Source: Macrostomum hystrix (taxonomy: Eukaryota > Animalia > Platyhelminthes). From it: DNA of 64,000 nucleotides. The DNA is taken from assembly GCA_950097015.1 (NCBI GenBank), contig CATNEN010000034.1, positions 1,736,001-1,800,000 on the forward strand, written 5' to 3'. Numbering within the stretch: the first letter of the stretch is position 1; each line of letters begins with the position of its first letter. Of the stretch, positions 1-64,000 are shown piece by piece. The notes beneath the pieces were generated by a model, which did not search any database, had not been told where the DNA came from, and saw only the letters and a list, made by a program, of their open reading frames with translations. Position numbers and translations under genes: made by a program.

Positions 1-3000
1 AAGTCGGAGAAGCGAGGAGTTTCCACAGCGTCGCCTAGCAGACAGGGATTGGTCTCGGCGAGGCTGTCCCTGTGGAGGCATGACGACAGAAAGATTGAGA
101 AGCTGCTTAAATTATGCACTGAAAACTGTAAAGTAAACAAAATATTGCAAGACTGTTTGGACACAACAAATGATAGGATGGGCTGCACTTGGCTTAAATG
201 TTTGGAGTGAATGAACCAAGAAAATCATCTTATGATTTTCAATTAAAGACTAGCTTGCAGTGTGTGAATAATGGAGGGATTTGTGTAACATGAATACTCT
301 GCTATTCTCTAAATTTGAGACCAAAATTCGCCATTGTCTAGAGAGTTGTAAAATATGCTTTTGCTTAACGCGCTACTTAAAGTAATGTCACAAGGAAACC
401 TCAGCCATAACGTTTAATCTAATTTTAGAAATGAGCCATGCGCTATTTTTAGAAACAAAGTCATGTGACATGAAACCGGAGAACCGGTTCTCGACAGCTG
501 TATTTGCTTGAATTCCAAATATGGTAATGTTCACCTGAAAAACCCCCAAAACGCAGCCGAACAAACAAGTTTGACCTCACTGTGCAAACATGTATGCCCA
601 ATGTAAACACCCGGTCCTAAACCGGTTTGCCCTAAAATTTTACTATAAATATAAGCGAAAATCCGAGCTGAGAATTCAGACTCGGAGCGGTCCACCGGAC
701 TTCAAAACACCTTACGAAGAAGAGGACTCATCTCTGAGGGAAAGACAAGTGGTAAGCGCTTTACTAGACAGAGTTATTTATTGCTAGCAATAGTTGTTGA
801 ATTGAACTAAGTTTACGAGAGCCACATATCGTCGATACATTTGAGAAAGGCCTCCTTGTTTCCTAGGATACATTCCTAGAGGATTATTGATTGATTTGAT
901 TTGAGTTATCCGTTATCTTTCGGAGGTAACAAAGAAGACGCCCTTCAGGAGGACCTCATTAGAGATATACAAGAGAGATTTCAATTGTTCACTAGGGCGC
1001 ACGTTTCTATTGTGAATTCCGAGCTCGAGGAAACCGACAAGTAATCTGATTCGCTCTCGTCATTTATTGGCCAACAGACAAACTCAAGCAGCTGCCAGGA
1101 AGACAAAAGAAGACAAGAAGACTACAAAGACTCAAGAAGCAACAGAACCGATACTTCACGGTCGATCAGTACAAGGAGAAGAAGAACCGCCGGCTGTCGA
1201 AGACCAGAAGACTACAAACTACTTAAGGAATAAGAAGCAATTGCAGTAAGTGTCACGTGACTGTTATAAATTCCTAGGCAGTTAATTGTTCCCCATTGTC
1301 TAGAAGTGGGAGTTTCGTGTGTCTGATCAACACGCAAAACTCTTCATTTGAAAATAGAACATGCCCAAAGTGTAGAGTCGAAGTAGAGAACAAAGTTGAT
1401 ATATTCTGTTTAGATACAATTGGTCAGGCTATGTTATAAATAAACAACGCCGCTGCCCATAGGTCATAGTTAGGGGGGTCGGCAGCAGAGCGGTTAAAGC
1501 GTTTGCCTCTCGCACAAAGGTCCCTGAGCTCGATTTCGCGGCGAGGCCACATTTATTTGGGGCGCAGTCGCGGAGAGAAGGCCTGAGGGCTTGTCGTGCA
1601 ATTTACGTCCTTGAGGGCCAACCTCCAAGGCACAGTGAAATGTACACTGCCTGACGATGAGAAAGTCAGGGCAGATGTACACACTTGTGTGCGTGTGTGC
1701 TCAGGAGTCAGCGAAATAGGCAGAATTGCCTCCTCGCTGGCTTCGGGTCTTAGTGTCACTCAATAATGTGCCATTGCCCGCAGCCCTCTTGCAATTATTA
1801 TATTATTATAGGCCATGGTTTTATTTCAGAATTTCTGTAACTGTTCTATTGTCCCTTTCCCATGTGCAATATAACTATGCATTCTAGATCCCAGTTAAAA
1901 TGTCTGTGCTGAAAAAACCACAAATCAGCGTGCGCATTGTAATAAGAACAAAATTAATATGCCTTACTAAAATGAAAAAACAATAAAGATAGATTCTTTA
2001 AATTACCTGATAGCCAGCAGTAGGCCCTCCACAGTGGTAAACTTGCCACCCAGACTGCCCTGCTCAGTTTCAAAGTCCAGCTCGGGAATTTTAATGCCAC
2101 AGGTGTCCGAGACCAGCACGTCACGTGACAGGTCGCAGGGCTCCCTGACGGTCAGCTCAAGTCGAACACCCTGCGGCTCGATGCCGCCGCCGCATTTCAC
2201 ACTGCTGTCCTTGTGACCGCAGGCGTCGCAGGTGGTTGCCATGACGACAACCTCCTTGAAGTAGGGAACCTTGACTAGTTTCATCCGCGACTCCGTCGGC
2301 TGGTTGCAGCTGGGACAATTTACCTGGGTTATTTCAAGAATCGAAATGGTGGAACTTAGAACCCTGACTGTTTCACCTTATAATATTTTTTATCTAAGCA
2401 TATGGAGATTGTCTTATAAAGTAGCTTTTACTGAATTAGCAAACAGAACTGTGTAGCAAACAGGATAACTGTACTTATAAAAATTAATACCTTAGATAAT
2501 TGGCTCAAGGGCTGCATACGGCCGTTAAGTCCATGGACTGGGAGATGGTTGGGGATGGACATTGATGTGGGATGCCATACCCAGCCTTAATTAGCCCAGC
2601 TAATGTTAGTAGGCACCCATTTACCTGAAGCAATGTAGAATTTAGCGTCTTGCCAAAGGACATAAATAGTTTAGGTTGGAGTCAATTAAGAATCGAACCC
2701 CCGACATTTAAGTCATAAAATTTAGTTGAGATTTAGAGATGGTATATAAAAAAAGTAAATTTATTTTACCTTAACTAAAACTAGCCCACTTTGAATCTGC
2801 TGTTAATTAAATTAATTAAAACTTATAGTCACTAAACTATATAATCAAAAGAATTTAATTGCATTCAACAACTTACCTTTACAAATCATGCTAGTTTTTT
2901 GAAGAGCCATATCAGTGTGCGATTTTAATTTATCTTGTGATTTAAGCTAAACCTAGACAGGAAATCTTTATTTCACCATGCCTCACTTATTTATACAGAT

Positions 3001-5500
3001 GGACGAAGGCCGCCAATTATCAAAGTGAACGGGTAAGACAAAAATCGATAAAAAAGTTCATTCTCACCGCCCCAGCCCGCGCCAATCGCGCAGCCAGTCG
3101 GGGTCCCCCAAATCCACCACCCCGAGCAATGTCACACAGGCTACGCAACACAGCGAGGCAGGGGGCCATTTCAGAGTGAATGCCAATAGGGTTTGGGTTT
3201 AGAGGTGCGAACGTCCCGGTCAGAGAAGTATAGGTAATTAGATAGATAAGTGCTAACCCTGCTAATTGGCCTTGTCGATAATATACGACTGAGAGGCAGG
3301 GAGTCCACTTTACTGCTATACTAGGCAGGCAGGCTTTCATAATAAAGGACAGCCCATTGCGTCAATGAATTCTCCCAAAACGCAAGGAGAGAAAAACCAA
3401 CATCGGGTTAAACAATGGTCACCACCAGATCACATTACGCAATGAGGCAAAGAAAAAATTTAAGAACCTACAAGACATCGGATAGTTTCGATCGATTCAG
3501 AATAAAAAAATATAACCCAATATATAGAGGGATTTTTATTCATGTAAAATGTGAACCCAAACTCCATTTAAATGTGATAGCAAAACATTAGTTAAAACAT
3601 GAAGCGGAATTTGATTCAGTGATTAAGGAGGTACTAAATCAACGGGTGTTAGCCATGTAAGGATTTTGCTTCAGTTCAGCCAGCTGCAGCACTGTACAGG
3701 CATTAGCTGGGGTAATTTGGTGTCTGTGGCAACCCCCACCCAGTCCATGGACTGAAGAGCCATTTCAATCCATGAAATAGATAAAGTACATGCCATGTAC
3801 TCGTATTAGTAGACGTAATAATTGACGTCCACTTATGATCAAAGACTGCTTCTCTTACCTGAAAGTTCAACACTTCATCGTAGCGATCAAAATCGTCACC
3901 TGCTGCAGCAATTGCGCCAACTGCCGCAGCCCCATCCTCAGCGTTCGAGTTGCTATTGTTGGCAGCGGTCTCAGCCAGAAGGCCAAGAGCTTCGTCTTCC
4001 TCTGGCGAGCGACGAAAATGTCGAATGCGCAGATTCGGATCCGGCGTTGGGGCCGAAGGATTTTCTAAGAAACTGTTGCCGCTGGGATCTCGCAGGATCA
4101 GAGTGAAGTCCGGACTGGGATAGGCGTTTAGGCGAATAATTTCATAGGCTTCAGACTAGTAAACAAATGCAGATACAGATAAGCTAGGTGTACACTAATA
4201 GGTAGACACAGATAAGCTAGGTGTAGACTAATAGGTAGATACTGATCAGCTAGGTGTACACTAACAGGTAGATACAGATAAGCTAGGTGTACACTAATAG
4301 GTAGATACAGATAACATAGGTGTACACTAACAGGTAGATACAGATAACATAGGTGTACACTAACAGGTAGATACAGATAACATTGGTGTACACTAACAGG
4401 TAGATACAGATAACATAGGTGTACACTAACAGGTAGATACAGATAACATTGGTGTACACTAACAGGTAGATACAGATAACATTGGTGTACACTAACAGGT
4501 AGATACAGATAACATTGGTGTATACTAACAGGTAGATACAGATAACATTGGTATACACTAACAGGTAGATACAGATAACATTGGTGTACACTAACAGGTA
4601 GATACAGATAACATTGGTGTACACTAACAGGTAGATACAGATAACATTGGTGTACACTAACAGGTAGATACAGATAACATAGGTGTACACTAACAGGTAG
4701 ATACAGATAACATTGGTGTATACTAACAGGTAGATACAGATAACATTGGTGTACACTAACAGGTAGATACAGATAACATAGGTGTACACTAACAGGTAGA
4801 TACAGATAACATAGGTGTACACTAACAGGTAGATACAGATAACACAGGTTTACACTAACAAGTAATTACAGATGAGCCAGGTGTAACCAGACAGGTGCAC
4901 AAACTCTGGAGTCTGGATAGTATACAAGTCTCGACAATCCAACTATACTTAATTAATAACTGAGTTGGAGACAGGTTCTCACCTTTCGGACTCGATCAGA
5001 TCACGCACTTTATTAATAAAATTGGCCAGCTTTTCAGCAGCGTCGACATCTGACGCGGCGGTTCCGGCCACCACGCTACGCAAATTGTCCACGATCTCTG
5101 TCAGCACGCCCTCCAGCGTGGTGACGCCGCCCTCGCTGCTGGGGAAGACCGAGTCCAGGTTGGGCAGGCGGATCTCGGCGCCGGGAGAGCGGACCACCTT
5201 CCTATTGAGATCGCTGGGCCGGGTGACTCGCAGCTCGAACTCAACGCCATCGTCCTGAATACGTTCGGCCAGATCGGTGCTGCGGGTCTGATGGCCGCAG
5301 TCCTGGCATTCGAAGCTGGACACAATCACCTCCTTAAAGTAGGGAATGCGGGTCAGCAGCAGGCGGGTGATGCCCTGGCTGTGACAGTTCATGCAGAGCG
5401 ACTCCACCTCCGTTACTTCGAGATCGTCCGCATCCAGGCTGGGGAAGAGCGGGGCCTGCTGAGTGCCGCTGCTGCTCATGACTGAAGCTGGGATGAGCAT
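1..5500 (-). CDS. ZPR1: Zinc finger protein ZPR1 (ZNF259), 4 coding exons visible, 3' end beyond window start
   Basis: Exons 4983-5479 (or 5500), 3859-4114, 2007-2323 and <1-69, with GT-AG junctions in consistent phases (2,0,2). The translation has two C4 zinc fingers (CMNC..CQDC; CPSC..CDAC), each followed by RIPYFKEV/KVPYFKEV, plus FTLILRDPSGNSFLENP and NPCLLGD motifs typical of ZPR1. Exons 2 and 4 are not in the ORF track. Confidence 0.93.
602..1361 (+). mobile_element. Possible solo LTR-like insertion in ZPR1 intron 3
   Basis: Segment starts TGT and ends ACA, flanked by the direct repeat tgcccaa (595-601 and 1362-1368). It contains a TATA-like ctataaatata and a GTAAG donor-like site. There is no second copy or coding region, and 7 bp is atypical for an LTR TSD. 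Confidence 0.3.
1473..1807 (+). mobile_element. tRNA-derived SINE, family A, full length
   Basis: tRNA-like head with A/B-box-like motifs, conserved body shared with 9636-9974 and 26111-26490, and an (ATT)n tail. Degenerate TSD ataggtcatagtt / ataggccatggtt. Confidence 0.8.
2505..2720 (-). mobile_element. tRNA-derived SINE, family B (CORE-like), degenerate
   Basis: Shares ggctgcatac..agtccat.gact, cccattta and gtcttgccaa.ggaca blocks and a B-box-like aatcgaacc with 20160-20371. The reverse complement resembles the CORE-SINE central domain. Confidence 0.55.
3650..3770 (+). mobile_element. SINE family B 3' fragment
   Basis: Contains cagtccatggactgaa and gctggggtaa, matching the 3' part of the family B copies in the opposite orientation. 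Confidence 0.35.
4155..4870. repeat. 33-bp minisatellite in ZPR1 intron 1
   Basis: About 21 tandem copies of ggtgtacactaacaggtagatacagataacat(a/t). Confidence 0.95.
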
Positions 5501-5659
5501 TGTGATGAGGCCTAGTTTTGAATATCAGCTCAATTTAACTTGTGATTGGTATTCAACAACTGAGGGACACGAATGCTATTCAATGCATACAGAAACATTG
5601 ACAAACAGAAATACGACAAACAATAAGATAGCCAGACAAATATACCGAGACAGTGAGAC

Positions 5660-6000
5660 CAACGAAAAGAGACAGTGGGACAGAAGGATAGAGACAGTGA
5701 GACAGAAGGATAGAGACAGTGGGACAGAAGGATAGAGACAGTGAGACAGAAGGATAGAGACAGTGAGACAGAAGGATAGAGACAGTGAGACAGAAGGATA
5801 GAGACAGTGAGACAGAAGGATAGAGACAGTGAAAAAGACAGATAATCAGCGAGAAACACGGAGAGAGACTTAGAAAGACGGATAGAGACAGAGACAGACA
5901 AACAGTGAGACGGTGAGACAAGCAGAGAGACAGGGAGACAAAAATAGAGACAGCTAGACAAACGCAGAGCCAGCCAGACAACCAGACAGACAGACAGACC
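5660..6000. repeat. 22-bp GA-rich minisatellite / low-complexity tract
   Basis: About 7 tandem copies of gagacagtgagacagaaggata, grading into GA/CA-rich sequence. Confidence 0.85.
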
Positions 6001-6944
6001 CTACTAGGCTCTAGTGGCCCCATAAACGTCAGAAGCAGAGAATTATACAAGAGTAAGAATAAATAAATAAAAAAGGCAGAGCAAAAGTTTGAAATCGATC
6101 CGAGACAAAAATCTCCCACTCTGCGACCCGCTTACGCGCAGAGAATAAACAAATTGCTTTAGCAAGCAGACAGCTAGTGCTGTGTGCTTTCCATTGCCGA
6201 GAAGGCCAAACGAGTGTGGGTGTGCTCTACGGTAAACAATAACGAGAAAAAGGGATAGAAAGTGCTTGACTAAAGCAAAATAACTATTGTAAAGTTGTTT
6301 ACAAAGCCAGGAAGATTATAAAAAAGATTGATGGTTCAAATTCGCGCGCAGGGCAATAGATTTTAAACAAAAATAGCACACAAAAAAGGTACAAAAGAAG
6401 AAGGGTTGCAAAATACATGAAAAATCGGTAGAAATAATGAAAACGCATTTTCAAGTAGAAGTCAAATTTTCGAGACCCAAAAAGAAAATTCGACTGCCAT
6501 TTCTAACTCAGGTCGACCATTGTGAACACGAAAAGAGATTGCAAGCAAAACAACTAAATGAGCAAAGCAAAGCTAATGGACCAATTATTAAGACAATGAA
6601 TAAATAAAAAGAGGTCATAAATTCGTTTTAATGACTGATAAAAATGCTTGAAAGGTGTGATAGTTTTCAATCCGACTTTGAGCCGTGTTGGGTGTCTTAC
6701 AAAACATAAGACAGAGCAGCAGAAGATAAATAGGCCCGCGATAAAAAAGCAAATAGTAGTTTGTGCGTAGCAATAAATACAGAAACAATACGAGCACTCA
6801 ATATAACTTATTGGCAAGCTGAAAGAAAGTTCATGTGTTCCATATTAGTTGCTTGGAGGCAGAACCAACTCGAAAAGGTCGGGCCCACTGTCTGTTAAAT
6901 GAGAAGATTAAGGCTGGTAAAATCACTCAGCTAAATATCACGAT

Positions 6945-7580
6945 TTCTGATCAATATCAGTTTGAGCTGTCACAAATGCTCACCACAATGTCCAGTCATC
7001 ATCAGTTTGAGCTGTCACAAATGCTCACCACAATGTCCAGTCATCATCAGTTTGAGCTGTCACAAATTCTCACCACAATGTCCAGTCATCATCAGTTTGA
7101 GCTGTCACAAATGCTCACCACAATGTCCGGTCATCATCCGTTTGAGCTGTCACAAATGCTCACCACAATGTCCAGTCATCATCAGTTTGAGCTGTCACAA
7201 ATGCTCACCACAATGTCCAGTCATCATCAGTTTGAGCTGTCACAAATTCTCACCACAATGTCCAGTCATCATCAGTTTGAGCTGTCACAAATGCTCACCA
7301 CAATGTCCAGTCATCATCCGTTTGAGCTGTCACAAATGCTCACCACAATGTCCAGTCATCATCCGTTTGAGCTGTCACAAATGCTCACCACAATGTCCGG
7401 TCATCATCAGTTTGAGCTGTCACAAATGCTCACCACAATGTCCGGTCATCATCAGTTTGAGCTGTCACAAATGCTCACCACAATGTCCAGTCATCATCAG
7501 TTTGAGCTGTCACAAATGCTCACCACAATGTCCAGTCATCATCCGTTTGAGCTGTCACAAATGCTCACCACAATGTCTAG
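6945..7580. repeat. 45-bp minisatellite immediately downstream of the SH3BP5-like stop codon
   Basis: About 14 copies of tttgagctgtcacaaatgctcaccacaatgtccagtcatcatcag. Confidence 0.95.
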
Positions 7581-7595
7581 TCTGCTTTGTCGGCT

Positions 7596-8780
7596 TCAGG
7601 AAGAGCAATTGGCGCTTCCGGCGCCGATCCGCCGGGCCGTGTGCACCTCCTCGCTGATGGCCTCCAGGGCGGACATGGTCTCGCGGTAGATTTTCTTGCA
7701 CAGGCGCCGTTTGTCTTCGAGTACGTCGACTCGGGCTTTTTGCTCATCCAGCAGGCGTTTCTGGCGGTCGCAGGCTTCAAAGTAGGGCCGTGCGCGGCGC
7801 GCCACGGATGCGCGCAAAGAGCGCTCCAGGCGGCTGGCGGCGGCTTCCAGCAATTCGCAGTGTCTGGCTAGACGCTCGTGCTCAGCGGCCGCTGTCTCTC
7901 TAGCCAGCTTCTTGCAGTCATTGTCGTCGATTTCTACCCCCTTGCCAGGTGCTTCGTCTGATTGGCGAAGGTAGCGCGCCGCGGCTGCCCGCGCCTCAGC
8001 CTTCGCCTGCTGGCACCGGCGCCTGGATGTTCAGGTGTCGGTTTTTCAATTACGGTCATTTGCTTTTCTTGCTCCAACGAGATAGTCTAGCAATCCATTC
8101 TACTCATTTTTCCTGATAGGCATAGTCTAGCAATCCATTCTACTCATTTTTCCTGATAGGCATAGTCTAGCAATTCATTCTACTCATTTTTCCTGACAGG
8201 CATAGTCTAGCAATCCATTCTATTCATTTTTCCTGATAGGCATAGTCTAGCAATCCATTCTACTCATTTTTCCTGATAGGCATAGTCTAGCAATTCATTC
8301 TACTCATTTTTCCTGACAGGCATAGTCTAGCAATCCATTCTATTCATTTTTCCTGATAGGCATAGTCTAGCAATCCATTCTACTCATTTTTTCTGGTAGG
8401 CATAGTCTAGCAATTCATTCTACTATTTTTTCCTGATAGGCATAGTCTAGCAATCCATTCTACTCATTTTTCCTGGTAGGCATAGTCTAGCAATCCATTC
8501 TAAAAATCCAGTTAAGCTAGTTCTACCTGGCCTCAAAGGCGGGCCTGGCAGCTTCAATTCGGCTGGGCCCAGCGGCGGCGCGGGCCTCGGCCAGGATTGC
8601 CAAACCGACCGATTGTCGGCGTCGGAATTCCGCCCGAGCCTGGGTCAACGCCGTCTCGGCCGAGTTCAGCTGCTGGGCGGACAGATTCAGTCTGTCTAGC
8701 TCGGCTGACACTCTAGAAGATAACGAAGGCGAAGGTGACGACGAGGGTAGAGACGGAGAAGTTGGCGCGGAGGCAGGCAT
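7596..8780 (-). CDS. SH3BP5: SH3 domain-binding protein 5 (Sab/parcas)-like coiled-coil Rab11-GEF family protein, 2 exons
   Basis: Exons 8527-8780 and 7596-8022 joined by a phase-2 GT-AG intron. Motifs RVSAELDRLNLSAQQLNSAE, IEAARPAFEARRR, ARPYFE and YRETMSALEAISEEVHTARR match the SH3BP5 family. Confidence 0.85.
8080..8502. repeat. 40-bp minisatellite in SH3BP5 intron
   Basis: About 10 copies of gcatagtctagcaatccattctactcatttttcctgatag. Confidence 0.95.
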
Positions 8781-9635
8781 GTCTTCCCAGCTAGCTGTTG
8801 CTTTCCAGTGATTCCTCCCGTCAGTTTGAAACCTTTTGGTATCAAGCCTTGATGGCCTCAGACCTGCCGCCTCACCGAAGCTGAAAATTATTTCAGTGTA
8901 GGTGAAAAAGTACTTGAAAATGCAGATTCGAGTCTTTCTACTGTTAGTACGTAGTCAACCTATGCCACAAAATCGAAAAAAAATTCAAGCGTTTCCATAG
9001 AATACAAAGTCATTATCCAAAGAGTATAGCTTGTACTACCAAACAATTTACCACTTAATCTTACCTACTACAAAATGAAACCCTACTCCCGAATGAAACC
9101 CTACTACAGAAAGAAACCCTACTCCTAAATGAAACCCAAATGAAAAATGTACTACAAAATGAAACCTGCAAAATCTCTCCCACAACAAAATCTCACCCTA
9201 AAAATGAGATTGTACTAAAAAAATCTCACCCTACAAATTTAGATTGTACAACAAAATCTCATCCAACATATTGAAACTTAGCTACAAAATCTCTCCCTAT
9301 AACACAATCTTACTCTATAAAAACTACAAAGCAACAAAACTAAAAAAAGCTACAAAATCACACTTAAAATGAAACTCTACTAAAATATCTCTCCCTAAAA
9401 ATCGAAACCCCCACCTGCAAAATTTGCCTCACAAAACTGCATTTATTGAGAAAAAGAAAAAAACAACTTGATGATTGTATTCGGAGTTATATATTGAAAG
9501 ATGGCTATAATTTCCATTTCGTGCTATGTCTAAGAATGAGAAAACTGACTATACTAATAGCAGCTTGTAAGCAAAGTAAACGTCATTAGAGAGATAACAG
9601 TTTCTTGCAGTCTTTATTTCCTAAGCTGGGTAGTT

Positions 9636-9974
9636 GGGGGGTCGGTGGCAGAGCGCTTAACGCGTTAGCCTGTCGCACCACGGTTCCTAAGTTCGATTCG
9701 ACGGCGAGGCCACATTTATTTGGCCTGAGGGCTTGTCGTGCATTTTACGCCCTTGAGGGCCAACCCCCAAGGCACAGTAAGGTGTACACTGCCTGACGAT
9801 GAGAAAGTCAGGGCAGATGTACACACCTGTGTGAGCGTATGCCTGCGTACGGTATCTGTGTGCGCGTGTGCTCAGGAGTCAGCGAAATAGGCAGAATTGC
9901 CTCCTCGCTGGCTGCGGGTCTAGTGTCACCAAATGATGTGCCAATGCCCGCAGCCCTCCTGCAATTATTATTAT
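9636..9974 (+). mobile_element. tRNA-derived SINE, family A, full length
   Basis: Head ggggggtcggtggcagagcg...gttcgattc, conserved body and (ATT)n tail. TSD taagctgggtagtt (9622-9635) / taagctggctagat (9975-9988). Confidence 0.85.
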
Positions 9975-10666
9975 TAAGCTGGCTAGATAATATAGAATTG
10001 TGCTATAGCTAGGTAAGTTAGGCCAGAAAAAAACATTACAGGCTTAAATGTTTATAGACTGAAATGATGGATGGTGTAAGACTGATGTAAAAAAACGAAA
10101 CACTGTGTTTAAATCCAAAATAAGGATTAAAAAAACAATACGAAAAGCAAGAAAATGTAGTCTATTAGGTCTTAAGATTTGCTACTAAAGAGGATAATAA
10201 AAATATTGGTGTTAACGCAAACAGTTAATTCAAGTTTGAAATGTGTTACTCGTAAGTAGTAATGCAAGACTATTTCACGCATATCAGTTTAAGAGGAAGT
10301 TGAGGAAGTAAGAGGAAGTTAAGAAGTCCGTGAGGGCAACGTGCTAAAAATTTCGTTATTGCTCTAAAAGAAAAAAGAAAATATTTAACAAAAAAGGATG
10401 CAAGTTATACTACAAAGAGCTTGGATAGTAGTGTGCTTGTGTCTGAAGCTAGGCACCGAATTCTCATGAGGCAGCTTCTGTTATTTAATTTAACCCTAAA
10501 ATAAGGAAACATCCTGAATGCACTACTTACTATGCGGTTAAAGCAGTAGTATAATATTTCAATTATTAGTAAACTAAATAAAAAATCTGCTTTCAAAAGT
10601 TCAAAACAAAATCATTTTGATTTCTAATAGATTTCTAAAGAAAACACTAAAATCAAAATCGCTACT

Positions 10667-13600
10667 TCAGGCCTCAAAACTGAAGGCCAGGCCTAGCTGA
10701 TGACCGCCTCCGCCGAGATTCTTGCAGTCCAGGCTGCTGCCCATTGTGACGCGAAAGCCTTCGCGCACCAGAAAACTGTAGGAGGCGCCAAGCAGGCTGC
10801 GGTTATCAACGCGCAGCTTGGCCGAGCTGCCGTCGGCCAGGTTGTACTTTGTAGCGACGCCAAAGTCGGCGGCCTGGCCGACGCCCGACCAGCCGATCTT
10901 GGCGCCAACCTCCAGGGCGTCGGAGAACCGGTGAAAAGCCGAAGCGCAATAGTTGCTGCTGTTCTCCACGCCAGCGTACAGGGAAAGGTTCTTAATCTGC
11001 GGGATTCGGGAATTAGAATTTGGGATCACAATATTAGCTAGCAATCAATCTAGTCCTACACTTCATCTGACGAAACAGAAAGAGCATCCATTCTTTATCC
11101 AAATACCAAATAAATTCGAAGGATAGAATAGCAATCCACTTTATTCTTGGATGTGATAGGATAGACTAGCAATCCACTTTATTCTGGGATCTGATGGGAT
11201 AGACTAGCAATCCACTTGATTCTTTGATGTGATGGGATAGACTAGCAATCCAATTCATTCTTGGATCTGATGGGGTAGACTATCAATCCATTTCATTCTT
11301 GGATCTGATGGGGTACACTATCAATCCAATTCATTCTTGGATCTGATGGGGTAGACTATCAATCCATTTCATTCTTGGATCTGATGGGGTAGACTATCAA
11401 TCCATTTCATTCTTGGATCTGATGGGGTAGACTATCAATCCAATTCATAGTTGGATCTGATGGGATAGACTATCAATCCAATTCATTCTTGGATCTGATG
11501 GGGTACACTATCAATCCAATTCATTCTTGGATCTGATGGGGTAGACTATTGTAGCAGCAAATTCACTTCTTTCTTTTAACTCTTAATATTTAAAGATTCA
11601 AATGGTACTTTTATTTCCCCCCTTACCGCTAATTTGTCTATGACCCTTGTTATCGATAGGTACAGTTGCCCGGTTAAGACTTAAATGTAACCCCACGACA
11701 AAACTAAATAAACAAGCCCAAGCTTTTGCCGACTCTTAAATTTAACAGCAACATTTGTAGCAAGTCAGCAAGTAGCAAGTGTTCAGCACCCTTGACCTGG
11801 TTAAGGCCTACCACTTCATCCCGATTGCAGACGAAGATGTTGAGAAAACAGCGATTTGCACGCCATTTGGTTCTTTCGAATACATTCGCATGCCATTCGG
11901 CCTGAGAAACGCCGCCAGCACATTCCAGCGATACGTAGATTCCGTCTTTAGCGACCTCCCGTTCGTAACATCTTACATCGACGACATCTTGGTACACAGC
12001 CAGTCACGCGAAGAACATCAGGCGCACATCGAAGAGGTGCTGCGACGTCTAAGCGACAAAGGCTTGGGCGTCAACTCTGAAAAGTGCCATTTCTTTCGCG
12101 ATTCAGTGGAGTTTCTTGGTTACTTCGTCACTGCTGACGGCATCCGACCGCTTCCGAACCGAGTCGAAGCACTGCGGAAACTCGAGGCTCCCACTGACAT
12201 GCAATCACTACGGCGCTACCTTGGCATGTTCGGTTTTTATCAGCGGTGCATTCCTAATTATGCTGAGATCGCCACCCCGCTACGACAACTCGTCACGGCG
12301 CCATTCAATTGGACGAAGCGACACGACGATGCTTGGAAAGAACTCCAGGACAGTCTGGCGAACGCAGTCACCCTGACTTTTCCTCAAGCCAATGCCACAT
12401 TCACAATCACAACCGACGCCAGCGCCACTGCCATCGGCGCAGCATTGCATCAGGTGGTAGCCGAGCAATCTTCTCCATTGGCATTCTACTCTCGCAAGCT
12501 CTCTGACACGGAAGCAGCTTACAGCACTTTTGATCGGGAACTGCTGGCTATTTTTGCTGCGGTCAAGACATGGAAATACATGATCCAAGGCCAACAAACC
12601 ACAGTGTTCTGCGACCACAAGCCCATCAGCGGAGCGTTTAGAAATAAGAAAGAACGGTTTTCCGATCGACAACAACGCCAGCTATCCGTCATCACGGAGT
12701 TTGTGAGCGACATCATCCACATTTCCGGCAAGGACAACATCGTAGCCGACACGCTATCACGACCGGTTTACCCATCCCAGAACCCGCCACCAACCACAAT
12801 TCGACTGCTGTCTGACCTTCCTCAATGTGTGGACCTGCCAGCCGTTGCACGAGCACAGAAGGAAAACCCGGAGGATGAACCCCAGACAGGCCGTTTCAAC
12901 AACTTCGACATTGGAATCAAGGACTGCCCACTGCGATGCGAAATCTCGCAGACAAACCCACGTCCCGTCATCCCTAGGACTCTCCGACGCGCTGTTTTTG
13001 ACTCACTGCATGCATTCGCACATCCTGGCCGCAAAGCCACGCAACGACTCATCGTCTATCGTTTTTTCTGGCTAGGTATGGCTAACGACATCCAAAGGTG
13101 GGTAGCCGAATGTCAACAGTGCCAGCAGTGCAAGACAGGTCGTCACGTCCAACGCCCGTTGCAACAGCTTCCAGCACCCTCTCAACGCTTCACGACGGTC
13201 CATATCGATTTAGTCGGACCACTGCCACCCCCAGAGTCGACCGACGTTAGTCCCAGACCTCGCTACTTGCTCACAATGGTCGATGCATATTCACGTTGGA
13301 TTGAAGCTGCCCCTCTCATTGACATCACCGCCACTTCAGTCGCGTGCGCCTTCCTAGAATCCTGGATTTCTCGGTTTGGCCCACCATTGACGCTGGTGAC
13401 CGATCAAGGCGCGCAGTTCCGCGCGGAGCTCATGCGAAACCTGGCGACACTGCTCGGAATCCATCACATCCGCACTTCAGCCTACAATCCGAGGGCAAAT
13501 GGCATCGTCGAGCGAACCCACCGAACATTAAAGTCCGGGCTGAAAGCACGTGGCAAGAACTGGCTGCAGCAGCTACCCATCGTGCTTCTCGGAATGCGCA

Positions 13601-15916
13601 TTTTTGCAGACGAGACAGGTGCATCGCCATTCTCCATCGTTACCGGTGAACAACCATTAGTCCCACCTGTAGTTGCCGACACCTCCTCTGTCAAGGAACT
13701 TTCCACAAGACTGCACCAACTTTTTTTTCCGTATCGCCAACCACGAACGCGCGAGGTAAGAATTCATCTGCCAGCAGACTTGGCTGCATGCACCCACGTC
13801 TGGTTGCGACTAGATCGAGTTCGACGTCCCCTAGAAGCACCCTACCAGGGACCCTATGCAGTGTTGGAGAGACGAAACGACATTTACATTGGAAATCAAC
13901 GGCAAGCCTTCTGTGGTGTCTATCGATCGAGTGAAACCAGCTACACTCCCAGCACCGGTACCAATTAGCAAAGCACCAGCAACTACTGTAACACCGGAAA
14001 ACCCACCGGCAGCAAACATACGTGCTAAAACCGCTTCCCACGTTCGTTTTTCCACAGAACCATCTGTTAAACTGTTTTACGCAACTGAACCATTATTAAC
14101 CTAACTGAAAAGCATCGTTTTCTAACTGTTTCATAACAACAATCAAAACCTTTGCATAAACTCCGTTTTTGGGTGGGGGGAGTATCTTGTAGCAGCAAAT
14201 TCACTTCTTTCTTTTAACTCTTAATATTTAAAGATTCAAATGGTACTTTTATTTCCCCCCTTACCGCTAATTTGTCTATGACCCTTGTTATCGATAGGTA
14301 CAGTTGCCCGGTTAAGACTTAAATGTAACCCCACGACAAAACTAAATAAACAAGCCCAAGCTTTTGCCGACTCTTAAATTTAACAGCAACATTTGTAGCA
14401 AGTCAGCTACACTATCAATCCATTTCATTCTTGGATCTGATGGGGTACACTATCAATCCAATTCATTCTTGGATCTGATGGGGTAGACTATCAATCCATT
14501 TCATTCTTGGATCTGATGGGGTAGACTATCAATCCAATTCATTCTTGGATCTGATGGGATAGACTATCAATCCAATTCATTCTTGGATCTGATGGGGTAC
14601 ACTATCAATCCAATTCATTCTTGGATCTGATGGGGTAGACTATCAATCCATTTCATTCTTGGATCTGATGGGGTACACTATCAATCCAATTCATTCTTGG
14701 ATCTGATGGGGTAGACTATCAATCCATTTCATTCTTGGATCTGATGGGGTAGACTATCAATCCAATTCATTCTTGGATCTGATGGGATAGACTATCAATC
14801 CAATTCATTCTTGGATCTGATGGGGTACACTATCAATCCAATTCATTCTTGGATCTGATGGGGTAGACTATCAATCCAATTCATTCTTGGATCTGATGGG
14901 GTAGACTATCAATCCAATTCATTCTTGGATCTGATGGGGTAGACTATCAATCCAATTCATTCTTGGATCTGATGGGGTAGACTATCAATCCAATTCATTC
15001 TTGGATCTGATGGGGTAGACTATCAATCCAATTCATTCTTGGATCTGATGGGGTAGACTATCAATCCAATTCATTCTTGGATCTGATGGGGTAGACTATC
15101 AATCCATTTCATTCTTGGATCTGATGGGGTAGACTATCAATCCATTTCATTCTTGGATCTGATGGGGTAGACTAACAATCCAATTCATTCTTGGATCTGA
15201 TGGGGTAGACTATCAATCCATTTCATTCTTGGATCTGATGGGGTAGACTAACAATCCAATTCATTCTTGGATCTGATGGGGTAGACTATCAATCCATTTC
15301 ATTCTTGGATCTGATGGGGTAGACTAGCAATCCACTTTATTATTGGATCTAATGAGACAGACTAGCAATCCATTTGGTCATTGATTTTGCTCACCTGATA
15401 GGCGGCTCCGTAGCTCAGCTTGGCAAGTTTCTGCCTCTCGGTGTCGTAGCTGACGCTGGCACCGGCGAAGAAGTTGTGATAGCCGAACACGGCGCTAGAC
15501 AGAACCGTGGGAAAATTGGTCTTGAACTCCAAGTCCAGGGCGGCGTTGATGTTGGGCCGTTTGAATGCATTCTTGACCTTCGCGCTGCGCTTGCCTGTGT
15601 TGGGCTCGAGGGTGACTTCAAATGCGTTCTTCAAGCCCTTGGCTAGGCGGTCTTCGATAGCCACCTCGGCTGTGATCACGTTGCTAGTCTTCCACTTCTT
15701 GGTGAATGTCATGCCGTAATCTTTGAAATTGTGCTTCACTTCAACCTCGGCGGTCGCCCGCCCGGTCTCCATATCGTGAGAGCCGCTAGTTTTGAATTCT
15801 GAATTAAACGGCTTCGCTTTAGTCTTTAGTTCGGCTTTCACGGCGCCGAATGTAAAGTCTTTGTTATAAAGATCGTTGGCATCTTTGCTGAGATCACTGA
15901 AGCTTGGCGGGGCCAT
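10667..15916 (-). CDS. VDAC: Voltage-dependent anion channel (mitochondrial porin), 2 exons, 283 aa
   Basis: Exons 15395-15916 and 10667-10996 joined by a phase-0 GT-AG intron; 852 nt in total. N-terminal MAPPSFSDLSKDANDLYNKDF helix, and C-terminal LRVDNRSLLGASY...SSLDCKNLGGGGHQLGLAFSFEA. Confidence 0.95.
11550..14411 (+). mobile_element. Internally deleted Ty3/Gypsy LTR retrotransposon (CsRn1/Kabuki/Boudicca-like)
   Basis: LTRs at 11550-11769 (lacking the last 4 nt) and 14188-14411 (TGTAGC...GCTACA), identical by eye. 4-bp TSD CTAT at 11546-11549 and 14412-14415. PPT gggtggggggagta precedes the 3' LTR. PBS, gag, protease and the RT N-terminus are missing. Clade assignment rests on the recalled VSIDRxKPA integrase tail and is tentative. 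Confidence 0.93.
11779..14104 (+). pseudogene. Truncated pol: partial RT - RNase H - integrase, frameshifted near 13870
   Basis: RT motifs FSTLDLVKAYH, MPFGLRNA and YIDD; RNase H TTDASA..IGAAL and CDHKP; integrase HHCC and D,D,E (HIDLVGP, VTDQG, NGIVER); GPY motif. The C-terminal TFTLEINGKPSVVSIDRVKPA lies in another frame (ORF 13856-14104). Confidence 0.88.
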
Positions 15917-16519
15917 AACTCTTGTCTATTGTTTGCTGGTTTTGTAGAACTGAGGCCTGAGAAAAATTCTTTTATTTTTTTGCCGCTAGCTGCAATAAAA
16001 AGCTGATTATAGCTACTGATGATCATCCTACTGAAAATGCTACTGAGTAGCGTAGATGGGTTTGACTTTAAAAAGTAAAAAATCTTAAAGTTTAACTTTT
16101 AGATAAGCTTGATTCGATAAATAAATCAATGCTTAATATAGTAAAAAAGATGCAAAAGAAACACTTTATTATATTCATAAAAAGGACAATCAGTCTTTAG
16201 TAGAATTTGCATAAAATGTAAAGCAGAAAAAAACACGAGTAACATTTTTCGTCAACTGAATATCTGCTTGTGTTTGATATCATTGAAATTCGGAAAAGTA
16301 AAAAAAGAAAATATAAAAAGAAAGATGATGATGGTTTTTTTACTGCTAAAAATGGTTTGAGGCTAAATTTTGTGTAAATTTGTAAACACGAGTAAATGTT
16401 GGTCAATAGACGGAAACAAAAAAACCATAAAATTGTAAAAACGATTAAAAATCGTTATGCGAGTCTTGCTGCTTATAAACGTCAAGAGAGTACGGATAAA
16501 AAAACTAAATTCAGGAATT

Positions 16520-17035
16520 AAGTAGAGAGCCTCAAACTGCAAGCTTGCAATCAATTAGAGAGCCTCAAACTGCAAGCTTGCAATCAATTAGAGAGCCTCA
16601 AACTGCACGCTTCCAATCAATTAGAGAGCCTCAAACTGCACGCTTCCAATCAAGTAGAGAGCCTCAAACTGCACGCTTCCAATCAAGTAGAGAGCCTCAA
16701 ACTGCACGCTTCCAATCAAGTAGAGAGCCTCAAACTGCAAGCTTGTAATCAATTAGAGAGCCTCAAACTGCAAGCTTCCAATCAATTAGAGAGCCTCAAA
16801 CTGCAAGCTTCCAATCAAGTAGAGAGCCTCAAACTGCAAGCTTGCAATCAATTAGAGAGCCTCAAACTGCAAGCTTGCAATCAATTAGAGAGCCTCAAAC
16901 TGCACGCTTCCAATCAAGTAGAGAGCCTCAAACTGCAAGCTCGCAATCAATTAGAGAGTCTCGATTGCGAATTTGCGATCAAGTAGAACCTTAAACTGCA
17001 AGCCTGCAATCAAGTAGAGAGCCTCAAAGTGCAGC
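16520..17035. repeat. 33-bp minisatellite
   Basis: About 15 copies of agagagcctcaaactgcaagcttgcaatcaatt. Confidence 0.92.
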
Positions 17036-17816
17036 TTGTAAATAAAACGGCGGGCCGAAATCACAGCTAAAAACAGCACCTAAATCCAAGCAGGAATAAG
17101 GAAGCCACAAAAAGTGGGATTGTCAGTGAGCGAAGTTAGTACTCAAAAGCAAGAATATTTTTCTTGAATACTAAAAGCGGTAGTTTCGAAAAATCGGCTG
17201 CAACCGACTAGCTGACTGCTTGTAACAGCAGTTACTATCGATTGAGATCTCGCTAGAGCTAACACGCTGCCTGGTGACTCGCATGGCACAGCTGGAGTGC
17301 GGGTGATTGGCCACTGGGAGACGCTTGCTAGGACAGCCCAGCTGCAGCCAACGGTTCAGATGTAAGCGAGACAGGATATCGTTTAGGCTGAATCGATCCG
17401 AAAAGTAGGCCGATAGTAGAACAGTAGCCATGGGAGACATTGGCCCCCTGCGTTATCCCTGCGTCTGGGATGACGGCAAAAGAATAGCCGAATCGGGCTT
17501 TGAATACAAATGTAAACGGCTATTCATTACTAAAGATCTGGGACTGCAGAATGCGCTCAAAGATTGGGGTCTGGGAGCAGAAAGATATTTAAGATGGGGA
17601 TCTGGGAGCAGGAAGGATATTTAATTTCGGGATCTGGGAGCAGGAATGCGATTTAAGAATGGGATCTGGGAGCAGAAAGACATTCTAGTTTAAGGAGTCG
17701 ATAGAGAAAATGAAATCGAATTTGATCATTCTGGGATGACCCAATTGGAGGATCTAGGGGAAGATGATGCTCGATTGAGATTTACGAATGAATTGAATAT
17801 AACAAAACTCAGTAAA

Positions 17817-18891
17817 TCAGATGAACTGAAGTAAATTAGTCAGTGACCCACCTTTGGTGATCGGACAGAGAATAAATCTTCTCAGCTGAGCAATAATGTG
17901 CTCAGCGGCAGCGTCCTCGTTAATAGCGTACACATTGAGCACTAGATTGGCGCCAGATTGGCATGGAAAGCAGTTGGCAAAGCTGAGGCCCGCCAGGCGC
18001 CGTCCGTCACGGCTAGCCAACGCTGACAATGTCCAGTGCCGCAGCCTGGCCATAGTGGCTGGCCAACAACATGACGCCTCGCGGCAAGGAGTAAAAACTG
18101 TCCCAGGACTAAAGCCGACACCTTCAGCAGGAGTCCACCGTCTCGCTAGCGAGCAGATCCTCGGGCGATGCGACGCGAAATACGCCGGCTAGTGTTTGAT
18201 CGTCTGCTTGTTCGGCAGCGTTGAACAGGCTCGATCGGGTCTGCTCAGTCAGTTCAAATGCTAGACAGCTATGGCTGAGAACAATCTCAGGACTGTTCGG
18301 CTGGCCAGTGCAACGGCGCTGCATCCAGTCGAGAAGGTAGTGCGGCTGACAGTAGACAGCCAGCACGTACAGGTTGGCGACGCCAGCAACTGGGCCGGAT
18401 GGTGTGTCGGAGTTAATGGAGGCAGTGGCATTGCTTTGAAAAGCTACAATATTGGCCTTCGAAATACAGGAAGCTGAAAGAACATTGCGCAGAACTCGAA
18501 TTCCTAGAGAACGATTGATGCCAAACCCGCGACAGGCTTCCAGAGTGCGACCGCCAGCCAGACTGACAGTTCTGTCTGTGCGTGCAGGGCCAAATTCATT
18601 TCACTATCTCATTGTTTCTTTCTCAATCAAAAAATTATTTTCATTAAGAAATTGACAATATTAGCACCAGCACCTGTTTCGCCATCTGAAGCAAATCCGA
18701 ATGCAAAGCCAACCACCAGACCAGTATCTTTGGCGAGGCACACCCACGGATGATAGACAGGTGAATCAATCAGGCCAATTATATTGCCAACTCATATAGT
18801 CAATACCATCAAATATCTCAGGAACTAGAGCCAATACAGCCGACCTGTCGCTGTGAATGGCTGGGCGAAATATAAACTGCTGCAGTTTCAT
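17817..18891 (-). pseudogene. NAT16-like GNAT N-acetyltransferase with at least two frame disruptions (pseudogene or assembly indels)
   Basis: Manual translation from the ATG at 18891 gives MKLQQFIFRPAIHSDRSAVLALVPEIFDGIDYMSWQYNW. After a 1-nt shift near 18773 it continues LIDSPVYHPWVCLAKDTGLVVGFAFGFASDGET, then VSLAGGRTLEACRGFGINRSL (acetyl-CoA motif RGxGI) and SNATASI. A second shift near 18130-18190 leads to GLSFANCFP..GANLVLNVY..HIIAQL. This resembles NAT16/HISAT as recalled. A further exon may lie at 17171-17460. Confidence 0.55.
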
Positions 18892-20159
18892 ATAGTAAGA
18901 CTGCTGCCCAACTGCTTAAGTCTTGGAGGCTAGCATTTCTTAGAAATTCCAGGATTATCAAGACTCTAGAAAAAAAGATTTTTATTGTTAATATTTTACC
19001 TTCTAGACATATCTTAAGTAGGGTATGACATATAGCTAAGGTTTCACCAAAACAGTAAGTATACTTATTTAAAACACTAGAAGCATCTTAATTGCTTTGA
19101 GCCAAAATAAACTAAGAAAATAATTATTTTATACCAAAAATTTGCTAAAAATTAAAATTTATATCCTAGACTTTTTACAAAGAAAGCTACTTATTGATGA
19201 TTATGGAGAAAATTGTGAATATAAAGCCTAAGCGAGTTTTGTATAAAATTTATGATTAAAAAATTATAGTTTATACTAATTCTTTTACTCAAACTAACTA
19301 GTATTTTCTTAGTTAATCTTTTGTAACAATAACTAGAGAATTTACCATATACAAGCACTGATCCTATGCAAATTAGGCATCAGCATTGTCAGGGCCAGAC
19401 TATTTGTCTGATTGGACCACCAAGCAAGATTTTATATGATAGCTGAGAACTAATTCACATGATTGCAGCTCTGCATTCTACAGAGACAAAAAATTAAACA
19501 TTTTAGCTTAAAAATTAATAGACCTAAATCTTTTCATCATCAAAAAAATTTATATACACTACTTTTGCCAATTAACATTTTGTTAAAAGCAGTGCTTATT
19601 ACTTATTAGCACAGTCCCATGCAAAAAGTGTCAACTTTATACATATGGATCCTTGGCAATAATTTCCACCTCATCGACAAGGCAGCAGGCTAGAATAGGC
19701 CACTACAAAATTGTCAGTTTTTTATAAGCTATGCTAAATTCCATTGTAAGATATTGCAAGGCAATTCTATCTGCTTTGAGCAACCATTAAATCCATTACA
19801 ATCTACACTATAGTCAAGTGATGTAAATGTACTATATTATTCATTCTACAATAGTTGAGTTGAAGAAAACTTTAATTAATTTTGTATTCCAAACTTAAGT
19901 TTAAAACATATTGATGGAATTAAAATTTTAAATGAATGAATATAAGTTGTTTTTGTTAGGCTACAAGCTGTTGGTAGAACACATCATCAAAATATGTGAT
20001 AAGTGAAATTTTAGGTAAGCAATGGAGGCTACTTAGGAGACTACATTTAGGAATGATTCTTGATTCAATAATAATAATAATAATAAAATAATTGATTATA
20101 CCTGCCCAATTGAGACAGATCTGGAACTAACAGCATAGCTGCAGCTATTGTACAACACA

Positions 20160-20371
20160 TCTGAAGGCTGCATACAGCTGTTCAGTCCATAGACTAGCGG
20201 GACACCTAGTTTTAGTTACCCCAGCCAATGCTGGTACCCATTTAACAGCTGAAGAAATTCAGAGTTAAAAGGTCTTGCCAATGGACATAAATTGTTCTAT
20301 TAGAGTTGTGAATTAAACCACCAAGCCCCAACCTTTAAGTCTAAAGTCCAATGCTCTAACCACAAGGCTAA
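20160..20371 (-). mobile_element. tRNA-derived SINE, family B (CORE-like)
   Basis: The reverse complement begins tagccttgtggttagagcattggactttagac (tRNA-like), followed by the CORE-like gtccattggcaagacc...cagctgttaaatgggtacc. Confidence 0.6.
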
Positions 20372-20532
20372 AACTGCCATAAAGATGGTGTATTACTGCA
20401 AAGACTCAATTTGATTCAAATATGTACAAAGGTGAGTTATTGGCATGGCACAGCATATACATATACAAGGTGGCAGTTATATTCTAGCATGCTGCCATGC
20501 AGATAATATGAACATCTGCATGACAAAAAACT

Positions 20533-21083
20533 GGACTTCTGGTCATTTTGGCCATACACAGTTTTGGCCATAGCCACTTTGGCCAAAAGCCGTTTTGGCC
20601 AAAAGCCAAATGAGCATAATAATGCTACATTATGCTACTGAATCGGCAGCTGATTCTACAGCAGTAGGCTTAAATACCTTCTTGGACTCTGTAGCCAAAC
20701 TCATTGGCAATACTTGTAATGGCAAGTGAAATGTGCTCATCGGCAGTACTGAACTATTTCTATTGCTGCAGAATATTCAGGTTTTTACCATTCTTTGTGT
20801 ACCAAGTCCTCTTCTTTTATTAATTACTTCTATTCTGCACAAATACTTTGAGCATGTATTTAAAATTCTTCGTTATTGTAAAAGTCAAGTTCGTGCTTTC
20901 CATTGTTGCTATCAAATTAAATTAACAACTTTTAAATAAATTAGAAATTAGCCATAAGAATGTTATGAGTTTAAATAAGTATGGGGCTGAACTGGTTTGA
21001 GGCCAAAATGGCTTTTGGCCAAAACGCCTATGGCCGAAACAGCTTTTAGCCAAAACCCATATGGCCCAAAAGACCAGTGATCC
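20533..21083. mobile_element. Non-autonomous DNA transposon (MITE/foldback) with repeat-built TIRs
   Basis: Left end ggacttctggtcattttggccata matches the reverse complement of the right end, ggatcactggtcttttgggccata. Subterminal ttttggccaaaa repeats occur at both ends. No clear TSD. Confidence 0.55.
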
Positions 21084-21125
21084 AAAACCAACTATTGTGG
21101 TAGGCCTAGCTAGCCAATTTTAGCA

Positions 21126-21463
21126 GGTACCTAGACACTTCGTCGTCTTACAACTTTGTCATCCAGATGACAATCTGTCCAATATCTTAGAAGGTGGATG
21201 ACGAAGAGACTTAGACTTGTGTACACTTTGTCATCTATAAAACATAAGTTTTCAAAGTTAGAACAGAACCACCCCTCCTCACATCTTGTTGGCACCTATC
21301 TTTCAACTCTTATAGGCCTAATAAAATCATTTTTGACATTGCTTGTTATTAGTAGATCTGACAAACTGACCAAACTTTAAAGCATGCCAATTGGCTGGAT
21401 GACGAAGTGACCTACTTTCCAAGTGGATGACGAAGTTTTAAGATGACGAAGTGTCTAGGATCC
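21126..21463. mobile_element. MULE/Mutator-like non-autonomous element
   Basis: TIRs ggtacctagacacttcgtcgtctta / taagatgacgaagtgtctaggatcc. Perfect 9-bp TSD attttagca at 21117-21125 and 21464-21472. Confidence 0.78.
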
Positions 21464-21797
21464 ATTTTAGCAACCTGCCATGTGGATAAGGTAGACATTA
21501 TTTGCTTGGCATGGACCTACAAATATGCACTTTTAGCATATGACCATGCCCAGAAAATAAGCACTGCCTATTGACTATTGTTGTAGGTGCTAGAAAATGA
21601 TGATAGTGTAAAAACTAAAGATAGTTCCAAAATTATAATACTGTTGAGAATAATTTGATTGTGCAATGACTTGTGACTATTACAAAAAAGGCTTTGACTG
21701 AAGTGGATTGCATATTTTATATTTTGAAAGTTACCCTTTGGGAAAAGTTGACAATCTAAAACAGCATACTGGCTCATTATAAAGTATTAAGAAAGCT

Positions 21798-22667
21798 GGG
21801 CAATATTTTACTTCCGTTCGTTAAATTATTTTTTCTTTTGAAAATAGCAGCTGACGACAAATAAACGTGTTTAACGGTGTTTAAAGGTAAAGACGGTCAG
21901 GACTGTGGTCAGTAATTATGAAATGGTTAAATTAAATTTGATTTATTTTGTATTGTACCATGACTACGTGGCTATCGGGCGGGCTGATATTCGATTATTG
22001 CCATAGACGATGTCATTTTGGCCCGAAAAGTTGGGCCGATAATGGATTATTTTTGTGTATTTTAACGTATAGCCACATACTATAAGCCACATAGTCTATG
22101 GTACAATCACAGTATTACCCAGGCTTTGCGGGCGATAATGAGAAATCCCTCGGGCGCCTTCGGCGCCCTCTGGCTTTCCCATTATCGCCCTGAAAGCCTG
22201 GGTAATAATATACTATTATACTCTGAGTTTGAAAGACTTGTGCTGACGTGGCTGATGTGGCTGATATGTCTATGGTAAAATTGTCGACCCCCGGGGTATA
22301 GGACAGGGGGGCTGTGGAGCAGAAATATTTTTGCTGAAGACTCAAGTTTTCAAGTTTCACTTGTATTCTTCAAGAGCATTCACTATGGCTGGACGACCTG
22401 CAGCCCCATCGGCATCCGCCACTACTATCCAGTTTGAGTCCGAGATGACAGCACGAGATGTTGAGATAAGATGAGAACATGAGAGATGACTCCTGACGGT
22501 TTCAGAACTGTTTCAGCTTCTGTTTCAGAACTCCTACCATTTCAAAAATCCTACCGTGTTACCGTTAATTGTTGTTAACTGTTAAACACCGTTAAACACG
22601 TTTATTTGTCGTCAGCTGTTATTTTCAAAAGAAAAAATAATTTAACGAACGGAAGTAAAAGATTGCC
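21798..22667. mobile_element. Non-autonomous DNA transposon with ~85-bp TIRs and 8-bp TSD (Merlin-like or MULE-like)
   Basis: TIR ggcaat(a/c)ttttacttccgttcgttaaattattttttcttttgaaaata.cagctgacgacaaataaacgtgtttaacggtgtttaa at both ends. TSD gaaagctg at 21790-21797 and 22668-22675. GG termini with an 8-bp TSD fit Merlin. Confidence 0.8.
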
Positions 22668-24210
22668 GAAAGCTGACTATGATATAGTGTCATGAATCTT
22701 ATGGTTGTAAGTCTTGATAACCAGACGAATAATCAAAATAATTAAATCTGTTTAGGCCTAACTAAACAAAAAACAACTACCTAAAATTAAATTTGAAACT
22801 AGCTAGACTGTTCTAATTTTGTTCCTAGGCCAATAACATCAATTCTAAAACAACACAGCAATTAGAATACAAGCATGACAGCTTAATTATTATGTTAGGC
22901 ATCAGTCATTACAAATACTATAGGAGTCTATAGCAAAATAATACAGAAGAAGACCAGAAGTTAATGCGTTAGAATGTAGCACATAACTGTTGCACTAAAC
23001 CAGTCACATCCTTCCCATTTCCTTCGATCAAAAATCAGCATTTTGTGCTTTAAGCTGATCATGAAGTATTTTTTATTTATTTACGTAAATTAAGTGGAAA
23101 TCTATTTACTACTTACTATACAATAATTACTATACAATAAAGTTTATAGTTTTACAATATTTTTGTTTACTCTTTTAAATAGTCGGCACCAGATCAAAAT
23201 TTATATTTTCCTAGAAGCTTTTAGGTTGCATCCACTGGAGGCCTGCCTACCCACACTTTACTTACCAGTTTTTTATGTTTTGTTATCAGCCCTGATAGTC
23301 ATTTGACGATGTTGATATAGATTCTATTTGACTATTTAATTCAAATTCGTTCTTAGATCTTAGTTCGAATTTTTAATTCCATTACATGTTGCCACTAAAC
23401 AACTTTCCAATTCCACCAAGCCAAACCACTGCAATTATTTTTAGTGTTTTAAGCCTGTGTTAGGCAGTAGTATTTTTTTAAACATAATGAACCTTTTTTC
23501 TTAAATTACACTATTGTCTTGTTATTTGATTTAATTTCAGCTAGAGCAAATATAAATTAACGAGTAATGGCATCTTTCTATTTGCAGCATGATGTGATCA
23601 TGTGGTGATGGTCACTATATGAAAATTTTGTCGTTTGTCAGTACATGAAACTTGTATTTATATTTTTATGACTATGCATGTCTGTAATCATAAAAATAAG
23701 CATATCATTAGTTATGTAGTCACCATATATATAATAACTAGCATTAAAGAAGTGTCTCTATCCCAGCATTAGAATTTTGTCATAATTTTAGCTATGTACT
23801 TATTTGCTATATCTAAAGCATTTGCCTTTTTTATTGCTCAAATCGGTATCTATTTATTGTACTAATAGTTAGATCAATATAATAATTGTCTTTAAATATT
23901 TTTCAGTTATAATATACTTGTACTATTCATATAATATACATACTAGAGTTATGCTGTTTTGATTAATTAAACTTTTTCATATAGATATTTTATAGACTAC
24001 AGTTTCAAGCTCAATATGTATCAAATATAGAAATAGACCTATACCTATAACAAACCTATAGAAATTGTTATCAATTGCCAGTAAAAAATGGATGTTGCAT
24101 TTGTCATGCCTCATTAGAAAAATATCCATTATTTGTTGGCAATGGTTTTGTTGTGTGCAATTCCAGGCTTGCTATTTTTGCAACTTTCTTATTTGCATGA
24201 CAGGTATTTA

Positions 24211-26028
24211 ATGACAGGCATCAGTGGCGAATTGATAGTCCAGACTGGCACTTCAGCTGTCAGTGGCTTAGTTGTGTTTAATGTTGGTGGCCAGCGTCAC
24301 CAAGTGTTTCTGCAGACTCTGGCAGCCTGGCCGGACAGTCTGCTCTGCCGACTGGCTCGCGGCCAGCTGCGCTGCATCGCCGACACCAGCGGCGGCATCT
24401 GCATTGATCGAGATCCCGACACCTTCAGTCTGGTATTGAATTTTCTGCGCTACAGGCGAGCTCCACTCGACGCGGAATCGGTTGACTCTGCCAGATTCAA
24501 CCTCCTGCTGGAGGACAGTGAGTTCTACGGCCTGCCAGAGCTGCGCAACTGCCTGCTGCGAATGAGGGACTCTGGTGATCGGGCTGCTGCAGCTGCTGCT
24601 GCTGTTGCTTCTGCCGCCGAAGCCACAAATACTTCTATCAGTGATAATTACAATGAGAATTCCGCCGACTCTAAGCAGAGTAAGTCGAGAGTATTTTTGT
24701 AGGTCAACAAATAAATTGTATTAGGCGAGGATAGATAGGAGAAAGGAGAGAGGGCAGAGGGAGGGTAGAGAAGGGAGAAAGTAGAGAGGAGAGAGGTCAC
24801 AAATGTGGCTTTTCTGCGAGGAAGGAGTACATTTTTTGCACAATCTGATATCTATTGTTACAGAACAAAGATATCATTTATGATTATAATTTTCCTCGTT
24901 TGATTTCACAGCTGGTCCTTATGTGGGCTCAATGGTATCGCTGAACATCGGTGGCACACTGTACACCACATCCTTATCAACTCTGGCGCGCTATCCGGAT
25001 TCTATGCTTGGCGCAATGTTCTCGGATAGATTTCGTCCATCAGCTATTAGTACTGCTAGTAGTAGCACTAGCGGCGCAAATGAGCCAATTGTAATCGATC
25101 GCGACGGCGGCCTATTTCGCTACGTACTAAATTTTCTGAGATCAGGCCAGCTCTGCCTGCCCAACGGCTTTGCCGAGGGCGAAGCTCTGCTAGCCGAGGC
25201 CGAGTTCTACCAGATCCAACCGCTGGTGCAGGAGCTGCGCGATTGGCTGGGCGGCCACGCGGCTAGTAGGGCCAAGGGTGTCTACTTGGAGGTTCGTTTG
25301 AAACAGAATCAATACTTTGATAGCTTTTTTCAGGCATTGTGATTAAAGATTGGAATTGCTTTGTTGTCATTCAGATATTAGAGTCTTGAGTGAGTCTTTG
25401 TAGGCATTATGTTATTAGAGACTTCAGTAGTCTTTGTAGGCATTATGTTATTAGAGACTTGAGTAGTCTTTGTAGGCTTGACTCGAATTTGTGTTTAAAT
25501 TGATATTGATGGACTTGAAAAAGTCTTTTCACAAAAATTTCTAGACAGCAGTTTAGCGTGTGGTAACAGTAGCACAACATATTGAGTAGTATGCTCACGC
25601 TCCGCCTAACTCGCCGCACTGCTCAGGTCAAAGACAATGTGGTCTGTTTTCGCGGCTTTCACATCACCACAAGCCTGACTGGCCCCTTGGCCTATCTGAA
25701 ATCAGTGCCGCCGTTCGACACGGAGCTGACCCGCCTGACCCAGGCGGCTCCAGTGCTCAGCCAGTTCTGCTCACCCTTGCCATTCTACACTGCCTGGGTG
25801 AAGGGCAGCATGGAGGAGGTCTACCTGAACTCGGACGCCAGCAAGAGCCGGCTGGAGTGGGCCTCGCTGCTTCGCGCCACCGGCTGGAGGCTCTGCAGCA
25901 CGTCCAGCTGCTGCAGCTCCAGCTCCGATCAGACTTTTATAGTTGTGGACAAGTGGTTCCTACCCTCTGAGCAGCTGTATGACAGTATCTTTTCTCAGGG
26001 CGGTAGTGGTCCACAGTCAATTGGTTGA
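24211..26028 (+). CDS. KCTD-family protein with two tandem BTB/T1 domains (second domain KCTD6/11/21-like), 3 exons
   Basis: Exons 24211-24679, 24912-25291 and 25627-26028; junctions are phase 1 (A|GTAAGT to ttcacag|CT) and phase 0. BTB1: VVFNVGG...IDRDPDTFSLVLNFLR...EDSEFYGL. BTB2: VSLNIGG.LYTTSLSTLARYPDSMLGAMF...IDRDGGLFRYVLNFLRSGQL...EAEFYQI. The start codon is uncertain. Confidence 0.8.
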
Positions 26029-26110
26029 TTGTTCACCTGTCGGCCTCTCTTATTCCGTTTGCTAATATTTTTTATCAGGTCTATTTTAGATTCTCGAAGG
26101 TTCGAGGGAG

Positions 26111-26490
26111 TAATAATAATAATTATAATTACAATTATTATTGCAGGAGGGCTGCGGGCAATGGCACATCATTTGGTGACACTTGACCAGCAGCCAGCGA
26201 GGAGGCAATTCTGCCCATTTCGCTGACTCCTGAGCACACACTCACACAGATACTGTACACAGGCATACGCTCACACAGGTGTGTACATCTGCCCTGACTT
26301 TCTCATCGTCAGGCAGTGTACACTTCAGTGTGCTTTGGAGGTTGGCCCTAAGGGCGTAAATTGCACGACAAGCCCTCAAGCCTTCTCTCCGCGGCTGCGC
26401 CCCAAATAAATGTGGCCTCGCCGTGGAATCGAACTTAGGGACCTTGGTGCGAGAGGCAAACGCGATAATCCGCTCTGCTGCCGACCCCCC
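26111..26490 (-). mobile_element. tRNA-derived SINE, family A, full length
   Basis: Reverse-complement copy of 9636-9974 with a (TAA)n tail. TSD ggttcgaggga on both sides. Confidence 0.85.
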
Positions 26491-27499
26491 GGTTCGAGGG
26501 AATCTCTACGGTAAAATTAATTTCCGAATGTTTCTGGGATTTTCTAAGGTTCGGGATTCCAAATTATAAAAACTGTTTCCCAATTTCTCAGGTATTCCCT
26601 AAGGTTTGGAGGAACCCCTATGCTAAAAATAGCTTCCAAATATCTCGAACTCCCAGAAGTTTCCTAATCTTTGGAATCCTCTACGGTTTGGGGGAATCCC
26701 TATGCTTAAATTATTTTCTGGTTCTATCTGGGATTCCCCGTAGTTTAAGTGAATTGAGCTAAATTTATTTAGTTGTTGATTGCAAATTAAGGTTTGACTC
26801 AGCATCGATGTATTTTGGATGCTCATAATTTCTGAGTTTGAATCCAGCTTAGCTACTTTTAGTACAGTTGATAGTATTATGGTTATAAATTTATGCATTT
26901 TAGTGCACCATTTCTAGATCACACACTGTGAATGCGATCTCTTAGAATCTCAGATATGTTGTGTTAAATGTGGTGAAGCAAAAAAATTGTTCCACAAGCA
27001 ATGCTTTAAAGCTGTGTGATAAAATACACAAGCACATGTAGATTGTTGTAAATATTTGTTTGTTTGGTTTTTGTTTGAAAATATACCCCCTGGTAATGAG
27101 AGTACTTGAAAGAATATGAAATAATGGTAACTTGGTAAAATGTAATTTTTTTTTAAACCGAAAGTTTTAAGTGGAACATTTGAGAGAAATTAATGACACC
27201 TAATCCAGTTAGGCCATATTACAGCTGAAGGGATATTCGCAGTTTACCAAGTTGCTGTGTACAGCTCTTCAGTAATTTCAGCTCAGCACAAAACAAATTG
27301 TAATGCTGAAGGGCAAAAATAATTTCTGCTTACCGACCTCTCGGTAAAGGTTGCACTGAGTTTACTACTGAGAGAGCGACCGGATCACGTGATTTGCCAG
27401 CTTGGCTGCGATTGGCTGAGGTCGGACTGAGGTGGGGTTCGAGAGAGGACATTTGAAGGTTAGGGTTGATGACTAATCAGGGGGTATAGAAAATGGGCG

Positions 27500-27619
27500 A
27501 CTACAAGCACTTGCATAACCGAAGCTATGCAGAGATAAGGGTCTTGCTAGCGGAGTGGAGTCAAGTAACGAACCCCCGACCTTAAAGTCGTTAGTATGAC
27601 GCTCTAACCACTTGGCTAC
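27500..27619 (-). mobile_element. SINE family B 5' fragment
   Basis: Reverse complement reads tgtagccaagtggttagagcgtc...aaggtcgggggttcgttac...gcaagacc, matching the heads at 20371 and 53326. Confidence 0.5.
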
Positions 27620-27703
27620 AATCCCTTTGACGGGGAAAACATAAGGATTAATAATTGGAAAATTGTATGTGCGACATTGTGTTTCGCATTGAATCTCGTC
27701 AAA

Positions 27704-30700
27704 TCAATTCTGGTTGCCGTCGACGCCGCCGTTGCCGCGTCTGGCTAGACTTGACGGCGACGGCTGCAGCTTAGGATGTTCAGCGCCACCGCTGTAGGCC
27801 TCCAGGCCGTTTCTAGCCACGTAGTCACGCAGCCACAAGGCCAGGTACTCGATGGGATCGGCCGGTCGGCGCATGGCAACCTCGGCTACGCCAATAGACA
27901 GAGCTTTCGCTGAAAAGTATTCAAATTTTCAATGATTTTCTACCGAATGAAACGCTTTCTTTCAATGACTCAAAAATACCTTTGTACAGACGTCATTTTG
28001 CTTTTTCCAATGAGCCAGACTTTGACCTTCAAATGTACCCTGCGCAATGGCGCCACTCACCCACGGCCCTGAGCTCCCACGGGAAGCTGCGATAGCGCAT
28101 ATCGACGGCCGCTCCGGCTGTGGCCGCCACCCCAGCCGCCTGCGCCTGCAGCTGTGGCTGAACGAGCTGCGGCCTGGCCACCTCCGCTCTTCTTAGTCGC
28201 CGACGAAAGTTCAGCGATGCTGACGTCGACGCCGATGCTGACATCGACTGAGCCGACGGAGGCTGCGGCAGATCTGGTGGTTGTAGCCGAAATTTCACCT
28301 GCTTAACGCCCACGCTGGCGCCGACTGCAACCTCCGCGGTGTTATCTTCATCGTTGTCATCGCTGCCGATGCTTTTCACCTCCGTCAGGGTGCCGCTGCT
28401 TCCACCACCGGACTGGCAGCGGCTGAGGTCCTCGGAGCTTGAGGTTGACGAGGAGTCTCCGATGACGGAAGCTCCGGAGACGGAGATTAAGGATGGATGG
28501 AGGCTGTCGCGCCGTCTTTCATGTTTACGCCCGCAGTGGCGCTTGCTTCTGCCCGCATCGCTGGACGGTGACTGCAGTAGGTGGCGGCTGTGGCTGCCAC
28601 GGCCGCTGCAGCTGGGCCCGGCTTCGGCCCCGTCGGAGTCTTCGCTGTCGTCAGTCCCGCCGGCGGCTTCCCTGCAGATTCGCTGCAGCGTCTGGCTTGC
28701 CGACGCGCTGGTGGTGGTGTTCTCCGTGTTCTCGTCGGAGCTGTCGTCCAGCTTGCCGCGGTCGATGTCCAGCCACTCCGTCAGCTGCTGGTACTCCAGA
28801 CTGGCCTGAATGGACGATAGCGGGCTACGCTGCGGCTTGTGTTGATTTCCTGCATTACTGCCCGCAATTTGACATTTTAGATTTAGGGTTAGGGTTCGGG
28901 GCTAGAGTAATGGGATGGGCATACAGTAATGTGGATTATTCAACTTTAGCGGATTCTCAACTTATCCTGTCCAAAAAATGGAACACCTCACCTTGTTGGA
29001 GCGGCCCAGGAGGTAGTATGTGACCATGCGGCCCTTGCCCTTCACCTCCACCGGTTCTCTGCGCTCAACCTCGTACGGAAAGTCGTCAATGCAGCGCTGA
29101 AAGCTCTCGCTGATATGGATAGTGTCCGGCCGGCCGCATGACATCATCCGGGAGGCCACGTTGACGGTGTCGCCAAATAGGCAGTAGCGCGGCATCTTCA
29201 GGCCAACAACGCCGGCGACAATGCTGCCGGAATGGCAGCCGACTTGAATGCGCAACGACTCGAAGGTATCTGCTGAGGGCGAGCAGCCGCCGCTGCTGCC
29301 GCCTCCGCCACCGCTTGCGGTGCCCGAAGGTCGCACAATGCGCCGGGCCTCGGCCACCATGTCCAGCGCCATTTCGGCGATGTGCGCCGCGTGGTAAGGC
29401 GTAGCTCGAGGCGCGCCGGACATCAGCATGTAGGAATCACCGATGGTTTCAACCTGAGTTGGTTTTGTGTTGACTTTGTGCGTGTTTTGTGTGGTCTTTG
29501 TGCGTGTTTTATGTGGTCTTTGTGCGTGTTTTATGTGGTCTTTGTGTGTGTTTTATGTGGTCTTTGTGTGTGTTTTCTGTGGTCTTTGTGCGTGTTTTGT
29601 ATGGGTTTTTGTGCGTGTTTTATGTGGTCTTTGTGCGTGTTTTATTTGGTCTTTGTGTGTGTTTTGTGTGGTCTTTGTGCATGTTTTATGTTGTCTTTGT
29701 GCGTGTTTTGTATGGGCTTTTGTGCGTGTTTTATGTGGTCTTTGAGCGCGTTTTGTGTGGGTAATTGCGGACCGTGTGTGGGTTTTTGTGTGGGTTCTAA
29801 CTGGTATTGATAACTATACATTCTTGAAATTGCCAAGTTCACCAAAAAAGTAGTTTTAGCGAGACCTTATAAACCCGGTGCTTCTCAAGTCGCAAGTCGA
29901 ATCTTGTGTACATTGTGTTGAGCAGGTTGACAATGTCTGTGACTGACAGTTGTCGACAAATTTCTTGGAAATCCACCACCTTGCTAAAGCAGATGCTAAC
30001 AGATTCGTGTGTCTGCAACAGGAGAAATGTCTAATTAGACAGTTGAGTGTCTAATTTACTTTTCGACAAAATTAATTTAGTAATTAGTAATTTAGATATT
30101 AGTAAAAAAGCTTATTGAATCACAATGAGTTTGCAGCTGGGAAAATGTTTCCGACATGCCTACTAGATTGTCGCTATTTTCGCTATGCTACGCGATTCCT
30201 GAGAAAGTCCAGGGCAGATGTACACACCTGTGTGAGCGTATTGTTATAATTATTACTATAATTAAGGTATTTCTGACTGGCCGTAATTACTGCATCAAAT
30301 TGGCTAATTTATTGTAGAAAAATGAAGTCGTGGCATTTCTGCAGCTCCGACAGTGGAATGAGATGGATAATTGTGGGCAGCCTTTCTGCCACAAGCCACA
30401 TCTAGCACTTTCTTCGTTCTCAAAGTTTGAGTCATCATAAACCTTAATCGTGGTCATCGGATCGAGTCCCTTGCGCAGCTTCCTGGCCACGGATTTCGGC
30501 AGGCACTCGAACAGCAGACTGTCTGCTCGCTTCCGCTCCCTGTCCAGCTTCCGCATGCTCAGCTCCATCTGGCGGCTCTGCTCTTGTTGCTGGGATAGAG
30601 TGACGGGTGGGGTGGGCGCGAAACTATTGCCACTCCCCAATCGGTGCTTCTGTCACTCCACAACCAGTGCTCTAGTCACTCCCCAACCAGTGCTCTAGTC

Positions 30701-32897
30701 ACTCCCAATCAGTGCTCTAGTCACTCCCTATCAGTGCTCTAGTCACTCCCAATCAGTGATCTAGTCACTCCCCAAGAAGTGCTCTAGTCACTCCCAATCA
30801 GTGCTCTTCTCACTCCCCAATCAGTGCTCTAGTCACTCCCAATCAGTGCTCTTCTCACTCCCCAATCAGTGCTCTTCTCACTCCCCAATCAGTGCTCTTC
30901 TCACTCCCCAATCAGTGCTCTTCTCACTCCCCAATCAGTGCTCTTCTCACTCCCCAATCAGTGCTCTTCTCACTCCCCAATCAATGCTCTTCTCACTCCC
31001 CAATCAGTGCTCTTGTCACTCCCAAGCCACTGCTCTAGTCACTCCTGATTCTCACTCTAGTCACTCCCAATTATTTCATTAGTAACTCTCCAATTAGTAT
31101 CAGGTAGATGACCTGTCTGAGCAACTCGAACAGCTCTTCAGACTGTTGATCTCCGGCCAGAGCCAAATCTCGGCTGCAGTCGTGCAGGCTCAGGTCGTTC
31201 AGGTACACATTCTTCATGGCCATCTCCTGAGTGTTCTTGATCCTGAGTAGGTTTTTCCGGGTTCTAGTGAGAGAATTTAAACTAAAAAATGCTTCAATAA
31301 AAATTGCTGACCTCGGCGAGCAAATGTAGAGCAGACGATCCCAGGTTGACATGTAGATCATCTGGCCCTTGAATCGGACAAAAGTAGAATCATCTGACCG
31401 GCTCCAGCTGGTCTCATCCGACCTGTCCGAATGTACTCTATCCGGCAAGGCTCGTCGAACGCCGCCTGAGGCCACGCGGCTGTAGGCCGCTATTTCAAAG
31501 ATATTGTGCCGATGCTTCAGGAACTGTCAAATATGATTAGCGGGGTGTTGTTGGGGTTGTGGGTTGTCGAACGTCTCCGATTGGCTGGGGTGGTATTGGG
31601 ATAGAGGGTCGCAAATTAATGCCATTGGATGGAGTGAGATTGGGGTGGCGAGGAAATTCTGTCTAACCCTCCTTTAATGAGAGAGAGAAGATAATTAGAG
31701 AGGGTTGGACGCCGATGCCTGCAGGCTATTACGCAATTTAAGTCCATAAATAATATCGCTGCATTCTATTGACCAGTCCAATTCAGCCTAACCTCATCCC
31801 AGCAGCAGTCGATAAACGGTCTGATCAGCAGGAAGTTGCTGCCAAATTTGGCGCCAGCCGTGTCGCCCATGATGTTGGCGAAGCCGCTGCCTGCGGCACT
31901 GACATTCAAATCCCGATCCAAAGCCAGGTAGTACGGGAACAGGGTGATGAAGTCGCGATACGGTACTACGTAAGAGTCCGGATCGATGATGGTATATAAG
32001 CTGCTGCGCTCGCCTGAGTAGGCCACGTTGTCAAAGGTGAGCTGATACACGTACAGACTGTAGGCTCCCTGACGGTTGCTGTCGACCAGGCTGATGTCAA
32101 GCTCCAGTTGGTACAGAACTCTGGCTATTGTGTACAGCTGCCCGCGGGCGTAGTGGTGAAAACCCGGCCGGCGGGTCTTGTAGAGAATGCGCATTCCTGC
32201 AGCATCAGGAAATAAAATTTGTTGATTGCTACTGGAACTAATGCCGTGCGATTGATTACTGTGTCTACCTGTGAATGGGTGGCATCTTCGGTTGGAATCG
32301 TAGCCTAGAACTAATTGCTGAGGCAGTTGGCTATTAGTGAGGCAGTGGGGCTTTTGTGGAGGCAGTGGGGCTATTGTGGAGGCAGTGGGGCTATTGTGGA
32401 GGCAGTGGGGCTATTGTGGAGGCAGTAGGGCTATTGTGGAGGCAGTGGGGCTATCGCTGAGGCAGAGGGGCTATCGCTGAGGCAGTTGGGCTATTGTTGA
32501 GGCAGTGGGTCTCACCAGTGGGACTTTCATCGGCCACAATGAAGGTAGGCGGCCGAATTCTAGGATAGGAGAATCTCAGATGCTCGTGCAGGTTGTCAAT
32601 GCCGTGACAGAAGTCACGCAGGTGACGCCCCATGACCCGCAGAACCTTATCGTAGCCGTACTTGGCCAGGTAGCCGACAAAGAAGCAGCCATTCTCGAAT
32701 GTCAGCTGATCAACGGACAGTCCGGTGAGGCTGGAAGCGGCCTGGAACAGCTGCATCAGCAGTTGCTCATTGTAGCTTCGTCTGGTCTCGAATGTCGGAT
32801 GGCGGCACTCGGCCAATTCTCGAATTTTAGCCCACGCCTGAGCGCCGTAGGTGTGCTCAAGATAGTGCTGCACTCCTTCTAGTAGAATTCCGTACAT
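27704..32897 (-). CDS. Atypical soluble guanylyl cyclase (Gyc88E-like: H-NOX - PAS/H-NOBA - coiled coil - cyclase), predicted C-terminal Dpy-30 motif, 9 exons, about 944 aa
   Basis: Exons 32516-32897, 31793-32196, 31312-31523, 31113-31242, 30443-30589, 29866-30012, 28992-29453, 28061-28805 and 27704-27909; all GT-AG, total 2835 nt, frame intact. Motifs MYGILLE, GYDKVLRVMGRHLRDF..GIDNLHEHL, YLNDLSLHDCSRD, VYKVETIGDSYM, GVVGLKMPRYCLFGDTVNVASRM and VKGKGRMVTY. The last exon (Dpy-30) is less certain than the cyclase core. Confidence 0.9.
29460..29790. repeat. ~22-bp GT-rich minisatellite in guanylyl cyclase intron 6
   Basis: Tandem tgtggtctttgtgcgtgtttta. Confidence 0.9.
30203..30262 (+). mobile_element. 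Short internal fragment of SINE family A
   Basis: gaaagtccagggcagatgtacacacctgtgtgagcgta followed by an ATT-rich tail, in guanylyl cyclase intron 5. Confidence 0.5.
30645..31070. repeat. 21-22-bp minisatellite in guanylyl cyclase intron 4
   Basis: Tandem cactccccaatcagtgctct(t/ag)t. Confidence 0.9.
32330..32510. repeat. 20-bp minisatellite in guanylyl cyclase intron 1
   Basis: About 9 copies of gaggcagtggggctattgtg. Confidence 0.9.
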
Positions 32898-33544
32898 TGC
32901 TGGCCGGTTGACTTTACTTCGGAAACACTCAGCAATCTGTTCTCACGACTGGCTAATCCATTTTGCTTTTTATCCTCATTTCGATTCGACAGTTGAGATG
33001 TGGCAACTCAGATTCGTTGCTATTGGCCCATGGCTTCGGAACCAATGAGGATATCACCTATTTTTATTGGTCATTCTATTGTATCAGCGGATTTAGTCAT
33101 TTAAACTTATTCCTAATTACTCAAAAATTTCTGGCAACAATTATTTAACAGTTAATTTTAGCCGTCCGACGTCAGCATCGTTGAGATCAGGGATCGTCGA
33201 AGACCCAAGTGACAATGGCAACTAACAATTCTCTGTCTATGGCGAATCCATATTGGTTCAATGATAAAAAATTAACAATATAATCAGCACAATCAATACA
33301 AAATACAGACAGAAAATTATGCCAATATTTTTTTCCACCAGACACATCGACGAGAATCGGTAAATATATCGAAGATGTTTTTATCCTGGAAGTGTTTTCA
33401 TCGGATGGAACGGAAAATTTTTGGCCGTGTTCTGGATTTTCCTGACGACTGCTTTGATATTTTAGGAGATACAGAAAAAATGAAAAATGTGGGCATTTTT
33501 CGTGGACTCATGGTCCTTCTCTTAAGCAACTGACCTCAATTATT

Positions 33545-34975
33545 CCTCTGGTCATTCTATTCAGTCATAACCCTCATCCAATCTTCCGGTCATTCTATTC
33601 AGTCATAGCCCTCATCCAATCTTCCGGTCATTCGATTCCGTCATGATATTCATCCAGTATTCTGGTCATTCTATTCAGTCATAACCCTGATCCATTCTTC
33701 TGGTAATTCTATTCCGTCATGATATCCATCCAATCTTCTGGTAATTCTATTCCGTCATGATATCCATCCATTCTTCTGGTAATTCTATTCCGTCATGATA
33801 TCCATCCAATCATCTGGTCATTCTATTCAGTCATAACCCTTATCCAATCTTCTGGTCATTCTATTCCGTCATGATATCCATCCAATCTTCTGGTAATTCT
33901 ATTCCGTCATGATATCCATCCAATTTTCTGGTCATTCGATTCCGTCATGATATCCATCCATTCTTCTGGTAATTCTATTCCGTCATGATATCCATCCATT
34001 CTTCTGGTAATTCTATTCCGTCATGATATCCATCCAAACTTCTGGTTATTCTATTCCGTCATGATATCCATCCAATCTTCTGGTCATTTTATTCCGTCAT
34101 AATATCCATCCAATCTTCTGGTCATTCTATTCCGTCATGATATCCATCCAATTTTCTGGTCATTATATTCCGTCATGATATCCATCCAATCTTCTGGTCA
34201 TTCTATTCCGTCATGATATCCATCCAATCTTCTGGTCATTCTATTCCGTCATGATATCCATCCAATCATCTGGTCATTCTATTCAGTCATAACCCTTATC
34301 CAATCTTCTGGTAATTCTATTCCGTCATGATATCCATCCAATCTTCTGGTCATTCTATTCCGTCATGATATCCATCCAATCTTCTGGTCATTCTATTCCG
34401 TCATGATATCCATCCAATCTTCTGGTAATTCTATTCCGTCATGATATCCATCCAATCTTCTGGTAATTCTATTCCGTCATGATATCCATCCAATCTTCTG
34501 GTAATTCTATTCCGTCATGATATCCATCCAATCTTCTGGTCATTCGATTCCGTCATGATATCCATCCAATCTTCTGGTTATTCCATTCCGTCATGATATC
34601 CATCCAATTTTCTGGTTATTCCATTCCGTCATGATATCCATCCAATTTTCTGGTTATTCTATTCCGTCATGATATCCATCCAATCATCTGGTCATTCTAT
34701 TCAGTCATAACCCTTATCCAATCTTCTGGTCATTCTATTCCGTCATGATATCCATCCAATCTTCTGGTTATTCCATTCCGTCATGATATCCATCCAATCT
34801 TCTGGTCATTCTATTCCGTCATAACCCTTATCCAATCTTCTGGTCATTCTATTCCGTCATAACCCTTATCCAATCTTCTGGTCATTCTATTCAGTCATAA
34901 CCCTTATCCAATCTTCTAGTCATTCTATTCAGTCATAACCCTTATCTAATCTTCTGTTTATTCTACGCAGTCAGT
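33545..34975. repeat. 38-bp minisatellite
   Basis: About 37 copies of tctggtcattctattccgtcatgatatccatccaatct, with an interspersed ataacccttatcc variant. Confidence 0.95.
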
Positions 34976-35869
34976 CATTCTAATCAATGACTGAGTAGAA
35001 CTCAGCCATTTATTCATCCAGTTCCGTCATGATCGTGCTCTCGCGATATCCTCGTCATGCAGACGTGTCCTCGATAGCAACTGATTTAGGAGCTCGCTAG
35101 AACACTGGAAATTGGGGAAAAAAGCTGGCTAATCCCAAACCAATAGGATATTTGAACAACGCCCTGAGTGGATGAGAAACAGGAAAGCAGAAAGAAAAAC
35201 AAGTGCCAAGGTGATCAGGTCGGCCAATTTCTACTAAAGCATAGTTAACAGCGATGACAGCTTTAAGTCGTAATTCACTTCGCCTTCCGTTGCTCTTGTA
35301 AGAAAGGAAATTGTCTTCTCAAAAGAGTCACCAGCTGCTTTTAAAGTTGGTTTCAATTTCAGTTTTGCGTTATCATTTTCCGCTGTGCCAATGCATTTAC
35401 TTTCAGACAGACTCTATTTTGACTACTGTGAGTAGAAAGGCGAAAAGCAAGATTATTTTGTTTGTAAGTTTAGAAAGATAAAATTAATTTCTTATCCTTT
35501 TTATTTAGACTATCAGTGAGGTGGTCACTCGGGTAGAACTCTTTGAAACCAAGCCCAAAGAGAGTAATGAAATTGGAATTTTTTTAACCAAAATTCAGTA
35601 AGCCATTCGCTCAGTGAAGAGCTTAGGATTAGAAAACGACAATTAAAAAAATCGTCTAGCTATTTTAGAACTTTAAAAAAAAATTGCAACTAAAATAAAA
35701 TATGTAAAGCTGGGAGTGAAATGTCCTTGATAACCTCTAGAAATCATGGAAACAATAACAAATATAATAAATATTTTTGCAGGTCTATTAATAGCAATAT
35801 TTTCTAGCAAGACACTTCTTCAGTTCACTGAATTATCGATATGACATCGTAACAATAAACATTCCTGTA

Positions 35870-36295
35870 GGGCAGGAAACACTCCTGTCTAACAGGAAAC
35901 ACTCCTGTCTAACAGGAAACACTCCTGTCTAACAGGAAACACTCCTGTCTAACAGGAAACACTCCTGTCTAACAGGAAACACTCCTGTCTAACAGGAAAC
36001 ACTCCTGTCTAACAGGAAACACTCCTGTCTAACAGGAAACACTCCTGTCTAACAGGAAACACTCCTATCTAACAGGAAGCACTCCTATCTAACAGGAAGC
36101 ACTCCTATCTAACAGGAAGCACTCCTATCTAACAGGAAGCACTCCTATCTAACAGGAAACACTCCTATCTAACAGGAAACACTCCTATCTAACAGGAAAC
36201 ACTCCTATCTAACAGGAAACACTCCTATCTAACAGGAAACACTCCTATCTAACAGGAAACACTCCTGTCTAACAGGAAACACTCCTGTCTAAAGG
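35870..36295. repeat. 20-bp minisatellite
   Basis: About 21 copies of aacaggaaacactcct(g/a)tct. Confidence 0.95.
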
Positions 36296-36430
36296 GACAA
36301 ATCTCAGTGCAACAATAGTTTAAAATGATCTGACTGATGTTAACTAATTCTAAATGTTTTAAATTAGCAATGTTTAGCATAGCAGAAACAGATGCGATAC
36401 ACTGGGACATGGGATCATATCAGAGCGCCC

Positions 36431-37813
36431 TCAGAAGATCATCGGCACAACCTTGTAGGGCACCAGTTTGCAGTACTCAGTCCAGTACTTGCCATACTTC
36501 TCGCGGCACTTTTTATCGTCACGAAAGCTACGATGGAACAGCAGAATGGACAGGAAGATAAAGTACAGATAGGGGATCACGTGACAACCGGAGCCGCACA
36601 CCGCCGACCAGCACAGCGTCAGGCTGAGCTCCGGGATGTAATGGAAGTGACGCGACACGGCCCAGAAGCCGCTGGCCAGAAGCACCGACTCTCGCTCTTC
36701 GCCGCTGTCCAGCCGGTACTTGGCCCGGATCACCCGCGCCTGCCGGCCCCAGATGGTCAGCAGGCCGTCAGCGGCTCTGGCGGCCTGCTTCTGCCAGTCG
36801 CTCCAGTAGTTCACAGCCAGGCTGGCCAGGCCCGCGATGAGCAGGGCGGCAGTCCAGGCCGGACCAATGGCCTGGCCCTGGCGCACCATGAACAGGCTCA
36901 CCAAAGTGTAGAAGCTGGGCACGAAGCACAGGCAGCCCCAGCAGATGTAGAATCCGGCCCTGTCCGTGATGATGTCGATTGTGCGATAATAGCCAGCCTC
37001 CCACCAGAAGAATTTGGTCAGGTAGAGCAGCTGCAGCACTGTCGTGACCGCCACGCCGTCAACCACTCTTCCGTGAAGCTCGTAGCTTTTCAGAGCGAAC
37101 AGAGCCACCGCCAGGGCCCAGACGGTCAGGCCGAAGCGACAATTCGTGAACACTTTCACATCGATGCCGAAAATCCTCGGATAGAGCTCCGTGCCCCAGT
37201 AATAGTCGAACAGAAAGTTGCCGCTGCGACCGTGGTCAGTGGAGGTCGGAGCTAAGATTCCTTTGACGCAGAGCAGCAGACAGAAGACTAGGCTAAGCAG
37301 GATCGTGGAGGCTAGGAAGTCTCCGTAGTGATCGTACACGACAGTCGGCGTCAGGCCTCGCTGTTTCAAATATACCGTGCCGGCTGCGAATGTTGCCATG
37401 GTGATGAGGTAGCAAGCGAAGCCGTTGTCGCGGTACTCTGGCACGTGACCAGTTGGCGTCTCGGTGCCGTAGCTGACAGGCCCGGGAACCAGCAGCATCA
37501 GGAGCACCTGGAAGGCGCAGAATGCCAGAATAGCCGCGTACACAGCCCAATTAGTGACGCTAATCGAGGCCCAGACAATGCCAGGACCGCCGTGATTGGC
37601 CAGCCTGCGTCCCAGTTCCACTAGGCTGCCTTCGCAGTGCACGGAGGCGTACCAAAGATACATCACCGACTGCGGCACTAGCAGGATCAGCAGCAGGGGC
37701 ACCATGGTGCGGTTGAACAGCTTCGACAGGGTACCCTCCAGCTGCTTCTTGGTCGGCGGACGCTGCAGGCCACCGCTGGCTGGCGGTCTGGGGCTTCGCC
37801 CTTTCGCTACCAT
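36431..37813 (-). CDS. DHCR7: 7-dehydrocholesterol (sterol delta-7) reductase, ERG4/ERG24 family, intronless, DWF5-type
   Basis: 460-aa multi-TM ORF with TPTGHVPEYRDNG, SGNFLFDYYWGTELYPRI, DVKVFTNCRFG, KFFWWEAGY..TIDIITDRAGFYICWGCL, LLASGFWAVSRHFHY, HRSFRDDKKCREKYG and YCKLVPYKVVP motifs. Confidence 0.93.
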   Translation of the reverse strand: MVAKGRSPRPPASGGLQRPPTKKQLEGTLSKLFNRTMVPLLLILLVPQSVMYLWYASVHCEGSLVELGRRLANHGGPGIVWASISVTNWAVYAAILAFCAFQVLLMLLVPGPVSYGTETPTGHVPEYRDNGFACYLITMATFAAGTVYLKQRGLTPTVVYDHYGDFLASTILLSLVFCLLLCVKGILAPTSTDHGRSGNFLFDYYWGTELYPRIFGIDVKVFTNCRFGLTVWALAVALFALKSYELHGRVVDGVAVTTVLQLLYLTKFFWWEAGYYRTIDIITDRAGFYICWGCLCFVPSFYTLVSLFMVRQGQAIGPAWTAALLIAGLASLAVNYWSDWQKQAARAADGLLTIWGRQARVIRAKYRLDSGEERESVLLASGFWAVSRHFHYIPELSLTLCWSAVCGSGCHVIPYLYFIFLSILLFHRSFRDDKKCREKYGKYWTEYCKLVPYKVVPMIF

Positions 37814-38774
37814 TTCGGCTTTCTAAGAAATTGCAAGCTGAAGTGAGTTGGTCAATTGCGAAAAGCAGACTATTTCTTTTTAAGGTAACACTGCAGTTCC
37901 AAGGGTCGGTCAGTTTCTTCGCCCTATTATTAGCATTGCAGCTCTGATGTGTTAGCCAATCAACAAACAGCTGAGCAATCGAACCAACTGACCCGTGTCA
38001 AAGTACACAGAAAGCTGCGGGGTGGCTGTCTGGGTCCCCCCTGGCTCTCTCTCTCTCTCTTTCATGTGTCTCTTTCGCGTCCTATAGCTGTCTCTGCTAC
38101 CCCACCTCAGAGCCAGCCCCATTCTCAAGCGGGTTCTCGGTGGCGTGATTTTGTCAACCTTCTTGCCAATTTAGCTTTAGAATAGCTTTAGTATGCGAGT
38201 AGGTAGTATTCCTGCCAGCTAGTGTTGTGCCATTGCGTTCGCAGGTTGAATGCCGTAGCTGAGAATAAAAATAGAACACGATGAGGATTGAAGGCAATTG
38301 TCTGCATCGAGCTTTCGACTATTGAGCGAGTGAAAAGCCTCAAAGAAGGAAGGGTTCAGGAGGACATTGGGGAGAGGGGCGGCTCGAAGACTGTGTGATT
38401 ATCGATTTTTATTCCGCATCTAGCAGTCCAATAGAGACGGTTCGCGTCTCGTCCCCTCGGGGTTGGGGGTGGGGCAACACGCCCTCCAACACGCAGCAAC
38501 TCTTCCTCAGTTACAATTCTTTTCTCGTTAGCCTTCGGGTTTAACTAAGGGCGATCCCCACCTCCCTCCACTCTAACACTCGCTCAGTCTTCCTCTAACT
38601 GTCCCTGTCCCAACCTCAACTCCTGCAACGACTTAAGCTCACCAAACTTTGCGGTTGAGCAAGCACTCACACTCACAGAACTGCTCAACAATGTCCTCTG
38701 TTACTCGGCTCCTCTTTTAAGTACACTTTGCTTCTGTATGATTCAAAATTAAAGAATTGGAAAGTTTTGGGACA

Positions 38775-39580
38775 GTCTGTTCTGTAACAGGCTGTTCTGT
38801 GACTATATGTTCTGTAACAGGCTGTTCTGTGACTATATGTTCTGTAACAGGCTGTTCTGTGACTATATGTTCTGTAACAGGCTGTTCTGTGACTATATGT
38901 TCTGTAACAGGCTGTTCTGTGACTATATGTTCTGTAACAGGCTGTTCTGTGACTATATGTTCTGTAACAGGCTGTTCTGTGACTATATGTTCTGTAACAG
39001 GCTGTTCTGTGACTATATGTTCTGTAACAGGCTGTTCTGTGACTATATGTTCTGTAACAGGCTGTTCTGTGACTATATGTTCTGTAACAGGCTGTTCTGT
39101 GACTATATGTTCTGTAACAGGCTGTTCTGTGACTATATGTTCTGTAACAGGCTGTTCTGTGACTATATGTTCTGTAACAGGCTGTTCTGTGACTATATGT
39201 TCTGTAACAGGCTGTTCTGTGACTATATGTTCTGTAACAGGCTGTTCTGTGACTATATGTTCTGTAACAGGCTGTTCTGTGACTATATGTTCTGTAACAG
39301 GCTGTTCTGTGACTATATGTTCTGTAACAGGCTGTTCTGTGACTATATGTTCTGTAACAGGCTGTTCTGTGACTATATGTTCTGTAACAGGCTGTTCTGT
39401 GACTATATGTTCTGTAACAGGCTGTTCTGTGACTATATGTTCTGTAACAGGCTGTTCTGTGACTATATGTTCTGTAACAGGCTGTTCTGTGACTATATGT
39501 TCTGTAACAGGCTGTTCTGTGACTATATGTTCTGTAACAGGCTGTTCTGTGACTATATGTTCTGTAACGGACTGTTCTAT
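38775..39580. repeat. Near-perfect 30-bp minisatellite
   Basis: About 26 identical copies of tgttctgtaacaggctgttctgtgactata. Confidence 0.97.
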
Positions 39581-40139
39581 GATAGACAAGCTGTTCTTTA
39601 AGCGACAGTTTCTGATATTTTCACATACATTTTGACAAATACGAGTAAAACCCTGAAGTTACACTAAAAAGTTAAATTTGTCGCTTCCTCAGCCAGGGGG
39701 TATTATTAGCTGGCTAGACTAGCGCAGGAAGTCCTCATTGAACTGTTTACTCATTCAAATTTTACAGGTGCGCTGAAGATTCAGAAAATAAGTGCACAAT
39801 TGTACTTTTAGCTTGATACCACCACACCAGCTAGTGTGAGGTCAAACACAGCCAGAGCTATACGATAAAGGCTTTGCGTGCAGATAAATATTATCAGCAG
39901 AACTTCAGGCTCTGACGTGTTAACTCAGTGCAAATATATATTGCTTGAAGAAGCCTATATTGCGACTGCTTTTCGATAAGGAAATGAAAATTCGGCTGTG
40001 GGCTGCGGCAGGTTGGGTGTCTGACGTGACTCAGTTAAGAGGGTGCAGAACCCGAGCGCCTTTGCCACTATGACTGTGTCATTGTGTCTCGGAATGAGCC
40101 TTTTAGTCCAGGGGTCGGCAAACTTCAGTTCTTGACCCC

Positions 40140-40600
40140 TTTCACCTTTCACGTGTCTCATTTCCCCCGTGTCTCATCTCTCCCGTGTCTCATCTCTCCT
40201 GTGTCTCATCTCTCCCGTGTCTCATCTCTCCCGTGTCTCATCTCTCCTGTGTCTCATCTCTCCCGTGTCTCATCTCTCCCGTGTCTCATCTTTCACGTGT
40301 CTCATCTCTCCCGTGTCTCAGCTCTCCCGTGTCTCATCTCTCCCGTGTCTCATCTCCCCCGTGTCTCATCTCTCCCGTGTCTCATCTCTCCCGTGTCTCA
40401 GCTCTCCCGTGTCTCATCTCTCCCGTGTCTCATCTCTCCCGTGTCTCATCTCTCCCGTGTCTCAGCTCTCCCGTGTCTCATCTCTCCCGTGTCTCATCTC
40501 CCCCGTGTCTCATCTCTCCCGTGTCTCATCTCCCCCGTGTCTCATCTCTCCCGTGTCTCATCTCTCTTCTGTCTCATCTCCCCCGTGTCTCATCTCTCCC
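40140..40600. repeat. 16-bp minisatellite
   Basis: About 28 copies of cgtgtctcatctctcc, preceded by the hAT-like terminus caggggtcggcaaac at 40109. Confidence 0.93.
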
Positions 40601-41009
40601 ATTGCAACTAGTCGCAACTAAATCACGTTAAAAAATTCACGTTCTAGCTACTGAATTCAGTAGTTACGGTCTTAAATTATTTGCAATAAAATATGAGCCA
40701 ACTACCTTTTTGCTTAATGTGTGTTTCAAGTAATAAAATATATATATTTGTGTCCAAAAATCTAGACAAGCAGTATCAAATATCGAATGAGAGAAGATTA
40801 TGAAAGTTTAGAAAAAACGAATATTATTACTTCAGGTAAAACATTATTTAATTGGTGCTTAAAACTGTGGAAAATTGTCGAGTACTAATCATTTAATATT
40901 TATTGAATAGCAAGATAAACTGCTCAGTTATTTTCTTATTCGCAAATTTTATTGCTTTTCTTAGATTTCTCAGAAAGCACACGCGTCAACGCATCAAATC
41001 GCAGCCTTC

Positions 41010-44000
41010 TCATTCTCTGATGGATTCGCCGAATTCGAACTCTCGACCACTAACAGCTGACAGGCTGGTCCGCCTGGACACCCGACTCGAACCTTTGCAG
41101 CTGCTGCTGGTCTCAGCCGACCACTCGTTCGGGTGCTCAGACTGGTACACCCACCTCACCTGTCTATAGTACTGCTCATTCACTGCCAGTAGGTCAGCGG
41201 CCAGCTCCTGGTCTGTGGCGTGCTCGCTGAACAAGCAGATGACGCTGATGTGCAACTGGTGCAGCCGCATCGATATTTGCTTCATATTGTTTGCGATGCG
41301 CCCTGAGCAGTGAATGCCAGTGTTTCATAATGAGCTTTATTAGAATTCTGGTTCTAGCTCTGCTGCCCATAACTGGTATGTGTCATTTCGATGCTTATCA
41401 ATCAAAACTTCCCGATTCCTGACCTTTCCAATCCCTAAACTTCCCAATCCCTAAACTTCCCAAGAAAGTGAGTCATCTTTTCCGTGACGTCTCTCCTGTC
41501 GTGCTATCCAATGAAACCCAGTTTTTCAGGAAGGGCGTCCCTTAATCTTCACTCACTCTCATCGCTGGGCAAGTAATCCTCGAAGATATTGAGCCTGGGA
41601 TCCGGCACCAGGCGGTGCAGGAAACGACGCAGCCAGCTGCATAGGAGGGCCAGCAGCGTGTTCGCCAGCACCTCGCTGTCCTCAACAACGTCCTTCGGCC
41701 GATGAGATGCTTCTCGAGCCGCACGACGCTCTCGAAGCAGCACGGCTAAAAATAGGCAGGCCAGCAGGATGGCAGTGACTAGTGTTGCGGACACAATCAG
41801 GCAGGCGGCCAGCGATGGGGGACTGCCGATAGACCACTGAGCCGATCTGGCGTTCTCTGTCAGGTCGAGGGCAAAATTCGCTTTGATTGGGCATCTCGAA
41901 GCCCACCTCACACCCAGCCATTCCTTATCCTCCCAACACCCACCTCACACCCAGCCATTCCTTACCCCACCAACACCCACCTCACACCCAGCCATTCCTT
42001 ATCCTCCCAACACCCACCTCACACCCAGCCATTCTTAACCATCCCAACACCCACCTCACACCCAGCCATTCCTTATCCCCCCAAAACAACCTCACACGAG
42101 ACACTCCTTACCCTAGCAAAACCGACCTCACACTCAGCCATTCCTTTGAACTAGACTCTCAAAACTTACTCGTCACAGCGGCTAGAAGCGAAATCAATAG
42201 CGAGAAAAAGCCAGGCGCCGGCAGCGCGGATGCGGCAGGCGGCCTGGCAGCTCCCAGCACGTCAGCCAGTAGTGAAACTGTACCAGCAGAGCATAGCAAC
42301 AACATGGCAACCGCTAGGCACGTCAGACTAGCCGACGCTCGCTGCAGGGCTGTCCCAGACAGAGCCGATGGTTGTACAAACTGGACTAGACGAAGGCTGA
42401 ACAGAAATACAAGAACTGAGAGCAGATGGGTGAATGCCTGCCAAAACCGAGGGGGTTAAAGCGGAGTCCTTAGCATTTCCATTATTAAAAAAATGCTAAA
42501 TTCATCATTCAACAACCAACCTCGGCAGTTTCCACCGTTCTCAGCATTGTCGGAAAAGTATCGTCCAGATGGTACGCATCCGCAGCCGCTGGCGACGCCA
42601 GAAGGAGCCGCCTGGCTGCCTCGGTGTTGAAGGCGCACCGCATCGGCAATACCAGGAATGCGGCAGCTGCGGTGGCCAGCAGAATGCAGGCAGTCAGCGC
42701 CTGACAGAACCGGTTTAAACCGGTTTCTGACAGCAGGGCCCGGGCGAGCAGGAGGCTGGCGTGGACGCAGGCAGAGACAAGGCCGATCAGCTCGGCTGCC
42801 AAGGCCAGCGCGTCGCCAGCCGGCCATCTGGCGTAGTCTCGCACAGTTGCCACCCGGATGTAGAGTTCGGCGACTCCGGCGCCGACGGTGGGGAGCTCCA
42901 GCAGGGCCTGGCACACGGCCAATAGTCTATGGGCCGGCTGGTAGAGGAAGAACTCAACAGCTACGGCTCTGGTTTGCCTATCAAAGGCCCAACTGGAATT
43001 CGCTAGCTGGTTGATGGTTGCCATCGCAACGGTGATGTTTGCGTCCAGGTAGCGCGGTCGGCCTAGGCAGGGTCGGGCCGGGTATTGAAGGCCGGGTATT
43101 GAATAGCCGCAGCCAGCCTGCGCAAGGTGCGGTTGCTGATTAATGAGCCGGATGTATTTCTGCATCTTTGGATTTCAAGAAAACTTTTAGACTTCGGGAA
43201 TAATGGGATTTAGAGAATTATATAAACCAGGGGTTGGCAAACTCCGGCCCGCGGAACAGATGCGGCCCTCGAAGCTCCCAAATCCGGCCCGTTGCCCATC
43301 TAACACCTATAGTATCCTGTCTCATCTATTCTGTCTCATCTCTCCCCTTTCTCAAATTCCTACTGTCAGTCCGGCCCGCTGTCGTCTTTAAGATTCTCTC
43401 CGTGGCCCGCACGCTAATAAGTTTGCCAATCCCTGAAAAAATAATGTCTTTGTTATATTATATTATTTTATTTTAAAGGCCGTTTTTAATTGTCCTGTCA
43501 GAGAGTTGGGCGAAATTGAACGAATGAGATCACAACGTTATCCATGATTCGCCCACCGCCGCCACGCCGTCAGCAGCTTTCGTAGCTCCGGGATCCTCGT
43601 CGGAAAGTAGGCAATACCGACCGTTGGCGCCGATCAGCGCGGCCGGCATTGAAGCCGGGCATCGGACGGAGGCACCGCGCATTCGACGCAGCCTGGGCGG
43701 CGACGACTTCGGCCAAATTAGCGAGGCGTCGTGCGAGTAGACGAAATTGTTTGAGGACGAATTCCATTGGGCTGGGCGGAGGAGGCCGGCGCTGCCGTAC
43801 AGCCCGGGCAGCAGGGTGAGCCGGCACCACCGCCAGAAGGCGACAGCGTCGCGCACCGTAGTCAACGGCTGGGTGGCATTTCTAGGAATCCGACCGACTC
43901 CAAGGCCGCGCGGAGCATCGACTAGCAGACTGCGCAGATGCTGCCGTAGGCGCCAGTTCGCGCCGCCGTCGCCGCCGCCGCCGCCGCTGGCGGAGCCCGC

Positions 44001-44180
44001 AGCCGCCAGTGCCAGCAGGCACAGCTGTAGAAATGTGGCCAAGGCGAGGATCAGTCGGCGACGGCGACTCGGCGAGGGTCGAGATTGCGACAGGAGACCC
44101 CAGGGCAGCCAGTCGGGCAACCGGCGAGGTCGGCCGGATGATTTTGAACGGCTTCGTTGGGAATTCCCACCGGTTATCAT
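41010..44180 (-). CDS. Divergent polycystin (PKD2/PKD1L, TRPP-like) six-TM membrane protein, 5 exons, about 717 aa
   Basis: Exons 43557-44180, 42521-43165, 42170-42437, 41557-41880 and 41010-41302; frame consistent, 2154 nt. TOP/polycystin-domain motifs FWRWCRLTLLPGLY, PPRLRRMR...C and WAFDRQTRAVAVEFFLYQP...LLELPTVG, then S2-S6-like hydrophobic segments. Some splice sites are weak and upstream exons cannot be excluded. Confidence 0.72.
41900..42145. repeat. ~37-bp C-rich minisatellite in polycystin-like intron
   Basis: About 6 copies of cacccacctcacacccagccattccttatcctcccaa. Confidence 0.88.
43228..43435. mobile_element. hAT (Charlie-type) MITE in polycystin-like intron
   Basis: TIRs caggggttggcaaact / agtttgccaatccctg, with internal ccggcccgc...gcggccc motifs typical of Charlie-type MITEs. 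TSD not recognisable. Confidence 0.65.
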
Positions 44181-44679
44181 GGCAACTGATAGCAGCGAGA
44201 GAACGGGAAAGGTGATTTTGGTGCAATATGAAGCCGATAGATAGGCTTTGAAATGTCTCGAATGCATTTTAAACATGTTTTTTCGGAGTCGGAGATAAAA
44301 AGGCTTTGTTAGGCATATTCACTACAGCCCACTCATCTGTAAGTCATGGGAAAACTTTATGCCTGCGTTTTTTCTCAAACGTGAGCTTGAAGGGTGGAGG
44401 CTAGCAACCTGTTCTCTCTCAATTGTATTGTCTGTTGGCTAAGGCTGAAACTTTGCATTCTTTTTTCAGACTCACGGGCGGTTTAGAAATGAAAGACTTT
44501 GACAGGCCAGGAGCAACACGCATTGACAAACAGAATTAGCGATTGAAAGAAGACAGAAACAAAGAAATTGCATTTTTAACTACGCTAATTTTAGCCCATG
44601 GCAACAGTTTAATAATTCTCAGCTTTCGCCTTGTGATCTTGTCTAAGATAAAGAAGACTGAATTTCACAGTCCACCGTC

Positions 44680-44920
44680 ACAATCCACAGGTTCCACAGT
44701 CCAACAATCCACAGGTTCCACAGTCCAACAATCCACAGGTTCGACAGTCCAACAATCCACAGATTCCATAGTCCAACAATCCACAGATTCCATAGTCCAA
44801 CAATCCACAAATTCCATAGTCCAACAATCCACAGATTCCATAGTCCAACAATCCACAGATTCCATAGTCCAACAATCCACAGGTTCGACAGTCCAACAAT
44901 CCACAGATTCCATAGTCCAT
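44680..44920. repeat. 24-bp minisatellite
   Basis: About 10 copies of caacaatccacagattccatagtc. Confidence 0.92.
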
Positions 44921-46464
44921 TGTCCATCGAGTTCGGGTTTTCGCTTTAAGTTCAGAGCATTTGCTCTTGCGAACATGATAAGAAATGTGATTTTTAGAGC
45001 AATCTAGCTCTTGAGCACTGCCTGTACGGATGCTCATTAATCGCATATTGAGAAGGCAATTTACACTCCTTACCTATGGAATTGCAGCGGGGATAAAGAT
45101 CCCGTCAGCCCGCTGTCTCCTGGGATTATGTTCGCTAGGGAACTAGACATGTGTAGTCCCAACAGAAAATCGATGTTCGGACTAGCACTGCATATTAGCA
45201 TATTGCGGGTCACACAAGCGATATTGAGGAATGCAGACAGCGCATGGGACCCTCAACAGCATGGAGACAGACGCCCTGTCTCAGATTCTAAAAGTGGTAT
45301 TCAATACTACAAAGTACATTACAACTGACCTTCTGTCTACATTTACATTGGCTGACCGTTTTTTATCTTCCAACTGCACCAATTCTCTCAATCACTTTAC
45401 TTCCTTACCAGACAGCGAATTCACGGACTCAAGATTTGAGTTCAGGATCTCATTCTCCCATTCACGGAATCTCATTCTCCCATTCACAGAATCTCATTCT
45501 CCCAATTCACAGAATCTCATTCTTCCCATTTACAGAATCTCATTCTCCCCATTCAATCAGTATAAACATGGCTCATTTCCAACGCATGCGAAGGGTAAAA
45601 GTTGCTCACCAAGTTGAATATCAATTACAGCAGCGTTATGCCCAGAGAGAAGTATCTTAATGCAGATGCCGTGCTTTGCTAAGTTTTTTGCAGCTCCTTT
45701 TAGTTTCTCCCCAGTCTATCGTACTGTCATCCCATAAGAAGTTTGGCCACTCACTAATAGCCGCCAACCATTGGTTGCTGAGCGCCGTTGCCACTGTAAA
45801 TAAACTGCACAGCGCGGCACCCGTTGTTGCAGCAGTGTTGCATGGGGTAACAACTCAGTACTCTATCTGGAAGGAGGGTTGAAGACACGTCTGTGAGAGG
45901 GACCTAGGGCCTTTCTCTCAACACACTCAACACTAAGCACATTATATTCTTCCCGTAAGGCATCGGCGTCGTTTCATAGCTAATTTTATATTCACCAAAT
46001 AGCAGCTAAGCTGCATGGCCAAGAGACTCCGCTGCCTTCTGCCGTATCTTGTTGTCAGAAATTTCAATATTTGAGTACACTTTTTTGAGCAGTCGTGGCG
46101 GAACAATTGTCTCACTGCCAGTCATGTTGCTTTTACCTTTCTTGCTGCTGTTTTTTCACTTCTTCGCATTGGCCACTGGTTAAAAAAACACGGTTGCTAT
46201 GGTTATACAGAGTATTGAGATTTTCTCTTAAAACTCACATGGCTAAGTCCCTCGGAGCCTATTAAATTCCTGTCGTGAAATGCCAGGAATAAGCAAAGCC
46301 CTCCACAGTAACGCGACAACGTAATCTAACATGGTTGAAAGCAAGAGGGTGGTTACTACTGCTTACAATGAGCTCCAACTGAAAAGAAAATTAGACAAAA
46401 CCTGATCTTAATTGGATTGAGATCTTGTCATCCTCGAGCTAATTTCAGATAATCAGATAATTTG

Positions 46465-47320
46465 ACCCAGCTGATCCCACACGATATGACCATTATGACC
46501 CAGCTGATCCCACACGATATTACTATTGTAATCCAGCTGATCCCACACGATATTACTATTGTGACCTAGCTGATCCCACACGATATTACTATTGTAATCC
46601 AGCTGATCCCACACGATATTACTATTGTAATCCAGCTGATCCCACACGATATTACTATTGTAATCCAGCTGATCCCACATGATATTACTATTGTAATCCA
46701 GCTGATCCCACACGATATTACTATTGTAATCCAGCTGGTCCCACACGATATTACTATTATGACCCAGCTGATCCCACACGATATTACTATTGTAATACAG
46801 CTGATCCCACACGATATTACTATTGTAATCCAGCTGATCCCACACGATATTACTATTGTAATCCAGCTGATCCCACACGATATTACTATTGTGACCCAGC
46901 TGATCCCACACGATATTACTATTGTGACCCAGCTGATCCCACACGATATTACTATTGTAATCCAGCTGATCCCACACGATATTACTATTATGACCCAGCT
47001 GATCCCACACGATATTACTATTGTAATACAGCTGATCCCACACGATATTACTATTGTAATCCAGCTGATCCCACACGATATTACTATTGTAATCCAGCTG
47101 ATCCCACACGATATTACTATTGAAATCCAGCTGATCCCACACGATATTACTATTGTAATCCAGCTGGTCCCACACGATATTACTATTATGACCCAGCTGA
47201 TCCCACACGATATTACTATTGTGACCCAGCTGATCCCACTCGATATTACTATTGTGACCCAGCTGATCCCACTCGATATGACCAACATTACCAAGCTGAT
47301 CCCACACGATATGTCTATGA
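46465..47320. repeat. 33-bp minisatellite
   Basis: About 26 copies of cagctgatcccacacgatattactattgtaatc. Confidence 0.95.
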
Positions 47321-47919
47321 CCATTTCAATAAAAATGTCAAACTAAGCTGTTACCTTTAACTACAGTCACCCAATCCTGACCGACTAGGTTGGCGTGCAA
47401 TTTGACATAACATTATTAGCAAAATACTAGCAAAATCATAGCAGCGAAGTACACAATAGTACGCAAATTAACATGTACTTATCTGATTATGCGACAAGGC
47501 CAGAAAAAGGACAAAAACTTTGTGAGACAGAAAGAGAGAGACAGGGGCTCTCTCTGATGTCATCTGTCATCGCTCAGTTGGTTGACACGCCCATTATTGC
47601 GCATCGATTGTGCTCAATATATATAAATATATTTTACAATGCCAATTGTTCATGGACTTCATGGACTGAGCTGGTGAAGGGACCGAAGTGTCGGGTTAAG
47701 CAACAATTAAAAACAATAAACAAAAATGACTAAATAAGACTAACCAACCAAGCAGACAAATACAACAGTTGGACACAAACAAAGCATTTTTAATAGAAAG
47801 GCTTACAAATAAGGACAAGTACAATTAGAAAAGTATTTCTCTGACAGATAATTGTGAACTTTCTATTTCTGCTTCCATGACATTCAACAATACAGAATAA
47901 AAAGTGTGAAGATGGAAAG

Positions 47920-48090
47920 GTTTACTGGGGTAGATCAGAGGGTAGGGAGCGTTAACTCGGGTAGATTAGAGGGTAGGGAGGATAAATGGGGTAGATCAGA
48001 GGGTAGGGAGGATAACTGGGGTAGATCAGAGGGTAGGGAGGGTTAACTGGGGTAGATCAGCGGGTAGGGACGGGAAGGTTTAACTGAGGG
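47920..48090. repeat. ~30-bp G-rich tandem repeat
   Basis: About 5 copies of ggggtagatcagagggtagggaggataact. Confidence 0.8.
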
Positions 48091-48949
48091 TCAAACAGTT
48101 CGAAATTGTGAAACTGGGGTTAGAAAAAAAGTAGATTTAAAAGAGATTTGAGGTGCAAATTTAAGTAAACACTCAGGTATACACATTTTTGCGAAAACAG
48201 TTCCACATAAAATCACAAAAAACACAGTAGCTATATAAATAATGTTACATAAAAATCTAAGAGAAGCTATTGGTGCCTATATATAGTCATACAGAAATAA
48301 ATATTCATTAACATAAGACTTTCTTGAACTGAATTCGTCTGAAGTGTCAATTGGCGACCCAGAGGACCATATTCCCGAACAAATAGGATCAATCAATGAA
48401 AATATATCATAAATTTACTTATAATAATAGGAAAACAATAAATTTCAATAGTTAGTGTGCGACTCTCGTCCAGTAATAAATTGATGAAAAATTATAAACC
48501 AATTCAACTAGGCAAGCAAGTCAACCCTAGGACGGGAAATTAAAAAAAAGCGAAGAAGGGTGCCAATGGCAGTGCAGTAATAAAATGGCGACTACAAATA
48601 AATAAACTGATAGATAAACTGTTCAAGAATGAAATAGGTGGGAGATGTACAAAACACTGGGGACAGACACATAGTAAGAGGAGATAGAAAGAGAGAGAAA
48701 ATGTTTTTAATCACTGGGAGCAAAGTTAGCACAACACAGAGAAGGAAAAAGTACAAAGTGAATATAGAGAAATTCGCTTACAAGAGACCTTTTTAATGGT
48801 TGACCAGCTGCTAGCCGTTCGCCATATAGCTGCGCTAATTTAATTAGCATTTATATGGCACCTGGCGGACTAAAGACGGTTACTTTAGATTGTAATTCGC
48901 GTTCAAACAGAGAAGCAAGCGAGTACGCAAATTTTGTTTAATTAAAAAG

Positions 48950-50918
48950 CCATTAGTTAGGCGGGAGCGAGTGTACGTTGAGGCCGAGTGAAGGTTCTAG
49001 GCTTAGTTGGGCGGGAGCGAGTGTACGTTGAGGTCGAGTGAAGGTTCCAGGCTTAGTTGGGCGGGAGCGAGTGTACGTTGAGGCCGAGTGAAGGTTCTAG
49101 GCTTAGTTGGGCGGGAGCGAGTGTACGTTGAGGCCGAGTGAAGGTTCCAGGCTTAGTTGGGCGGGAGCGAGTGTACGTTGAGGCCGAGTGAAGGTTCTAG
49201 GCTTAGTTGGGCGGGAGCGAGTGTACGTTGAGGCCGAGTGAAGGTTCCAGGGTTAGTTGGGCAGGAGCGAGTGTACATAGAGGCCGAGTGAAGGTTCCAG
49301 GCTTAGTTGGGCGGGAGTGAGTGTACGTTGAGGCCGAGTGAAGGTTCTAGGCTTAGTTGGGCGGGAGCGAGTGTACGTGGAGGCCGAGTGAAGGTTCCAG
49401 GCTTAGTTGGGCAGGAGCGAGTGTACGTTGAGGCCGAGTGAAGGTTCTAGGCTTAGTTTGGCGGGAGCGAGTGTACGTTGAGGCCGAGTGAAGGTTCTAG
49501 GCTTAGTTGGGCGGGAGCGAGTGTACATAGAGGCCGAGTGAAGGTTCTAGGCTTAGTTGGGCGGGAGCGAGTGTACGTTGAGGTCGAGTGAAGGTTCTAG
49601 GCTTAGTTGGGCGGGAGCGAGTGTATATTGAGGTCGAGTGAAGGTTCTAGGCTTAGTTGGGCGGGAGCGAGTGTACATAGAGGCCGAGTGAAGGTTCTAG
49701 GCTTAGTTGGGCGGGAGCGAGTGTACGTTGAGGTCGAGTGAAGGTTCTAGGCTTAGTTGGGCGGGAGCGAGTGTACGTTGAGGTCGAGTGAAGGTTCTAG
49801 GCTTAGTTGGGCGGGAGCGAGTGTACGTTGAGGCCGAGTGAAGGTTCTAGGCTTAGTTGGGCGGGAGCGAGTGTACGTTGAGGCCGAGTGAAGGTTCTAG
49901 GCTTAGTTGGGCGGGAGCGAGTGTACATAGAGGCCGAGTGAAGGTTCTAGGCTTAGTTGGGCGGGAGCGAGTGTACGTTGAGGTCGAGTGAAGGTTCTAG
50001 GCTTAGTTGGGCGGGAGCGAGTGTATATTGAGGTCGAGTGAAGGTTCTAGGCTTAGTTGGGCGGGAGCGAGTGTACATAGAGGCTGAGTAAAGGTTCTAG
50101 GCTTAGTTGGGCGGGAGCGAGTGTACGTTGAGGCCGAGTGAAGGTTCTAGGCTTAGTTGGGCGGGAGCGAGTGTACATAGAGGCTGAGTGAAGGTTCTAG
50201 GCTTAGTTGGGCGGGAGCGAGTGTACGTTGAGGCCGAGTGAAGGTTCTAGGCTTAGTTGGGCGGGAGCGAGTGTACATAGAGGTCGAGTGAAGGTTCCAG
50301 GCTTAGTTAGGCGGGAGCGAGTGTACGTTGAGGTCGAGTGAAGGTTCTAGGCTTAGTTGGGCGGGAGCGAGTGTACGTTGAGGTCGAGTGAAGGTTCTAG
50401 GCTTAGTTGGGCGGGAGCGAGTGTACGTTGAGGTCGAGTGAAGGTTCTAGGCTTAGTTGGGCGGGAGCGAGTGTACATAGAGGCCGAGTGAAGGTTCTAG
50501 GCTTAGTTGGGCGGGAGCGAGTGTACGTTGAGGTCGAGTGAAGGTTCTAGGCTTAGTTGGGCGGGAGCGAGTGTACATAGAGGTCGAGTGAAGGTTCTAG
50601 GCTTAGTTGGGCGGGAGCGAGTGTACATTGAGGCCTAGTGAAGTTCTAGGCTTAGTTGGGCGGGAGCGAGTGTAAATTGAGGCCGAGTGAAGTTCTAAGC
50701 TTAGATGGGCGGGAGCTAGTGTACATAGAGGCCGAGTGAAGGTTCTAGGCTTAGTTGGGCGGGAGCGAGTGTACATAGAGGCCGAGTGAAGGTTCTAAGC
50801 TTAGTTGGGCGGGAGCGAGTGTACGTTGAGGTCGAGTGAAGGTTCTAGGCTTAGTTGGGCGGGAGCGAGTGTACGTTGAGGCCGAGTGAAGGTTCTAGGC
50901 TTAGTTGGGCGGGAGTAG
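48950..50918. repeat. 50-bp minisatellite, largest uninterrupted array in the window
   Basis: About 39 copies of gcttagttgggcgggagcgagtgtacgttgaggccgagtgaaggttctag. Confidence 0.97.
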
Positions 50919-51763
50919 TATACATTGTTATTTAAAATGCTGTTCGGGAAACAGCCAATCATTTGACTTGTATTTTAATGTCTTCGATGCGAGACAGCGG
51001 AATTCTATGCGCTCTCCAAGTCATGTAATTTTCAGAAATGGAAAGCAACAGCAAAATTTAAATAGCAGCTCAAAAGAAGCCTCGTCAAACAAAGCAAAAA
51101 AGCTGAAATCGGATTGGCAATAAATTGTAAAGCGGTGACAGTACAGACTTGCAGTTTTTGCGGAATTAGTTAGATATATGTTTACGTAGCCATAAATCAG
51201 GACACCACAAAGCGGTATTTGGATCTATGCGCATAGTTAAATAAAATATATAATATATTATTCATTAATTCTTAGTTTAGAGCTGGAAAGCGTTGTAAGT
51301 TTTAGACGAATAGATACAGCGGCGAAGTGAACAAAAAATTGTTAAAGCAATTAAAACGAGTTTTGTGACTTTTATTGATAAGACCAACTGCTTCATGCCT
51401 GGTATATGAAGGTACGCAGGTAAAACGCTGGTGCTACATGGATGTCAGACAGGTTGTCAGGCAATACTAGCTCGTACTAGAATAAAAACTAATAAAAACG
51501 ATTCATAAGCAGGAACAGCAGAGAAAACCCGGAGTGAATATACTAATTTCTTAAATAAAAAGTCGTTATAAAACAATTTCTGTCGGCATATTTTCAAACC
51601 GATTCAAATCGTCGGGCTTAACAGCAGGTTAAAGTAAAATAAAATAAATCACAGGGAATTCCTTTGCTTCTGTTATTATGATTATAAAAGAGTGCAGATT
51701 AACAAAAATAGACAATCGATTACGTAGACAGCTCCAAATTTACACTGTCGCTGTCAGTTTCGT

Positions 51764-54668
51764 TCAAACAATTTCGTACAGTTCCACGCCTGGACTGGCT
51801 GCCGACACAGCGGCGCCATCGTTGTCGCTATTGGCAACGCCTGCAATAGGTGCCAACCGCTGCTGCTGATTGTCTTTAATGTTCGGAGTAGAGTCAGCCC
51901 CCGCTGAATCTTTAGGACTCAGGAGAGCTGGGGAAGGGACAGAGGCGGCGGCAGCGGCGGCCAACTCGGCATCCAGCAGTTGAATGTAAGCGCCGTAGCG
52001 CACCAGCTCATGCTGCAGGAAGGCTACGTGACGCTGCAGCTCAGCTCCGCCAATCTGGCAGGCGGGAGCTGCCGGACTGCCTGGCGCAGCTGACGTTGGC
52101 GTTGAACCCGATGACAAAGCGGTTGACGAAGAAGTGGAGGCGGTGCCAGAACGGCCGCGAAACGACTGCAGTTCTTTTTCAACTGAGGCGGCCTGGTAGA
52201 GACAGATATTGTTTCTTAAAGTTAAGCTCAGATTCTTACTAAGATTCGCGTTCCTAAGCTCGTACAGGTATTTACCTCCAACCAGACATTGTGACAGGCT
52301 CTAAACATTCTCTCAGACATTGTGACAGGCACTAAACCTTCATTCAGATATTGTGACAGGCACTAAACATTCTCAGACATTGTGACAGGCACTAAACCTT
52401 CACTCAGACATTGTGACAGGCACTAAACATTCTCTCAGACATTGTGACAGGCACTAAACATTCTCAGACATTGTGACAGGCACTAAACATTCTCTCAGAC
52501 ATTGTGACAGGCACTAAACATTCTCTCAGACATTGTGACAGGCACTAAACATTCTCTCAGACATTGTGACAGGCACTAAACATTCTCTCAGACATTGTGA
52601 CAGGCACAAAAACCTCCACTCAGACATTGTGACAGGCACTAAACGTTCACTCAGACATTGTGACAGGCACAAAAACCTCCACTCAGACATTGTGACAGGC
52701 ACTAAACATTCTCTCAGACATTGCTACGGGCACATTTAACCTCGTTTAAGACATTGTGACAGGAGTAAACAATCATCAAAGTTTATCCACAGGCAGTTAA
52801 ACCTGGGGCTGCTAGCCTCCCACCTGTTCCTTATGCTTGGCGAGCTGTTCTGTGGCGGTCAGGCTGGTGGGCACGGAGGGCAGCAGAGGCCGGGGATAGG
52901 AGCTGTTCAGCTGGCTGCCAACAGGAGCCGGCAGGGCGGGCGCGGATAGCAGGGCGGCGGTTCGATTCACGGTTTCAACCCAGGCGTCGGCGTCAGCCTG
53001 AGACGAGGCCTGGAGCAGCAACTCGGCGCCGATAGCCAGACGGAGTCGCCAAACATGGCGCCGTTTTGTATACTCAGGCGCCAGGCCAGCCAGTGCGTGA
53101 TGAATTCTTAATTCGCCGGCGCCGTCTGGCCAGCTGCTAGATGAATTAGCGGCCGCGGCAGCGGCGGCTGATTCGTCCTTGTGCACACCCAGGCTGAGGT
53201 CTTTCAATACGCAGAACACGCGGCGCCAGGCGCGTCGACCCTTCCGAGTGCGGCGACCGCCGGCGTCGAGGACCTGCGCAATAAATAGGGTGATTGGCCA
53301 ATAACTTGTGCCCGGGTTGCTAGGTTGTAGCCTAGTGGTTAGAGCATCAAACTCACGACACGACTAGAAGGTCGGGGGTTCGATTCTTGACTAGTTAATA
53401 CCCATGTTGTTAGTTTGAAGCCTAGTAATTAGAGATTTAGAGCATAGAACTCACGACGCGACTAAAACGTCAACACACTCCCAGTCTATACACTGAACAG
53501 CCTTACGCAGCCTCATTGTCTCATTGTTCATGATATAAAAGCTCACCTGTTTCCGAACAAGGAAGCCCCGTCTAAATTCGATACCCGGACCCGAGCCGCC
53601 AGCACCGCTTCCGACAGCGTCGCCAGCCATGCCGGGATTGCTGAGTCCCTGACCCTGACTGGCCGCGGCTCCCACTCCAGTTGCCGAATGATTCAATGAT
53701 CCCGGAGACGCAGCCGACGAGCACAACAAAGCGGCGTCTTCGGGCGTCAAGACAGACGCCGCCGACTGAGCGGCAGCGGCTGCGGCCGCAGCCGGGTCTA
53801 GAAGCCCAGCAGCTCCGGCCGGCTGCAGAATTGGCTGAGCCCTAATAGCCTGATAGAGAGATTTCAACACCTCCCTAGGATAGTTTTGACCTTCATTCAG
53901 ATTGGCCAGATTGTCTATGAATTGCTGGCTAGTCATGCGTTGGCCAATAGCACCGTGCAGGTCTTTGTTCAGCAGCAGCAGGGCGCATGCCAGGGTGTGA
54001 CAAGAGTCAGCTGTGGGATAACTGTCTGGATTACAGCGCAGGTAGGATTTGGCAAAGTGCAGCAGCACACGCTCCTGATCTGCCGTCTCGCCTTGCAGGC
54101 AGAATCTACTAAGAAATTTTCTCAAAGCCGTGTCCAAAGTATCGTCGCTGAAGTCGAATAGGGCGGCGTACTCTTCGCCGACTAGCGAATTAAAGTCGTT
54201 CTTGCGCGACAGGTGTTTAGCAACGTCGGTGTGACGAAAGCCTTCGAGCATGTAAAGCCGTTTGGCTAGGCGCCTGGCGGCCTCCCTATCCGCTGCCTTC
54301 GGCGGCTGATGATAGATGCTCTCGGCTAAAGACTCAGAATCCGAGCTGCTGTCCTCCTGGCCATCCGGCGGCGTCCGGGGATCCTCCGGCTCCAAACCGT
54401 TGCAATCAATGACGGACGGCTGGCGAGACACGGACACTAGCTCGTCTTCGTCTTCTTCGCCAACCGGATCGGCGCATGTAACTACAATATCCGGCTGTGG
54501 CGTAGCAGCGGCTGCGGCCGCGGATGTTGCATCGTCCATGTAGCTGAGCCCCTGATCATCTAGCAGCAGTTCCTCGATGGTGGCCTTGGTGGCCTGGGGT
54601 CGCTGGCCATTGCTCCCACCATTGCTTGACTGGTCGGCTTGTGCCATGACTTCCGTTTTTTGTTGCAT
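51764..54668 (-). CDS. PSD: PH and SEC7 domain-containing protein (EFA6/PSD), Arf6 GEF, 3 coding exons
   Basis: Exons 53547-54668, 52824-53273 and 51764-52192, all phase 0. Sec7 motifs ARRLAKRLYML, FDFSDDTLDTALRKFL...LQGETADQERVL and HTLACALLLLNKDLHG. PH domain GFLVRK...RRAWRRVFCVLK...WVETVNRTAA, followed by RPLLPS and a coiled coil ending ELVRYGAYIQLL. Confidence 0.9.
52280..52770. repeat. ~31-bp minisatellite in PSD intron 2
   Basis: About 16 copies of cagacattgtgacaggcactaaacattctct. Confidence 0.93.
53326..53405 (+). mobile_element. SINE family B tRNA-like head in PSD intron 1
   Basis: tgtagcctagtggttagagcatc...aaggtcgggggttcgattc has A and B boxes but cannot form an acceptor stem. Confidence 0.55.
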
Positions 54669-57439
54669 TCAACGTTCAGAAGTCAGACGGAAAGGAGTAA
54701 ACTGAGTTTTTAGGTAGCTAAAATCGATGGGAGATGACAAAACAGGGAATAGGATGTCTGGATGGCCGTTGATTGGTCCGCGACTGGCCCTTACCCTGCG
54801 GCTACAGCTAAATGAGTGCTTCGGCCGCTCGATGCTGCTGGAAATCGATTTTTAAAACCGATATGGCAAACTCTTATTAGTACACAAGCACTGTATGAAT
54901 AGATAGACAATAAATTTAACCTATTTGGGCCTATTTGCAGCTAGTGGCACCAGTTACAGCTATTGCAAGCTGCACATGTAATGCTATAGCTATTTTTATT
55001 GATAACAATTGAACAGACACAGATTGTTACAAAGAGCAGTAAAAAATTCTATCTGTAAATATAGCAATGACAAATCATACCAAATATAGAATGATTAATA
55101 TGACACAAGTAAAATTCAAGTAGAAAATTTAGGCAATTTAAAGGGACAACAACACTATGCCTAGTCTTTTTTCAAGCAATTAGCTATTTACTTGCCATTA
55201 TGAAAACATTGTACAATGAACTGTCGAAGTTTTGCTTAAATTTATGAAGCATTATAATTTGTCCATGCCTTTATGTTTTAGTGTTCCATTAGGCCTATAT
55301 CAATGTGCACTGATGCAATAACTACTGGTATCCAGACAATTTGCCTGTTATTGTTACACTTATCTTGATAGCTAGCTACACTCCTGTCAATGTTACTTAT
55401 AATTTAATTAGCTATCTACTAACTTCAGAAACACTAAAATTAAGTCATAAATAAATCCTTGCTATTTATCTACTCCGTTATTAATTAAAGCATCTACAGT
55501 TCAGAAAACATAGATAATACTTGTTTAGGACAACATAAAACCCAAGTTGAAAATATAGAACTTTTTGTTATATTCATCACAGTTAAACTAAATGCAATAT
55601 CTAGTTTGCTGTGTAAAACTTTCTAGGTTTATTTTATACTTTTTCAACCAATTTGTGTAATAAATTTTATGGTTAGAAAAGCATTAAATATTTTTATTAG
55701 AACTAATACTAGTTATAATAAACAATCTTAAAACCAAGATATTATCCAAAATAGAGAGATTCCTTATGCTGCTTTAAAAAATGATGGTCGTTTTTTGAAA
55801 CAAACAACCATCAATCCAATGACCGTCATCTAAGAAAAAACATGCAACACACTTAAAACTGGCCACTACAATGTGAAATTTGTTTATAACTGTTCATGTA
55901 GCTATTGTTTACTACAACAAATAATTGGTTGTGACAAAAACTTGCCTGATTCTCAGGAATCTTGAAATTACGTTGAAAATTTGAATAGGTCTATGTCAAC
56001 TTTCACCAAAAATTACCATCATTGAAAGTTTCTGTCTACTACATTAACACAGTAAATAAATTTACTTTAAAATGTTTATTATCATAATCTAGAGGTCACG
56101 CCCATCAATATAGAACATACAAAGTCTCGAGTTATTTTGTCTTTGGTACAAATAATGATTCGGCTATTATGTACACCAACACAATGACTGTCATCTCATG
56201 GAATTAGCCTGTTTCTTAATTGAATCTGCAATATATTTAGAATTCATAAAATAATGTGTCAATTTATAACATAAGGTCATGGACCAAATCGACTCATAAG
56301 TGTTTGATAAACAATTGTTTGATGGAACAATAGGGGCCCTATCAATATATCACAGAAAGAATAAAGCCATACAATACTAGGCCTAGCCTAATAAGTACCA
56401 TTTTTATAGAAATTTCAGTTTCAAATCCGAGTTCTTAAAAACTAGCCCCCTAAAGCAGAATTTTAGATTTTTTGTGTAGTGTTAGTGTTCTATAGCTAAT
56501 AGCAGTCTATTTGGTCCATTGGGATATGTTGTGGTGATCAGTGAGGCAGACGCGGCAGACACAAGTGTCTTTTGTACTTAACGTTAGCATACAATACAAT
56601 ACATCCGTTAGCAGCGGAGCTTACTATAAGTTGGTTCCAATAAAGTGACTCGAGCTGTCTCTGTACCTTCATTTAGCCTGCGTGTTTAGATTTCTATAAA
56701 GATAATCACAGAACTAAAATAAGTTCGTGGTCATTACGCAAACATCCAATTATTTTGTTCCTTTTCATCGAAAGTTAACGATAAAAATGTATTCGACGAT
56801 TTATGTTGTTACCTGAAGGTGGGGTGTCGTTATTTTTATCATTGGGGTTGCGAAATTTTATTCTTTGCAGACTTCATTAACCAATTATTGTGTATCATCT
56901 CTTTTATGTGGCGCAATATTATCTTTCAAGAAAAGGTGTTTATATTTTATTATAGTCGAGACACACTTTTAAGCGAAGATTTGAAGTTTACGAAGTTCTT
57001 ATTTTATTTTTAAAATTGCGTGTGACAGACTAGTCAACTACTTATTTAAATATTATTCGCTCTTTAATGAATTAGTCTATATTTTATATTGAATTGATCA
57101 TATTTGTCAGAATAATTCATAATATCACCATACTTACTCTCATACATAGTTCTGTTCTATAACAGTGCGCGTCGGGCGTGCTCCTCTACGACTTATACTG
57201 CTATTAGGCTATGACTTCTATAGCTATATGGGCATATGGCCATATGAAGCAGTGAAAAATGCATCATAAGTAAATTTATTTTTAGTACATTTCCGAAGGC
57301 TGTTTAGCTTAAGCAAAAGGCTCACAGAATTAGAGTTTGAACAGACGTGAATTTTTTTCATTTGATTCATAGAAACTTTTCAGAATTTTGAAAGGTATTG
57401 ATTTGTGATTGTGATAGGGAAATTATGATTCATAGTTCA

Positions 57440-58440
57440 TTGGGAAACAGTCCATTTCGGCGACATACCATTTCGGCGACAACCATTTCGGCGACAAGTC
57501 ATTTCGGCGACAACCATTTCGGCGACAAAACTTTTGAAGCCGTGGAACAAATTTATTTTATTTATATATATTTTTTACTTTTATTTAAATCGAATAAAAG
57601 AAGTCACAAATCCGTCAAATCGGCAGAAGCACAGAACAAATCGGCAACAAATGCACTGTGATCTCGATTAGATCTATAATGAGAATGAGATAGAATGAGA
57701 GAATGAGAGAATGAGAGATCAGCCGCAGAGATAACGAGAGAGAAAGAACTTAGAACTAGACTGAACTGGACGATGTAAACAAGAAAAGTGCAGAGAACGA
57801 AAGAGTGAATAGAGGACAGAAGGCAGAGACGAAAGTTGTGACAGCACTTCTACCTGTGTAGAATAACGAAGTAGATAACAAACATGTTAGTTATAAAATA
57901 TTGGTGACGGCAAACGATGCTACTTATAAGTAAGACAGGTGAGGTTGACACACATAGAGTGCGGACCAAACTGATCCAAACTCGCTATTTATATTACATG
58001 GTAAAACAAATACTATAACAGGAATACATTAACAAGTAGAACAATCAAATACATTACATACTCAATAAGCAAACACTATCAGATCCATACATGCGCAACA
58101 CCCGGCCGACCCGGCCGAACCGGCCGGGTGAAACAAGGGCCAAGCAAGGTAAGTCGCAAAAACCAATAGACCAAGCGCAAAAAAATCAAAGGGGGGACCA
58201 AGGGACAAAAAAGGAAGGCGTGAAGAAAAGGAAAAAGGGGAGAGAAAAAGAGAGCAAATGAGAGCAAACTAAGTCGTAAATAGAGCAATGAAATGAACTA
58301 AGTCGCAAATGAGAGCAAAAACTAAGTCGCACGGCCGGCTAAGATTTGGGAGGTTGCACATGTATGATCAGATCCATTATTACTGCGGTTTCGATATTTG
58401 TTGCCAAAGTGGTTGTCGCCGAAATGACTTGTCGCGTAGT
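57440..58440. mobile_element. Remnants of foldback/MULE-like non-autonomous elements
   Basis: Tandem accatttcggcgaca x5 at 57450-57530 and the inverted ttgtcgccgaaatga near 58410. A second, interleaved set of (act)aagtcgca and ccggccg repeats lies at 58100-58335. Ends and TSD are unresolved. Confidence 0.35.
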
Positions 58441-59726
58441 AGTAGTATTTTGGCTTATGCAAACTGCCTGTCATTTTATCATTGGTTTGTTGCGTGTATG
58501 TATGTACAATTTGTTGTTTCTTTCTGCCTGTCAGTTTAGAAGACCATCTAGAGTCACATGACATTTTGTTCTGTTGTGTTCTGGGCTGCATTCTTGCTTG
58601 CAGCCCAGTTGAGGCTTAGTTCTGGCCTTGCTTGCAGGGCAAGTGAGACAGACAGAACATGAGGAGTGGCCTGGCTGGCAGTTCTTTCTATTAGATTTAA
58701 ATAATGCAAAGTACAAAGTTGTTGGCAGAAAGGTAGGATGAGCAAACACTCTGTCACCAAAGGAACAGGCATCCAAGGGAGAGAGGTACCCCACAGCCAG
58801 TTTTCTCCTGTTTCTGGGCAGCCATGGGATTGCTATCCTTTGTGTGTTCTAAACTTTTTATGACCTTTTTTATAGTGCTTCATAAACCTATTTAGTCTGT
58901 ATGTATAGTATTGATTAATAGTCTCATATGATATGCCTTTTTTCAAGAGTAATCCATTTTGTTAGAAGCAAAGTTTGTTTGGGCCAGTGCATCAAAATTT
59001 GAACACTCAAATCTCAAATAAGCAAACTAAAACATTATAAACAAATTTAGCTATCAATAAATAAAGCAATAAAACAATATACACCAACAAAAACACTAGA
59101 ATCAATCAGGCCAATTTTCATTTTAACAAGAATTTGATTTGATACAGTTATTAGGCATTCATGTTTACTATTTTCAATTGAAGTCTCTATTTGAAGAATT
59201 TGTTGCAAATGTTGCTAATTTATAGATTTCAGACATGGTGCGTAATGGACTCCTATTTTCATCTGTTTCATTTCAGTAACTGTGAAATGCTGTAGCAATT
59301 AATTGGAGCTGAAAATGAAAAAAATGGATGATTTGAACACATTAGTAAAGAGTTAAAAACTTTTTTAAATATCAATACAGAGGCTTGTTTATAATAGCCA
59401 TCAAATAATTTCATAATATATAATTGTCACAAGTCACAAAATTGTGATCATATCCAATCTCTACACAGAAGTGTCCAAAAGCAGTGATAATTTTCAATTA
59501 GAGTTACTTTTTTGTTGTAACCATATGGTAATACTTTTTGCTAGTGAAGCTATTGCAATACTGGCAATACAGGTGAGCCAAATATAAGCCTTGAAATTGT
59601 CAGAAGTAGATAAGGAAACTTTTCTCTTTATCTTAAATAAATTTTATTTTATTTTATTGGCTTGCGCTTTTGAACAATGTGTTATTTGAATCTTTCAGAA
59701 AAATAACAATATAACAACAGATAACA

Positions 59727-61796
59727 ATGCCAGACGCCACAGCCGCACTGCAAGATTCTAAGAAGAAGAAGGCGGCAGCAGTTGCCGAGCCTAAGAAGAA
59801 GCGAGCCAGGCAGCGCAGCGGCTCGGCTAGCAGCGGTTCCTCAGGTTCCTCGTCTGAGGACAGCGACGCCAGCTCTTCGTCCTCTTCCTCCGGCTCCAGC
59901 TCGGATTCGTCGGCGTCTTCTTCAACTTCATCTTCTTCTTCTGGCTCCGGTTCGGCTAGTTCGGCCTCTTCGTCGGCTGGCAGTCGCTCGTCGACGTCTT
60001 CGTCCAGCAGCGCCTCCTCTGCGGCGCGTCGACGTAAGCGTCCTGAGCAGGCGGCTGCAGTCAGGAAGGACAAGGCCTCGAAGCCCCAAGCGAAGCAGTC
60101 GCAGGAGCAGCATCAGCGCGAGTCGCGGAAGCCCAAAAGAGACTCAGCTGAAGCGGCCGGGAACGGCAGAGCCGCTGAGCCGCCTGCCGCCACCCGGATA
60201 CGCGTCACCCAGCTCAGCCGCAACGTGTCGCGCGCGCACGTTGAAGAAATCTTTGGCACCTTCGGGCGCATCAAATCCGTTGATATGCCAACCGAGAAGC
60301 TGCACCCTGAGTGTATTCGCGGCTTCGCGCTGATCGACTTCGCCAACGCGGCCGAGGCCGCCGAAGCTGTTAAAAGAATGGATGGCGGTCAGGTGGACGG
60401 GCAGGAGGTTTGTAATAATCTCTTAAATCCCAATCCTAAATTCATAGAATATCTTAGATCCCAACCCTAAATTTATAGAGAATATCTTAGATCCCAACCC
60501 TAAATTCATAGAATATCTTAGATCCCAATCCTAAATTCATAGAATCTCTTAGATCCCAATCCTAAATTCATAGAATCTCTTAGATCCCAATCCTAAATTC
60601 ATAGAATCTCTTAGATCCCAATCCTAAATTCATAGAATATCTTAGATCCCAACCCTAAATTCATAGAATATCTTAGATCCCAATCCTAAATTTATAGAAT
60701 ATCTTAGATCCCGACCCTAAATTCATAGAATCTCTTAGATCCCAATCCTAAATTTATAGAATATCTTAGATCCCAACCCTAAATTCATGGAATCTCTTAG
60801 ATCCCAATCCTAAATTCATAGAATATCTTAGATCCCAACCCTAAAATCATAGATATTCATAGAATATCTTAGATCCCAACCCTAAATTTATAGAATGTCT
60901 TAGATCCCAACCCTAAATTCATGGAATCTCTTAGATCCCAACCCTAAATTCATGGAATCTCTTAGATCCCAATCCTAAATTCATAGAATCTCTTAGATCC
61001 CAACCCTAAATTTATAGAATCTCTTAGATGCCAATCCTATTTTTATAGTATCTGTTAGATCCCAACCCTAAATTCATAGAATATCTTAGATCCAAATCCT
61101 AAATTCATAGAATCTCTTAGATCCCAATCCTAAATTTATAGAATATCTTAGATGCCAATCCTAAATTTATAGAATATCTTAGATGCCAATCCTAAATTTA
61201 TAGAATATCTTAGATGCCAATCCTAATTTTATAGAATCTGTTAGATGCTAATCCTATTTTTATAGAATCTGTTAGATCCAAATCCTAAATTCACAGCATC
61301 TCTTAAATACCGATCTTAAATGTACGAGCTATATTATCAATTAGATCCCGATCCTAAATATCATCACTAACTAAAATCCCTTAGTTTGTGAATGCAATAA
61401 CGAATAGAGCAAAACAAACTAGATTTTTTTATTGTTAAAAACAAATCCTTATGCTCATGAAACGCCTTAACTCGCATTAAATGTAATTGTAAGCACAACC
61501 GAAAGCAATTTACATTTTTACATTTCTTTTTCCTAACTACTACTTACTGGCTGTGGTAAGTAGTGCCGTTTAAGCATGTCGTTGACCAACGCTCGCTCAA
61601 AATCTGTAATTACAATATCCCCCGCCAGGTGGAAGCTTTCCTGCTGCGCGTCGCCGCAAATCCGGCCCGCTCGCGCTCGCCTTCCGATCGTCGACGAAAG
61701 GATCGGGATCGGGACAGATCCCCGGCGAGGCCACGCAGGCAGCCGCAGCAGCGGTCACCGTCACCGGCCAGGAGGCGTCGACGATCTAGTTCCTAG
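59727..61796 (+). CDS. RNPS1: RNA-binding protein with serine-rich domain 1 (EJC/ASAP component), 2 exons
   Basis: Exons 59727-60407 and 61629-61796, phase 0. Ser-rich N-terminus, RRM TRIRVTQLSRNVSRAHVEEIFGTFGRIKSVDMP...RGFALIDF...MDGGQVDGQE, and an RS/RP-rich C-terminus. Confidence 0.9.
60415..61345. repeat. 31-bp minisatellite in RNPS1 intron
   Basis: About 30 copies of atcttagatcccaatcctaaattcatagaat. Confidence 0.95.
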
Positions 61797-61939
61797 AAAT
61801 TTTTTGTTTGACTGCTTAGAGCATTGATAAGACTGCTTGGAACTTATTAATTTCATGATTTTACAAATCAAAGGCAAAACAATTCTTCTGCGAAATTGTC
61901 TGCATTTTCTTAGAACCATTTTCGAAGGATTGAAATTTG

Positions 61940-62375
61940 ACTGTCTGCAGATTGTGACTGTCTGACTGAAGATTTTGACTGTCTATCTGCAGATTGTGGC
62001 TGTCTAACTGCAGATTGTGACTGTCTAACTGCAGATTGTGGCTGTCTAACTGCAGATTGTGACTATCTAACTGCAGATTTTGACTGTCTATCTGCAGATT
62101 GTGACTGTCTGACTGCAGATTGTGACTGTCTAACTGCAGATTGTGGCTGTCTAACTGCAGATTGTGACTGCCTAACTGCAGATTGTGACTGTCTAACTGC
62201 AGATTGTGACTGTCTAACTGCAGATTGTGACTGTCTAACTGCAGATTATGACTGTCTGACTGCAGATTATGACTGTCTGACTGCAGATTGTGACTGTCTA
62301 ACTGCAGATTGTGACTGTCTAACTGCAGATTGTGGCTGTCTATCTGCAGATTGTGACTGTGTAACTGCAGATTGG
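61940..62375. repeat. 21-bp minisatellite downstream of RNPS1
   Basis: About 20 copies of tgcagattgtgactgtctaac. Confidence 0.93.
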
Positions 62376-63069
62376 GTTGTTAAAGGGATTCCCTCTATTG
62401 ATGAAACAACTGAGATGGTTTCATAACTTGTTGCTAAACTGATAGCATTCTTACAATCTACTCATAGTAGTATGATGACGCTGCTATTTGCCTAAGAATT
62501 TAGACCAGGGTGTCAAAATAATAATCGATTCCTTTAACTCGATTCTAAGATACAGTAGCTACTACTCTTTTATTAATGCAGCGACTACAACAATAGTTTA
62601 GTGTGCTCAGTGTCTGCCTGTGTCCCAAGGTTTTACTAAAAAATATGTACTTTTGTTTGATTATTATGCCGCACTTTTGTTTCACTTTTAACATCTGTCC
62701 CGCATCCCTGCTCTCTCACTCTTCAAAAAATGATTGAAGTTACTTTATAACTTTTTCTACCAGTTCAGACGTATCGTTACTAATAGTAGGCAGTACGGCA
62801 TGTTATTCTCTTTTTGTGTCCCTCTAACTGCTAATAAGTATCTAGTTTACTTGTTACTTAATAAATGTTGTATGTGCTTAATGCATCAAAGCAAACCAAA
62901 GGTGTGTCCGTTGTAGCAATAAAAGTACTTTTAGAGTTAAAAAAGTACAAGCAAATGCACTTCCGGTGGCTCATAACATGCAAGTTCAAGCGGCCTAATG
63001 ATGATCTCGCATTTTCGTGCCGCCATGTTTGTTATAATTTCCACCTGGCTCAGCGTTTTTGTCTTTGTT

Positions 63070-63252
63070 CATAATTATTATATTTGCCGGAGGGCTGCGG
63101 GAAATGACACATCAATTGGTGACACTAGACCTGCAGCCAGCCAGGAGGCGATTCCACCAATTCCGCGGACTACTGAGCACACACGCACACAGATACTGTA
63201 CACAGGTGTGTACATCTGCTCTGGCTTTCTCATCGTAAGGCAGTGTACACTC
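63070..63252 (-). mobile_element. 5'-truncated SINE family A copy
   Basis: Matches the 3' half of family A (ggagggctgcggg...gtgacact...gtgtacatctgc...ctttctcatcgt.aggcagtgtacact) and ends at the base of the internal hairpin. Confidence 0.75.
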
Positions 63253-64000
63253 TCAATAGGCCGTATGAATAAAGTGAGCAATTGCTCAAAGTCTACGAGA
63301 TTCTCAATTCAGAATGGTATATTTCAGCGCGTATCGCACGAGTGCTTTTTGCCATAGACACACGAGTCAGAGTGGAAATTGCAGTGTTGTTGGATTCATT
63401 CTTGCACACAGTATGAGTGGTAGGAAGCAGTCCCCTTGCGGATGGTGTGGGGGCGGAGCCCCACTGATACGAGACCATAGACATTTAAACCAAAGATAGA
63501 CTCACGAGCCCGAGTATCGTCGAAAGCTTTATTTCGTCAGATTTCAAAAGGGTTGAGCCATAGACATGCATTCCTGCACTTGTCGTGAAATTAACTTGTC
63601 TATTTAGAGCTTTCCCTCCATGACCAAAGATCCACCTCAGTCATCTAACCCAATTTGAAATCGACATGGCTAGCACCATAGACCCAAATTTTTGCGCTCC
63701 ATTAATTGATTTGAACTACGTCACCGTGAGTGGAGTTTTGACGGACGCTGTAGCCGTTTTGTCTACAGAATGAACAAAGTGAGTGCTTGCTGCTGAACAA
63801 ATGCTCACCATGATTGTCTCAAGAGTTAGTGTTCACCCTTCGAGCAATTGCTCTGTGACTCGCGTCAGCAAGAATAAACTCTGGCCATAGACAAATGTCT
63901 GAAGCATTTGCTCGCGTTTTCTTGAGTCAAGTCGGCAGCGTGCTCAGCGTCTATTCAGCATCATACTTTCCTACTGCTCTGTTAGCATGGCTGAGTTTCT

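What the first reader, a model, noticed from the sequence alone, without database searches (positions are those of the whole stretch)
27704..28805. Soluble guanylyl cyclase apparently fused to a C-terminal Dpy-30/DYDC docking motif
Seen: exon 8 of the cyclase stays open through a long Ser/Gly/Asp-rich linker to a strong GTGAGT donor at 28060 (phase 1). A 151-nt intron ends at tacttttcag (27910). The next exon continues in frame as ...ELRAVAKALSIGVAEVAMRRPADPIEYLALWLRDY, and is absent from the ORF track. Known: xxGLAEVAxxRPxDPIEYLAxWL is the Dpy-30 motif (RIIa-like dimerisation/docking fold) of DYDC1/2, NME5 and AK7, several of which are axonemal. I do not recall this motif on soluble guanylyl cyclases. 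Inference: a gas-sensing cGMP source anchored AKAP-style, possibly in cilia or flagella. Skipping the splice gives a stop at 28029, so the docking tail could be switched on or off by splicing.
Basis: partly seen in the sequence, partly recalled or inferred. Interest (0 to 1): 0.82.

Follow-up and report, generated by a model that had tools for sequence, protein, structure and literature searches.

The report
Flatworm gas-sensor cyclase with docking tail
A flatworm gene for a haem-based gas-sensing cGMP cyclase really does end in a small Dpy-30 "dimerise-and-dock" module; all flatworm relatives examined share this design in place of the lipid-anchor signal that other animals carry there, and no paper I could search describes it.

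Summary
A 9-exon minus-strand gene (32897-27704) encodes a 944-aa HNOB-HNOBA-cyclase protein. Its 745-nt tail exon splices (GTGAGT donor at 28060, phase 1, 151-nt intron) onto a last exon carrying a Pfam-significant Dpy-30 motif.

No RNA run could be listed for this species. In Macrostomum lignano, however, the RNA-seq-derived GenBank model BOX15_Mlig007736g1 joins cyclase, tail and Dpy-30 exon at exactly the same codon. Across the junction the two species differ by 20 synonymous and 5 replacement codons.

The same architecture occurs in Schistosoma, Trichobilharzia, Opisthorchis and a monogenean, with the intron at the same position and phase. All flatworm copies form one clade.

None of 64 Gyc-88E-like cyclases from other phyla has the motif, and 54 of them end in a CaaX prenylation box; no flatworm copy does. 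So flatworms appear to have swapped a lipid anchor for a protein-docking domain.

The design is real and old, and it is present as unnamed database predictions, so the novelty is moderate. Ciliary docking remains an inference. All flatworm copies also carry Lys in place of the first metal-binding Asp, so they probably need a partner subunit.

The scan had already noted Dpy-30 terminal exons on NWD/STAND genes of this genome.

The parts
27704..32897 (-). Whole coding part of the gene: 9 exons, 944 aa, HNOB-HNOBA-coiled coil-cyclase-disordered tail-Dpy-30
   Evidence: Exon model with GT-AG at every border. Pfam on the exon pieces. All E1-E8 junctions reproduced in M. lignano protein P0013, and the E8/E9 junction in P0015.
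32516..32897 (-). Exon 1: start codon and most of the HNOB haem domain (proximal His in NLHEHL retained)
   Evidence: PF07700 E 8.6e-33. Best solved relatives are sGC beta-1 H-NOX chains. Conserved in organism B contigs.
31793..32196 (-). Exon 2: end of HNOB (Y-x-T-x-R haem-propionate motif) and start of HNOBA
   Evidence: Pfam; model.
31113..31523 (-). Exons 3 (31523-31312) and 4 (31242-31113): HNOBA/PAS-like part
   Evidence: Pfam HNOBA; junctions match P0013.
30443..30589 (-). Exon 5: end of HNOBA / signalling coiled coil
   Evidence: Pfam HNOBA 177-216.
29866..30012 (-). Exon 6: start of the cyclase domain. Codon 29982-29980 is Lys where class III cyclases have the first metal-binding Asp (FSKVVDF against FSDIVGF)
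   Evidence: Alignments to sGC alpha and beta chains. The same Lys is in all flatworm relatives, and Asp is in other phyla.
28992..29453 (-). Exon 7: rest of the cyclase domain (second metal Asp, guanine-specific Glu/Cys and Asn/Arg retained), with a Gly/Ser-rich loop insertion at about 29262-29328
   Evidence: PF00211 E 1.4e-35; PDB matches. Differences from organism B fall almost only on third codon positions, and the loop is replaced there.
28061..28805 (-). Exon 8: 248-codon Ser/Asp/Gly-rich tail with three conserved islands (28678-28805, about 28351-28433, 28061-28103). The last island encodes the first half of Dpy-30 helix 1
   Evidence: Open frame P about 0.002, GC3 0.75 like the other exons. 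The islands are conserved on one contig of organism B, with alignment ending about 6 nt past the donor. M. lignano P0012/P0013/P0015 carry the same tail.
27910..28060 (-). Intron 8, 151 nt, phase 1, GTGAGT...tacttttcag, GC 0.38; in-frame stop at 28029 if retained
   Evidence: Same position and phase, and an identical donor context, in M. lignano (395 nt) and in Schistosoma bovis (G|GTGAGT).
27704..27909 (-). Exon 9: rest of the Dpy-30 helix-loop-helix (motif to about 27824), a 39-residue disordered end, stop TGA 27706-27704
   Evidence: PF05186 29.7 bits. Best solved relatives are DYDC1, DYDC2 and RSP2. AlphaFold helices 2-13 and 18-33 with pLDDT 91-96, and the top fold matches are all Dpy-30 domains. 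An in-frame stop 7 codons upstream means the exon cannot start a protein that holds the whole domain.
26764..27703 (-). Probable 3' UTR up to the only AATAAA (26769-26764) downstream of exon 7. It contains a very high-copy SINE-like element at 27491-27681
   Evidence: No AATAAA or ATTAAA between 29000 and 26769 on this strand. Repeat depth in contigs of two species. Inferred, not shown by RNA.

Best explanation
This is the Macrostomum orthologue of a flatworm-wide family of Gyc-88E/beta-2-type soluble guanylyl cyclase subunits. Its constitutive last exon, together with the last 13-17 codons of the long tail exon, encodes a Dpy-30-type dimerisation/docking (D/D) helix-loop-helix.

Shown: the exon structure; the Pfam-significant motif; its Dpy-30 fold; a transcript-derived model with the same junction in M. 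lignano; purifying selection across the junction; the same architecture, intron position and phase in trematodes; absence from the orthologues of other phyla, which instead end in a CaaX box.

Inferred: the two tails of a cyclase dimer pair into the usual four-helix D/D bundle, which binds an amphipathic helix of a scaffold, as Dpy-30 domains of DYDC, RSP2 and DPY30 do with RSP3 or Ash2L. The haem sensor and cyclase would thus be fixed at a defined site, most likely ciliary or dendritic-ending structures. On this view the D/D domain took over the targeting role played by C-terminal prenylation in other animals. The long disordered tail acts as a tether.

Because the first metal-binding Asp is Lys, the subunit is beta-like. 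It probably makes cGMP only with a partner subunit that supplies that residue.
For: Gene model and domains.

Coding tail: open frame P about 0.002, GC3 0.75 and 0.68, no poly(A) signal before 26769, and exon 9 unable to stand alone.

M. lignano: P0015 (BOX15_Mlig007736g1) carries Guanylate_cyc + Dpy-30 and has the identical ...FPWELRAV-A-KALS... junction. The GenBank annotation of that assembly is built from a genome-guided RNA-seq transcriptome (PMC5730564). Locus L015 has the same donor and phase with a 395-nt intron. Substitutions are 5 synonymous / 0 replacement in the last 17 codons of exon 8, a synonymous change in the split codon, and 14 / 5 in exon 9.

Organism B: the end of the tail exon is conserved up to the donor.

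Other flatworms: Dpy-30 lies at the extreme C-terminus of full HNOB-HNOBA-cyclase proteins of eight further flatworm species, with weaker copies in five more. One flatworm clade has support 100, with Macrostomum sister to Neodermata. Intron position and phase are conserved in S. bovis.

CaaX: 54 of 64 non-flatworm relatives end in CaaX, against 0 of 31 flatworm ones. Loss of the putative C-terminal isoprenylation signal of GCY-36 was reported to abolish ciliary localisation (PMC3192831).

Dpy-30 relatives: the nearest solved ones are the axonemal radial-spoke proteins DYDC1/2 and RSP2. RSP3 carries a helix that binds Dpy-30 domains (PMC12399478).
Against: No RNA read of this species could be examined.

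No single M. lignano model spans HNOB to Dpy-30. Two overlapping partial models, 100% identical over 288 aa, do.

Exon 9 was not detected in organism B at 80% likeness. The essential cyclase exon 6 was not detected either, so this says little.

The first 9 positions of the Pfam profile are not matched, and the usual E-Y-L at the start of helix 1 is P-W-E here, so binding properties may differ from canonical Dpy-30 domains.

Nothing here shows a binding partner, a dimer or a location. The CaaX-to-D/D swap is a correlation across clades.
Confidence: 0.62

Rival explanations
1. The Dpy-30 module is real and fused, but it serves only as an extra clamp that holds the two cyclase subunits together or selects the partner subunit. 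It does not dock to any scaffold or cilium.
For: Dpy-30 domains are obligate homodimers (solved DPY30 and DYDC structures are the top fold matches). sGCs work as dimers. The flatworm subunits are half-site (Lys for Asp), so correct pairing matters. Schistosomes keep two tandem paralogues that both carry Dpy-30-type ends.
Against: The domain sits behind about 250 disordered residues, an odd place for a clamp when HNOBA, coiled coil and catalytic domains already dimerise. In other phyla the same position holds a targeting signal (CaaX), not a dimeriser. Every solved Dpy-30 dimer among the matches is bound to a partner helix.
Confidence: 0.25
2. Exon 9 belongs to a separate small DYDC-like gene that starts at the ATG of MRYRSFP (28100-28098) inside the cyclase tail exon. 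The cyclase itself would end at 28029 or earlier.
For: The nearest database relatives of the motif are 71-121-aa proteins with the motif from residue 13, so an ancestral small gene is a likely source. An ATG lies 13 codons before the splice donor (16 residues before the LSIG of the motif).
Against: The frame is open for 235 codons upstream of that ATG, with coding GC3. The RNA-based M. lignano model runs from the cyclase through the tail into the Dpy-30 exon. Trematode orthologues have no Met at that place and are fused too. There is no poly(A) signal between exon 7 and 26769. An additional internal promoter is not excluded.
Confidence: 0.06
3. The fusion is an artefact of gene prediction, or a decaying relic exon with no function.
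For: No RNA of this species was seen. Most trematode entries are automatic 'unnamed protein product' models.
Against: All ten invariant Dpy-30 alignment columns are kept. There is strong excess of synonymous change. Intron position and phase are identical in lineages as distant as Macrostomum and Schistosoma. The motif is present in every flatworm sub-clade of the tree.
Confidence: 0.03

Closest known systems
Macrostomum lignano BOX15_Mlig007736g1 (P0015) with A0A1I8I9Y3 (P0013), and the HNOB-HNOBA-cyclase-Dpy-30 predictions of Schistosoma spp., Trichobilharzia szidati, Opisthorchis felineus and Cichlidogyrus casuarinus (P0022-P0028, P0054, P0058, P0089)
   Same: Same domain order. Same split of the Dpy-30 helix by a phase-1 intron in an Ala codon. 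Same Lys at the first metal site. One clade in the tree.
   Different: These are unnamed or automatically named database entries. Tails differ in length and sequence. Trematodes have two tandem paralogues and, in S. bovis, an alternative last exon that I did not find in the window or in L015.
Gyc-88E / GCY-31 / GCY-36 / mammalian beta-2 type atypical soluble guanylyl cyclases
   Same: HNOB-HNOBA-cyclase core. Nearest named hits are 'soluble guanylate cyclase 88E' and 'gcy-31-like'. A long C-terminal extension ends in a short terminal module.
   Different: 54 of 64 non-flatworm relatives end in a CaaX box and keep Asp in FSDVVGF. The flatworm proteins end in a Dpy-30 domain, have no CaaX and have Lys at that Asp.
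DYDC1 / DYDC2 (small DPY30-domain proteins of axonemal radial spokes) and Chlamydomonas RSP2
   Same: Closest sequence and fold matches of the motif: 9fqr DYDC1 E 3.6e-5; 8wzb and 8j07 DYDC2 rmsd 0.6-0.7 A over 31-33 residues. The RP-x-DPIEYLA-x-WL core is shared.
   Different: Those are small proteins with the motif at the N-terminus and a conserved M-D-S-E-Y-L start. Here the motif ends a 944-aa enzyme and the start of helix 1 has diverged.
   Same: An enzyme of nucleotide metabolism carrying a Dpy-30 docking motif. Radial spokes hold NDK, and in Tetrahymena guanylate kinase and a phosphodiesterase lie near spoke RS3 (PMC12399478).
   Different: None of them is a cyclase or a gas sensor.
C. 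elegans ARCP-1 (ankyrin repeats plus DPY-30 domain)
   Same: A Dpy-30-domain protein that organises cGMP signalling at sensory cilia: it co-localises PDE-1 with guanylyl cyclases in BAG cilia (PMC6953435).
   Different: There the Dpy-30 domain is on the scaffold, not on the cyclase.

Membership tests
Soluble guanylyl cyclase (HNOB-HNOBA-class III cyclase) | N-terminal HNOB haem domain with proximal His and Y-x-S/T-x-R motif | tested here: met
   PF07700 E 8.6e-33. Aligns from residue 1 to beta-1 H-NOX chains. NLHEHL and YKTRR are present in the model (read directly).
Soluble guanylyl cyclase (HNOB-HNOBA-class III cyclase) | HNOBA/PAS-like domain and coiled coil between sensor and cyclase | tested here: met
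   PF07701 on exons 2-5. It is contiguous, profile 4-216, in the M. lignano orthologue P0013.
Soluble guanylyl cyclase (HNOB-HNOBA-class III cyclase) | Class III cyclase catalytic domain | tested here: met
   PF00211 E 4.3e-12 and 1.4e-35 on exons 6 and 7; PDB matches.
Soluble guanylyl cyclase (HNOB-HNOBA-class III cyclase) | Full set of catalytic residues in one chain (needed for activity as a homodimer) | tested here: not met
   The first metal-binding Asp is Lys (FSKVVDF). The second Asp, Glu/Cys and Asn/Arg are present. It therefore has a beta-1-like half site; enzyme activity was not tested.
Gyc-88E / beta-2-type atypical sGC clade | Groups with proteins named Gyc-88E, gcy-31 or beta-2-like rather than with alpha-1/beta-1 | tested here: inconclusive
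   All best hits carry these names, and the flatworm clade is sister to them in the tree. No alpha-1/beta-1 outgroup was included.
Gyc-88E / beta-2-type atypical sGC clade | C-terminal CaaX prenylation box | tested here: not met
   The protein ends ...DGNQN. 0 of 31 flatworm relatives end in C-x-x-x, against 54 of 64 non-flatworm relatives.
Dpy-30 / RIIa-like dimerisation-docking domain (PF05186) | Sequence match above Pfam's gathering score | tested here: met
   29.7 bits on exon 9 alone and 32.4 bits joined; cut-off 22.
Dpy-30 / RIIa-like dimerisation-docking domain (PF05186) | Conserved core residues of the helix-loop-helix | tested here: met
   All ten invariant columns of the alignment with 12 Dpy-30 proteins are kept (L, E, P, D, P, E, Y, L, W, L). 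The E-Y-L at the start of helix 1 is not kept.
Dpy-30 / RIIa-like dimerisation-docking domain (PF05186) | Helix-loop-helix fold superposable on solved Dpy-30 domains | tested here: met
   AlphaFold helices 2-13 and 18-33, pLDDT above 90. The top 24 Foldseek PDB matches are Dpy-30 domains or chains of axonemal assemblies (radial spoke, central apparatus) that hold such domains: DYDC2, DPY30, RSP2, rmsd 0.6-1.1 A for the closest. E-values are weak (0.1 or more) because the domain is so short.
Dpy-30 / RIIa-like dimerisation-docking domain (PF05186) | Forms a homodimeric four-helix bundle that binds an amphipathic helix | not testable with these tools
   Needs biochemistry or a multimer model. 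The joined peptide has no reference and could not be handed to the structure tool.
DYDC1/DYDC2 family | Small protein with the motif at its N-terminus (M-D/E-x-E-Y-L start) | tested here: not met
   The motif is at residues 876-905 of 944, and the ancestral start is replaced (Arg where relatives have Met).

The most novel reading that the evidence does not exclude
In the flatworm stem lineage, a Gyc-88E/beta-2-type gas-sensing cyclase captured the first exons of a DYDC-like radial-spoke gene and lost its CaaX box. Targeting thereby changed from a prenyl membrane anchor to protein docking on an amphipathic-helix scaffold in cilia or sensory endings. In trematodes, alternative last exons make that dock optional, so parasites could move the sensor between compartments or life stages.
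Probability: 0.3. Interest if true: 0.72.

Novelty: new variant of a known kind. Interest (0 to 1): 0.56.

Why it matters
Atypical soluble guanylyl cyclases are the O2/NO sensors of invertebrate sensory neurons, and where they sit in the cell shapes what they sense. This finding gives a phylum-wide natural experiment in which a lipid anchor was exchanged for a protein-docking domain. The hypothesis is directly testable, because M. lignano has transgenesis. The family includes genes of schistosomes and liver flukes, whose ciliated larval stages find hosts by sensory cues. The clade-wide Asp-to-Lys change further suggests that flatworm subunits are obligate partners, which would alter how cGMP signalling in these parasites is interpreted. 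For annotation, it shows that the short last exon is easily lost: several trematode models lack it or use another exon.

Tried and rejected
RNA evidence for this species. Two run searches listed no RNA run, only the probable source DNA run and two DNA runs of a second species. The single reads call could therefore only compare DNA contigs.

Exhaustive search with the last exon. Searching 1.84 billion representatives gave 11 hits: ten short DYDC-like proteins and one spurious WD40 protein. There was no cyclase. The query is too short to see the diverged trematode tails, so this blank was misleading.

Other searches for relatives of the motif.
- The Atlas search gave only small Dpy-30 clusters.
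- The metagenome scan gave 12 Dpy-30 loci, none with a cyclase.
- The context of P0007 was uninformative.
- Exact look-up of window ORFs showed that this genome is not in the protein collection.
- A last word search with the M. lignano Dpy-30 region found only itself.

Full-length query. The 944-aa spliced model has no reference, and I did not type it. The way round was the tail exon by reference, then M. lignano fragment P0012, then its cluster member P0013 (717 aa), then a search by id.

Alternative exon. A search for the trematode alternative last exon in the window and in L015 found only noise.

Rejected readings.
- Non-detection of exon 9 in organism B as evidence of absence, because exon 6 is missed too.
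- P0001 as a relative, because it is a low-complexity match.
- A tRNA at 27560-27620, because ARAGORN finds none.

Literature. Five paper searches combining Dpy-30/DPY30 with guanylyl or guanylate cyclase, sGC or H-NOX found no description of the fusion.
Full report
**What is in the sequence**

On the minus strand, a run that is open in one frame only extends from an acceptor at 28805 to a G|GTGAGT donor at 28061/28060. A 151-nt AT-rich intron ends in tacttttcag. The next exon (27909-27704) continues in phase 1 and reads ...ELRAV-A-KALSIGVAEVAMRRPADPIEYLALWLRDY... to a TGA. Without splicing the frame stops at 28029.

I built the whole gene from the ORF pieces and the splice sites.

Pfam finds:
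- HNOB (E 8.6e-33), HNOBA and Guanylate_cyc (E 1.4e-35) on the upstream exons.
- Dpy-30 (PF05186) on the last exon alone at 29.7 bits against a cut-off of 22.
- Dpy-30 at 32.4 bits, with the profile match extended from 14-39 to 10-39, when the last 17 residues of the tail exon are joined on. The unspliced ending matches nothing.

**Is the tail coding, and is it joined?**

- At its composition, the 248-codon tail exon has a 0.0017 chance of being open. Only 20 of 20,000 shuffles were open, and the other two frames carry six stops each.
- Its GC3 (0.75) and that of exon 9 (0.68) lie within the range of the cyclase exons (0.55-0.82). Intron 8 has GC 0.38.
- The tail exon has no ATG before codon 216, so it must be entered by splicing from exon 7.
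- Exon 9 has an in-frame stop seven codons upstream, and its only ATG lies inside the motif. It therefore cannot supply a whole domain on its own.
- This strand has no AATAAA or ATTAAA between exon 7 and 26769, so a cyclase transcript is expected to run through both splice sites.

**RNA and a second species**

No RNA run could be listed for this stretch. I therefore laid DNA contigs of the probable source run and of a second species from the same study. That species has an orthologous gene.

- The listed differences in exon 7 fall almost entirely on third codon positions. In the tail exon, 7 of the 10 listed do.
- One contig carries three conserved islands of the tail exon. The last covers the VDMRYRSFPWELRAV codons and stops about six bases past the donor.
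- Exon 9 itself was not picked up at 80% likeness. Neither was the indispensable cyclase exon 6, so this blank carries no weight.

**Relatives**

The exhaustive search with the 67-aa last exon found only short DYDC-like proteins of 71-121 aa with the motif from residue 13. This made the separate-small-gene rival look plausible.

The tail exon as a query then hit a Macrostomum lignano fragment, P0012, which reproduces the exon 7/8 junction. Its cluster holds a 717-aa member, P0013, that reproduces every junction from exon 1 to exon 8.

A search with that id returned P0015, M. lignano BOX15_Mlig007736g1. It carries Guanylate_cyc plus Dpy-30 and ends ...VDMRYRSFPWELRAV-A-KALSLGVAEV...GNQN, the same junction and the same end.

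According to the genome paper, the GenBank annotation of that assembly comes from a genome-guided RNA-seq transcriptome with TransDecoder ORFs (PMC5730564). This model is therefore RNA-level evidence in a congener.

In the M. lignano locus (L015):
- The donor context is identical.
- The intron has the same phase but is 395 nt long.
- Across the junction there are 5 synonymous and 0 replacement changes in the last 17 codons of exon 8.
- The split Ala codon has a synonymous change.
- Exon 9 has 14 synonymous and 5 replacement changes.

That fits my finding that M. lignano is the nearest relative, at 87% identity.

**A flatworm-wide design**

Pfam places Dpy-30 at the extreme C-terminus of complete HNOB-HNOBA-cyclase proteins from five Schistosoma species, Trichobilharzia, Opisthorchis felineus and the monogenean Cichlidogyrus. 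A further Schistosoma model (S. intercalatum), truncated at its N-terminus, carries it too. A profile built from these tails finds weaker copies in five more trematode proteins and in none of the non-flatworm proteins.

In a tree of 54 proteins, all flatworm sequences form one clade (support 100) and Macrostomum is sister to the parasitic groups. Dpy-30-bearing members occur in every sub-clade. Together with the conserved intron below, this points to one old gain.

In Schistosoma bovis the penultimate exon ends G|GTGAGT in phase 1, and the Dpy-30 exon completes an Ala codon, exactly as in Macrostomum.

**What the tail replaces**

Of 64 Gyc-88E-like proteins from molluscs, annelids, brachiopods, arthropods, echinoderms, hemichordates, fishes and cnidarians in the same hit list, 54 end in a CaaX box, typically [KR]-S-x-[TA]-C-a-a-L. 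None of the 31 flatworm proteins does.

The literature held here says two relevant things:
- The beta-2 subunit carries an isoprenylation consensus (PMC8200204).
- Loss of the putative C-terminal isoprenylation signal of C. elegans GCY-36 was reported to abolish its ciliary localisation (PMC3192831).

So the C-terminal end of this family is a targeting device, and flatworms carry a different one.

**What the module is**

Its closest solved relatives are DYDC1, DYDC2 and RSP2 of axonemal radial spokes. The AlphaFold model is a confident helix-loop-helix. Its best structural matches are all Dpy-30 domains, several of them bound to a partner helix, although E-values are weak for so short a fold.

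Two papers give context:
- RSP3 carries an amphipathic helix that binds Dpy-30 domains, and enzymes of GMP/cGMP metabolism sit near spoke RS3 in Tetrahymena (PMC12399478).
- In C. elegans, the Dpy-30-domain scaffold ARCP-1 organises cGMP signalling at BAG cilia (PMC6953435).

From this I infer that the two tails of a cyclase dimer form a D/D bundle that docks on a scaffold helix, with the disordered tail acting as a tether. None of this was tested here.

**Caveats on function**

All flatworm members, including both schistosome paralogues, have Lys where class III cyclases have the first metal-binding Asp. The relatives from other phyla keep Asp. The remaining catalytic and guanine-specifying residues are present. 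The subunit therefore looks beta-like and probably needs a partner.

The start of Dpy-30 helix 1 has diverged from the usual E-Y-L.

**A possible switch, but not the one proposed**

In the S. bovis locus, the paralogue B gene has two alternative last exons after the same donor:
- One encodes SNFMRRIDENF...LGC. It is used in the S. mansoni, Trichobilharzia and Fasciola models.
- The Dpy-30 exon lies 1.8 kb further on and is used in the S. bovis model.

I found no such exon in the window or in M. lignano, and nothing supports intron retention here.

**Rivals**

- A pure dimerisation role for the module is the main alternative (about 0.25).
- A separate small gene starting at 28100 is unlikely (about 0.06), given the open coding frame upstream, the M. 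lignano transcript model and the fused trematode proteins that lack a Met at that place.
- An artefact or a decaying exon is very unlikely (about 0.03).

**Novelty and limits**

Five literature searches found no description of a Dpy-30 motif on a guanylyl cyclase. The architecture does, however, already exist as unnamed predictions in public databases for several flatworms. This scan had also noted Dpy-30 last exons on NWD/STAND genes of this genome. I did not test those notes.

I could not:
- run a domain-architecture census over all taxa;
- see RNA of this species;
- submit the full spliced model or the joined peptide to the large search and structure tools, because they have no reference.

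Noticed in passing
window 29980-29982 (-), and proteins P0013, P0017-P0024, P0054, P0058-P0060, P0071: All flatworm members of this cyclase family have Lys in place of the first metal-binding Asp (CF[ST]KV against FSDVVGF in other phyla). This is a clade-wide half-site that suggests obligate pairing with another subunit, or a non-catalytic role.
   Followed up: partly
proteins P0063-P0134 (non-flatworm rows): 54 of 64 Gyc-88E-like cyclases from other phyla end in a conserved CaaX box ([KR]-S-x-[TA]-C-a-a-L), so prenylation seems the rule for this family outside flatworms.
   Followed up: partly
L016 (Schistosoma bovis OX104094.1): 30256-30372, 35297-35380, 37161-37295; upstream gene at 1-4927: Two tandem sGC paralogues. 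The second has two alternative last exons after one phase-1 donor, one Dpy-30 and one unrelated (…NFTEFWE…LGC). Different species' annotations pick different ones.
   Followed up: partly
window 27491-27681: A SINE-like, tRNA-related element lies in the presumed 3' UTR just after the stop. Contig depth is about 28,000 in the source run and about 14,000 in the second species. ARAGORN calls no tRNA in the window.
   Followed up: no
window 30165-30355: A very high-copy repeat in intron 5 has summed contig depth about 117,000 in the source species but almost none in the second species, so it looks like a lineage-specific expansion.
   Followed up: no
window 29262-29328 (-): A Gly/Ser-rich loop inserted in the cyclase domain is replaced by 19 other letters in the second species and by a different stretch in M. 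lignano. It is a fast-evolving surface loop.
   Followed up: no
window 32320-32509, 30631-31071, 29462-29790: Three introns of the gene are largely minisatellites (20-, 23/46- and 22-nt units). They give long spurious ORFs on both strands.
   Followed up: no
window 36431-37813 (-): An intron-less 460-aa ORF of the ERG4/ERG24 sterol reductase family (PF01222, E 2.7e-66) lies 3.5 kb upstream of the cyclase.
   Followed up: partly
window 33547-34936, 35873-36292, 38778-39582: Large tandem arrays: 38-nt unit x 36.6, 20-nt x 21 and 30-nt x 26.8 copies. The last is 99% regular and open in several frames.
   Followed up: no
L010 9395-10396 (+): A metagenome contig encodes a 333-aa protein with a long Pro/Ser/Gln-rich disordered front and an internal Dpy-30 motif (…YQEVEYLKR…RRPADPIEYL…). 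It is another case of the motif behind a disordered tether, with no cyclase.
   Followed up: no
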